A stretch of DNA of 64,000 nt from Sphyrna mokarran (Eukaryota): NCBI GenBank assembly GCA_024679065.1, contig JAGIQG010000002.1, positions 96,038,001-96,102,000 of the forward strand. Reading direction: 5' to 3'. Made by a program: the position numbers and the translations under genes. This document shows, one piece after another, positions 1-64,000 of the stretch; positions within the stretch are counted from its first letter, which is position 1; every line of letters starts with the position of its first letter. The notes beneath the pieces were generated by a model. It ran no database searches, was not told the DNA's origin, and was given only the letters and a program-made list of their open reading frames with translations.

Positions 1-454
1 GTATAAAACAACATAAAGATAGCAGACTCATTATCGGAGAAAAACTTGCATAAACTTATAAAAAGCATGCAATATTTTTCAATACACACTTGCACTTTTC
101 CAAATGTCATTTGAGGTATAAACATGTCTGACAGTATCCCAATAACTATACAAGTAAAATAACATCAGGAAACCTAGTTGTTAACTTTTTGATGAAGCAA
201 CGTGTTATCTTAACATCTGATGTTTGTCATTCCAGGGCAGCTTGTCCAAAAGACAATACTGCAACACAGTCCAGCAGACAGTGGTGACCAGGTTCAAAAC
301 TCCATTAAATGTCAACAGTTTGTGGGAACAAATATGGGAACAAATTGCACAACATAAGGAAGCTGCCAAGATACACCAACTTAAATATGGCCCATGTGTT
401 TCTGTGGGGAGTTTAGGATAAATTCTTTACCTAAAGGGGAAGAATGAAGGAAGA

Positions 455-620
455 AATCATTGAGGCAATGATGCATTTAAAGGGAAGTCTAGATAAACAC
501 ATAATGGAGTAAAGAATAAAGTAGGATAGTAATAGGGTTAGATGAAGAGGGGCAGAAAGCCATGCAAAGCATGATTACTGACTTGGACCAGGGGATGAAT
601 AGTCTAATTCTGTAGTGTTG
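455..620 (+). mobile_element. Highly decayed CR1-type LINE 3' end fragment
   Basis: GAGGCAATGATGCATTTAAAGGGAAGTCTAGATAAACACAT resembles the CR1 ORF2 C-terminus (..AFKGxLDKH). It is followed by a decayed 3'UTR ending ..GGACCAGGGGATGAATAGTCTAATTCTGT. Boundaries are approximate. Confidence 0.55.
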
Positions 621-807
621 ACCCAATATAACCAAACAATGCCACAAATCATTGTGGGCAACCTAATTCAAATTGTATGCCTGGCTCATCTCAAAATTCA
701 AACAATCCTACTGACTATAATTATCTTAGTGTGGACTTCACTGTGTTTCATACATAAAAGTATTAAATCACATACTAACTGAACGATGCATTGTAATCTA
801 ATATTAA

Positions 808-1876
808 AAGCAGAGAGTTGGAATAAATGGGTGCTTTTCCGGTTGGTGACTAGTGGCATGCCATAGAGAACGGTGCTGGGGTCTCAACTGTTTCATATAC
901 ATTGACGATCTGGAGGAGGGGACCGATTATAGGGGTAACAAAGTTGGCGGATGACACAAAGATGATTCGGAAAGTAAATTGTGTGGACTACGCAGGAAGT
1001 CTGCAGAGAGATTTGGATAGGCTAATTGATGGGCAAGGATGTGGCAGTTGGAGTATAACATTGGCAAGTGTGAGATTATCCACTTTGGAAGGAATAATAA
1101 TAAAATGGATTATTATTTAAATGATAAAAAATTACAACATGCTATTGTGCAAAGGAACCTGGGGGTCCTCATGCATGAATCACAAAAACTTAGTTTGCAG
1201 GTGCAGCAAGTGATCAAGAAGGCAAATGGAATATTGGCCTTTATCACAAGGGAGGATGGAATATAAAAGCAGGGAGATCTTGCTGCAATTGTACAAGGTA
1301 CTGGTGAGACTGCACCTAGAGTACTGTGTGCAATTTTGGTCCCCTTATTTGAGAAAGGATATATTGGCTTTGGAAGGAATGCAGAGAAGGTTCACCAGGT
1401 TGATTCCAGAGATGAGGAGGTTAGCTTATGAGGAGAGATTGAGTAGAGTGGGCCTGTACTCATTTAGCAGGCTGAGGGAAGATCTTATAGAGGCATATAA
1501 GATAATAAAAGGGCCAGACAGGTAGAAGCAGAGAGATTATTTCCACTTAGAATGGAAACAAGAACTAGAGGTCACAGCTTCAAAATAAGGGGGAGTCAAT
1601 TTAGAACAGGATTGGGGAGGAACTTCTTCTCCCAGAGTCTAGTGAATCTTTGGAATTCTCTGCCCATTGAAGCAGTGGAGGCTACCTTGTCAAATGTGTT
1701 TAAATCACAGATAGATAGATTTTTGACCAATTAGGGAATTAAGGGTGATGGGGAGCAGGCGGGTAAGTGGAACTGAACCACTATCAGATCAGCCGTGATC
1801 TTATTTAATGGTGGGGCAGGCTCGAAGAAGTAGATGGGCTACTCCTGCTCCTATTTCTTATGTTCTTATTATGTTT
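808..1876 (+). mobile_element. 5'-truncated, frameshifted CR1-clade LINE (reverse transcriptase C-terminus plus 3'UTR)
   Basis: Consecutive ORF pieces in different frames give typical CR1 ORF2 motifs: KLADDTK (FADD-like), LQRDLDRL, WQLEYNIGKCEIIHFG, LYKVLVRLHLEYCVQFWSP, RTRGHSFK and FFSQSLVNLWNSLP. It ends in CCTACTCCTGCTCCTATTTCTTATGTTCTTAT, a short-repeat tail typical of shark CR1/HER1-like elements. Confidence 0.93.
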
Positions 1877-2344
1877 TGATTCCCATTCACAGGAAGCTGC
1901 CAAGAGACATCAAGGAAGGCACCTTGCAGTTATTACATTTTCTAATTCTGTATTTTGCATTTTATTTCTGCTTTGCTCTTGTTTTTAAGCTTATGGTGAA
2001 TATTTAAAGTCATTTTGTATTAAAACTTGGTTGACAATGATATTAATCCAGCTATGATTGTGCTTTTTTTTATTAATCAATAATAATTAGTAGTGACATG
2101 TTTTCCCACATCTTTATTTTTCATACTGGTCATGCATAGTTGGTATTTGGACTGCATCTGTGTTTTCCATTTTTCAAGCCAGAATACAAAAATATGTTGT
2201 CTTTTGTTGATTGGAAGTAATTTTTACTGCATTTAGTGACTCTGACTATAGGCCAGCACAATGGGTAATCTTAAATGCAGTGCTCATCTGATGTATTGGA
2301 AGCTGAAGTTTGATTGGTGGACAGAACATCTGATTGATGGCAAA

Positions 2345-3171
2345 TGTGATGATACTGTGCCTTTAAGAAATGCATTTGAGCCTTGTATCTTACACAGGTT
2401 TTTTTATTGCCTTTTCTAACCTGCACTGCTGGGTCTATATGTGGCAAATTATGTTGTTACTGCAGCAGTATAATTGCTAGAATGTTTATTTTAATTTGGA
2501 CTAATGTTTTTATGTTGTTTTTAGTGTTCCTCTGGGATTTTGCAGAGTAGGGCTTGATTGAGTTGATTGACAAAAAAAAAGGCAGATGACTGGGTGGAGC
2601 TAGCTTACACAAAGAACTTGAGCTCAGTCTGCAGTTTGGGATCTTTAGCGAGAAGGTTACTTTATCTGTGTCTCTTGCACTTCCTGGATTTGGAGACTGG
2701 AATCTACCAGAAAATAAGTCTCTTTTTCTGAGATTTTGCTGTTTTGGGGAAGATATTTCTCTATGAGAATTAGAAGGCAGTGTCTGTCTCAATCTCTGTC
2801 CAAAGGTGTTAAAAAGCTGGAAATTTTGCATCCATGTGAGCAGTTTTTTAGTGTTAACTGATTCTGAAAAATGGATTTATGTCTAAGGGGGCATGTTGTT
2901 TAAATTGGAACTTTAGAGAGAGCTAGCTGTTAAGAAATGTGCTTTATCATGTTTAAGTATATTAATTGGTAAGATTTATGCTAATTCTTTTGTCTGTGTT
3001 CTGTGTTCTTAACTAAAGTTTGTTTTTATAAGAGCTTCCCTTTCAGCCAATTGAATAATTCCTGGAGTGAAACGCCTTATGCTCATTCTAAGGCCAAAAT
3101 CAAAAGAAAAAATCAGAATCTAGACCAGCTTCATAAAATACCTTGGAGTTTCTGATCTTGTCCCTAACTCA
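2345..3171. mobile_element. Possible solo LTR / LTR-like interspersed repeat
   Basis: An ~830 bp non-coding block starting TGTGATG..GTGCCTTTAAGAAATG, with T-rich tracts, ending ..CCCTAACTCA (TG...CA termini). I could not find a target-site duplication. Confidence 0.35.
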
Positions 3172-3460
3172 GGTGAATAGACACCATCATCAAGAGATAT
3201 GTAAACAACTAGGATGTTGTGAAATCAGCATGGCCTTGCAGTGCCTGTGAGAAGGTTTGGCAAGAATTGAGATTTGTTTTGGAAATGACTATACCCCAAG
3301 TCTCAGGGGTGGAATGGAACCAAAAATTTCGCTTAAGAAGGGTATTGCTTTGAGGTCTCACTGCTGCAGCCATAATGGACTAGTCATTATTGAAGACAAC
3401 ACAAAGGGCCAGGAATGGAGTCACTGACTATTGTGTTCACCTGTGTAGTTATTCAGTACA

Positions 3461-3645
3461 GTGCAGGAATTTGTAGGTATACAGCTTGTTATTTTACGTC
3501 TATTAAAATGAATGAATGAAAAAAAAACATAGGCTCTGTGCCAAAGCATTCCATCTTGCACTCCTTGTAGATGTTGATCCCTGCTCGGAATATGCAAACA
3601 TGGATTGGCTCTTAAATCCCTTTGCTCATTTTCAAATAACTTGCT
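3461..3645. repeat. Diverged copy 1 of a palindromic (MITE-like) repeat
   Basis: Aligns by eye with 4618-4790 through the shared blocks TGCAGGAA.TTGTAGGT, TCTATTAAAATGAATGAATGAAAAA, AGGCTCTGT, TGCAAACATGG and GCTCTTAAAT. Confidence 0.75.
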
Positions 3646-4596
3646 GATGTGTGTACCAAGGAGATGGCAATGTATGTTCTAATTTGGGAAGTTGTTGCGG
3701 GATGGATTTATTTAGGATTATTATTTGTGCTTTAGGAAAATGTCTTTTTTTCTTTTTATTTATTTTTCATTTTTGTTATCAATTATAGTTGTCATACCTT
3801 ATTATTGTTATAATCATTATTCAATATTAAATAAACTTGATTAAACACAATACTTGTCAAAATTGCTTATTCTTGTTCTGTTCAGAGTGCAGTTCTAAAC
3901 GTAAGTGAGTCTGGGACAGGCACACACAATTCCTTACATGCCATAAATTGATTTAGTCCCACTAATGGTTCAAAGTGAACGTTTAATTTGGGAATATCTC
4001 GCTCGCCCTTATGCTTAACCATATTGGCCATTCTCGAGAGGCAATACTCTTAGTTAAATTTTTTAAATGAAATACAGCCATGCTCATTTTTCAAAAAATT
4101 GATCGAATCCAGTTTTGAAGAGTTATATATTTATGAAGATGTAAAATATCCGTAATATGATAAAACAGAGAGGCAAATGATAATCTGAGCTTTCCTCACC
4201 TGATGCAAGGCAAGTCGCATTTTCTGAAGCTGAATAAGCAACTTCTTCCCTCGTGACATCCAAGGAAGACCCTGACCAGAAAAAGCACAACATGTAAGTG
4301 GCAGCAGTTGCAACAATAACAAAAATAGCATGTGGTACAGGAAGGATATCAGGAGAGATGATAATGCGCGTACAAAATATGCCTGATGTATAGGACGTAC
4401 AAAAAAACTGAGCTAACTATTCGAATCAGATCCCAATAGCTCTTTACAGCTTTCTTCCATTTAAATGTGATAACTTTCGTTGTGAGGTCCAGCATTCTTT
4501 GAACCTTTAAATGGTTCTCTTTGCACCTGCAAGCTAATTTTTAATGACTGTTGTACCTGTACCCTAAAGGGCTGATTCCGCAATCCCAGCAGGAAG

Positions 4597-4790
4597 CAGC
4601 AGTCACAGGAAGCAGAATGCAGGAAATTGTAGGTGCACACCCTGTGATTTTTCATCTATTAAAATGAATGAATGAAAAACCACAGGCTCTGTATGCAAAA
4701 TTTCCCGCATTGCGCTCCCTATGGATGCTGTTCCCGAGTGTGCAAACATGGGCTAGCTCTTAAATGCTTTTGTTCATTTACCAAGTATCA
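4597..4790. repeat. Copy 2 of a palindromic (MITE-like) repeat containing an ~134 bp imperfect inverted repeat
   Basis: The arm CAGCAGTCACAGGAAGCAGAATGCAGGAAATT..CCTGTGATTTTTCAT pairs with ATGAAAAACCACAGG..AATTTCCCGCATTGCGCTCCCTATGGATGCTG. The ORF track shows mirror peptides MKNHRVCTYNFLHSA (-) and MKNHRLCMQNFPHCA (+). Confidence 0.8.
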
Positions 4791-5754
4791 AATCAGCTAT
4801 TCCCTTCTGACATTTCCTCCTATAAGTCAGAAGGTTCCGGGTCCAATATCCGCTGTGCATTTGAAAAAAAATAATCACTTCAGTGCATTCAGAGTACGTT
4901 CTCCATTGTCACATGCATTATCTTTGGAAAAAAATCATTACACCAAAGTCTGCTGAAGTGGACATTAAATATCCCATGACACTATCTGAAGAATGGACTG
5001 TTGGAGTCCGATCCTACAACTCCATCGTCACCTCTCTCTCCCTTCAACCAAACCACTAAATTTACTAAAATCTGTAACATGTGTTACTTATATATCCATA
5101 ATGGCTAGTCATCTATTTCTCTTATTTGCTTTACTGTCCCCCCGATCTTCTGGGAGGTGTTTTGCACTAACTAATCTTTGTCACTTATGTATAGTAGGTT
5201 GTCAGAGAGCCTTAAACTCCTTAGTTTACTTCTCCATTTACTAAGGCGTTTACTACTCCTTTGTTTGATTCTGCCTATTTTTGTATGATTAGACGAGTTT
5301 AAGATTTCTAAAGTTCTTCTAGTGTCCGGCCCAAATTGGTTGTATTGAAACTATTCGAGCCTGATGCTTTCCCATTGGTATTATGCATTTGATTTGCAGG
5401 ATATTAGCTATTTGATCTTTTGATAGTCTACCAAAGTATAAGATTAACTGAGTCACAAATATCTAATTCTTTGTTCCTAGTAAATGAGTATCAATTCTAT
5501 TATCATTTGATATTTTATCGTTATGTACTTTGTGACATAAGATATCAATTAACTCCACAGTCCGGAATAACTGAGTGCTGGTTTTTCAAAATCTGCCACT
5601 TTGTATGGATGTGATAGTGAGGTAAACAGAAACTCAGTAGACTTCAACGGTTAGGTGATGATCTGACAACCGAGTGTACTAAACTCCGTCAAGCTGCAGT
5701 TTAAAGGTGTCCAAATAATTAATGGACTAGAGAAAGAAAACTCTCCTGACCAAA

Positions 5755-5917
5755 GATATGCTGGTGAAATGGATTGGACATGCTAAATTGCTCCTTAGTG
5801 TCAGGGGGTCTAGGTAGAGTGAAAGCTTGCGGTTATGAGGTAGAGCCTAGGTGGGATTATGGTCAATGCAGACTCGATGGGCCCAATGGCCTCTTTATGC
5901 ACTGTAGGATTCAATGA
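5755..5917 (+). mobile_element. HE1-like V-SINE fragment (central V-domain plus LINE-derived tail)
   Basis: GGATTGGACATGCTAAATTGCTCCTTAGTG is V-domain-like. TGCAGACTCGATGGGCCCAATGGCCTCTTTATGCACTGTAGGATTC matches the CR1-derived tail of elasmobranch SINEs. Confidence 0.8.
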
Positions 5918-6089
5918 CATCAATGTAATTCATGGCGTTGCCCAGAATGATTCAAGGCATCGCACTCCCACAGATATCAGTCAAAGTGTATATGTATTTA
6001 TCTTTAAAATATTGTTGTCTCAAATTTAAAATGTATCTGTCAAATGGTCTCCTGATGTGTTCCAATGTTCTTCCAACCAGGTTCCCATC

Positions 6090-6560
6090 TTCCAACCCGA
6101 GAAATGTTGAGCTCATCCCAAGTTCTGCTGCCCGTACCTTACGGCGGCCGTTCGTTCATGATCCCACTGCTTGCTGCTCTACATTGGTCCAACACCGATT
6201 CTAATTTAAAAATTCCCATTTTTTCATTCGGATCCCATTCATAACCTCACCTGTCCTAATCTCTTTATACCCTCAGCCTTGAGTACTCTGCGTTCCTCCA
6301 ATTCGGACTTTCCCCGACTTTCTTTGCTTCACTGTTGCTGGCTGAACCTCCAGCTGTCTACAGCCCAAGTTCTGAAATTTCTGCCTACATTTCCACCTCT
6401 CCATCTTCTTCAAGACACTGCGGAACTACCTCTTCCTTCAAAACTTCGAGAATTGCATATCTTTCTTTGGCTGTGGGCTAGTGGGGATCTGAAAGCTCTC
6501 CTGTGAAGCTGCTTAGGACCTTTCCCTAGGTTAGAAGTGTGTCATGAAAGCAAGTTGTTA
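6090..6560 (+). mobile_element. Decayed L2-clade LINE 3' fragment
   Basis: Degenerate L2 ORF2 end (CTACATTGG = LHW, TAATTTAAAAATT, CTCTGCGTTCCTCC = LRSS, CTTCAAGAC). It has an L2-type tail: CTGTGAAGC..TTAGGAC..GTTAGAAG..GCAAGTTGTT. Confidence 0.65.
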
Positions 6561-9500
6561 CAATATCCATGTTTGAGATTGGCTGAATACCCCTTATCTG
6601 GCCCACTTACAATAGCTGCTTCTGAGATTGGCTGAGGAGCAGCTTGCCGTCCCCTGATACTCTTTCAGTATCTGCAGGATGAGATTGCCTGCCTATTCTC
6701 TCCTTCCCTCTGGGTCGATACTAATTGTACACGCTTAATTAGTTCCCTGTTGTAACAGCTGTCGACAGATAAACAGTGAAATGGGGGCGATTAAAACACG
6801 TTTGATGTCTTCTGAGATTCCATCCGAACGAAGTGATCTTTGTAATTGAAAGAACTGTGTATATCCATTGCCAAAAACCATTTCCCAACCATTGAAAAAA
6901 AAGACAATATATTGCTAATTATATTATTCATGGCTATTTATACATCACTGAATTCTGTGCACCAAAGCAAAGGCGCATAGCGCGTGAACACGGAAATTAT
7001 AAGACATAAATGTAACCATAACAAATGCTACAAATATAATAACCCGCGTATCGAATTACACTGGATTGTGGAGCATTGAAATTCCCTTAAAATAATCCTG
7101 ATGAGAGGTTTAAAAAATAATGTTTATGCAGTTGTTCGTAGAGTTTCAAGGTTAACTACTGATCATGTACGTGGAAATAAGAAGGAGGCAAGCCATGCGT
7201 TGGGTTTTGTTTGTCGGTATCGTTTTTAGAAAAACTACCAACGCTTTTTCCACTTCTCTGCTCCAGGCTCTCTCGCAGCCCAGGTATCACTCGCTGTCTT
7301 CGTACTCCCCCTACCGTTGATCCGCATTACTAAACAATAATCAGAATAAGACCCAATTGGCAAAACTTACGTGTGCCGTGTTACATATATTCCTTCTGCC
7401 AATTGAATTGCTCTTATCAGAACTTACAGTATTCCCTTCGTCATTAAAAAATTATATGTATATATAAAGCTACTGTGATTATGATTGAAACGAGCAATTT
7501 AAGCTTGCCGACTGTATAATTGTTACCTTAATGTTGCTAAAGCGCGCCACTCCTGTTAAAACTGCAAGAGCAATAAGAATCTAAATGTTATTGAAATAAA
7601 CTCATTTTTTCCCAAATTGAAACATAATTAAAATAATTCAGATAACATTATTAAGCAAACGAAGACTACAGCGTAGTCTTCAGGTGGCTTCTTTGGGTAC
7701 CAAGTGGAACTGCATACAGGCCATTTAAATTAACTTCTAAGAAAATCCATTCGAATTTCAGCAGGCTGCGAGCAGTGGAAAGGTGGGTTCTGAGTCGACC
7801 ATTTTGAACCGCGGTGCAATTCCAGAAGTGGTCAAGGCAAAAACACGAGCTTCTTTTTCGAAAATGAAATGATTATAATTGCCGGACACGCGGGTGAATT
7901 GTTTAAGAGCAAAAAGTTCTCTACAGTTAAGAGACAGGCCAGTTTTTTTTTTAAAAAAAACTAGTTTTCGTCTCCGTTTAAATTAATTAAGACACGCAGA
8001 TTTAACCAAATTCGCTGCCTCGCAAACTCCACATGCTAAAGCTGCATTGTAAAAGTTAAACGTTTAAGGATAACCCATAACTTAGCCATCAGAAAAGACT
8101 AGACTTGTTATTGGGGGGTCTTGTGCTTCATATTACAGCATTTCACAAAGACATTAAGTTAATAACATAAGGGAGATTTCTAATCAGTGGAGTACATTTT
8201 TCTGCTTGATACACGTGTCATTTATTTTCGCGGGACACAAAGAGAAATCTGAAGGACAATGCCACTTATTGCTATGGAATATGTAGAATGTAACAGTAAC
8301 TTACCCACAATGATCAAATACAGAGCTGAAATGGTCCTCTTTCATTTACGCTATATGCTGACATTAATCTCAACAGTGATTCATAGCTTTTATTGCATTT
8401 TTATAGTCTGTAATGGTAACACAGTCACTCAAGAGATTTTTGACTTCCTGGGGTGCATGGCAATGTGGAAGTAAGCACACGTTTGAACTACAAATTCCAT
8501 TCGTTTAAAGATTTTACGAGCGTAACATGAAATGATGGGATTAGTAAATTCTCGGAAATGCGAACGCTATATACAGGCCATTAAAATAAATATTTTGAAA
8601 TAATCATTCCATAACCAGAACATGTATTGTTGCAATTAATTTGTGAGTTGAGGGGGAGGGGGGGACAAACACTGGTGAACTGGATTTGGAGTAGCGAAAA
8701 CGCCCAAATATTGATAGGTTCTCAACTCCACTATTCGCTGTAAGAAATATCATCGATGATGAAAGGATCAATAATCTCAGCATCTTGCTCTTTGCTCCTG
8801 ATTGCTCATAACACTCTTAGTAGCAATAAAACACCTTCCTGAGATAGCCGAATGCTTTACAGCCGATTAGCTGCGAGTCTATTTGTCCTCGCTCCCATGT
8901 TTTAACCAATTTGTTTCGAATTTCTAAGCAAGGCGTTCCCCACAGTCTATCAAAAACGTGACGAAGTGGGCATTTAGTAAAACGGTGGGCCAGAAACAAA
9001 CAGGAGCAAATTCCAAAATCTTTCTGGCTAATGTTGATCGTGTTACATTTCACTGTGAATTGTTCTCCCACTTCTCCCTTCCACATACATCATTGTACAG
9101 GCCAATACCGTTTAACTTGTACATAATGGATCTATCGGATCCAGAAAAATTGTGGACGCGAAATAAAGTCAGTGAATCAGCTTCAATGTGCTATATAAAT
9201 TTCCACAAAAGAGGTTTTCATTTTGTATCAACATCGCCAGAAACTTGAAATACGAAATCCTGTTATTTCTGCAAAAAAAAACATGTTGAATTTTGTTTAT
9301 TGGTTAAGCGAATTATTGATTAACTTGGTGCTGCTCGTTTAGGAGTTCGGAAATAATTTATTTTTACTAAAACTAATGAAAACGAAGCCTAAATTAAATC
9401 ATGCTGCAGTCACATTAATCGGGCGGCGATTGCACTTTCTGTCTATAATTACACGGAAATAAATTTGAAAGCGATGTTACTTTTTTTTCTGTCTCAAGTG

Positions 9501-9779
9501 GCGCGAGGTTCGCGATAAAAGCTTGTTTCTTAAAGGCTGGAGATGTGTTTGAGTAGATGGCCACTGAGCAACGGAGCACTGTTAATGAAAAGTACAGGAA
9601 AGGGAGAGAATAACTGGGTTAGCAAGTTTAAACTAGACCGGGGCACCAAGGACACTGCATTTGTTCAGCACTAAGCATTTTATTACTTGGAGACTAAATA
9701 TTTGTTCAAAAGTCTAATGTAGGTCTTTGAAGAAATTCTAGGTGTATTACCCATTGTAGCGACCAATAAACCTCAAACC

Positions 9780-10130
9780 TCCCATGTCTGTGTTAAATTA
9801 GCTGGAGCAGATCCATTTGTCCAGCCATATTTCATATACTCAGCTCCAACACAGGCGGTTTTACCCCTGTCATGTAAACTTCGCTTTTCTGTTCAAAGGT
9901 AAACGTGCGTCTGGACTTCCAAGCAAGCCAACACGTCTGATCTCGGATCACACTTTGCATCTGGCAATGTCAATGTAGTTGCCGCCTTAGTGTCCTTGAC
10001 TCGAACAGATTAAAGATTAACCCTGACGACGGTTTTACCTTCCTATTTAAACATATATGCTGTAATACAATGACACATTTGCATGCCTGCAGGATATTTA
10101 ACCAAAGACAGCATGGCAAAAAATTTAAGT
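9780..10130 (+). pseudogene. HoxA14: HoxA14 pseudogene, exon 1 remnant
   Basis: FYPCH at 9859-9873 and VLPSYLNI at 10032-10055 match YYPCR and MPSYLDV of the HoxA13 exon 1 in this window. Their spacing is 173 nt versus 168 nt in HoxA13. The motifs are in different frames with intervening stops. Boundaries are approximate. Confidence 0.6.
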
Positions 10131-12818
10131 TCTATACATAGCTGTTCTTTACCCAGACACATCCATATGTAGGACCACATATCGTGACTGTAACCTCTGA
10201 AGACAGAAGTCTAAATTCAGGAAGGATTCTTGAACATCTTCAAGTAACTCTGCAGACATCTAGTGGAAAGACTGCGCCACTGCAATGGCAAATACAGAAA
10301 ATAATCTCGCTTGGTAATGTGAAATATATGTACAGTACTTTCTCCTTCTGAATAGTGTCAGAGATTATCTGTTTCCATGCGCGTTTGTTGTGTAGCAGTG
10401 ATTCCCCCTGCCAACCCCACCACCGGCCCCCTGCCCCCGGTTATGATCGAGTTTTCTTCAGTCTCGTTCTTGTGGAGTCGCTGCTACTTGCAGCATCTGA
10501 ATAGTTCAGGAAAGCTCCTTCGCCGAGTCCAGCCGAGCCTGGACTGAACATACAGGGGTCGCCGTGCTTATCAGGAAACTATAGGTTCTCACGACCCTCT
10601 AATCTCACTGGTCAAACTAAAACTGATACTAATGAACCAGACCTGAGGATAACCCGTTACCATTACTCATTCTTCACTGGGAACGAAGAAGTAATTAATA
10701 ACTCCTTCCCTTAGGTCTGGTTGGGTGGCGGGACGGAGGCGGGGGAGGGAGGGGGGAGGGTGATGTTTGCTGACAGACTGAGTGACTGGGATTAATTTCT
10801 GATCAATTTCTCACGTTTGTAATCAGGCTAAGATTGAGTTAGAAACATTCGACAAAGAGATAATGAACCGTATTACTAAACAAAATGACTGGTGGTATTT
10901 TGCTGAAATATATAGAGGCTAGATTATTGTTACTAAATGATTCGAAAAGCATTCCACATCCGTAAAATGACCAAGAAAAACCATGCAATAAATATGCCCT
11001 TTCTCGTAGCTTCATTGCTCCTCTGCATAATTTCAAATATACCATACGTTGATTTTTTTTAGTCCTGTACTGACTGATGCAAGTTATCGTATGTACCCTG
11101 AATTAATTTTAGGTATGGAGGATTTTATGTCAAATATCTGCTGAACATTACACTTCAGTCTACCTCCATAAAGTCCGGAGAACCCAGTTCACGATGAAGA
11201 TCGTGTGTGGTATAATGTTGACAGAGTGTTGTATTTAGGCATCATAAATTGACAAAAAGAAACGTTTCAATCTAAAAGCGACAGTAAAACTTTATGTTGA
11301 TACTATCCTCCACTCAAGCACCCAAAACAATATTAACAGATTATCATTTTACGACTTAATGTATGACATAATTTTTAAACAATTCACTGGGTGGGTGATG
11401 AAATGTTTGTTACTGTGCGAGTAACATCTTACTCGCAGGCTGAAAAAAGAGAAAATAAAGCCTTCATCCTTATTTTTAATGCTACCTTTATCACTGAAAC
11501 TTATAAAAGTCATTGAAGACTTTCAGAGGCAGTTGTGAACGAAAATGTGCAGATGTTTGTTTCGATATGTTTAGACAGAAAACCAAAGCCAGTCACAGAA
11601 GAGATAGTGTGTTTAAATATTCCGTGTCATAGTGTAAATTGTTCCTAAGCATCGGTGAATTGATTTGCAAGGAATAATATTCATGTATATATATAAGATC
11701 GCCCATTCATTGAACATACACAAAATATCCTCCCCAAGGATTAATGATTTTTAAAGCGGAACGTACAGTTTGATTAAAGTGTATTCTACTATACAAAATA
11801 GAAAGATGTTAAGAAAATACATGCACCTGTATTTATTCTACTACATTTTAGCTAATCGTTTTCGCACGCATGTATGGCAACAGCGATGCATCAAATACCA
11901 TGGATGAAAATTCCAAATAAAAAGCAGTAAAAAGCGCAAGATACCTTGATTTGGAATTCTTTCATATAATTTATCATCATATTGTGTAAAATAACACCTA
12001 CAGAAAACAATCTTTGTAAAGTATATAGTCATTGTCTGGTATTAAATATATTACATATCATTTGGCACATAGTAGGGATATGTAACATAGTTACAAGAGT
12101 GTAACACAAAATGATGTCAATGCAAATCATGTGCCATTAAAGGAGAACAAATAAATGATATGTGTCTTTTTAGGGACTGTGAAATTAAGTTTAGCAATTA
12201 CAAGCCTGCACAATGCGTTACAAGAAACTAACTTTGTGTTTAGATTTGACATTTAACTTGGCAAATGTAAGAAAGGTTGTTTTCCGATATTGTGGGCATA
12301 GTTATGTTATAGTGCAATAGTATGTCTTCTCTTGTTTTCTGGTGGGCGTTGGTTAGTATATCTTCAAGTTTAATAATAGTTTATGCCCACGATCGATGAT
12401 ATTTGCCGTTTAGAAAGGAACGTATATATGACTTCGTATAATTTTGATTTCATCTTCTTGCCTGGGTTTGTTGCAGCAGGCTTGAAGAGATACTTGTCTT
12501 ATTTGAGTTTAAAGCCATATATAGAATTTTTAGGTGGCAGTTGTTTACAGAATATTCATGGTTTGAGATCGTAAATTCAAGTTACCACAAAACTGGCATC
12601 TGCGCATTCATATGCGTACTGGAAATTTTTATTTGTATTCATTGTGCAAACTTAATGTCTTTGGGCTTCAATAATCTAAATAATATCACTATAGAACTTT
12701 ATATACATTTAGTTAAAGCAATGGGCACTTTTCATATATTGTAAGGCCGTATATAATAAATAATAAACATAATAATGAAAATAGTTGAATCTAATAATTC
12801 GATATTGTTAATTTTCAG

Positions 12819-13008
12819 CCCCGAGTCCTCGTTCACCCTCGTCTGCCCACCCACGAGCACAGTACACACAGGGGAAGAAAAGAATCCATCATAGCAAACT
12901 CCAAATTGCAGAACTCTTTCGAGAGCTTTTGAGGACACTTGCTTGTTGACGCTTGAATACCATAACAACAAAAAAAATTCCGCAAAACTGGGGCTAGCAG
13001 AACAACAG
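12819..13008 (+). pseudogene. HoxA14: HoxA14 pseudogene, exon 2 (homeobox helices 1-2, split homeobox)
   Basis: An acceptor ATTTTCAG (AG 12817-18) lies in phase 1, like the other Hox introns here. The exon reads ..QGKKRIHHSKLQIAEL, then a frameshift at 12917-21, then RAFEDTCLLTLEYHNNKKNSAKLGLAEQQ followed by GTAAAG. This matches the paralogue-14 pattern QRKKRIPYSKxQIxELExAFExNRFLTPExRxNISxKLGLTERQ, with the PG14-type intron before VKIWFQ. Confidence 0.88.
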
Positions 13009-13075
13009 GTAAAGGCTAGGATATTCAAAATGAAAAGAAGTTTCTGACGGGTGCAGATATAAGCATTTTCACTGG

Positions 13076-13134
13076 ATGGACATAAATGATTTCAAGATCA
13101 GTATCAACAACAATGAAGGCCCATTCGCCGCTAG
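13076..13134 (+). pseudogene. HoxA14: HoxA14 pseudogene, candidate exon 3 remnant (helix 3)
   Basis: 13087-13134 reads *FQDQYQQQ*RPIRR*, compared with PG14 WFQNQRQKEKKLL. Most codons differ by about 1 nt (TGG>TGA, AAT>GAT, AAA>CAA, GAA>CAA). No intact AG acceptor lies immediately upstream. Confidence 0.5.
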
Positions 13135-16100
13135 CAAACTGGAATAAATAACTTAACAGAGCTACAAACAGACCCTTATGATTAAATTATCTTTACATGT
13201 AAATATTTCTGACAAATGATTACAAATCGTTCTAAAACGAAGAAATGACGTGTATTGGGGCTTTGAAGCCGGGACTGTGTAAACATTCTTTTGTGTAAGA
13301 CAACGTTGTCTCATAACACCCATTGGTTTTAAATATTTGAAATAAGAGTCAAATTTTGAATTGAATCTTAAATTTGCAAGTTTCTAAGTTCATCATTGAA
13401 AGTTTCCCTTTTTTTTCCAGTTGATCTCTTGGAATATGTTAAAAGAGTTTTGATGAAAAGTGATTGGTTTTTCTAGTCTTTTCCAAATATCTCACTAGTA
13501 ATCTCATAATCTTTTTTATATTGTCGATGATAAGCATATTGCAACACTTTCATGAACAATTTTTGCAATGCACTTGACTTCATGCATTTTTGTCTTTTGC
13601 AACAATAGCATAACAAATATACACATGTACTGTGCATAAGAATGGTGATAGAAACGAAAGTGTAAACACTCACGCCAAAATGAAGAATCTAGTCAAATCC
13701 GTAACAACAATTCAATGAAGTTATTTACTATAATTCAAGTACAGTACATTGTTCTTTAATTGTATTTGATAATAGAACATACACAATTTTATTTGGATGA
13801 TGTGCTGACATTTGTAAATGTGAGAGACGACGTTTGTTCGTCTTTTAGTATATTTCCTGTAGGTTTGTGTCATTGACCAATGAAGCCAATGCAATATATA
13901 TGCAAAGTAATTGTATTATCACTGTATTCTGAAACGGTTTGACAATTCACGTGATATGGGCACATATGAAATATTGATAGAGTCAGCTATGATATCCAAT
14001 TCTTATAGGTACACATTGCTCCTCAAGGGTATATGTTATCCTTACAAAGTCTGTCTTACACTGTTGCTCAATGGTATGGGTCAGGAGGCAGAATTCACAA
14101 TGGGGTACTCTAGATGTGCCAAAATTAAGAGATAAAATAAAAGCCATATACTATCTGTAGTGTAAATACGTTTACAGATGTGTATGTTGTGATACTGCAA
14201 GTTGAGTAGCTCATGGGAAGAGGGGATGATTAATCATTTTGCTAGATCTCAGTCGGGCTTCAGGGTAGAATTTCACAATATTTCAGGAAAATGACATGGG
14301 ATGCTTGACAGGGCATATTGATTCATTGGTTTGTGGGATACTATCGTTAATCTAATAAAGGTACAACATTTCCAAATTTGACTGGTACAATGGTGAACAT
14401 GCTGCCATTTGACTATTTTAGGAAAATGGTTATTGCAATAATAAAGTGCTTTATTTTGATTAATTTGGTTATGGCCTAAAAATAATTCTAACATAAGAAA
14501 TGGATCTGCAAAAGAATAACATAAGAATATATAGCTTCTTTGTCGGTTCTGTTTAAGCTATTGTTTTACATTTTAACCTGTAGCAGGCAAGGTTTGAATG
14601 AAGGAGAGCTGATGTTGAAATATGAGTGGTATTACTAATGATATGGCCCGTATGGTAGGAAATCAAAAATCAAAACGGCATTCATTAAATTGTTTATTAA
14701 AATTAGTCATTAAATTGTTACATAGTATTTACATTGGTAAATATTAATTGACAAATGAAGGGACAACTAAGGAAAGAATGAAATGCATGAATAAAATAAC
14801 CGGCTTAAACACATTTCCTGGAATATGTGTAGTTTATTTCCTTTTCAAACGTATTAGGCTAGCAATCATACAAAATTAGTCAACAAATTTGAAGATAAGT
14901 GCAATATAAAACTAAGCAACATTTCCGCTAAGGATTCTGGAAGCATTTTGACGTTAAGTAGCAATTGTATTTAAGGAAGTTCAGTTCTTTGACTCTATGG
15001 TCCAAACTTATAACGGCCTCAACATAATATTTGATTTGTAAGGTGTCTTTGGACGAAAGTATAGGAAAAGTTCAAGTTTTAACAGTTATACGGTTAATGC
15101 GCCGTTTCTAAGTTTTAATTACAATTTTATGATAAACTTTTTAAAAAGAGTATTGCTCTAATGAGTCAGAATTAATAATATATTCGAGGATACTCCATTA
15201 GACTAACATGCAAATCTCCATTCATAACGAAAAATTTGGAGGATTAAAAGACATAAGCTTCCTAGACCACGTAAATCGGATCCACTTGGTGAAAATGACA
15301 AATCAGGATCTCGGTGATTCCATAAGCCAGTACATTTTAACCCTATAATGATGCACATAAATGAATCAAAATACAAATTCTCTTTTACTGAAGAATAACT
15401 CTGGACAGGTTTTAGGCAGCATCAAATTAGGCATCAATATATACAATCGTGCATTTATCTCACTCAACGTGTTTGCAGGTTTATTCCAGCCACCGTTTTA
15501 ATTCCAGACACACAAACGCGCACCTATACGATATTTATCAGAAATTCTAGCCTGGCAGAATAATCGCAACTAGACTGGTCGACTACTTCAGCATGGATGT
15601 TCTGTAGTATATTTCAACGCATTTATATTTATATATAGGACTTCACTGAACGAAATAGCAGACAATAATAATTTTAAGAATGATTTATTTGTGTTATCGT
15701 ACTGCAGATCATGAGCACATCCGGAATATTGGCGTACAGTACCTTTCTGGACAAATACTCCTTATTGGTGATGTCCTGATCTGTACGTAGTTTGAAACCA
15801 TTTCTTGGAGATAACACTTTGCTTCACATCATGTCCCTCAGTACTTTAGCGTAATATGATCCTGGACAGAATACCCCTACCTTTTCCAGTGATATTGACG
15901 GGCCGCCAGTGCAAACAGTCAGTTCAAAACAAGAGGTTTTGTAAACAGTGCATTTAAACCGGATGCAATGCTATATAATTTGCAATGTATCTTAAAACGA
16001 CTGCATCCATTTCACATCCTTTTGCCAGCCATGCAGAAAGAGCTGGAAATGAAGACGGTACGGTCAGTGCAACCTTTTTTTTCATTTGGGGGGCTGAGTG

Positions 16101-16225
16101 GAAAACAAAAGAAAACAAACAAAACGGCAATGAAAAAGTCAATTCTCACGGCTTGCCTTTATAAGAATTCAGACAGGGTCGTCAACGCGTGAATGACAGC
16201 ACTCACATTGGCTAGACTGCAACTT

Positions 16226-16243
16226 TCAACTTGACCTTGGCCT
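16226..16243 (-). promoter_or_regulatory. Tandem nuclear-receptor half-sites (DR0 array) about 3 kb upstream of HoxA13
   Basis: TCAACT-TGACCT-TGGCCT reads AGGCCA AGGTCA AGTTGA on the - strand. It is flanked by ATTGG (16207) and a YY1-like GCTGCCATTTT (~16288). Confidence 0.5.
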
Positions 16244-19169
16244 TTAGCCGTGTCTAACCCGTATGTAAAAGAGCTGCCCATTTGGTTGCTGCCATTTTGT
16301 AGTATAATCCGCAATGTGGCCGTTTAAATATGAAACGGTTTGTATTTGTAAAGCACATACCATAGCACAAGACTTTTTTTTGGAACTGGAAGGCGCTAGA
16401 GGTTCTACCTAGCACTTAAGTATGCAGCCGAATGTTTGTTTCAATTAACCATGTACTTTGTTGGGGGGAGGGGCAAGGTTCTCTTAATTTAAGAATGGGG
16501 AATTACATGCGATATGGGTTGAGTGAGGTTCAAGTGTATTTGAAATTGAAACGTAATCCAAAACAATACAGCCGGTGATCTTTTTTTCCGTATTTAATCC
16601 GGTCATGAGGCGGGGGGAGGGGAAAGGGGAGCACATATTTAAATGTAAAGCCTCTTTGATGTGTATTGTGAGACTAACATTGCGGACGCGGTCTTAACGA
16701 TTAACATGGGAGAATTACGTGAAAAAAATGCTCGCCTTCAAAATACTGACTCACCAAAACAAGCTCTAATAAAACCATATGTTTGTAATACAGGGGGAAA
16801 AAATCAAGCTACACCACTTATATTAGATTCTCATAAGGAGAACCAGCTAATAATCACGCGAAGAAAGCGATTCAATGTCAGGCAGTGACAGATACACTGG
16901 GATATCAATGATGTTATCACATAATCAGCACTGAAGTATAAACTGCAAGAATATTCACCGTGATGGAGGTAAAGGAGTATTCGCTAAAGGTACATTGAGA
17001 AAACAAAAGTAACAAGATTCCCGATTCGGTTCGTCAGAATTTCGCTCCAGTCTTTCATGTTGTGAAATTACCTCGATATCATTGCAGAATTAGAATCCAG
17101 ATAATGGCGAACACTTTGGGTTCCAAAGGAACGGTAATGTGGGGAATATTATAAACGGTGGGGAGACGTTTTAATCTCGTTATTTCATGGCACCTTATTC
17201 GGCGGAGAATGCTTATATTCCAAATAATTGGGATTCAACGTCTCTGCCTCAATAACGGTGATCAGTGGCCGCATGGAACCAACAGCTCCTAAATCACAAA
17301 GGCTGATATCCCTTCTCATTTCTAAAACAAGTCTAAAGGAATGTTGTGTAGCTTTTTCTCATGCGGTTGTGTGATTCCAGCATTAGAATCCTGTAAGAAA
17401 TATAGAAAAGTTGAAATAATAGAAGGGGCGAGAAAAAACAGATAGGAAGGAGAGAGTTAAAGAGAGAAAATAAATTGCAAAGAATAAAAAAGGAGTATTT
17501 AATTGTAAAATGATTACCCTAAACAGCTGCATCGCTGGAGTATTGGGCCATGTTCCAGAAAGAAACAGGACAAGCAACTTTGGCGAAACACGCTTGACGA
17601 ATTCGCCTGATGCGAAATGCTTTGTATTCCACTTAGTACAGTACCTGATATATAATTATGTGGCTGAAATTGCATTAAAAATCACCCTTTGTGACGACCT
17701 ATGCTAACCGAATAATAACGGTTGCACTTCTGAGTTTTTAATGCATTTTCACTAGCTACCATTCCTCATCATGTAATATATGACAGAAGGAAGACCGTTT
17801 ATCCCCACACTTTTCGCCAAATTGCAGCAAATTAATTTCAAATGCATTTATAACATGGTTGATATTTATCTATCAAATAACACTTTTAATAATGTGCCAC
17901 ATATTATAAGACAAATCATATTTATGGATTTTAGCACATTTAACAATGTGCTAGATATTGTTAAATAATTCACATTTCATCCATTTTCCATAGATTTAAT
18001 TGTGCCAGGTACTCATAAAACACATGCACTGATATTTCAATGTGAAGTCCAGTTATGTGAATTATGGTGCTGCTGAATGAACACACATTCTGTAGCAAGC
18101 AAGCTAACACGAATCGGCTGCATTAGCGGGGGTAGTATGAGGACTGACATTTATTTAAATACTTTTGTATCACGGCTGGCAAACGGCAAACAAGGAATTA
18201 ATGGATATCCTTATCTGTCTTATAAATGTCCTTTGATCTGAATATTTATATTCTTGTGGCTGGCAAGAAATGATGCACTTATTATAACAAGTAAACATGA
18301 ATTGGTCAATGCGGAGAGAAATTCAAACTGTAACTTCATTGTTCAATAAGTTGAATTCGGAAACGTAGAGTGATGTATTTTAATAAACTTTATTCTGGTG
18401 TTTAGCTTAATGACAAATTTTATACCTAGGGTGAAAGGATGTATTCTCTCAAATATCTTGCGGATTAAGAAATCAAGGCTCTGACTGTTCTTCGCATTAT
18501 TGCTATTTGCTCTAACGAGTTATGTCATGAAGCAATAGAAAGGTCATACAGATGTTTCCTTCTCACTATAAAATTCTGCTGCTACCTATTTCTTCAAATG
18601 TTATTTTCTTATTGGTTTAAAGCACCTTGAGGTTTTATTTATGAAGGTAAATGCAGAGAAGGGATCCGGGAAAAGTATCGTTTCAGCCCCTCTAACATCA
18701 GGTGTTGCTGAAACGACAATTCTTTCAGAAGAAAGTGCGATTTCATTGATCAGAGATGCAAATTGTCAAACAAGATGAATTGTGCAAACGCCTGTGCAAA
18801 AGTAACCTCAAACGGAGGCATTATGATTAGCTCGAATCTACAGTCAACCAAATTTCAAACATTTTAATGACACGGCCTTTAATTGTGCGAATTGTTCCGT
18901 TTGATATATGCAGAAGCCAACGGTTTTCGCTTTGTCTTGTTTTGTGTACATGCAAAATATTGCCTTTTGCAGTCTGGCCATGCGTTTTCATTTACCGCCA
19001 GCACTCAGACACCCACACACAGCTCGGATATTTTGTGCTTCCCGTGGTACTTTATTTTAGTAAATGTATTTTATTCCAACCATTCATTCACGTAAATACC
19101 CAAACGTTGCTTTATTAAACTAATGGAGTATCTACCTTTTTATTCTTCATGTATTTATCATCTACTTTG

Positions 19170-19290
19170 CATATCACATGGGCATCTAGCAGCCAATGAG
19201 GAGGCAGGCTCCGGCGACACTGGCGCGTCAATGCTGCTAAGTCTGAGAGATTCAGTATCTCTTTTCAGTCTTAGGGGCTTTTAAAACGGC
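19170..19290 (+). promoter_or_regulatory. HoxA13 proximal promoter
   Basis: E-box CACATG (19175-80), CCAAT (19193-97), a CpG-containing segment and GCTTTTAAAAC lie just upstream of the ATG. Confidence 0.65.
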
Positions 19291-19315
19291 CACTAGTCTC
19301 AATGGTGGACGTGAT

Positions 19316-19964
19316 ATGACAGCGTCCGTGATACTTCATCCCCGCTGGATCGACACGGTGATGTTCGTCTACGATAATAGCTTGGATGAAATTAATAAAA
19401 ACATGGATGGATTTTCAGGAGGGAACTTCACAGCGAACCAATGCAGGAATCTGATGGCTCATCCAGCATCCCTAGCCCCCAGCTCAGCCTACTCGTCGAG
19501 TGAAGTGCCAGCCTCTGGCATTGCTGAACCTGTCAAACAGTGTAGTCCTTGTCCTGCTGCTCAAACTTCGTCCAGTGCTGCCCTTCCTTATGGATACTTT
19601 GGGAGCAGTTACTACCCCTGCCGAATGAGCCACCACAGCAGCATCAAGTCCTGTGCGCAGCCCTCCACCTTGTCTGCCTATCCAGCCGACAAATACATGG
19701 ACACGTCCGCCGGCGAGGAATTCACCTCAAGGGCTAAGGAGTTCGCTTTCTATCAAGGTTACGCGGGGCCATACCAACCGATGCCCAGCTACTTGGACGT
19801 ACCTGTGGTTCCTACCATCAGCGCTCCGGGGGAACCGAGACATGAGACATTATTACCCATGGAGAGCTACCAGCCCTGGGCAATTACCAATGGGTGGAAC
19901 GGTCAAGTCTGCTGCTCGAAAGAGCAGCCCCAAGCTACCCACCTCTGGAAATCAAGCCTGCCAG
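19316..19964 (+). CDS. HoxA13: Homeobox protein HoxA13, exon 1
   Basis: [68 protein letters not shown]. Phase-1 donor G|GTAAGT at 19965. Confidence 0.98.
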
Positions 19965-20396
19965 GTAAGTACAGATAAACACAAAAGTCTTCCAGTCAGC
20001 ACGAGAAAGTAGTACAATGAAAGGGACAAAGCATTCTGGTGTGTAAATACATACGGGTATCGGAGATAATATATAACAGAGATTATCATTAAGAAATGCT
20101 TTGCGTAATTCCCCAACAGCAGAACTGCTATGTTAACACAAACTTTAATGTATAGTGTACTATCTAAATATTATTTTGCAGGATTTTTCACAATCACTTC
20201 TCGATTCTCGCACATTTTTTTCAAAATTATAATTTCTGCTATATAAATTTATTTGCCAAAAGTGCAGTCGACATAATATCCCCATGGCGCAATCTTGTAC
20301 TTGACTCCGGCGACAGTCACCGTGTTTGAAGCCGATGGCCAGTGCTCAATGCCATGGATAATAAGGTGTGTGTGTTTTTTCCCCCTTTCTTCACAG

Positions 20397-20641
20397 ACGT
20401 CGTTTCGCATCCTTCAGACGCGAGCTCTTTCCGGCGAGGAAGAAAGAAAAGGGTGCCTTACACCAAAGTGCAGTTGAAAGAACTTGAGCGGGAATATGCC
20501 ACCAATAAATTTATCACCAAGGACAAACGAAGGAGGATATCGGCATCCACAAACCTCTCTGAGAGACAAGTCACTATTTGGTTTCAAAATAGAAGAGTCA
20601 AAGAAAAGAAAGTTCTGACTAAGCTGAAAAGTAACAGCTAG
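20397..20641 (+). CDS. HoxA13: Homeobox protein HoxA13, exon 2 (297 aa spliced product)
   Basis: Acceptor TTCACAG| followed by [72 protein letters not shown]. The exons total 649+245=894 nt and stay in frame. Confidence 0.98.
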
Positions 20642-22172
20642 TGCGACAATCCCAGAAACATGCGGACTTCATCTGAAAAAAATTAAAAATTAACTGATCT
20701 CAGCCTGAAGAAAAAAAACCCAACCACAGTTCATTTTCTTGATGCTAGATTTGTGTTTTTCCTTTCTGCCTGCTCATTGCTTTCCCTTTTGAAAAATAAT
20801 ACAGAAACACGCCAGTAAATTTCTCGGAGAGAGACATTGTATAAAGATTATGTTAAAGCAAGTTAAGGTTCAGCAGAAGTAAATCAAACCCAATAATAAA
20901 AATTTAGAAGGTTGCAATTTTGTAATGTAGAAAACAATGCGAGGTAGATTGTTTACTGCATAAAAATGTGTCCTTCAGAGGAATAAATGTTCCCATTTGA
21001 TTTATGCAGTAACCTTCACACAGGAGTCATTTAAGCACCTAAAGAAAATGTGTATTGCTGGAAAAGGTTCTGGCTAGCAAAAAGCTAGAGTGCATGATCA
21101 ATTTTTTTCCTCAGGTAAACTATGGGATATATCGTGAAATGTATAATAAAATGTATGTTTACGCACTACATTTTCTTTGGATGGGATGCGCTATCTCTAA
21201 AGATATTAATGTACAGGTAGAAAGAAGATTATATTCTAAATAGCAATGTATATGGGAAAGTAAATGCGTACTATTCTAGCATTCTACATTTCGTCTTCTG
21301 TATATATTTAGGAGCATCCACGTTCTCGTAATTAAATAGCAGAGTAGATTGCCATTTTCTACAGAGCGGAAGAAAGATCTGTCTGCAAACATGGAACCCA
21401 CCCCCTCCCGTGTAAATGAACTAAATATGAAGTCTTCTGTCTGCCTGTTATATTATCCACTTAACATAGCATTAGTCTTCACGCAGACTTAAGGCGCACA
21501 AGCTTTCTTCCTAAAGATGATAACATCTGCGTGCAATTGTATTTTTTTTAAACACTGCATTATTATATCTGCATGCACTCTCCTGCTTAGTTAATATATA
21601 CCAATAATAGTTAAAAAAAATAAATCACGAATGATAATCATGAAATTAAAATGTCTTGCATTATTATGCAGCTGTTTAATTTGTATAACCTATTGTCTTT
21701 TTCATCTAGTGAATTACTTGCATTACAACAAATTATTTCACGAATAAAAGATATTCATAAACAACAACGTCTTTTTTTTGTTAAGTAACATGACACCAGC
21801 TAACAGCTTTTATAACAAAATGTAAAGAAATATGTACGGGCCAGCTAGATTTATTCTTGATGTCAACCAGGCCGTTGGTGTAGACATTTAAAATACATTG
21901 AAATCATGCTTTCGTACTGAAGTTTTAGAAATAATCAAAGCAGAATTGCTGTGAGCTAAAGATAGTCGAGAATATTCCCTGCTGCTTTTTAATCGAACCC
22001 AGTAAACGTATCACGATAATTATTACAAAATCGGTTTTTGGAAGTGGATCCTTAAGTTTATATAGGATATGCTGAAAGTTTAAAGGCAATAAATTAGTCT
22101 CCATATTCTGATTGGAAATATAAGCTCTCTCTTTGGTTTTAATATGGAGGCAGGGCGTTAGGAGGGGGGCTT

Positions 22173-22216
22173 AAACCTTGACCTTGACGAAAACAGATAG
22201 TCTTTGACCTTGACTA
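22173..22216 (-). promoter_or_regulatory. Two TCAAGGTCA / DR0-type nuclear-receptor elements 3' of HoxA13
   Basis: AAACCT-TGACCT-TGACGA (22173-90) and TGACCT-TGACTA (22205-16). Confidence 0.5.
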
Positions 22217-22257
22217 TTAACAGCTCATGAATAGTCATGAAGTGGATTGGTAGAGCA

Positions 22258-22276
22258 AGTGCGCCATCTACTGTTA
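22258..22276 (-). promoter_or_regulatory. CTCF motif between HoxA13 and HoxA11
   Basis: The - strand reads TAACAGTAGATGGCGCACT, matching the CTCF core CCASYAGRKGGCRS with one mismatch. Confidence 0.65.
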
Positions 22277-24632
22277 AATCGGAGGATACCCGTTTCTACA
22301 GGCTTTGAGCAAGCAAACAAACAATTATTTCAACAATAAAAGAGCAAAGGGTGAACTAGGACTGTCAGATGTAGGTCAGTAACACGAATAATTAATTGTG
22401 CATTGCTCAAATGCAAAAAAGCAACGAGACAATTTATTTAAGAATTTCAACAGCTCGTCAGGAATTATTTGCTTATTATAAATAATAAAACCTACAAAAA
22501 CAACAACCAACTTCAGGTATTACACTAGGATTACAAGCGCTGTGTAGAATCAAAATAAAGAGCTATGGTAACGTGATTTGTAGATTAATATTAGCGGCTG
22601 GTTTAAATTTCAATTAAATTTCTAAGATAGCTAACAAAGGGGCAATCAAACTGATCAGATAAAGTTGACATAGCTTTGTTTTAATGATATGTGATATATT
22701 TAATGATATATTTGATCAGCCTATAACGTGCTCGTCCACATTTACTTTTGCATCACTCTATCTCAGTGCCTCTCTGTATAGTGTCTATGTGCTCTTATTT
22801 ATTTGTTGGTCAAGTTTATCCACTCACAATCAGACTCGTATACACTTTCCTGATCATGTAATTAAATATTTCAATGTGCAATTTCACAAAACTAAAATAG
22901 TTGCTTATCTCTGCTTTTTCGTGCTAGAGGTATTAATGACATTTTGCAAGAAATAACCGGAGATTTTAAGAATTGTTCTCAGCTGTTTAAAAAGTATACA
23001 GTCTACATCATCTCAAATTTAACGTGTGGTTAACTGAATGTGAAATTCCACAAGGTTTTTTTCGAAGGTAGAAACGTGCCTCTATCTGCATTTGTGTCTT
23101 TGCATCAACCAAACATTTATTTAAAAATACCTAATTGCAGATGAATTTCATAGACATAAAAATAGTATTGTTTGAAACGTGAATATTATAGAACTGTGAT
23201 CTTTGCACTTTTTTTGCGTCCAACCTAAGTAGGCTTGCTTATGTAAACAGTACATTTTTCTTCCATCTCTTTCTAATCAATGTTAAGTGTGCAATGCACA
23301 TTCCAAAGCAATTTATTTATTTTCACTTGTGTCCTTACTTAACACAGCCCGAGCCGCAACCCTGGAAATGTCCATCTGAAAAGTGAAAGCTGATTTGTCA
23401 AAATGTTATGGGATTAAAGAATTCTACATTCATCACATGACACATTCGAGCCAATCACGCCATCCTCTTGTAAAATCCGTTGCAATATTTGTTGGAAAGT
23501 ACTTGAGGAGAACCACCCACATTCTCTCTGATCAAGGCAGGTCCAGTGATACAATATCGTTGTTTTTTAGATGCTCCGAGTTGAAGTATGTGGAAGATGT
23601 CTATTTACACGGAAATGGAAGAAAAATAGTTAATCAGCGTCTATTAGTTAGGTGTAACTATTGTTGATTGGTTTTATAGATGGATCATCAATGCTTTCCA
23701 AACAACTTAGTCAAGTACTGAATCTTCTTTCAGCGTGTTCTTTTTTTGTCGTTCTTGGGCTTTAAGTAAAATAAGCTAAAGCTAAAAGACGAGAATGAGC
23801 AGTCAATGACACATCTCTGATTACGTGGAACATTTCGTGTTATTAATTTATCTCAAAATAACGTTTCACGTAGAATTAATTAAATTGTTAGTATTACTCT
23901 TATGGTATAAGCACAGCAAAACAGAAAATGCAATCAATTGGAACAGACGTTCTGGAATATAATCATTCAGCTTCCTACCCTGCCAGTCGCTCTGTGCCAA
24001 TGCATTCATCCTGAACTGTGAATGTCTATTTACAGTAAATACATGTACCTTTTATGAGTACAGTGGCGATCACGAGCGATTAAACTAGTTTATTGTAAAA
24101 ACAATAATGCATTTGGATCATTGAATTTGCGCTGCAGATACCCTCGATAATGGTCTCCTGTGCAGTCCTCGTGGAGAAGCTTACACATGTCACTTCAGAG
24201 TGCCATAAAACTATAACATTGCGATAGAGATACACGAAACGAAACGTTATTAAACGAACTTTAAAAGGCTTTATGCGCTGAATCATCTATAATTATAGCA
24301 TCGCCTATTATATGTTGATGTATTCATCAACATTGGAAAACGAAACAAAGAAGTCATTGTCGAGAACTGAAGGCTTATTAAGACCAGGATATGTTTTCAG
24401 TTTGCTGGTATTTTCATTTTGCTGGTGTAAACTTCGCTCCTTTAGGGGGAAACGAAATGCAAAAACATGTGCTTTTGTTTCTAGTAAATTAAGTTGGAGT
24501 CATTGTTGAATTTGCAGTCGATGTGTTTATTGATCTTGATAAAAAAAATAGTTTATTTGATTTATTTTGTTCTTTTTTAAATGCGGCTCAGCCACACTAT
24601 CATTTCTGAGGTCATACATCACTCAATGAAGG

Positions 24633-24658
24633 ATATATATATATATATATATATATAT
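24633..24658. repeat. (AT)n microsatellite
   Basis: Perfect AT dinucleotide run of about 13 units. Confidence 0.95.
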
Positions 24659-27600
24659 AAGCAACGATTTATGTGTTTGCGTGTCGCGTTAACTTCATAT
24701 CATATAATAAATTTATCTAAAATTTAATATTTTTAATTATGGGAGCAATAAAAGTTCGCGCTTAATGATTAGTGTGATCAATGCAATACAGCATTTACTT
24801 AAAATACTCGACCTGACTTCAACGATGAACCACAGATTGCTAAAAGTGGATGTTTAATACTATCCGCACCAATGACCATCGACAGACCCCCGCCCCGCCC
24901 CAAAGAAGACAGCATATATTTGCTTGAAAAGGTTGTTTATAATTTTTAAAATAAAATCTCGCCAGACAATTTATGCAATTGTTGAACTTACTTTATAATA
25001 TGCAACCAACTGCGACTGAACCGCGGTGAACTTGTTTTATTTTGTAATATATCTGGTTCCAATTAAATCAAATCTGCTTGGATGTACATTGGTAATTGAA
25101 TCGTTTTTTTCCTGCCATGTGCAGGAATACAATAATAGAGTATACTAGATCATGGGTCGGAAAAATTAAATCCTTCAGAAATAAGATATTTAGGAACGCA
25201 CATAGTTGGCAATGTGCCCAATGTAAAATACAAATATAGAATTGTATTTTAAAACAATCATGCCATTAATGCAATCTCAAATGTTGAATTTACAGACAAT
25301 CTACCAACGCATATTTGCGAATATTGATGTTGTTCGTGCATATTAATGACAGAATATAAATACTATTGTATATGTGTGTGCTTATACATATCGATAAACT
25401 AAACGGGTAAATGCCATACTTAGATATTACATATATTAAACGATTTTATTTCATATTGCTACATAGATACATAGGTACACATTCACACATATATAATACA
25501 GCAAACTAGTAACAATTGATATAATATTTATGGCAGTTCATACTGCGGGCATTTTGAGTCTGAAATGTTTCATTCATCTGAGTGTTAAGTTTATAAAATA
25601 ACACTAGAAATAATTCAAATATTAGCTTTGCTGCATTTCTGTTGTATTTCGACGAAAATATACTTCATTTCGCAGAAATCAAAACAATAAAATGACTATT
25701 TGCAAACGTTCCTAAGTATATTCCAGCTAACTATACATTTATGTAATGATGTCGCTATAATTCAACTTACAGCATTATAATATCACGCATTCAAATATAT
25801 CCGTTAATGCCATGTACCACATTTTGTACAACATAAAACTCGAGATTTTCTTCCAATCATATGTTCGCCTATTTCACTTGCCCGACTTTCTATGTTGGGC
25901 ATAAAATAAAGATTACATTTAATTATCTGCGTTTGTATCTCCAATTCTGAGATTGCAATAGTGATTGAATGTTACGAAAACAAAATATATATATTTCATT
26001 CTGTAATGTAGTGCACTTAATTTCTGTCATCAATTATAATATTTTCAATCAGCTTGAACTAAGCTGTTTCTAGCAATATAGCGCTGTTCAATTGTTTACC
26101 GAAATAACACGGGGCAAAAATGTTCTCTGCAATCAAGTTCGAAGAATCCGCATTTTGAAATTCGTGAGCGCATTTATTTCTCTGCCTATAGAATACAATA
26201 TTGTAGAATGCTTTTCTCCCCTTTGTTAGGTGTGATTGGTTTCAAATAGTTAATGAATGCGCAGTAAAACTTTAGCTTTTCACCTCTGTTTGGGCAGATG
26301 TAAGCAGATAGAATATAACTTCCAGTGGCAAATTCGTTGACAGTTATGTGAAAACACGCTCTTAAAAAATGAAGCAGCATATCACCATCTGAACTTTGCC
26401 CATTGACCTCAAAACATTTATTAAGTCGCACAATCAGAAATTATATATAACCGCATTCCGAGTCACTGTCATCCAAAGTAATTTACATATCTCATTAATA
26501 AAGCATCAAGAAAGAACACGCATGCAATTCATTAATTGTAGCTTTCATTAAAATGCAATTCACTCTTTCTCCTCTGGTACACACATTCGCGATTAGTTTT
26601 CTTGTTGACATTGAACACAAATTCACTATTTCATTGTTATTCCATATGTTCTTCCAGTTGAAAAGGGTTCAGTCATTTTGTCACATTGCAAGTTTAGTGT
26701 GCACACATGCGACGTGTGTGGGTCCTGAATGTTCATCTGGAAGACAACTGTATCACACCACGGCTTGGAATATGCTAACCTGACAAAGATTAGGTGCAAT
26801 TAGAAGACGGCCGCACGTGTGTTTGTGTGGGCACGCCGACTGGACCCTGCAAAGATTTTTTTAAAAGACTTTAGGAACACACCGCACCTGTGCGTTTTGC
26901 AGCACCGGCTATTTTTGAAAGATTGTGGATTAGAAAGTTGGAAGAATCCATCTGAAACCCAGAGGAAAATAATTCCGTTGCTCGTGCCTCGGGATTTGCT
27001 GCATTTTGGAGGTGAGTACAGCGCTTCTTAACGGAGAAAATCCTGAAATTCCAGGCGGCGTTCCTCTTGCCAAGTTCAAAGATCTTCCAAGTTCAAAAGC
27101 GACCAGTTGGAGTGAAACTCTGTATCTCTTCTCGCTATTCCAATGCTCATGGCTGCTTGGCCTAGCTCTCATATTGCATTCGGGAAGAGGGTCCTGCTAA
27201 CACAGAATGGCATTTTACTGTTTGTTTTCATGAATGGGAACACTGCCGAAAATTACCAGCAGACTATCGCTGAATTTGCTACGACTGCATATTGCTCTGG
27301 CTTTTTTTTTGGAATTGCGATATTGAAGCCCACTAAGTTACAAAGATGCTGCTGCAGTGAAGGGTATAACTCCATTTTCTTTTTATTATCGTGCCCACCA
27401 AGTTCAAAAACATGACATGGACTCCCCTACTCATCTTAATTTAACATTTTGTGTAAAAGTGTTAACGGGATACCAGGCTCAAAATAAAACCTCGCGATAG
27501 ATTGAAAAATACGGACAAGCGAAACAGCTTTCACGTGCATTTGTAAATAAAGCATCCACATTAAGAAGGTTATACCTAAATTATTCAGAGGGGAAGGTTC

Positions 27601-30600
27601 AGGATTAATTAATGTCTCGTTTATTTTGTCATGCAGTGCGTTAAAAAGGCACCGATACAGCATGTTGTACGTAATGTATTGGGCAGCTTAACATTTTGGA
27701 CTCTGGATTCCATGAAATTATTGAAATAATTGCATCAAACATTTCAATAAAATGTGCGAAAGAGTTTCAACAATTTTATTGGGAAAATATACAGGAGTTA
27801 AAATGAACTCGGAGTGAAACTAGTACATACTTACCACAACAAATGTGATAAATTCCGAATTACACACGGTTACATCCAAACATAGATATAGATACATAGA
27901 TATGGATACAGGCACACTCTCCAATATTATTTCAGAGGAAAAAAGAAGGAAGTCTTCTCAAATTACTCAGAGGTGTAAATTGCTCGCCAATAATTTACAA
28001 ACCTTGTTACCTTCACGCCAATCCTTACTAAACATGCCTATCTCTGCGACACTGCTACTGTTATACTGAAGACAAAGATAATGTTAGAAAAACAAGTTTG
28101 AAATATTAATTTTGCTTATTTGTATATCATAATTTGCTGGGTACAATCCCTCATTGCAGGACCATTTAAATGAATTTACTGTGGCCCAGATAAAACAACA
28201 ATGGGACAATACAACTCTGGCTTAGTTTTCATCTTCAAGTATGTCCCATTTGGAAGCTGTGCCTTCTATTACGTGGGACATTTTTAAATCTTAATTTAAA
28301 ACGCTCTTGGCCAACAAAAGGCATTTTTATTTCAGAAAAGTGGCAGTTTCTTGAAGTACCTTCTCTTGAATGAACTTTCTGCAGAATTTCCGAGACACTC
28401 GGCATAAAAATGGCCGACAAGTAACCGTTGTCTTGTCCTTGCCACTGAACAAGGCCACAAAATAGCCACCCACATAAAAAACAAGAGGCATTTTCGTTCA
28501 AAGGCGCGCACTTTTCTGGGGCCGATGTACGCATTTGGATTCTGAGTTTCATGTTCTTTTTTAGTAATCCGGGGAAAATAATATCATTGCAGGGCTCCCC
28601 ACAAGAGTAACCACCCCACCACCCCCCACCCGCCCCACGGTTACCACCGCCAAGGAAGTGTTTTAGTTTGATGTTTATTCCACTTTTACCATTGACTTCA
28701 AACGTGGAATTACGTTTCCTTGAAAATATATGAACGTTTTAATACTCGCAGCTCGCCAGTCGATTTCAAAGTCAGCGAATGTTTGTATCAATAATTATGA
28801 TAAAGTATGACAACCGTGTGGAGGAGTTCGGTTAAAAGGCAGCAACTAAGATCTAACAATAACTTCCGTTGAAATTTTCCTACGTATATGTAGAGGTTGA
28901 TCAGGAAATATTTACTTTCACTTATCCATGAAGATGCTCTTTTGATTAACAATCCTTCTTTTTCCAAAAAAAAGTGATGGTGCAGCAATAAGTGAAATCA
29001 TTGCATGTTAGAGAGTTGGATTGGGCTGTAATATCGTTAAGTGCTTTTATTTTGCCAGACAATTAAGACATACGTGCCTTTATCTGCACCGTGATAAGCA
29101 ACGTGCACAATGTAATTCCTAGGAGGAACAAAAGAACTAATGCGAATGCAATTTTTTGCAAAAAAACCTGTAAAAGACAATATGGCTGGCCGTTTCCAAC
29201 CCGTATTGATCATATTTAGGGTAACAATAAAAATCTAATGGCCACAAATAAAGTTATCAACTTTTAACCGGTGGGTAGTGATATTTTAGAATGAATTATT
29301 CCATGCACGACGAATTATATTTTAATTCAGCGATTCATTACATTGCAATTAATGACACGACCGGCTTTGCAAGTGTCGACTCGGCTCGCCCAAATGTTTT
29401 TTTTTCCCCCAAAATGAATATTTGACTTAAGCTTCAATATGGCTCGTATCTTTAAAAAGTACATTTCGCAGGCTTGTGGAACATTTTCTCAGAGTTGAAG
29501 TTCAATGTTAAGCAGACTGCTCGCCCTTAAATTGCAAAGCTGTCAAATAACTCAACTGAAGACTTTCTCTTACCACAATCTCATTTTGGCGCTTGCTTTT
29601 TTTTTAGAAAAAAGAAGAAAAAAGGAACTTAAAAAAAAGAGTTTTAACTGCGATTCCGTTTCTGATAATAACTGCGACAAAGCTTCGAAGTACACATCAG
29701 TGTGTAGAAATTCAGCTTCATCCGGGTCTCAGCCCTCCCGTTGAGTTGGACTCCTGCAGGAAAATAGCCTACGCCGCAATAATTCACTGATGTCCTTAAA
29801 GTTCTGTATTTACATTGCATTTCATTCACATCGAATATCAGCCGAATGTCCGCACTGTATGCCTGATCTTACGACAACAAGGTAGGTCAACTTCATTTCT
29901 GAAACCATCTCTTTAGTTTCACATGACCACCTCCTTGGAAATAATTATACGATTAAAGGCTAGAAGATGAAGGGACGGGTCAATTTGATCTAGAATCGGT
30001 AATTGAAAGCCACAGTAAAAAAAACAGCGATCTTTGAATAGAGGGCTGATAATTGGGAAATGCAGATGGATAGAAAATGGCGAAGCGACTAAGATACTAA
30101 AGAGAGCTTGGCCCATGCATGGGCTTTTATTTAATCGGAAACGCAATCGCCAGCTTCCCTTTTCGTTTGGGTGGTTATTAAATAGCTGCACCGTTCCTTT
30201 TTCTTACTGTCTTTGAAACAACATCAGCAAACTGCGTTAGAACACACAAATGCATAATTACTGAGAATTCAGCCGGGTCGCGGCGAGAGAAAGGAAATAA
30301 ACTAGATTTTGTTCAACGCGTAGAAAGACGCATAACGTGCAGTTAAAAACTTATTCTTCCTAAAACTCAGTCTGATTTTATCAGACAAAGCCGCGTGCTT
30401 GTCTCTTTTGGGGAATGCTTGATTGCTCACATTAGCTGGGCATGTCAGGGATTCCATGTAGGTGGCGTCTTCAGCTCACCCCTGGCCCGCTATCATGCCT
30501 ATTCCGGGGTTCTAGTGAAGCTGGTTGTCAAAGCTGCTGTTAAAACCGCAGGTCGATCGAAACCGCCCGCTTTCGGTTCTCAGAGGCGCCCTTCTTCATT

Positions 30601-32689
30601 AGAGGAGAACTGTATATGTGCTGGAATTTGACTATTCGTATAGCGACAGATGGTGCCACTATCTTTCGGGTGTTCTTTCTGCCCCAAAATCCCAAACCTT
30701 TGAAAAAATCCTGCATCGTTCTTAAGTAATTTTGAACATGGCATTTGATAAATAAAGCTATCTATTTCAAAACCATAATGCACTATTCTGGTAATATCTT
30801 ATTCTTAAACATTCAGATTATCGGTCTGTATAGTACATGTAAATATACTTTCTATTGCGATTTTAAATAACTCTCTGGAAGTGCTGCAATGCAAATTCTA
30901 TAAACAACGATGGTTGGACTGCGTGTATATAATTGATATTAATTGATCTCTATAATTGATATTACATAGCCTTATTATAAAATGATGAGCGATTGTATAA
31001 ATATGTTAATATTCTCAGTGGTTTCAGGGTCTACAAATGTTGTATTGTCCGCTGGCCTTATTTGTATAGCGTTTGAATGCAGTTACAGCAGGTCAGAAAA
31101 ATTAGGAAGCTGGTTGTCGCAGGGATGTTGAAGCCTTTGCATCTCATTGGTTTCTATTGATCATCGGAAGAATGAGAAAAGCAAGATTAAATTGTCAACT
31201 CCTTACCAAAAATGTTTCCTAGTGGAGAGATTTTTTTTCACTGCATGGAATTTAATTTAAATAGAAGGTCTTCTGGCAAATGTTTATGGCAAAGGTCCTT
31301 TTTCCCAGGAAACCTGTTTGTTTTGGCACTGCGCAGTTGTTTTTGGAACATTAAAAAGCTAATTTGTGACAAATTCTAAGGCAAAGTTTAACTCCAGCTC
31401 TTTTCTACAGTCCCATTCTTTTCAGCACATCAGGATTCCTCGCATAGTTTTCAGACTTGTTGCGTGTATTTAAATCAAAAAGATTGCTACACGGACAGTA
31501 CTGAAATAAAATGCAATTTATTAGCGCTTTTCAATGAATGCAAACCTCACTCAGCTAAAACTATTCAAAATATCTCAATTGTGCATTAAATCTGAACCTG
31601 GTGCTTATTCAGTTGTCCGTGGTGACACTTCATAAAAATATGAAAAAATGCACCCATGGCCAATGTCAAATAAAGCAACATTCCCTTTATCTGCATTTGC
31701 TCATGTCTGGCTGCTCCATCCTAAATTTATTTTCAATGGGAGCAAGAGTTCGTTTTGGAAGAACGCACTCACCCAAGTTCTGCCTGAAGTGCGAATTTGG
31801 CATCGCGCGTTGAGATCTTTTTTGACGCTGATAGTTCACGATAGCCACATAAGTGGATAACTGCTTAAATAATTTTGGTGAGAGGTCGAAGGGTTTTTGC
31901 ATGTGGTGGAGTTGAACGTGACCATGCCCGCTTGTGAGAAATAAGAAGCAGCATAGCAATCTTGAGGTTGGGGGGGTGGGGGAACATCCTAGTCACCTCA
32001 TACATTTGGCAGATTTGTGTGCATCCAATTTTTTTTTAGAGGAGAACTGATCTAACATGGATTTGGAAACTGTCAAAAACGCACGCAAGCGTAGGTCCAT
32101 TTCGAACTTGTGGAACGGTCTAACTTTGCTTCAGCACGTCTCTGTGTGGTCTGTAGATTATTGTGTGCTCTCATCTTCTTCAAAGAGAGGGAGATTATTT
32201 TGCATAAAGCATGCTTTAACCATTTAAAGATTGCACTCTCACCGTTTTATACTTCAATAAAATCTCTTATATAGCTTTAGTCATTATTCATTAGTGATTT
32301 CACACATTCTGTGCAGGCGAACTAGGTTTGCTTTCATTAAAATGGCAAGGAGGAGAAAGCAAAGGGGATTATTTGCCAATAAAAAAAAATGCCGAACAAT
32401 ATTCTGGCAGAACTAATATACGTGAGATAGGTCAAAAACCGCGCTTTCTGGAAAATAGGCAGTTTTTTATTACATTTCCACTGCGGAAATCGTTACGTGT
32501 TATTTCCACGTCCACCCTCGCTTCTAATCAGCTTGTTGGAGCGACGTGAAGTGAATGTGCCAAATGCGTCTCTGGTGTGAAGACTGAACACCTTCACAGT
32601 ATTATTCGAGCTTTCATTCCCCTCTTTAGAAATGTGCAGAGCTTAGATGTAAAGAGCTTTGCGCTGCTGGTGCGAGGGGGGGAATCCAA

Positions 32690-32830
32690 AGTGATGCATG
32701 TCAATTTCTCCAGGCATCTGGTCACATGACTAGCTTGTCCCTGCGATGTATGGAGATACATTTCCACGTCAGCTTACGTTTCCAAATTTTTACTCCGCGG
32801 ATCAGCTTCAAAGAGGCAGCAGCATCTAAG
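32690..32830 (+). promoter_or_regulatory. HoxA11 proximal promoter / conserved 5' region
   Basis: GTCACATGAC E-box near-palindrome (32721-30), followed by TTTCCACGTCAGCTTACG..CTTCAAAGAGGCAGC, typical of Hox11 upstream sequence. Confidence 0.7.
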
Positions 32831-32892
32831 GACCATGTTTAGCTGTGCGAATGCAAGCTATTCTTGCGCTAGGGGACCCCAAGCAAGCGATG

Positions 32893-33499
32893 ATGGATTT
32901 TGATGAGCGGGTTTCTTGTGGCTCTAATCTTTATTTGCCTAGCTGTACCTATTATGTCTCCGGTCCGGATTTCTCCAGCCTGCCTTCTTTTTTACCTCAA
33001 ACGCCGGCTTCTCGCCCCATGACATACTCTTACTCGTCCAATATCCCCCAGGTTCAACCTGTGAGAGAAGTTACCTTCAGAGACTATGCCATCGATCCCT
33101 CCAATAAGTGGCATCACAGGGGCAATCTGCCCCATTGCTATTCCGCAGAGGAGCTGATGCACAGAGAGTGCCTGCCTGCCAGCACCATGGGCGAGATGTT
33201 AATGAAAAATAGCGCCAGCGTTTACCATCACAGCTCCAACGCGTCCTCCAGCTTCTACAACCCGGTGGGGAGGAACGGGGTGCTGCCGCAAGGATTTGAC
33301 CAGTTCTTCGAGACAGCCTACGGTTCCAGCGAGAATCAGCAGTCGGAGTATTGCGGAGAGAAGAGTCCAAATAAAGTGCCGTCTGCGGCAACTTCAAGTT
33401 CGGAGACTTCCAGGGTGTCCGTGGAGAAAGAGACGAGCCCCGGGAGCAGCAGCCCGGAGTCTTCTTCCGGCAACAATGAGGAGAAAGGCAGCAACTCCA
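32893..33499 (+). CDS. HoxA11: Homeobox protein HoxA11, exon 1
   Basis: (M)[69 protein letters not shown]. Phase-1 donor A|GTAGGT at 33500. In-frame ATGs also occur at 32890 and 32851. Confidence 0.97.
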
Positions 33500-34734
33500 G
33501 TAGGTAGAGTCAGTGCCCAGTTGTGAGAGAAAGTTTTGCGATCTCGCGCGCTGCTGTTAAAATTTTTATGTGCTGTTTTATAAGCATATAAGAGGGTTTA
33601 TGGATGGCCTGTAGATTTCCCAACAAAACTTTTTTTATATAAATGACAGGATCACGTGTTCAGCTCTGAAATTGGCCGTGAAATAACTCCAGCCAATCGC
33701 TGCATTAAAATACTTCCACCGGCACCTCAAAAAGTGAGATTGGGGTTAAAAATCCGATCATTTATATGACTGGGTGCAAAGTTAGCAAAATTGACTGCTG
33801 GCGGCTTGCGATTTTTGCGTGTATTAATACAGCTCAACAATTCTATAAAACACACGTGTTGACACAAAAACTCTATTTATAGGTTGTATTCAGTTCCATG
33901 AGTAACCGCTTTAAAACATAATGTGGCAAAATGACATTTTTAACAGCTATATAAATACTGCAATACCTCTAGCATAGAGCTTTCCATCATAAAAACTTAT
34001 TTCAGGGCCGGGTGACCGTATTTTATTTAATAATCGCATTTTATAGCTCGACGTTTGATCGACGCAGTTCTAACGCTACAATATTGCTTCTGAAGGCAGC
34101 TCCATGTTGAGTTTTACAGCGCAGAATGGCTAAAGAATTAAGCCCCCTCCCCTAAGGAACGGATTGTTGCTACCAAACATCTTCTGAAAAAAAAAGACAG
34201 CTCAAGTTTCCCATTCCCCAGTCCCTTTTAGTTTGAACTCAGCAGATAAAATAAAACTTAAAGAAACTTCCAGCTTTTCATCCATTTGCTGTCTTTAACG
34301 CACGGATAGTGGGACACACCACCTTAAAGAGAAGCGTTTCCCTTTTCAAAATAAAAATTGTAGCTAATCTCTGGATGCGGGAAGTTCATTTATAACTTTG
34401 ATATCATCAGAATGGGAGCTAGCTTCAACTTAACAATTCCACAACCATTAGAACAAATATAGATCGAGGCAGCCATCTTTTGTCCCAGAGACCAGTCAAA
34501 ATATGAAAGAAAAGAGGTGGTATGCTTTAGAGAACGATTCGGTACTTTGGATACTGCGGGGTGAAAAGAAAGTATTGTCTGAAAATCAGGAGCTATGGAG
34601 ATCTCCTCCCACCCCCACCAAGCCCTGTGAATATGTGCACAGCAAAGCATATATTAACAATGCATGGAAAGAAAGATGATGTCTCCTCTACATTTCCAAT
34701 GATCAAAGTTTAACGTACTATTTACCTGTTACAG

Positions 34735-34967
34735 GTGGCCAGCGTACACGCAAAAAAAGGTGCCCCTACACCAAATACCAGATCAGGGAGCTGGAGAGGG
34801 AATTTTTTTTCAGTGTTTATATCAACAAAGAGAAGCGGCTGCAACTTTCCCGGATGCTCAACTTAACCGACCGGCAAGTGAAAATTTGGTTTCAGAACAG
34901 GAGGATGAAGGAGAAGAAGTTAAACAGGGACCGCCTTCAATATTACACCACGAATCCATTGCTTTGA
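34735..34967 (+). CDS. HoxA11: Homeobox protein HoxA11, exon 2 (279 aa spliced product; missing from the ORF track in this frame)
   Basis: Acceptor GTTACAG| followed by [77 protein letters not shown]. The exons total 607+233=840 nt. Confidence 0.98.
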
Positions 34968-37486
34968 GATTAGACTGAGATTCCAAAGAGGCATTTCTCC
35001 TTCCTAATTTCGCCTTCTACGAGGAAAGCGACCAGGGCAGAATGCAGAGGTAAAATAAAACTCAAGTTCGAGTTTGGGAGCAGACACTTTGGTACAGTTT
35101 TAACAGGCCGGACAACTTTGCAAAACTAAATGGGACGTTTAGTTTCAACTTAAAAAGAAACTAACTGGAATTAATGTTCATCGTTTATTTCACACTCACA
35201 ACCATACACACACACTTACTGTCATATTCTCACTTGTGTGATCTACATGCTTTGTACAGAGGGTGTCTCAAGAGATTATTGTTGGGATACCTAGGTGAAT
35301 GTTTGGATTTAGTTCAGCGAAAGAGATTTGTCTTAATTCTAAGAAGAATGCAGCTTCTATATGAACACGGACCTGTGTATGCGAGCCCTAGGAAAACGAA
35401 TTGACTATTGTGGACCAGCTGCAATATAAAAACAAAGTAATAAAATGTGCGCATGCTTTAGATTAGGAAGCTTTCAGTGGCGCTCACTATCAATCACAAG
35501 TATTGGGTATATATATTTTTTATCTTCAGTTACAATGGGTAGCAACCAGCCTGGTTCTTTTGTAACTGAACCTTCCGTCGGGGGGGTGAGGGCGGGGGGG
35601 AAGGGGGTGGTGGGGGGGGCGATTTTGCGCGACAATTCTCTAAACAATGCCTGCTCATCATCGCTTAGGGCACTGAAACTTGTCTATATGAAAGGCAGAT
35701 TAAAACCTACATCTGTACAATAAATCCCTGTTTTGCCCCCCCCCCATAAATAACGATGAGTAGCTCCCACCCCACCACCCTCCACTATCCCAAATGGAGA
35801 GCATGCATGTAAATATCCAAGCTGGATTTCATTCTCATAAAATGGCTGCTGATGGGCTCAAAGGCGTTTTTGTGTTAAATTCATAATCGCCACCAAAATA
35901 AGCAAGTGTGATTGAATTCTGTTTAGAATGTAAAGTTTGTACCTTTTTTTGCCGTGGTACTCTCTGTATAAACACTTTACCGTTGAAAACATAGCTTGGA
36001 ATAATACGATTTTTGAAAACAGGTTACTTTATGCTTGCTGAAGCAATCCGTGAGTGTTTACTTGTACTTGACATATTGTGCGTCGTCATTTGGAAATGCA
36101 GTTTTTACTTTTAACTTTTGAAAGAGGAGAGATATTATCCATGATGGCATACTTGAGCACAAAGTATTGTAAATATTAGGCTCTTTTGGTACAATATGAA
36201 TGTGTATTTACAGTTTTAAATAGGATTAGGGTTTTAAAAACTGCTGCTCATGCGTCTATTATTTTCACGGATTCCTTCAAGAGATGACAAGTTTGCAGTA
36301 CTTACAATATTGAAGCCATCTTTATCCGTGTGAACCAAAGACAGAAACTTATTTTCCTTGAACACATACGTGTTTTATTGCACAATGGTAACATTTCCTG
36401 TACTTCACCGTATAATCTTTTTATAGGCCGACATAGCTATAGGCCGCAATGTACAACTATCGCCTACCCATTACCTGATAACATATACCAGCCTTTAAAA
36501 ATAGTTCTCTATTATACCAATTTAATTTAAATGTTTCGTTGTGGCCATTACCCTCATTAAAATAGATTTTCTTGTACTTTTCACACAAACGACAGACGAC
36601 AGTGGCTGAGTGTTTGCCTTTGCCTTTTTTTGGGAAGGGGGGCGGGGGAATAGGGGGATTATTTTAGATTAATCTGAAAAACACTGAGACGTATTAAGAA
36701 GATTTGAGTATGCACCGCAAACGTGGTGCTTTTTACATTAAACATTGAAATTTTGAAAAGAAATACAAATTCTTTCAAGGGGAGGTCTTAATCAAATGCT
36801 GTTTAATTAAATGTGATGCCGACATTTGCTTAACATTTGTATATAATTTATATTTATCAGTTTGATTAAAAGAGTGTAAGATTTGCATGTATACTGTTCA
36901 GAGAGCGCACAGTGGGATGCAAGGTGGAAATTCTGCTTGTTCTGGAGGACGATCAATGTAGGCTTCTTCAACTTTGCTGGGTATTCAAGGCGAAAACTAA
37001 AACACATGCAAAGAGCTGTATTAATGTGCATTTCATGTACGTAATAAACAATCATTAAAGCTGGATAACATTCCACATCATTCTATATACATGGGTATGC
37101 TTTTCTTTAGTTCACTTCCTGGAAACTTGGAAATTCAAATTAGATTTTGGACAATGTAACACCAGTTCGCTTCTTAATGGCAGAATTGAACACAACTTGA
37201 CGAAAAAAAAGAGGTTGAATTGCTAGAATATGGATTAATTTAAACCTAATTTATTTTGCAAAGGCAAATGTTGATTCTGGAATTTGGATAATATCGCGAA
37301 TTTAATTTCCCTTATTGGCAAACATTCCATTGTGTTTAATTAGGTTTGTAGGGGCCCTAGTTTAGCTTTGACTGTAATAGCTTTCATTTGTACTACAATA
37401 TTTTTTAATGCCAGTTTGCATTCTCTTTTCCTGCTTGTTTCCTGGCTTTGAACTTCTGTTGCGCCATGGACGTCACCTCTAACCTT

Positions 37487-37519
37487 GGGGGGGTGGGGGG
37501 GGGGGGGGGGGGGGGAGGG
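37487..37519 (+). repeat. Poly-G tract (potential G-quadruplex)
   Basis: G7-T-G21-A-G3. Confidence 0.85.
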
Positions 37520-40114
37520 TGTTGGTGAAGGGATAATCAGGCTTGATGCTTCTACACACTGGTTAGACTCCCGCCGGAGGTAGCCGGAACCCGATACAAT
37601 TTGTAAGAGTCTGATCAGGAGTTCGAGCGAATTATGATCTGGCATCATGGAAGTTTAATGTTGCATGCAAGGTTGTTTTAATAATGGATGATACTGGCTG
37701 TGATTAAAGATTTGAGCGTAGCTTTTAGCTCTATGGAAGAGGGAGTTGAGATCAGCGTTGTGCCGGATTAAGGGGCTGTGGCATTCAAAGCAAATGACAA
37801 GGGATCGTCTCTGTTGCTGTGGTTACTAACAGCAGGACAAGCTATAAAGCCCGTTTAATGTGGCTTTTTGCATATTTGTAAGAAAACCGCAATATATTTA
37901 GAATTCCAAATGCGGTGGACATAATCAAATAATTCGATTTTAGTGTTCTGATGTTCTAGGTAACATTTTGCGTCCGTTCTTGGTTTTTGTAGCTGCCACA
38001 CTAGAGAACTGTGACAATGAATTAATTCAAAGGATGTTCAGTCCACATGGTGGCGCCATTTAGATCAATGTCAAAGCCGCTGTAGGGCAGCAAAAAATCC
38101 ATAAGCAGAAATACTTGGTCCATCGTTTTTCCAAAGCAGGAGTTGCAAAAGAAATATGTTCGTTTCTTAAATTCGAATCGAATGCTGAAGAACTTCGCAA
38201 GGTAAATTAAATCCAATAGGCCCGGAATATCCCAAAAGAACTCCCAAATAATCGTTTTTGCTAACAAAGGTAGGTGAGTGGACTCCATGTAGACACAACA
38301 TGGAGGTTTTATTCGACCCAAATCCACATAATAGTTTAAAGATTTTTCAACCCGCTGGATAAATGTACGACACCAGTGTCAACGAAATAAATATCACAGA
38401 TGTTATGTCTCAGTTAATGTAGCAATTAAAGATTAGGGAGCTGAAAGGTCCGTTTGAATTTTTTTTCATTTCGTCGGGAAATCCTCTGGGAAAGGGGGCT
38501 GCCCGGTTTCATTTCACAGCAGACTGGAATGGAATTTTCCAATGTAGAGGATAGTCGATACGATAAAGCTTACCGTTTAAGTAGTACACTTTGGTAAGCC
38601 ATTTTATAGCAGTAACAATATGAAATGCATATTGAAAGATTTACTGGTCATGAAAGAAAGATTTGGTTCAGGAGTTAAGCTTTTACTTTAAATTTCCGTT
38701 TCATCCTATTTCTTCTGTAGCACATTTTCACTTTTACAAAGTATCAACAAAACGCCATTATGAAAAAAATCGGCATGCCTGTTCTTAGAACTTGATGTGC
38801 AATGTTAAATTAAACTGGTTTCCAACAACCCGGGCACTTTGTATCTTCATGACGCGAATCCCTAAATGATCATATGTGTTATTTAAAATCTCAGATAAAG
38901 TTCATATATACTTACCCGTTAATCTTGGGCGTGGAGTTCAGTGTACAGCGCGTTTCTGTAAGTTGTTTGCTGAATTTTCTTGGGTGTCTTCCGTTTATGG
39001 AAAAAAAATCAACCCTTTATTTAAAGGAATAATCCATTCCAGTTTTATCTTCATCTGTTTCTTAAATATCGATTGAAAGTTAAAACTCCAAGTGAACCGT
39101 CGAGATTGCCTAATGCATTAATTTGAGTTTTGCCGCTTCTATGCCACATCGGGCAATGCTTATTTCGCATCAGTTCAAAGTTAACTTTAAAATTTAAAGA
39201 ATCATTGCACTTGTTGCAAGGAAAATTTTAGGGATATTGTTTTTTAAAAATCGATAGAACGCCAGCTTGTTTCTAATGCATGTACCAGACGAAATTAAAC
39301 GGTTAAATCAGGAATGAATGGAATGTATATTTACAGAGTATTTTCCTGCATATTTTTTCATTCAAACGCATACTTTTCTTTAAATATGGACGACTAAATT
39401 ACAAAGGCATTTAACTCGAAATAAAATAGCCTCAGATAAAGCAATGGGATGCAGAACGTTTGACAGAAAATCATTTTAGTTCTGGATTTATTAACTAAAC
39501 TTAAACGCGATTTTAGAGCCGTTTTGAAGTAAATTTGTTGTGAACATTATACCTGTTGGGCTTAAATTGCATGTGCAGAAAAACAAATCAAAATTGTCCT
39601 GTAGAACATCTCTTTCAGCAACGTTTCCCTCTAATAAACTGCCCAGCTAAAGTTACCCTAAAAAATTATATGCAACAACTATTATTGTGTTCATTTTTAT
39701 GTAGTATATGCATTGGAAGTAAAATGTGTATATAATGTATTTTGGTTCACTGTGCTTCCGTGTATACATATGTAAATTTACGTGACTGTGTTTATCTAGT
39801 GAAAGATTTGGTTTAAAAAAAGCTATGCATGAAATGCTGCCTGGTTTTAATCCGATTTTTTGCTTTAGTTAAATTGCAACTGACTTAGTTTCTAAATCCG
39901 AATAATGATTAGATTGTAGATTTGCAATATATTTTCTCCCTCTCAAATCTTTGTTTTAGACGATATGACAAAACGGACATCTTCCAATTCTTACGATGCT
40001 TGTTATTTTAATAAAATGTTAGCTAGTATTCGACGCATGCTATAACCCCATCAAGAATCAGTATAACCTCAATATTTAATGCATCTGAGCTGGAAGCTGA
40101 GGCAAATTCAGCTC

Positions 40115-40133
40115 ATAGCGCCCCCTAGGTCTA
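40115..40133 (-). promoter_or_regulatory. CTCF motif between HoxA11 and HoxA10
   Basis: The - strand reads TAGACCTAGGGGGCGCTAT, a close match to the CTCF core. Confidence 0.65.
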
Positions 40134-43100
40134 GAATCAGCACTTGCACAACAGCACATAAGTGATTCATTCTGGTTTTCCTTGCTGTAAAAGGTTTAAT
40201 CTGGCATTGAATAACTAAATTATTTTGATAATCAGAAATTAATAAATGAAACTAATAAGCGGGTTCTGTTTCTGTGGGTAGTCGTTACTTTTACTCCCAC
40301 AAGAACCTTATATTGCCAATGGTAGCCTATCTGTAAGAGGTTATATATTTAAAAAGAGACGCCTTCAGCAGTCTCCCTTTTGCTCGGAACATAACATTAC
40401 ATATTCCAAAAAGCATCTCATAGGTAACAATTGCCAAAATCGAAACATCTAAAATGTATGCAAGTATTAAACAGTTCGTTAAATAGGTCAGGGGTTTCTC
40501 AAGTTATAATTGGACAAATCCCCCCAAAAAACTGGAGAAACACGGAAGATTTTACACGTGAGATTGCCAACACTTTGCAACTGTGAAGAATGAATAAGAA
40601 ACAGTAAGAGGAACCAAAGAACAAACATTAGCCCCGACCTGCCGCTGTGAGCTTCAATTTAACTGTTCGGAAAATAGAACCGTCTAGACATCTCAAAGTT
40701 AATTGCACATTCATCGATTTTTTTTAGATTAGCTAATTTCTTCTTTTGCGATTTCACAGAAAACGCACGGCAACCGCTTTTCATTTCAGGCAGCTAGTTA
40801 AATTTTATAATTATTCATATTCAAGGGCATTTTCGAGTTAGCGCCCTAACACATTACTTTGCATGCAAACTTTCGCAGTGTAACAACTGAACTCCGCAAA
40901 AGAAATAATAATGTGCGTTAACAAATATTTCCCTAAAGAACAGCCTTATTTCTATAGCACTGAATTGCCAAAAAAAGATAGCCCTGGTTACAGTAGATCC
41001 TTTGTTTAGAAGAAGGAAATGTAATAGTGAAAGGTTAACGTTTACTTTATTCTGGATCATTGAAACTATATATTAAACAGAAATAGCATGTGCACACTTC
41101 ATATTTGAAGACGTTACGCTGCATTTTGTTAAGCTTATGTTATTGAGCGATTTTAGATTGAGCATTGATACCACAAATCTTTTTTGTTCTGAGGTATCAA
41201 ACTATTGAATGATAGCGTTCCAATCAGTGCAGCTCTACACAGGAGACTAATGTGAGAAATTTGTTGTAATTGTATATTTTACGCCGAGACTTTATTTTCG
41301 ATGTGGCACATAACATGGGCATTCTTTTGGTTTGTGACCTGACCCCCGCTGCGTCACCTTCACCGTGGCCTAAGTGACTGAATTGCAGTATTTTGGGGGT
41401 GTTGGGGCGGGAGGTTGCGGGGGGGGGGGGGGGAATAAACTCAATGGACAATTCAGTCAGCGGATTTCAATAACACTGTGCACCAATTTACATAGAATAA
41501 CGCCAAATAAAATCAGAATCTGATTATAAATTATATAAATTAACATCAAGTTACCTTCCCAAATAAACCGCTCCGTATTTCAACAAAATCCAATCAAAAC
41601 CTCTTTAATTCTAAAGCGACATGGAAGGGTATATCTGAGCGTGTCGACGCTTTTCTGTCTTTATGTTCATGTGTTTTGTATGCGTGGTTTCTGCAAATGT
41701 GAACATTTTTCACCTGTATTCTTTGAAGGGAAATTAGCGTCTGAATCATTGAAAGACTTCTTTTTTAAAAGGAAAACCGGTATCAACGTGTCATTCATAA
41801 TACTGCACAGGAAACAATTCGCTCTATTCAGCCTAGATAATAGATTTTAAACCCTGACAACAAGGTTCCCCTCCACCACCCCCCCCCCCCCCCCCACCCC
41901 ACACACACACACTATTTCCATCGGAACGTTACTTTGAATTGCTGGAAAAGTTTTTAATTGAACAGCTTTTGAGTGACAGAAACTGATGCTGATATATAAA
42001 ATGTGTAAATGGTTCCAGTTGTCACAGGAGCGTAAACCATCAACTTCACATTTAGAACATTTACCTTGCGAAATGTTATGCATTGTTCATATTCGGACTC
42101 GGTGGATTCATTTCGAATCACAAACTTCCATCGCTATCCCCTTGTTTTCATTGCTTAAGTGGATTCCTAGTAAATAATTGTAGAAAAAGTAAAATTGCTG
42201 AACGGAAATCGCTTAAGATAAAACAAAAGAATGTATTCATACTTTACTCCAAACATTTCCACTGATTTGTTTAAGGAAATATGTTTTATTATTTACTGGG
42301 ATTAATATTATCATACCAACGCGTGTTAAACAGTCATGTGCCAATTTCTGTTGTACTTTATGTTTTAATCTGTCTTGCTATGAACAGTAGAAGTTTTTCG
42401 CCCTGCTTTCTGATTCGATTCCCGTTTCTTTCTGTTGGAATGCATCTGTTAAAAGATTGTTTAAGCAACACTGTTTGCTTCTCTCAGTTTTAAACCATTT
42501 TTGTTTAGTCTGAGCAATAAGTACCCTCAAAACTATTCGTGGTTTCCGTGCAATTGAATGCGGTTGCGACAATTTAACAAATTATTTAGAATGATAGATT
42601 TAAGATAAAGGAAGCTTGAAGCGATTCCACCATGGACCAGTTGATTGCCTTTTGATTTTAACGCTGTTGACGACGATCTGTGTCCTTTAGATTGTGCTTT
42701 AAGAAGAAACTCTGTATAAGGTTCCAATTGGGAAACGTTTAAAATTAAATCCAGGTCTTTTTGCTCCTTTTTTTAAATGTACTTTGTGTTTTAAACTTTA
42801 AATGTAAAAAAAGAAACACTAATACCGTGGGGTTGTCAGTCTTCAGTGCTTTTATCCATAAATAATTTGCACACATTCATAAAGTTTACTTTGTAAAAAG
42901 ATCCATCTGCAAAACCATTGTGATGGACAAACTGTACATGGGTCTCAGATGCCTGTAAACTCTTTTAATATATAGCAAGTAAAAAGGGCGCCATTGTTTT
43001 CAGATTTATTTTTGACGCACAAAACACTTATTTTTCTTCGAACTAGCCAGCGAATCATGAATAATTATATATTTTAAAAGAATAAAGGGGATATGTATTA

Positions 43101-46100
43101 AAATAAAGTCCTCAATGGCAAGTATAGCTCTAGTTGCTAGACTGAAAAGAATTCGCTGCGCACATACAATGGCGCGTACACTTGAAGAGTGAGGCGATTT
43201 AAAAAAAAACTTCGCAAAGTGTTTCATACATTTTGTTAATGAAATCAGAGGCAAATAATTGCAAGTAAGTTCACTCCGAGCGGAAAGAGATGGATATATG
43301 AGACTTCTCTTTGGATCTTTATTTAAGAAAGCACAGTGAAAGGCTCATTCTGTCTGACTTTCAGTCTTAAGTTCACGATCTAGGCTAAGAACGAGCTCGA
43401 GCTCTGAGTGCGGTCAGCCTACTCTGTTCAGGCTTTGAAATCACTTATTTACCAGAGAACTGCCGCTCACTCCACTGATTTCTATCTTCGCTCTTTCACC
43501 GCTGGCAGGACAACATATCTTCTACCTCGTTCAATGCAATGTTTCAAGACGTTTGTTTATTGCTGAAGCGCTGAAGGAGAAATGGAGAAATCATGTAATA
43601 ACCACGATCAATAGAGTTTGGAAATGAGAAAATTGTCTTCGTTGTTCTTTCTTCTGTCAAGGGGAATGTGTTAAACGCTAAAATAAATGTATAACATGCG
43701 GGTTTAGGCGGGATCTATAAAGCTTTGTCTATATATATGTATAGTGATGTTACATGATCAAGCGATTTTTCTGCCCCTATTCTTCCTTGGCGGAGTTAAT
43801 CATATTTCTTGACTGTTAGCAATGTCGTAATTAGAACTTACGGCATCTTAGAAACTAGGAAAGAAACTTTTCGCCAGCAAATAAATGTTTCCTGCTTCAA
43901 TTACTTCCCAGAGCGTGGCTTTTTAATGTATACAGGAGTCACACGGCCCTCGCCCCGTTCCTACCAATAAAGTTCCGAAAGAGCAGGAGTGCCCTTAGAA
44001 ACTGCAGCAACCAATCTACTATCCATATTGCGGTTTTACTGGGAAATTGGGTTATAAACATTTAAGCCCAACACTACCAAAAAAGTACACGAATAAAATT
44101 ACCCGAACATGGAATCAATGCTATATTTACTATCAGAACCCAGATAAATAGCCTGCCTTCAACACATAAGCGCGCTGCTAGTTAGCATTGTACAGTAGTT
44201 TGAATCGTTATATATGAGTCTCTGGTATAGATGACAATTGTTATTTCCCTCCCATTAAATCTCCGTATGCTCCCATGATCATACGTGTCATAGGCACAGT
44301 GGGACTGCAAAAGGGAAATTTTCTTTTTTTTTGATAAAGTTTTTTATAGGGTTTCTAGACGACCCTGATAATTCTAAGCAGTTGCTAAAAAAACATGCAA
44401 GAATAAGGAATCCTTTGAGGCGGCCCCTTAGCAAACACGCTGCGTGCAAAGCCGGCCTTCATATCCCGCTGACTTTACCACAAACGATATTTTCAATAAC
44501 CTGCTTTAGATTAGCAACATTTTCTGAGCTTCAATCCAGCGCCAGGAGTTAAAATAACAACAATGGGGATGGTAGTGTAGGGATGAGGCTTGCTGATGTT
44601 GGGGAAGGGGGTGGTGGGGGGGGGGGTGGAATTCGAGGGCGCTTTAAAATGACCTCGCAGTAAAACGCAGCAACGCCAGAGACTGAAGATTAAGTCCTTT
44701 GTCACTGTGAAATCACACTGTTTACTCCCGATCCCAACCTAAAGGCTACTTCTGCGGGCGTCATTATTGGCTGCACTTGATTGCAGAGGTGGCCGAACAA
44801 AATACGACTAACAAGTCGCCTGTTCGAAACTGCATTGATATATGTCACATTGTACATAAATGTCACAAAATCATTAATTCGAAGAAAAAACTATGCACAT
44901 ACATTAATAAACATACACATTTCCTTTCGTCAAAATGTTACTTTTTGAGGATGTGGTGGTGAGCTAGCATACTCCTTAATTTCTTTACCGCAACTTCTAC
45001 CGGCACCAGTAATAGGGATAAAAGTGTCACTCTGTCTATATTTGTCTCTGAACGCTACCTCATTCCGAAAAAAAGGTTCACAAACCGAAGCTCCCTCTTC
45101 CCTGCTGAAACAGTTAGGGTAATTGCAGTTTTATTTTCTAACTTTATTTTCTAAAGTTACCTTTCGGATAGGGTGGCGAGAGAAACTCTGGATGAAGCTT
45201 CTGTTCGGCGCCTTATTTCAAATTTGACCGGTTTGTAGATGAGCACCTTGTAAAATTCTGTTTAACAATGTTGTTTCCCCTTTTTGAGACGAAATGATTA
45301 GATCGATTTTATAGATGTGTTAAATGCTGTCTACTGTAGCCCAGCCAGCGGAAGAACACATGGTTAAAACATTTTGAAAGAAATGTTTCGATTTCTTGAA
45401 ATGGCAAGTATGAAATATCAGAAATGGTCAAGGTTCAATCAACTTCTAATATGCAATGCTGGCGAAATAGAAGAGGAAAGATAATAAATGGGTTGTGTTA
45501 CTTTATTAGTTTGTTGTCACTGACCTTCTACACTTAACCTACAGAGCTACAGCACGTTGCATTAACCTACTAAACTTTAGACTACAAACAGCAAACCAGA
45601 AATGCAATCTAGCGGCTGTATGTTCCGACCATGCGTCACAGAATAGTACTGGAAGTAACAATCAGCAAAGCCCCAGCGTGGATCACAATTATAGTGATCA
45701 CTGTGGAAATGTAGCAGCAACCGGCAAACTAATCACAGGCAGACCCGGGAAAGTCAAGATTACTCATGTTTTCTCGCCTGTAGCCGCCAGGGAATCTTAG
45801 TGTGTGATTATAATTGCCTAATGTTGGGCTGAAACTTTCCTTTTTTTACCAACTTCATCTGTGAATAATTTAAAATAATAAACGGATTGCTACTATGACT
45901 CAGTAACACCGCGTTAAGTCTTGCTGAAAGTTCTGGTGATAGCCTGTTACACATTGGAGCCCCGCTTTTATTTTATTTGAAGGACGTGATTCTAATAAAG
46001 TAGAACCGAGTAAATAAAGATGCATTTAGACGCTTTTGCAGTTTACCGATTACATATGGTGACCTTATTGCAGTTGTAGTGACGCAGCCCTCCATGGAGG

Positions 46101-46246
46101 AGGGGCTTGTGTTCAATTGTGCCATTCGATTGGCTCATCCCGCCTGTCGTGCTGCGGAGGTATCTCTAATCATATTCAGCGTGTTTGCACAAGAAATGTC
46201 AGCCTGAACTGGATATCTTCTGCTTTCGCCAAATTACCCCACAACA

Positions 46247-47006
46247 ATGTCATGCTCAGACAGCCCGTCTGCAAACTCCTTTTTAGTAGATTCTCTGATC
46301 AGCGTGGGCCGTGGCGGGGAAGGAACCTATTACCCCAACAGCAGCGTGTACCTGCCGCCTGCCTCTGAGCTCCCTTACGGCACCCAGAACTGTGGACTTT
46401 TCCCATCTCTGAGCAAACGCAGCGAGAACAACTCTCAGAGTATGGTCCTGACTTCTCATCCTTACATGAGCGGGATGGAAGTCTGGTCAGAACCCCCAAG
46501 GTCCTGTCGCATGGAGCAACCTGCAACCCAGCAAGTAGCAGCCTGTTCCTTCCCCCAGAATATCAAAGAAGAGAATGCATACTGTTTATATGATTCTGAG
46601 AAATGTCCCAAAAGCGCAACAGCAACAGATCTTTCCACGTTCCCAAGGCTAACATCAGATTCGTGCTCCAATAGTGACACGACTACTAGCGGCGGGGTTC
46701 CTGTCCCTGGCTATTTCCGTCTGTCCCAAGCCTATCCGACATCCAAACAGACACTTTATAACAACACGGGGCAGGTTGGGGCCTCTCCATTCGTACCCCA
46801 GTCCCAGATCCGTTTTGGAACACCCCCTTCTTCAGCTTCGACCCCGACTGAGTTGGGGAGGAAAGGAAGTGAGGGGACATCCCCCGGTCATTTAACCTGC
46901 AGTTCGGAAAGAGAAGAAGCAGAAGCTCCGGCTTCTTCCGCCAACGAAGAGTCATCTCCAGTCCCTTCAGAAAGCAGTAAAAACTCTCCTGAGAAAGAAA
47001 CAAAAG
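46247..47006 (+). CDS. HoxA10: Homeobox protein HoxA10, exon 1
   Basis: MSCSDSPSANSFLVDSLIS..NCGLFPSLSKR..CSFPQNIKEENAYCLYDSEKCPK..VPVPGYFRLSQAY. Phase-1 donor G|GTAGGT at 47007. Confidence 0.97.
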
Positions 47007-47124
47007 GTAGGTAAATAAGAGGAGGGTTGCGGGGGGGTGGGGGGTGGAATTTATACAGCCAGCACTCAGAAACGGGTAGACGTGGCAGGTACAGCCAACA
47101 AGCGTAACAAAGGGGGTTTTATTC

Positions 47125-47138
47125 TGACCTTGTGAACT
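47125..47138 (-). promoter_or_regulatory. Perfect DR2 retinoic-acid-response-element-like motif in the HoxA10 intron
   Basis: TGACCT-TG-TGAACT reads AGTTCA-CA-AGGTCA on the - strand, and both half-sites match RGKTCA. Confidence 0.55.
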
Positions 47139-48547
47139 TTTAATTTTTGGGCGTGAGCTATGCTGTAAAAATTAATGCCTACTATAGTTTATAGCACGGG
47201 CCCACGCTCTGGAGTCAATTGTAGCTACATTCTAAACTTGTCAGATAAGTTACAAACCACGAATCCTTTCTGCAGTTATTTAAGCGGACCGCATAGAAGG
47301 ACATATTTGCACACAGGGTCCAAAGTAAACACAGCACAGCCAATAAATAATACTCAAAGGGATCCAGTGATGTTTTATGTTCCAGCGCTCTTTTTGAGAA
47401 AAAAACATACAAAAAGAGAAAAGTTTTCTCAAAGTAGGAAAAGCTGAAACTCTCATCTTGTACTGTTTGATGTTTGTTACTATCTTCCCAGTGCAGACTA
47501 TTATCTGTCTTAGTTTTTTCTTTAAAAAAAAACACATCTGAACTTATAAATATGTTTTAGTCGTTAGTTAGATTTGATATTGTCTGAAATCCAGGTGGAG
47601 GTGTCGCCACAGAAAGATTGACATTTTGGGGACAATTTTAGTCTTAACTTTAACGAACTTGCGTAGGAACCATTTTATAAAGTCATTTCAAATAAGATGA
47701 AACAATGAGGTCTTGGAAAGGGTTGAATACATTCCAGCGATGTGGAAAACACTCCAAACTGTTGCATTTGAATTCTTCACGTAAACGCAAAACTTTGTTT
47801 CACTTAGACTAAAGCAATAGATAAACGCAGATTTTGAACGTGGAGAGAAAGCGGACAGAAAGCAAATTAGAAATAATACTACAAAGGCAGACAATGCCTC
47901 CTGGAGCTAAGCAAAATATTGAATGTTACCGATAATTTCAGTAAATCAGCCCCAGCAGTGGGTAATTAATTATTAAGCCACTTTAAAAAGGAAAATGAAC
48001 GAGATTCTTGTAGAATAAAAATGCAACCAAACAGTATCAACTTCAAGTGTGCAACAAGCTTAGTAATTATTTCAAAGAAACCTTTCAGCGTCAAAATAGA
48101 GTTTGAAAACCGATTTTGTCTTCAGTTTAAATCGAGCTGAAACTCACTTTCACTTTTTTCTTTTACAGACCCTTTTGAGCTCTATAATAATGAATGTGTT
48201 ATCTTTTGCGGTCTGTGTGAATATGCATAAAGCGTGCTGACAAATAACGAAGCTGTACAATACTAACTAAAATGCAGTAGCATAGAATCTAAACAGAACG
48301 TTGAAAATTGGGACATTTAAGTCCTTCATAATGCATCTTAAAATGCTTAGGTTTAGTGACACTTTAGCGGGATGAGTGCAGTACAGTCATCACATGTAGG
48401 CTTATATTGAAATTATATTGCAAAACGTGATAAACTTTCTTCTCTTTCTCTCCCTTTCTTCATCTTTTATCTCGAATACCTCTATTTATCTTTCTATTGG
48501 GTTTCTTGTTTCCTCTCTCTCTCTCATTCTCACCCTTCACTTATTAG

Positions 48548-48822
48548 GGGAAGTGAAAGCTGAAAACGGGGCGAATTGGCTGACTGCAAAGAGTGGCAGA
48601 AAAAAACGATGCCCTTACACCAAACATCAGACCCTGGAACTGGAGAAAGAGTTTCTCTTCAACATGTACCTGACTCGAGAGCGTCGCCTAGAGATTAGCC
48701 GCAGTGTCCACCTGACTGACAGACAGGTCAAAATCTGGTTTCAAAATCGCAGGATGAAACTCAAGAAAATGAATCGTGAGAACAGGATTCGGGAGCTTAC
48801 AGCTAACTTCAGCTTCTCATGA
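48548..48822 (+). CDS. HoxA10: Homeobox protein HoxA10, exon 2 (344 aa spliced product)
   Basis: A long polypyrimidine tract precedes TTATTAG|, followed by [91 protein letters not shown]. The exons total 760+275=1035 nt. Confidence 0.98.
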
Positions 48823-50621
48823 TGAGCACAAAAACTGGTTTAAGGATTTTAACGGGACATCGGGAAGCTGTGCTATTGTTACTAAAAGACTAAAAACTTT
48901 TCCACTTACCTCTGACTTCTCAGCCGTGCGCTGGTTGTAGATATTTACGATTTATGTGTTTTGTTTTTATTTGTGGCGAGAGTCTGTTTCTGTAACTATA
49001 ATAATAAGTATTGCCATTGATAAGCAAGGCATGCACAGAAGTTATCGCCCTGTATGATGATTTTTCAACCAACTGTGGGGGGAGGGGGGACTTGACAACA
49101 ATCTTTTAATTGTGCTAATTACCAATTATCAGCTAAGTAAATCAAACTTTGTAATATTTAAATACAGATGACCCATGCTGTTAAAATAATTCCAAAATAA
49201 GTAACTACCGTATACTGACATGTTAATAGAAGTTAAATGTGAATATGCTGTAAAGTGTGTTGTTGCATAAAGATATCACAAACCATGAGCAGAAATATCA
49301 GAACACATGTAAATGTGAAATATTATTGCAAAGACTAAAGAGTAGAATGTCGGACCTTTTATTCACCGTCGTCGATTCACTTTTAGAAAAATAAGAAAAC
49401 AAACAAATAGAATTGATTCATTTGAGTTTGCAAAGATGAAATATTCTCCATGAGGACTCAAATTATGCTCAATCCTATTGCTGCTGCACTGTGTACGTAA
49501 ACAAAACTTGTGTTTTCATGAAAGATGAATAAAATGTATTTGGTCGGAGTCCTTTGAGATAGGTATATGTATATTGTTTTTACTTCATTTTGTGTTCAAT
49601 TTCTTTTTCCTTACCTTATCTGTTGAGGAAGCTTTCAGCAAGAATGGTGGGTTTAAAGGCTGGCAATTACCGTTGCAATCTATTTAAATATTACCTAGAC
49701 GGTCGTAATTTGTCTGGGCTATATAGCAATGGTGCTGTAACGTTTGTCGGCTTTTGTTGAGTTTTATGACTTGCTAGTATATCTGGGTTGTTGCTGTCTT
49801 GGACGAGTGGTTTCAGTTGAGCGAACAGCCACGAAGACAGAGGAAGCAGAGCACAGCTCGGATGTAGGAAATTGATTTGCTTTGAACACAATACACTTCA
49901 GATCCTTTAATCGGTTAAAATCAGAAGAGTGTGAGGAATCGAAAAAAGCAGCAGATAAGACCTTTGGAGACATTTACGATGAAGGTAAGGTCTGTAAGAG
50001 GAACGAATGCTAAGGCCTATTATCTTATATTTGGAACTAATAGGTAAGAGATTCTTTCTGGCGACCTTGCATCTAGTATATTTTGAAATGCCAATAGTGC
50101 TGTTCGCAATTAGAAGTGAAAGTTACTATTTTGTTTTTTGCTTGTGGCGGTGAAGAAGAGAAAAAGAAAATCTATCTCTGCAGGCTATGTCATCTGACCA
50201 GCTCTTTTCTTCAGACAAACCTTGAACTCGTGATTATTGCAGTGCAGACAAGTTGCTATGGCTTATCATCACTGGAGTGAATGACATGCATTCAGATCGC
50301 GTCAAATCCTGCACAGAGATAATAAAGAACCCGCCATATTTAGTGGGGAGCTAACAATTATTCTCGTGCTGAATTTGCAATTAAATCTATTCATTTGAAT
50401 ACAAATCCGGCCTGGAACGCGGAAGCAAAGCTGAAATACTTGGGAGATTATTTCAGGGACCCACAATATTGCACGATGAAGGAGTGCCTTTCGTGTTTGG
50501 TAAATTGCAATGCGAGGTTGTGACGAGAAGCATCATAATGTGACTTTTTTTTCTATTTGAGTAAGCTTGTTGAATCATCCTTATGTATGTACAGTGATAG
50601 GAAACTAAACAGCTGAGATAG

Positions 50622-50705
50622 AACTGATGTGTGATTTAGGTAGTTTCATGTTGTTGGGGCTCAAGTCTATCTCTACAACACGAAACTGCCTGAATTACTG
50701 CAGTT
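50622..50705 (+). ncRNA. mir-196: miR-196 precursor (HoxA-linked; syntenic position of mammalian miR-196b)
   Basis: Mature 5p TAGGTAGTTTCATGTTGTTGGG at 50637-50658. The complementary 3p arm CTACAACACGAAACTGCCTGA is at 50673-50693, and the basal stem is AACTG/CAGTT. It lies between Hox10 and Hox9 as expected. Confidence 0.97.
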
Positions 50706-53700
50706 ATCGTCTTCGCCAGTGAGTTCTGTCGCTGGTTTGGAAAAAAACCGCAGTTACTCAATAACCACGAATAAGTAAAATGCTTTGGTTTCATATCGCC
50801 AACAAAAAGTGCCATGTTTTGTGTCAGGAATAGCAATGTTTTATAAAAGGAAATAACTAATGTTTTATAGACAAGTCTTTCTTTTTAATTAATACAACTT
50901 TGTAATTTTATTTGAAGAACAGAATGACTTCTATATTTTGCGAGCAAACACTGGAGCATGCATTGTTAACGTTCAGATTGGGATGTTATAAATGTAATAT
51001 TTCACATTAGATTTGCTCATTTTCATCTCCAAGAACGATCAAGTTCACGTTTAAATTAAATATGATCATTTTCAGATTTCCTTGCAGTATATCTGTGCTG
51101 CTGAATTATGATTTGAAAACATTGATGTAGGTCAGTACAATTCTACAGAAAATAATTGCAATTTGATCTACCCGGCAGTGTAATCCATGCATTGCAGATT
51201 GCGCTCTTTGTTAGTGATAAATATTTCATTATTATGCTAACATCGACTAAAGGGAACATGCTTCTTGGTGCATTTTGTAGATAGCTGATCTTATAATTCC
51301 CAATGAAAATCGAAATAAAAACGGACGGCGCCAAGTGATTTAGTAGACACGTTTTAAACCTATGTATTCTACCATGTGCAAGACAAAGAAATTACTTGAA
51401 AGCACAAGGCCTCGGTTATGATCATTGCATGGCGCCTAGGCGCGTAAATTTGTGTTGTTCTTCGAAACAGCGACCTCGGCGGAATGTAGTGGAAACGCTG
51501 CTCGGTCGGCGGCTCCTGCCTCTGCAGGAAACTAGACTAAACACAGAAAGCAGACCTGTCCCATTATATTGGCCGTTTAGAGGAGACAAACAGAAGCTTT
51601 AATTTAAGCAAAGCAAGTAAACAAACACCATGGTACTTTATTCTGTTGGTCTAGTTATTTGAGTTGAGCGGCCCAATTGGAATTTCACCATTTAAAATTT
51701 CTGAATCCAAATGATTGCACAACATAGACATTGCAACAGAATAGATTTTGTGCCATTTTGCGAATGCAGCATCAAATTAATTTCACACGAGATATACATG
51801 TTAACCTTATAATGGTAGACTTAACGTAACGGATTAACTGAGAGAATGCAGGGCTTTTTAAAATAGGAAATGCAATTCAATACAATTTTCCATGCCTCCA
51901 TGTAACCGTTTATTTTTAATGAAATAATCAACAAGCATTTGATTCAAATGAAATGTATGAAATCTTATACACAATATTAAATTACACCATTCCCTTTATT
52001 TGTTCTTTTCAGTGTAACTTCTGTTGTAGAAGCAAGCGGAGTTTTAAAAAAACAAATAACTTGATTTTTTTTTCTCTTCAGTGCAATACAAAATAATATC
52101 GTCTGAAAACTGTGCGCTGTTGTACACTCGAGCCATGATACTATCACGATATGACTGCACTGCCTGAAAACTATCTCCGGCATAGTTTAAAGATTTCTCA
52201 AAGCTAAAGCACAGTCAAGTTTGTGCTATTCAAAGCACCACTGCTGCTATTAGCCAGGCCCTCTATAAAATGCAATTCAGCTCAGCCTTTTAGCTTCACG
52301 GTTTTGCTTGCTTTCATTTTGCAGGGTGTAGACATACGATTCATTTTGTCAAGAAGTGGGAAACATTTCTTTAAATATTACATTTATGTGTAATTCCGTA
52401 ATGCATTTTATTTGGACGTCATTATTGAAAGAATAGCCTTTCTCAATTCAAATATACGTCAATTATGTGTAGGTACATACATTTCTTCCGTCTTTCCGAA
52501 CATCTAATGCTCAAAGTTTAAAATGTTTAGTTCAAAATCATTCTGCTTACATCTTCAGAAAAGTTTTTTTTTGTTTTCTTGTTGCTCGCAAAAGCTTTGC
52601 CAAGGCTAATTATTCTGTTAAAATAAAACAGAAACCACAGAAGAAATGTACTTTCATTCTTTAATATTAAATTAGAGATTATCTTCTATAAGCCTGTGCA
52701 TGCGGTCCGTTTGCACGGTTTTACATGAAGGATTTAATTTCCAACTGATGCGGATGAACTAAAACGTGTTTCAATCTTTCGTAAACAAGGAGCAGTCAAC
52801 ACAAGATTTGGTATTTGAGATTGCCGTCAGTCATGACTTCCCTGAAATTTAAACCTTTGAGTGTGGCCACGGGACCGGCTCGGTCAGTTTTGAAAGTTCT
52901 CTTGCAGATGTCTCCAAGATTTGGTTAGTCTGATTTTATGTTTTATTTTAAGTCTTTGCCAAATTATCTGTTATACGGCAATTACACTCGAAAATGATGA
53001 AAGCACTTTGAACACGTTGTCGTCATTGCACACTGCGTGCCCACAAATTGGCTTTGCAACTTCACACAGATGTTATCAGAACGGAAATAAAGGCGTCAGC
53101 CTTTATTCTAAATAATACAATGACAATTGCAAATAAAAAAATCACATATCGAATGTCGTTACTACCTTGAAATTTTTATCGCCCGATCTTACCCCAATTT
53201 ATTCATATTTTGAAACTTTTATTTGTGACATATTTTGTACAGTTTTTTTTCTGACTACAAGGTGTATTCAATGAATATCCCACATGGTTGGATAATTCCG
53301 GAAAGCATTAAACAAACTTTGGGAGTGGATGTGAGTACCATATTTTTGAAGGAATTTTAACTGCTGCATCAGTTGCAGAGATTAATAAAGGATTTGACGT
53401 TCCAAGCATAACTCTCAAGGAAAAATGACCGACTCCAAACAACACAAAAAGCATTCTCTCTTTATTCTATTTGCCTTGCTGCTGAGTGAAAATAGGAGAT
53501 CCCGCTATTCCAGCGTATGTCTTCAAATTAGAATGGAGGAATTATTGTATTTTTGTCGATTATCGAATAACCTTTTATGATGATACTAATTTCATTTGAG
53601 ATCTTTGGTGAATTGTATCCACGCGTGTAAAGCATTTTTTTTCTCTCTGTTTAGTTCTTACATTGCCTTGCCCGAATGCTGCAATTTGCAAAGATCATGC

Positions 53701-56149
53701 GAGCTTCCTGTGCCGAATTTCCAAACAAAAGTCTAAACCGGACAGCGCACTATAATTCGTAACTATCCTTTTTGGCGAAAACAATTAATCCAATTGAGAC
53801 TCAGAATCCACAGTGTTAATTGTGGCCAATTCGACTATATCATTTAAAATCATACATTTCGTACAAAACTACAAATTTTTAGGCATCGCAACAAGACGCG
53901 ATACATTCCAAGGTTGTGGATGAATTCTTTCAGGCGCTTAAATGGTGGGTTGTTTTGATATATTTTCCTAGCATAAATAGAGCTAAATTCCAATTATAGG
54001 AACCGCTCTTTAAAGCGAGGTACAATTTCAGAGCGCCTTAGATTCACCTTGCAAATACAGAATCAATATTTGAATTCTAATTCCAGGCCATCGGCACAGG
54101 AAAAACAGAAAGGTTTTCTTTCTAAGGCTCAACACTGGACTTGAATGGTTCTCAATTTTGCTCTAGACCTCAGCACTCCGCCTGTGTCGCTGTAATACTC
54201 CGCTGACCAGAAATTCAATGCTGGCTCACAGGCGACAGACTGAATCTTCCCTTTCCCGAGAGGAATGCACAGAAATCTAAAGAAAAATTGGGATAAAGAG
54301 AACCCAAACCTCGAGAAAGGGAAGTTTTATTTCAGTTAGCTGTACAGGTTTTCGACTGAGGGCTTATACAGCCAGCTGGTGGAAACGCAAGCGCCTCACG
54401 ACGACGCCAGCACTTTGGTTTAATGTGGGATCTGATAATTGTCTTTGTTTAATGGGTATTTCTATGTTATCTGATCCACGCAACAGCTCAGGTACTTCGC
54501 CATCATTTTGGAGATAGACCTTTTTTATTTTAGCCTGTTGCTAGCGTCGTGATGCGCCGTAGGTTTTTTTTAAATTAAGCTTGGTTGAAGCAGAAATGAA
54601 CAAAGTAGTTGCATATGTAGGTTGTAAAATAACAACAAAGAAATATAAAACAGGCATTAAAACACCAAGCCTCCTTTAAAAACCTAAGTCAGCCAGATAA
54701 CACATTACTGATTGCCTTCAAGGATTTAAGCGTTTCAAAAACTGGGATAAATTGCATTTGATTAAAATGACCATTGTCAATCTTCATTCGGAATCTGAAT
54801 TACTGCTAACATTAAATATGTTTCAGAGAGAGCAGCTCAAACTGAAACACTACCCAATGTAACATTGTCAAAAGGTCCTGTGAAACCCCTGAAATTATAT
54901 AAACAAACGCACGGGAGCTTAAATATTTTACGTCAAATGAAACATTTCACATTAAAATAGCATTGGTAAATTATGCTGACTGAAAAATGTCAACAAAATA
55001 CATCATTAGCCTATTTATGGGTCGTTTCAACATTTTAAAAATTATTTTTATATAAAAATACTTTAGAAATGCATTTACTTTGAAACTGTACTGTGATAAA
55101 CCACGGTGTTGGCATTCTAAACTCACATCTTGCCTGTTAATTTTATTATAGCTAAGTAAAATCACCCATTCGCTGTACATATTTATATCCAGTGTGCGTG
55201 TGGGAAAGAGGCCTACTAAGTTTTTAGGACACAGTAATTGGTTGCACATATAATGTTTAATAGGCCGATAACACTGTAATAAGGATGTCTTCTTACTCCA
55301 TTGAAATACGACTCTTACGTTTTACATCTGTTTATATATCTAACTGTTTGCTTTTATTTGCTATTGAAAGGAATGTATCTTAACCATCTAACAGATTGAG
55401 TTTCCGAATACCGTCGGTGCGGGGAAGCTTTTCCACCAACTCGCCACAGAATCCGCCAGCGAGTGACGGATATAAAAACAAGTACTCTAATCCGAAGAGA
55501 AAGACGGTAGAATTGTCCGATCTCCTAAGAATTGCATTTTTCCGCGCGAATCTGTCAACTTAAATAGCGCGTTGAATGCGGAAGTTGCACTTTGTTATGG
55601 TTTATTGGAGGTAAAGGGCCTTTTTGGAATGGCTCTAGTTTGTTAACGTGTAGTTTTATTGCTGAGACTGTTATAAAACGGAGATTGCCACCGTGTGTTT
55701 TATGTGCGCCCCATTTTCGAAAATAAAAAAATCTCTACCAGATGCAGGTACACCCGGCCACTTTTCAGAGGTACGCTTTAAAAGTTCGTTAACGATTTTT
55801 ATTTGTCAAGAATGCGTTTTTAATTTTACTAAACATGAATAATAAATACCTGTCCAATCTCTTCCTTCGTTGTTTTTTCCCCTGCAGTTTATAGTTTCAC
55901 TCTTTCCATAATCTTTTATGTGAAGGTTAACGATTATAAGGTGTTCGTTAAAAAAAACGAGCATCTGATGGGAAGATTGATTATGATATAAAATAGTCCC
56001 CTAAAAAAGAACTGCAACGGAATACTTTTTACATCTCAGCTGGCAACAAAGAAATCAACTTCCATATATAGAGGTGATTATATCCCTTTGCATAAAAAAA
56101 CATACGGAGTTGCTATATAAAATTATCTCTATAAAAGATTGACCCTGTT

Positions 56150-56300
56150 ACAAGCTGCGGATTGATTTATATTTTATTGTTGTTTTTGAATCACGTGAGT
56201 AACTGATCCAATGGCGTGAAAGTGCGTCTGCACCATATTAGCAGAGTGTACTTGTCGCGGCGGTAAGTTGTTACACTGAAATCTGCTCTTTCATATTTTC
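56150..56300 (+). promoter_or_regulatory. HoxA9 proximal promoter / 5' leader
   Basis: TGATTTAT (Pbx-Hox-like), E-box TCACGTGA (56191-98), CCAAT (56208-12) and an AGTTGTTACA leader motif. Confidence 0.7.
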
Positions 56301-56328
56301 AGAGGCGCTTGCTGTGTCATTGGCGAGA

Positions 56329-56869
56329 ATGTCGACATCAGGGACTATCAGCAATTATTATGTCGACTCCCTTATAATGCATGAGAACGATGATCTGCTG
56401 TCGTCCAGATATGCCTCGGGTCCACTGGCTCAGTCCTCCAGGCAGGCAGCCCTGGCTGAGCACCCAGACTTCACCCCATGCAACTTCCAGTCCAAAGCCA
56501 CAGTGTTCAGCACCTCCTGGAGCCCGGTTCATGCTCAGAGCTCTGCCAATATGCCCACTGTTTATCATCCATACATGCACCAGGCTCCCATTGCCGCCGC
56601 ACCCGATGGTAGGTACATGCGTTCCTGGCTAGATCCCATGCCGGGGACCCTGTCTTTCACCGGGTTACCTTCCAGTAGACACTACGGCATCAAGCCCGAG
56701 CCTGTAGCTGCCCGCAGGAGTGACTGCACCACGTTTGAAACACACACGCTAGCCCTCTCAGAATATACTTGTGGAACTTCTCCTGGAGACAAACGTATGA
56801 GTGAGGTGTCCTTTTCAGAAAATAATGGAGAGGTTGAATCTAACGCAGATAAGCTGCACATGGATCCAA
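56329..56869 (+). CDS. HoxA9: Homeobox protein HoxA9, exon 1
   Basis: MSTSGTISNYYVDSLI..FTPCNFQSKATVFSTSWSPVH..APDGRYMRSWL..RHYGIKPEP. Phase-1 donor A|GTAAGT at 56870. Confidence 0.97.
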
Positions 56870-57505
56870 GTAAGTGTGAAAACCCCACGTTTTTGTATTA
56901 CCTTTCGAAATAAGGATTATGAATTCAAACTGTTTTATATCCGTTCCATTGTCTGCGTTACATAGCGAAATACAAATGCCGAGATCTGTATTCAGTTTTG
57001 CGTTTTTTTTAAGATTACACAGTACTTTTGAGAAATGTGCTTAAGGTTTATGCTGTACATTTCCAGCACTGCAATGACTATCAATCGGGTATATGCTAAA
57101 CTTTCCATTCATTATGGAAAAAAGGGAAGATTGTGTAATTGCTCACCCTGCAATTCAAGTGTATTTGTTTCAAATAAATATGATGGCGATAAGACTCGTG
57201 GATACACAAATAATGCACACAATATGCAATACAGGCAGACCACATATTGCTTTGGATTGCACATGTCCGATTTACAGATCGCCACAATATCAGATATTTT
57301 CGAACTCATTTTCATTGCCCTATTCATAGAGTTGGGTATAAGAGTGGAAACACACATAAAAGTATAGCAACCAACTTCATTAATCCAGTGCTGCATCATC
57401 CATCCTCTTTTATCTGTAACGGTGTTTTGATTCTGAGAATGTTACAACATTTTGTTTAGCTTGCAGAGGGGAATTATATTAAATGTGTTTCCTTCACAAT
57501 TCCAG

Positions 57506-57747
57506 ATAACCCATCCGCCAATTGGTTGCATGCAAGGTCTACCAGAAAAAAACGCTGCCCTTACACCAAACATCAGACCCTGGAGCTGGAAAAGGAATTC
57601 TTGTTTAATATGTACCTCACAAGAGACCGCAGATATGAGGTCGCCAGGGTCCTTAATCTTACCGAACGGCAAGTTAAAATCTGGTTTCAGAACAGGAGGA
57701 TGAAGATGAAAAAAATCAACAAGGAACGACCTAAAGATGACCGGTGA
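57506..57747 (+). CDS. HoxA9: Homeobox protein HoxA9, exon 2 (260 aa spliced product)
   Basis: Acceptor TTCCAG| followed by [80 protein letters not shown]. The exons total 541+242=783 nt. Confidence 0.98.
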
Positions 57748-57987
57748 CACATGAGTTAGAATATTTCTGAGAGAAAAAAAAGACTAATTCACAATTACAA
57801 TCGAAATAGGCCCTTATTCAGAAAGACTATTATGTACATTTTGTCATGCCATTAGCACAAATTATTCCTTTGCCAGTTCTGGAGTGCATTTGGTGGGTAA
57901 AACGACTGATACACTTGTTAGTTGGGAACCAAAGAGGGAGACATTTACGGCAAGGTTAAGTATGTGGCTACGAAATCTACCTTACTT

Positions 57988-58619
57988 TACATGAAAACTA
58001 CCTTTTCTTAATCCACCGCAACTCAGTGTGGACTGTAATTCAGTAATACTGTACTAGTTTAAGATTTACTTGTTTTACATGCAGCAAACCAAGCTGTCTA
58101 TATACTTGAATCCTTGTGTCTATTGTTGTGATTATCTCTGTGACTGGGCCTTTGTGCTTGGGCGGTGTCCGAGTAAAGATCGTGTAAACAAACAAAAGAA
58201 AAATCTCAATTTAACTCAGGATGTTTAATATAAAGATAACAGGCTGTGTAGTGCATATGAAATGTTATTTTCGTGGTGAACTTGGAACATATACTGTATT
58301 ATTTTCACTGTGAATGAACCTGTAGAAACTCCAGGCTTTATGCTGTCCTTTGTGAGACTGAGTAACGGCCTTGCCCGGGGTGCATGACGATTGTGTTGTC
58401 CTTCAGAAATTATATGAAACTGATTTGCATAGAATGCTAATATAAGTTGTATTTCAAAGAGCAGCGCTGAGCATGCTGCTACACGATACTCTTGTCTGTT
58501 GTGGAAAATAAAAGCACGAATAAAGTTCTCAGACACTTTGTATTTATCGGTGTTGTGGTGCAAAGAAAAGTGTAAAATTTGGTTTAAAACTACCTATATG
58601 TATAACTAGTAACTACCTA
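57988..58619 (+). promoter_or_regulatory. Three miR-196 seed matches in the HoxA9 3'UTR
   Basis: ACTACCT at 57997-58003 (preceded by ACATGAAA, allowing extended pairing), and 8mers ACTACCTA at 58589-96 and 58612-19. Confidence 0.75.
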
Positions 58620-58898
58620 TGTTTTGTGTGTAACTGTCACCCTTAAAAATTGTTTTGACGCATTTATGCGATGGAATAAATAAACAATATTGTCAATAAA
58701 TGTAATGTGTACAAGGAAAAAATCTGGGTGCAATAGAAGGAACATATACCACTAATGTGTTTTAAATGGAAGTTATCTTTAGACCTGTAGAGCTAACACA
58801 TTTACACTTGTGTACACGTTTGAAATGATTACCTCGTGTCATATTGACCAAACTATACTGTTTGTAATGAAATGTCATTTTATTTGTTGTCTAATAAA
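58507..58898 (+). terminator. Candidate HoxA9 polyadenylation signals (proximal and distal groups)
   Basis: AATAAA at 58507 and 58519, followed by GT-rich sequence (58539-60). Further AATAAA at 58675, 58679, 58695 and 58893. Confidence 0.5.
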
Positions 58899-60263
58899 AT
58901 ATATGTTTGACTACATATAAACTATGCTCTCTGTCTCTGAATCTCAATGTCTGGAACTCCATGATTACATTCGTATTTCACCATCACTGTTGGATATTCT
59001 AAATTCACTCGTACTGAGCGGAAATATATTCACAATATAAGCAAGCTCCGCTTATCGCATTGTAAATACTGTACGCGAATTAACTTTCAGGCGAACAGCA
59101 GAGTTAATGAAATAAAGTTTGCCACATTTATGTAAATAATGCTGTGCCTTTACTCACATTAACAGAATGTCGCCAATATCAATCCCAACTAATTTGCAAC
59201 ACTTTGCCGATGTTGCTGAAAATCCACTTTTGGATTTTACCCCAAGTTCTGACATTGAAAACGCAGCTCAAAGTTTAGATACTCCTTAATAAATAAAGTT
59301 TGGATTTTCCTTTATAAATACAGCAACGAATGTTATCATCACAGCTGACATGACATGACTTAATAGGGGTAACTAAAATTAGAATGAGATTGGGGTTTCT
59401 GAAAAAAGGGGAAGAAAATAGAAAGTGCGATCGTACAACGTTGGCTGGGAAGCGGATCTGATGACAAAGATCCTGCATGCGTTTGAGCTTAACGCGCAGT
59501 TATCACCAATTAACCCGAGAACGTGCAAAAAAAACTGTGCATTAACAACTTTTATCTGTGGCCTGGCCATGCGCCAAGGCCGTTGGTTATTTATATGATT
59601 TGTTATGTGCGACTTATCCAAGTAATGCAGCATTCAGCTGGAAGTGGAAATGAATAATCTTGAGGTGCTTGTCCGTGTGAAGATCTCCAAATGTTTTGGG
59701 ATTTCATCGCATTATAAAGAGGTAAATAATTCGAAACATTCGCAATGGCACAGCTCCCTGCCGCCATTTCTTTAACTAGTCAACACAAAGAGGTCGGATC
59801 CTTAGGAAGTAATGTATATTAGTCTAAGGCGCCCTACCGCTAACAAAAAAAGTTGTGTACGACTTGGCTATTTATGCAACTTCCTTTCCAACTGTAAGAT
59901 CCCTAGTAACTTTTTTAAGGCTCCGAAGACAGTTTGGATAGATTTAGTGGAATGCAACTGATTTGGAAACTGGGCAGAGAGGCCCATGTAGTTTGAAGTC
60001 TTGGCAGTGGCTGTCGTTAGTAAAATCCAGAGTGGTGTACCGCAATAAAAGAAAATGACTGCTGTAAGCGTTTATGGGGTGTAAAACGCTGGAGGTTAAG
60101 GGGCGAAGTGCATAAACACGACACTGAGTATTCTTCAGTATCTGGCAGCAAACACTCGCATAGGGTTACAGTCATTATTTTTTATTATTAGGCTATGAAA
60201 CAGTTGTTAAATTGAACTTCTATTTTTAATTTTTTAGTGTTCAGTCTGAAGGGTTATAATGTT

Positions 60264-60282
60264 GTGACGCCCTCTGTTGTTG
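60264..60282 (-). promoter_or_regulatory. CTCF motif 3' of HoxA9 (HoxA9|HoxA7 interval)
   Basis: The - strand reads CAACAACAGAGGGCGTCAC, matching the CTCF core (..CAGAGGGCG..). It has the same orientation as the 22258 and 40115 motifs. Confidence 0.55.
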
Positions 60283-63200
60283 CAGATGGAACTTCAAAGG
60301 CTAAACGGGGAGACTTGCAATAAAATGAAGGGTCTGGCAAGCCGTCTGGAATTCGGGTTTTAATGAGTTTACAACTGTCCAGCTACAATCAGTATTTTTC
60401 CAGAGAAGGCGATCCATTTGTTTTGTCTGGCTGCCCAGACAAAAGGGTCTGCGGAAATAACGACCTTTATTAGTCTCGTCCTTAACGTGGGCCCTTCAAA
60501 TATCTCTTTACTAATTTATTGCGTCTAGTGGAAAGGTAATAGATCTTTAGTTATTTTGAAACGTGGTTTGGCGCGCTTTGAAATTAAGCTTGATAGTCAT
60601 AAGAAAAAGAAGTGTCAAAATAGATATAGGCATCAGTTTCCGGACAGTTAGAAAAAAGGGTTTTGTGCGTTCTGACAGCGATTTCTTGGTTGCAGTTTTC
60701 ACTCAGGGTCAGGAGATGGCAGTGTTGAACCACAGAAGAATTCAAAAAGAGTGCCGCCAAGCTGCCAAAAAGTGCAATAACTGCTATAAACTGGGATTTA
60801 TTTGTACAGTAGGTTGTAAATAGGCTGAAAACACCTACCACAAATGACACTTGTAAAAATGGACTGAGGTCGATGGAGTTTATTTATTTTGAATCCATCA
60901 ACTCATTTGTGGACAGATTAATTCCGCATGACACGGGGTTTAGAAATCCATTTATACTCCAGTGTTTTATTTTTAATGCACAAAACACGATTTAAATTGA
61001 TTATCTCCATCTTCGTTCCCCATTCCACTCAATTGTTTGCAACAGGGGATAGCGATTAGAAGTTGAGTATGTGAAAGAGAAGTGACGTGAGCAATTTTAT
61101 ATCTATCCGCACATAAAACAGCATATAACATATACAACTAGTGCATGAACGCGCATCCACACTCATGAACACACATCCATTCATCCAACTATATATACAG
61201 GCATACATGTGCAATCGTATACCTAAATCTATTTGCCCGCACTCTTGTTATCCTGAAATACCGGTTGGAGACCTGTGTGAGTCAAATGTTAAATGTGACG
61301 TATCTTGAAGTAGAAACATAGTTTTATACTGTGAATTTTTCTGTATATTTTTGATTAGGCTTCATATTGATGTAATTTATAAAAATAAATCTATTGATGG
61401 AGTAAGTAGCGTTATGAATGGCGTATAGTGAAATATTCGTTTGATGAAAAGTTCTGAATAGTAACTTTTAGAAATTTCATCAAGTCGCTAATAACTTAGG
61501 CACAGTTGTAATGTAACAAAGAGGTCAGTTTAAAGGATGCTTGTATATTTTTGTTAAACCATGCTCACATTATCTTTTCACATTGAGTCAAACTACGGCA
61601 CACATACTGAACTGTACACATCTTTCAATGGGAACTTCTTGTAAAAGTGGCCCCATATTGGGCTTGGCATGAATGAAAGCGTCGGTCAAATCCAAAGAAT
61701 GTTTTGCTTGGTTGAATGCCTCCTGATTTATTTATATAAAATCAGCTAACGCTTTCTCATACATGCGAAGTCCAAACCGCGTTGCAGCTTTTTAAAAATT
61801 GCATAATAGTGTATACCTTCTGAAACGAAAACTGGGGAGTCCTTCGCGTTATTATAACGTGGCGTATGGAGTTAGATCATTAATGCACTTGCCATCTTGT
61901 GAATGATAACGATAAATTTCGTGATATATGATACAAAACAATGATATACGAATTCATTAGTCTACATAACCAAACTTCAGTGCAACGTACACAATTTTAT
62001 TTCCAATGCAGCTCTGAATATAGAAAATCAGTATATTTCTTGTCACAGTGTAGAATTAAGCCCGAATTTAGCTAGAACCTAAGAAGATTCTATTTCCTGC
62101 ATAGAAGGAATTGGGAGCATTTACAGCCAGATAATAGATTCGGAACCATAGCAAATGACGTGTAACGAAATCGAGATATATGTATTTGAAAGGAATGATG
62201 CTGACAGGAATGATGTAGATTATTATGCAGTGGCAATTCAAATATGTGCTCGCTGAGCACTGTGTTATTTTCTCGATTGAAATGTAGGAATCCCGACCGC
62301 AAATTAAGATTATCTGTTGCTACGCCACATAATTTTAATGGTTCACATGTGTTCGCAAGCAATTTAAAATAACAATATAGCAATCTGCTCTAAATACATC
62401 GGGAAAAAAAAGATATACAGCAGCATCCAGAAATACAGAAGAGGCTCTGATTTCTGAACTTTAGGAAACTGTCGTTATAATTTAAATTTCTGTTAACATA
62501 ATGCTGTAAGGCAACTGGTGTTTATTTGTAATCTATCTCTCTATCTGTCTATCTCTCTATGATTCTATGCTTTTTGATAATTGCATATTCACCAGATTAA
62601 TTATCTTTATTTTAGTGCTCTTCCAGTAAACATCATTTGAAACTGCACTGTTTATAAATAGTTTACAGTCTAACAATATGATTCAATTGTGTTTTGTTAC
62701 AAAAACATGCGGTAACATTTGAAGTTCGAACCATAATTATTTACTAATTCATGCTAAAATGTTTTCCTTTTACTTAGGTTTCTGTACTTTCTCCAGCCAA
62801 GCTGGTTATGCAATGTTATCTGCATATTCTTCTGTAATAAAAGTAAATAAATATTTGGGGTAGTTTTTTAACAAACCTTGTGCATTAGTATAGGCGCTTG
62901 GTTGATAAAATCTTTCTAATGTAACAATGGAACACACGAGTAATTGAAATGTTCAATATGCGGTTATAATATATTTTATTTACATACGTGTGAAACTGGC
63001 ACCGTGCAGTCGCAATGCCCCTGACTAACAATGTGGGGAGCCTTAAGGCCATTAGAAATGGTGAAATAAAGAACAAATTAAAACAGAAAAAAATCAATTT
63101 CCTCAGACATCTATTTCAAATATTAGGAAAATGAAATTTTGCATGTCCGGCGGAAATCTGAGATCAAACATTTGACTTAAATTAGCAGTTAACTTAGCAT

Positions 63201-64000
63201 TATTGAATTAGAAAAATATGAGTGAACACGCTGACTTTACTGGTAATCCGTTCAATTATATTGTATTTTCATCCACTCTTCACATCCTTCCATTTTGAAT
63301 GGCTGTTCTATTTCTTGCAGTCAAAGAGCAGTCCAGAGCGGTAATCCATTTCTGGCGTAGAATCTTTAATCCTGAAAAATATGTTTTTTTTTGCATGTTC
63401 ACATCTATTTACTATGTATATGTATATACTCGTTTCGTCTGATGGACAAAGCAACACGCAATTGATTTTAATGATTTAAACTTTACTTAAACTCTCAACA
63501 TTTTTATGCCGGTTCGGTCTGGCAAAATCTTTGATACCTCGGCTTTTCGGATGCATTTTGATGTTGAAAAAGTTTAGGATTCGGCTTAAACTCTCCGTGG
63601 AATGTCCACATTAGCGTGTAGTTCTGTTTTTAGGAATGTGGGGGACACATGGATAATGTGGATAGTTTAGTAGGTTTAGATCAAAGATTGCTCTTTAACG
63701 GGCAAGGGACGAATATAGTGCAATAACGGCCTGATAACCACCCCCGTTGGCGTAAAGTCTGTCTGCTTAGCACAAGGATTGTGACATACCAAAGGAGACG
63801 CTAGAGATCAAAAGAAAATAACATTTCCCAATATTGGGGAAAATGGCAGGATCCCAGGCGGAAATGCAGAAAGATGTTTTGTTGCCACAAGCCTTTAATT
63901 TCGAAGTACCAGGTGCATCATTTGTAAGACTGCCTATCTATTGTAAACAGTGGGATTGCATTCCTCCGTTTAACACCGACAAATATGCCTGTTAACGTTG

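Follow-up and report, generated by a model that had tools for sequence, protein, structure and literature searches.

The window (i.e., the whole stretch of 64,000 nucleotides analysed here) covers the 5′ part of the shark HoxA cluster, with HoxA13, HoxA11, HoxA10, miR-196 and HoxA9. The module considered below lies between HoxA13 (coding span 19316..20641, plus strand, with ORFs and start located) and HoxA11 (coding span 32890..34967, plus strand, with its own promoter at ~32720). No homeobox was found between these two genes in a homeodomain search of the own genome, in which 150 of 156 candidates were scored; the same search led to HoxD (C113), HoxB (C849) and a HoxC fragment (C1648). From these, 70 kb of HoxD, 130 kb of HoxB and 70 kb of HoxC were compared, while the A, B and D clusters, taken on both strands, form the 528 kb set used for scanning. 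Exon 1 of the own-genome HoxD12 displays 96% identity to shark HoxD12 proteins. Homeodomain and profile searches did not yield HoxC12 in the own genome, and HoxC itself is a microsatellite-laden contig with HoxC11 and HoxC10 (L009-L015), in which HoxC12 was not found either. Note that HoxD14 (L007) looks intact, with a split homeobox, and that the window also holds a HoxA14 pseudogene (a relic of the exon 1 start at 10190-10290 and a frameshifted homeobox exon at 12817-13009 with acceptor and donor) as well as broken ORFs at 850-1730, which we take to be the end of a LINE reverse transcriptase. A positional landmark is given by a conserved TGACCT-repeat element (22167..22280, plus strand) that is common to HoxA, HoxB and HoxD (blastn E=1.8e-8 between the HoxA and HoxD copies) and precedes the HoxA module by 1.25 kb, its HoxB counterpart by 2.5 kb and the HoxD12 promoter by 2.9 kb. 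In HoxB, the element also includes an E-box and a CCAAT of its own, 8 nt from each other.

The module consists of an E-box block, ATCACATGAC (23432..23441, plus strand, E-box core at 23434), a predicted USF-type site, and a CCAAT block, AGCCAATCAC (23449..23458, plus strand, CCAAT at 23451), a predicted NF-Y site. They are followed, 159 nt below the CCAAT, by CGGAAATG (23610..23617, plus strand), a Hox12-type start context with a short MEEK* frame. The original prediction described this arrangement as an orphan Hox-type promoter module closely mirroring the HoxA13 promoter. Indeed, its 36-mer, orientation, CGGAAATG and short frame are all present in the sequence, and the start-to-start spacing from E-box to CCAAT is 17 nt here, 18 nt in HoxA13 and 16 nt in HoxA9, as it had been given. 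An E-box followed by CCAAT within 5-25 nt occurs three times on the plus strand of the window (HoxA13 promoter, HoxA9 promoter and 23434), with one further match on the minus strand. The 10-12 nt pattern has eight occurrences across the A, B, D and C clusters, namely four plus-strand Hox promoters (A13, B13, A9 and D9), the HoxA module and three on the minus strand, and shuffling the 12 kb intergenic stretch 400 times produced it in 4 cases. As a separate observation, an antisense-oriented E-box/CCAAT module in HoxD (L002, joined-sequence position 66392, minus strand) is followed 190 nt on by CGGAAATG; located 3′ of HoxD8, it is possibly an antisense promoter, judging from its sequence.

The close resemblance to HoxA13 was overstated, since the 36-mer scores 32 against the A13 promoter and the best scores of 40 shuffles average 33; a special likeness to HoxA13 was thus rejected, the shared part being the two motif cores only. 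The best real 36-mer matches in the 528 kb are the HoxD11 promoter (37) and then a HoxB intergenic site (35), neither score being significant alone. The term ‘Hox-type’ is also unsupported in its strict sense, because an E-box 10-12 bp from a CCAAT is the genome-wide USF/NF-Y arrangement, described as a general composite element (PMC4889920). The HoxA module, with 11 nt, follows the spacing rule of this composite, which is a general vertebrate grammar and silent on origin, and binding at the module is predicted only.

A twin of the module was identified in the HoxB cluster (L026:3352-3378, minus strand), at a place in the cluster matching that of the HoxA module. The two share 19 of 20 motif bases (block 1 is identical and block 2 agrees at 9/10) and a 7-nt spacer, and CGGAAATG follows ~150 nt further on (146 nt in HoxB, 151 nt in HoxA), which makes the twin a candidate promoter remnant of HoxB12. 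When up to five mismatches were allowed, 16 sites were found in the 528 kb, four of which carry CGGAAATG within 300 nt: the HoxA module, the HoxB twin, the HoxD12 promoter and one unrelated HoxD site. The number expected by chance was 0.13 among the 15 non-self sites. Genome-wide, the pattern with one mismatch at most occurs in four places, including the HoxA module (five for the control pattern), and the two non-Hox places are members of a repeat family without CGGAAATG. Between and around the anchors, no alignment above chance was obtained for the HoxA module with its twin, or for either of them with D12, and MAFFT did not bring the three start contexts into register; the best case among the segments compared was reached by 19 of 500 shuffles and 81 of 500 real-DNA controls.

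One link between the module and Hox12 is the start context. CGGAAATG, with 15 occurrences in the 528 kb, serves shark HoxD12 as its true start context and is absent from the 15 other Hox starts (1 of 16 examined). A metagenome scan, run after the Hox12 idea had formed, confirmed two of 21 pattern matches as Hox12 contigs, i.e., a fish-type HoxC12 (L033) with CACGTG, a CCAAT 18 nt on and CGGAAATG as true start, and a fish-type HoxD12 (L034) with an E-box block at 9/10, a decayed CCAAT and GGAAATG. Shark HoxD12 displays the reverse of the latter, its CCAAT being kept (block 2 at 9/10) and its E-box decayed. Speaking against a specific link, a CCAAT with CGGAAATG 40-70 nt on occurs 13 times genome-wide, versus 4 for the control, and the unrelated HoxD site has both the E-box/CCAAT pair and CGGAAATG. 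The HoxA module has the composition found in Hox12-type promoters, with E-box and CCAAT blocks separated by a 7-8 nt spacer and then the CGGAAATG start context.

A PG12 model, weighted only on three Hox12 promoters (own-genome HoxD12, L033 and L034), ranked the HoxA module second in the 528 kb, after the training site D12 and first among non-training sites, and the HoxB twin fourth, behind the D13 promoter; block widths, distance ranges and layout had been set with the A and B sites already in view. With the PG13, PG11 and PG9 models, the HoxA module came 20th, 24th and 11th and the twin 21st, 33rd and 34th among 48 listed peaks. Scored without the start context, the HoxA site ties with the HoxD13 promoter (21.4 vs 21.5), and it is the start context that separates the module from other posterior promoters. 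Similarity to Hox12 upstream regions, proposed beforehand as a check, was therefore found in motif order, spacing and start context but not in the flanks, which do not align above controls (the D12 5′ region scores 1048 against the HoxA module, the mean of 2106 tiles); because of this, descent from a Hox12 promoter is inferred from motif order and position only. Overall, the idea of a promoter relic was strengthened, since the resemblance of module and start context is to Hox12 genes in particular, and both reappear in HoxB.

The same does not apply to the protein. The resemblance once seen between MEEK*LIS and the Hox12 protein is not significant, and a coding relic at the ATG is not supported by blastp (E=11 for the ORF overlapping the module), by HMMER with a profile of 10 HoxD12 and 10 HoxC12 proteins (nothing significant over 20.7-32.8 kb), by a frameshift-aware codon profile (10.8-14.9 at the HoxA module vs shuffled maxima averaging 18-19) or by alignment tests. 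For a homeobox remnant on the plus strand, the best homeodomain scores were equalled or exceeded in 114, 83 and 15 of 150 shuffles. An ATG-anchored Hox12 coding test remained weak, the score being reached by 19-127 (A) and 11-187 (B) of 500 control ATGs over six settings. The codon-profile method can nevertheless see decayed Hox genes, because it detects the HoxA14 pseudogene in the same window (homeobox 33.7 and exon 1 26.3 with the D14 query, compared with a shuffled-maximum mean near 19 that was measured on the 12 kb interval). The G of the ATG (G23617) reads A in two relatives’ runs (X19 and X8), giving ATA, and the first seven bases of CGGAAATG are unchanged in the relatives compared. As coding relics, both the neighbouring-frame ORF at 23380-23667 (profile, blastp and alignment tests) and an IWFQ frame near 25050 were rejected. 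Further downstream, 24372-24413 reads LLRPGYVFSLLVF and resembles the Hox12 N-terminus, and relatives differ there by a substitution and a 1-nt insertion. This stretch was reached by 27 and 6 of 150 shuffles at two settings, ranks 8th of the peaks in the 528 kb, several of which are non-coding, and is out of register with the anchor; we treat the likeness as chance because the score is borderline and the stretch lies 760 nt from the anchor. The module does occupy the position of a HoxA12 pseudogene, between Hox13 and Hox11 on the Hox strand, but is not classed as one, because coding homology was looked for in these tests and not found.

Data from relatives were compared for 7 distinct runs of 24 listed, with contigs placed at 80% likeness, and show that the module is conserved in the related organisms compared. 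A conserved block surrounds it (23198..23512, without strand), with only 2 differences in 180 nt in X19 and 5 in 298 nt in X20, whereas other pieces differ at 163/2488 (X19) and 77/1207 (X20), i.e., ~6.5% (Fisher p=0.001 and 0.0005). In the genomic runs, neither motif block shows any change (3/3). Within these three runs, variable sites number 1/73 in the module zone vs 16/224 in exon 1 of the RNA described below (p=0.08, not significant).

Three small contig sets (X19, X22 and X23), from two organisms and two studies and with an RNA status that is unrecorded or a guess, start on the left at 23556, 23534 and 23530, respectively. These left ends fall within 27 nt, without loose ends, and define a likely transcription start zone (23530..23556, plus strand). 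Genomic contigs cross this zone unbroken in 3/3 runs, and by the standard of the tool such left ends are a weak hint. In X19 and X23, which differ in both organism and study, a joint runs from 23705 to 24138, with 29-30 nt on its sides, and delimits exon 1 of a putative non-coding RNA (23530..23705, plus strand), a 432-nt intron (23706..24137, plus strand) and exon 2, as far as examined (24138..26100, plus strand), with contigs continuing past 26065 and 26099. Base 23706 is G in the runs of relatives (4/4) and C only in the own genome, among five compared; therefore, the intron is GT..AG on the plus strand in relatives, and the putative RNA is sense, while the donor reads CT in the own genome. 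It is possible that the splice donor was lost in the own species, that it is a variant or that the assembly is in error. Unspliced contigs are also present and carry no strand information.

The longest ATG ORF over 23530-26100 is 65 aa, spliced or not, showing no coding potential. Uncovered stretches (much of 22.2-23.3 kb in the small runs) are not evidential, and contig depth was not used for expression. These observations point to a sense RNA starting ~80-105 nt below the CCAAT, the RNA status of the runs being a guess. The suggestion that the promoter was kept to drive a non-coding RNA thus gains in that spliced, sense, RNA-type contigs start just downstream in relatives, and stays provisional in that their RNA status is guessed. 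Position and orientation are those of an lncRNA issued from a lost gene, as judged by paralogy with HoxD12 and by splice polarity.

Altogether, it is likely, on the sequence evidence, that the module is a retained HoxA12 promoter with a twin in HoxB, probably driving a sense spliced non-coding RNA. The two alternatives of the original prediction, a relic of HoxA12 or a promoter for a non-coding RNA, are thus compatible and each partly right, once the coding relic and the likeness to HoxA13 are set aside.

Part of the evidence leans toward Hox11. The 5′ half of the module is closer to it, the HoxD11 promoter that gave the best 36-nt match having an identical block 1 and similar preceding bases, and the distance from block to start context (172-177 nt in A and B) is nearer to that of PG11 (163-165) than to that of D12 (94). 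Together with the general motif grammar and the absence of coding homology, this would suit an ancient sense promoter common to A and B that does not come from Hox12, either a Hox11- or Hox13-type duplicate or a convergent non-coding RNA promoter built on USF/NF-Y/ETS grammar. We consider such an origin unlikely, as HoxA11 retains its own promoter 9 kb on, PG11 promoters have neither the CCAAT block nor the CGGAA context, and it is the PG12 model that ranks the site near the top, the PG11 and PG13 models placing it far lower.

The contigs that continue past 26.1 kb, with a 3′ end beyond, could also mean that the promoter feeds a distal first exon of HoxA11, or that the transcribed region is an internal part of a long HoxA13 read-through resembling mouse LncRNA-HIT. 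This RNA is reported as sense and located between Hoxa13 and Hoxa11 (PMC4669167). The TGACCT element of HoxA lies inside it, HIT probe 7 matching 19/20 at 22167-22186 (the comparison covers probe 7 of S2 Table), and X19 has short pieces at 22100-22187, 22519-22664 and 23333-23512, upstream of the start zone. Against this, the contigs of three runs begin close together a short way past the CCAAT box; moreover, HIT reportedly has one exon only, and its anchor is found 1.35 kb upstream of those left ends, which makes an explanation of this kind quite improbable.

Our searches also revealed a short, old interspersed repeat family (L030, L032 and L035-L039) with a conserved core of 45-60 nt ending in an E-box; this core supplies block 1, sometimes with a CCAAT after it. 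Least probable of all is that the two motifs were brought together by chance or by a repeat and that their transcription is noise or the 3′ terminal part of an RNA antisense to Hoxa11, since, despite a match of one repeat member (L030) over 43 columns at 86%, the listing of HOXA11-AS for bamboo shark in a review table (PMC8293171) and the splice donor lost in the own species, the module matches only 1/7 family members, the very one picked by the pattern itself, and without the family’s upstream part (so that a repeat origin is disfavoured), its intron is GT..AG on the plus strand, and it is conserved and has a twin in HoxB.

We therefore return to the retained HoxA12 promoter and to how it may work. 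The module would be the promoter of the lost HoxA12, retained after the coding sequence decayed, and would go back to a Hox12 promoter that was carried by the shared ancestor of clusters A and B. USF-type and NF-Y factors would bind the two blocks, and RNA polymerase II would start ~80-105 nt below the CCAAT, near 23.53-23.56 kb. CGGAAAT, whose core we take to be ETS-like, may have survived as a factor-binding site rather than as a start codon. Selection would keep the promoter and the act of transcription, so that the Hox12 slot, flanked by HoxA13 and HoxA11, stays occupied by an active unit with Hox timing, while the RNA body would be free to drift, its splice donor being even lost, as it seems, in the own species. 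That selection acts on the activity of the promoter and not on the RNA is suggested by the contrast between a conserved promoter block and a drifting body and donor. By analogy, we hypothesize that the unit helps to time HoxA13 and HoxA11 or to insulate them: in HoxB, CTCF sites reportedly outlasted the loss of genes (bioRxiv 2024.07.20.604409), and lower 5′ HoxA expression is reported when mouse LncRNA-HIT is knocked down (PMC4669167).

A wider scenario can be proposed more tentatively, and we regard it as doubtful in its entirety. The Hox12 protein would have been lost in the A/B ancestor, before the second vertebrate genome doubling, the promoter then being copied into both clusters and kept as a coding-free placeholder whose transcription times or insulates Hox13 from Hox11, with, in mammals, LncRNA-HIT as its descendant or neighbour. 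The A and B sites, with a 7-nt spacer and ~150 nt to the start context, and those of C and D, with 8 nt and ~70 nt, fit the grouping of Hox clusters into A/B and C/D (PMC10972751).

If true, the survival of a promoter in each of the two clusters would offer physical evidence for the former existence of HoxA12 and HoxB12 and would help to date their loss. It would also mean that a gene slot of a Hox cluster can outlive its protein since the regulatory unit is still needed. In addition, the module is a concrete, deletable target of 30 bp and the own species a possible natural splice-donor mutant; both could be used to probe if transcription in the interval from Hox13 to Hox11 has a bearing on the timing of the two genes in fins and tail. 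To our knowledge, HoxA12 is known only as a gap in Hox inventories. HoxB12 is given as a gap in amniotes (bioRxiv 2024.07.20.604409). Our literature searches brought up no description of a promoter remnant of HoxA12 or HoxB12, although older footprinting work may list it as an anonymous element; mentions of hoxa12 or hoxb12 in the portions of the literature examined do not concern a relic, and no mention of such an RNA was found in the text of PMC7932699.

Compared with known systems, the HoxA module resembles the promoters of HoxC12 and HoxD12, which likewise have an E-box, a CCAAT 17-18 nt on and then CGGAAATG or GGAAATG, and likewise occupy the slot after Hox13 (in shark D12, also after a TGACCT element). 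It differs from them in that no reading frame follows it and in its geometry, since it has the shorter spacer and the longer distance to the start context. The HoxA14 and HoxB14 pseudogenes of cartilaginous fishes (PMC3707753) are likewise remnants of a lost posterior Hox gene inside a cluster, but the HoxA14 relic keeps detectable coding sequence whereas the HoxA module keeps promoter-level motifs only.

On the RNA side, mouse LncRNA-HIT (9530018H14Rik; PMC4669167) is likewise sense and located between Hoxa13 and Hoxa11, but the putative RNA of the HoxA module is spliced and starts 1.35 kb downstream of the HIT probe match; we thus do not regard it as an orthologue of LncRNA-HIT, given the single-exon structure reported for the latter and the position of the probe-matching element upstream of the contig starts. 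Nor do we regard it as an orthologue of HOXA11-AS, as the orientation of the intron is not antisense. A closer parallel is offered by lncRNAs that arose from lost coding genes, such as XIST, from LNX3, and JPX (Hezroni et al. 2017, PMC5577775), among which we found no Hox case in the main text of that study. In these reported cases, the transcript likewise lies at the position and on the strand of the lost gene, with little that can be aligned and with regulatory DNA retained. Unlike for XIST and JPX, the lost HoxA12 is known only from its paralogues HoxC12 and HoxD12, the remnant would occur twice (in the A and B clusters) and the evidence consists of motif order, not alignment. With these differences, the HoxA module likely belongs with the lncRNA fossils of lost genes.
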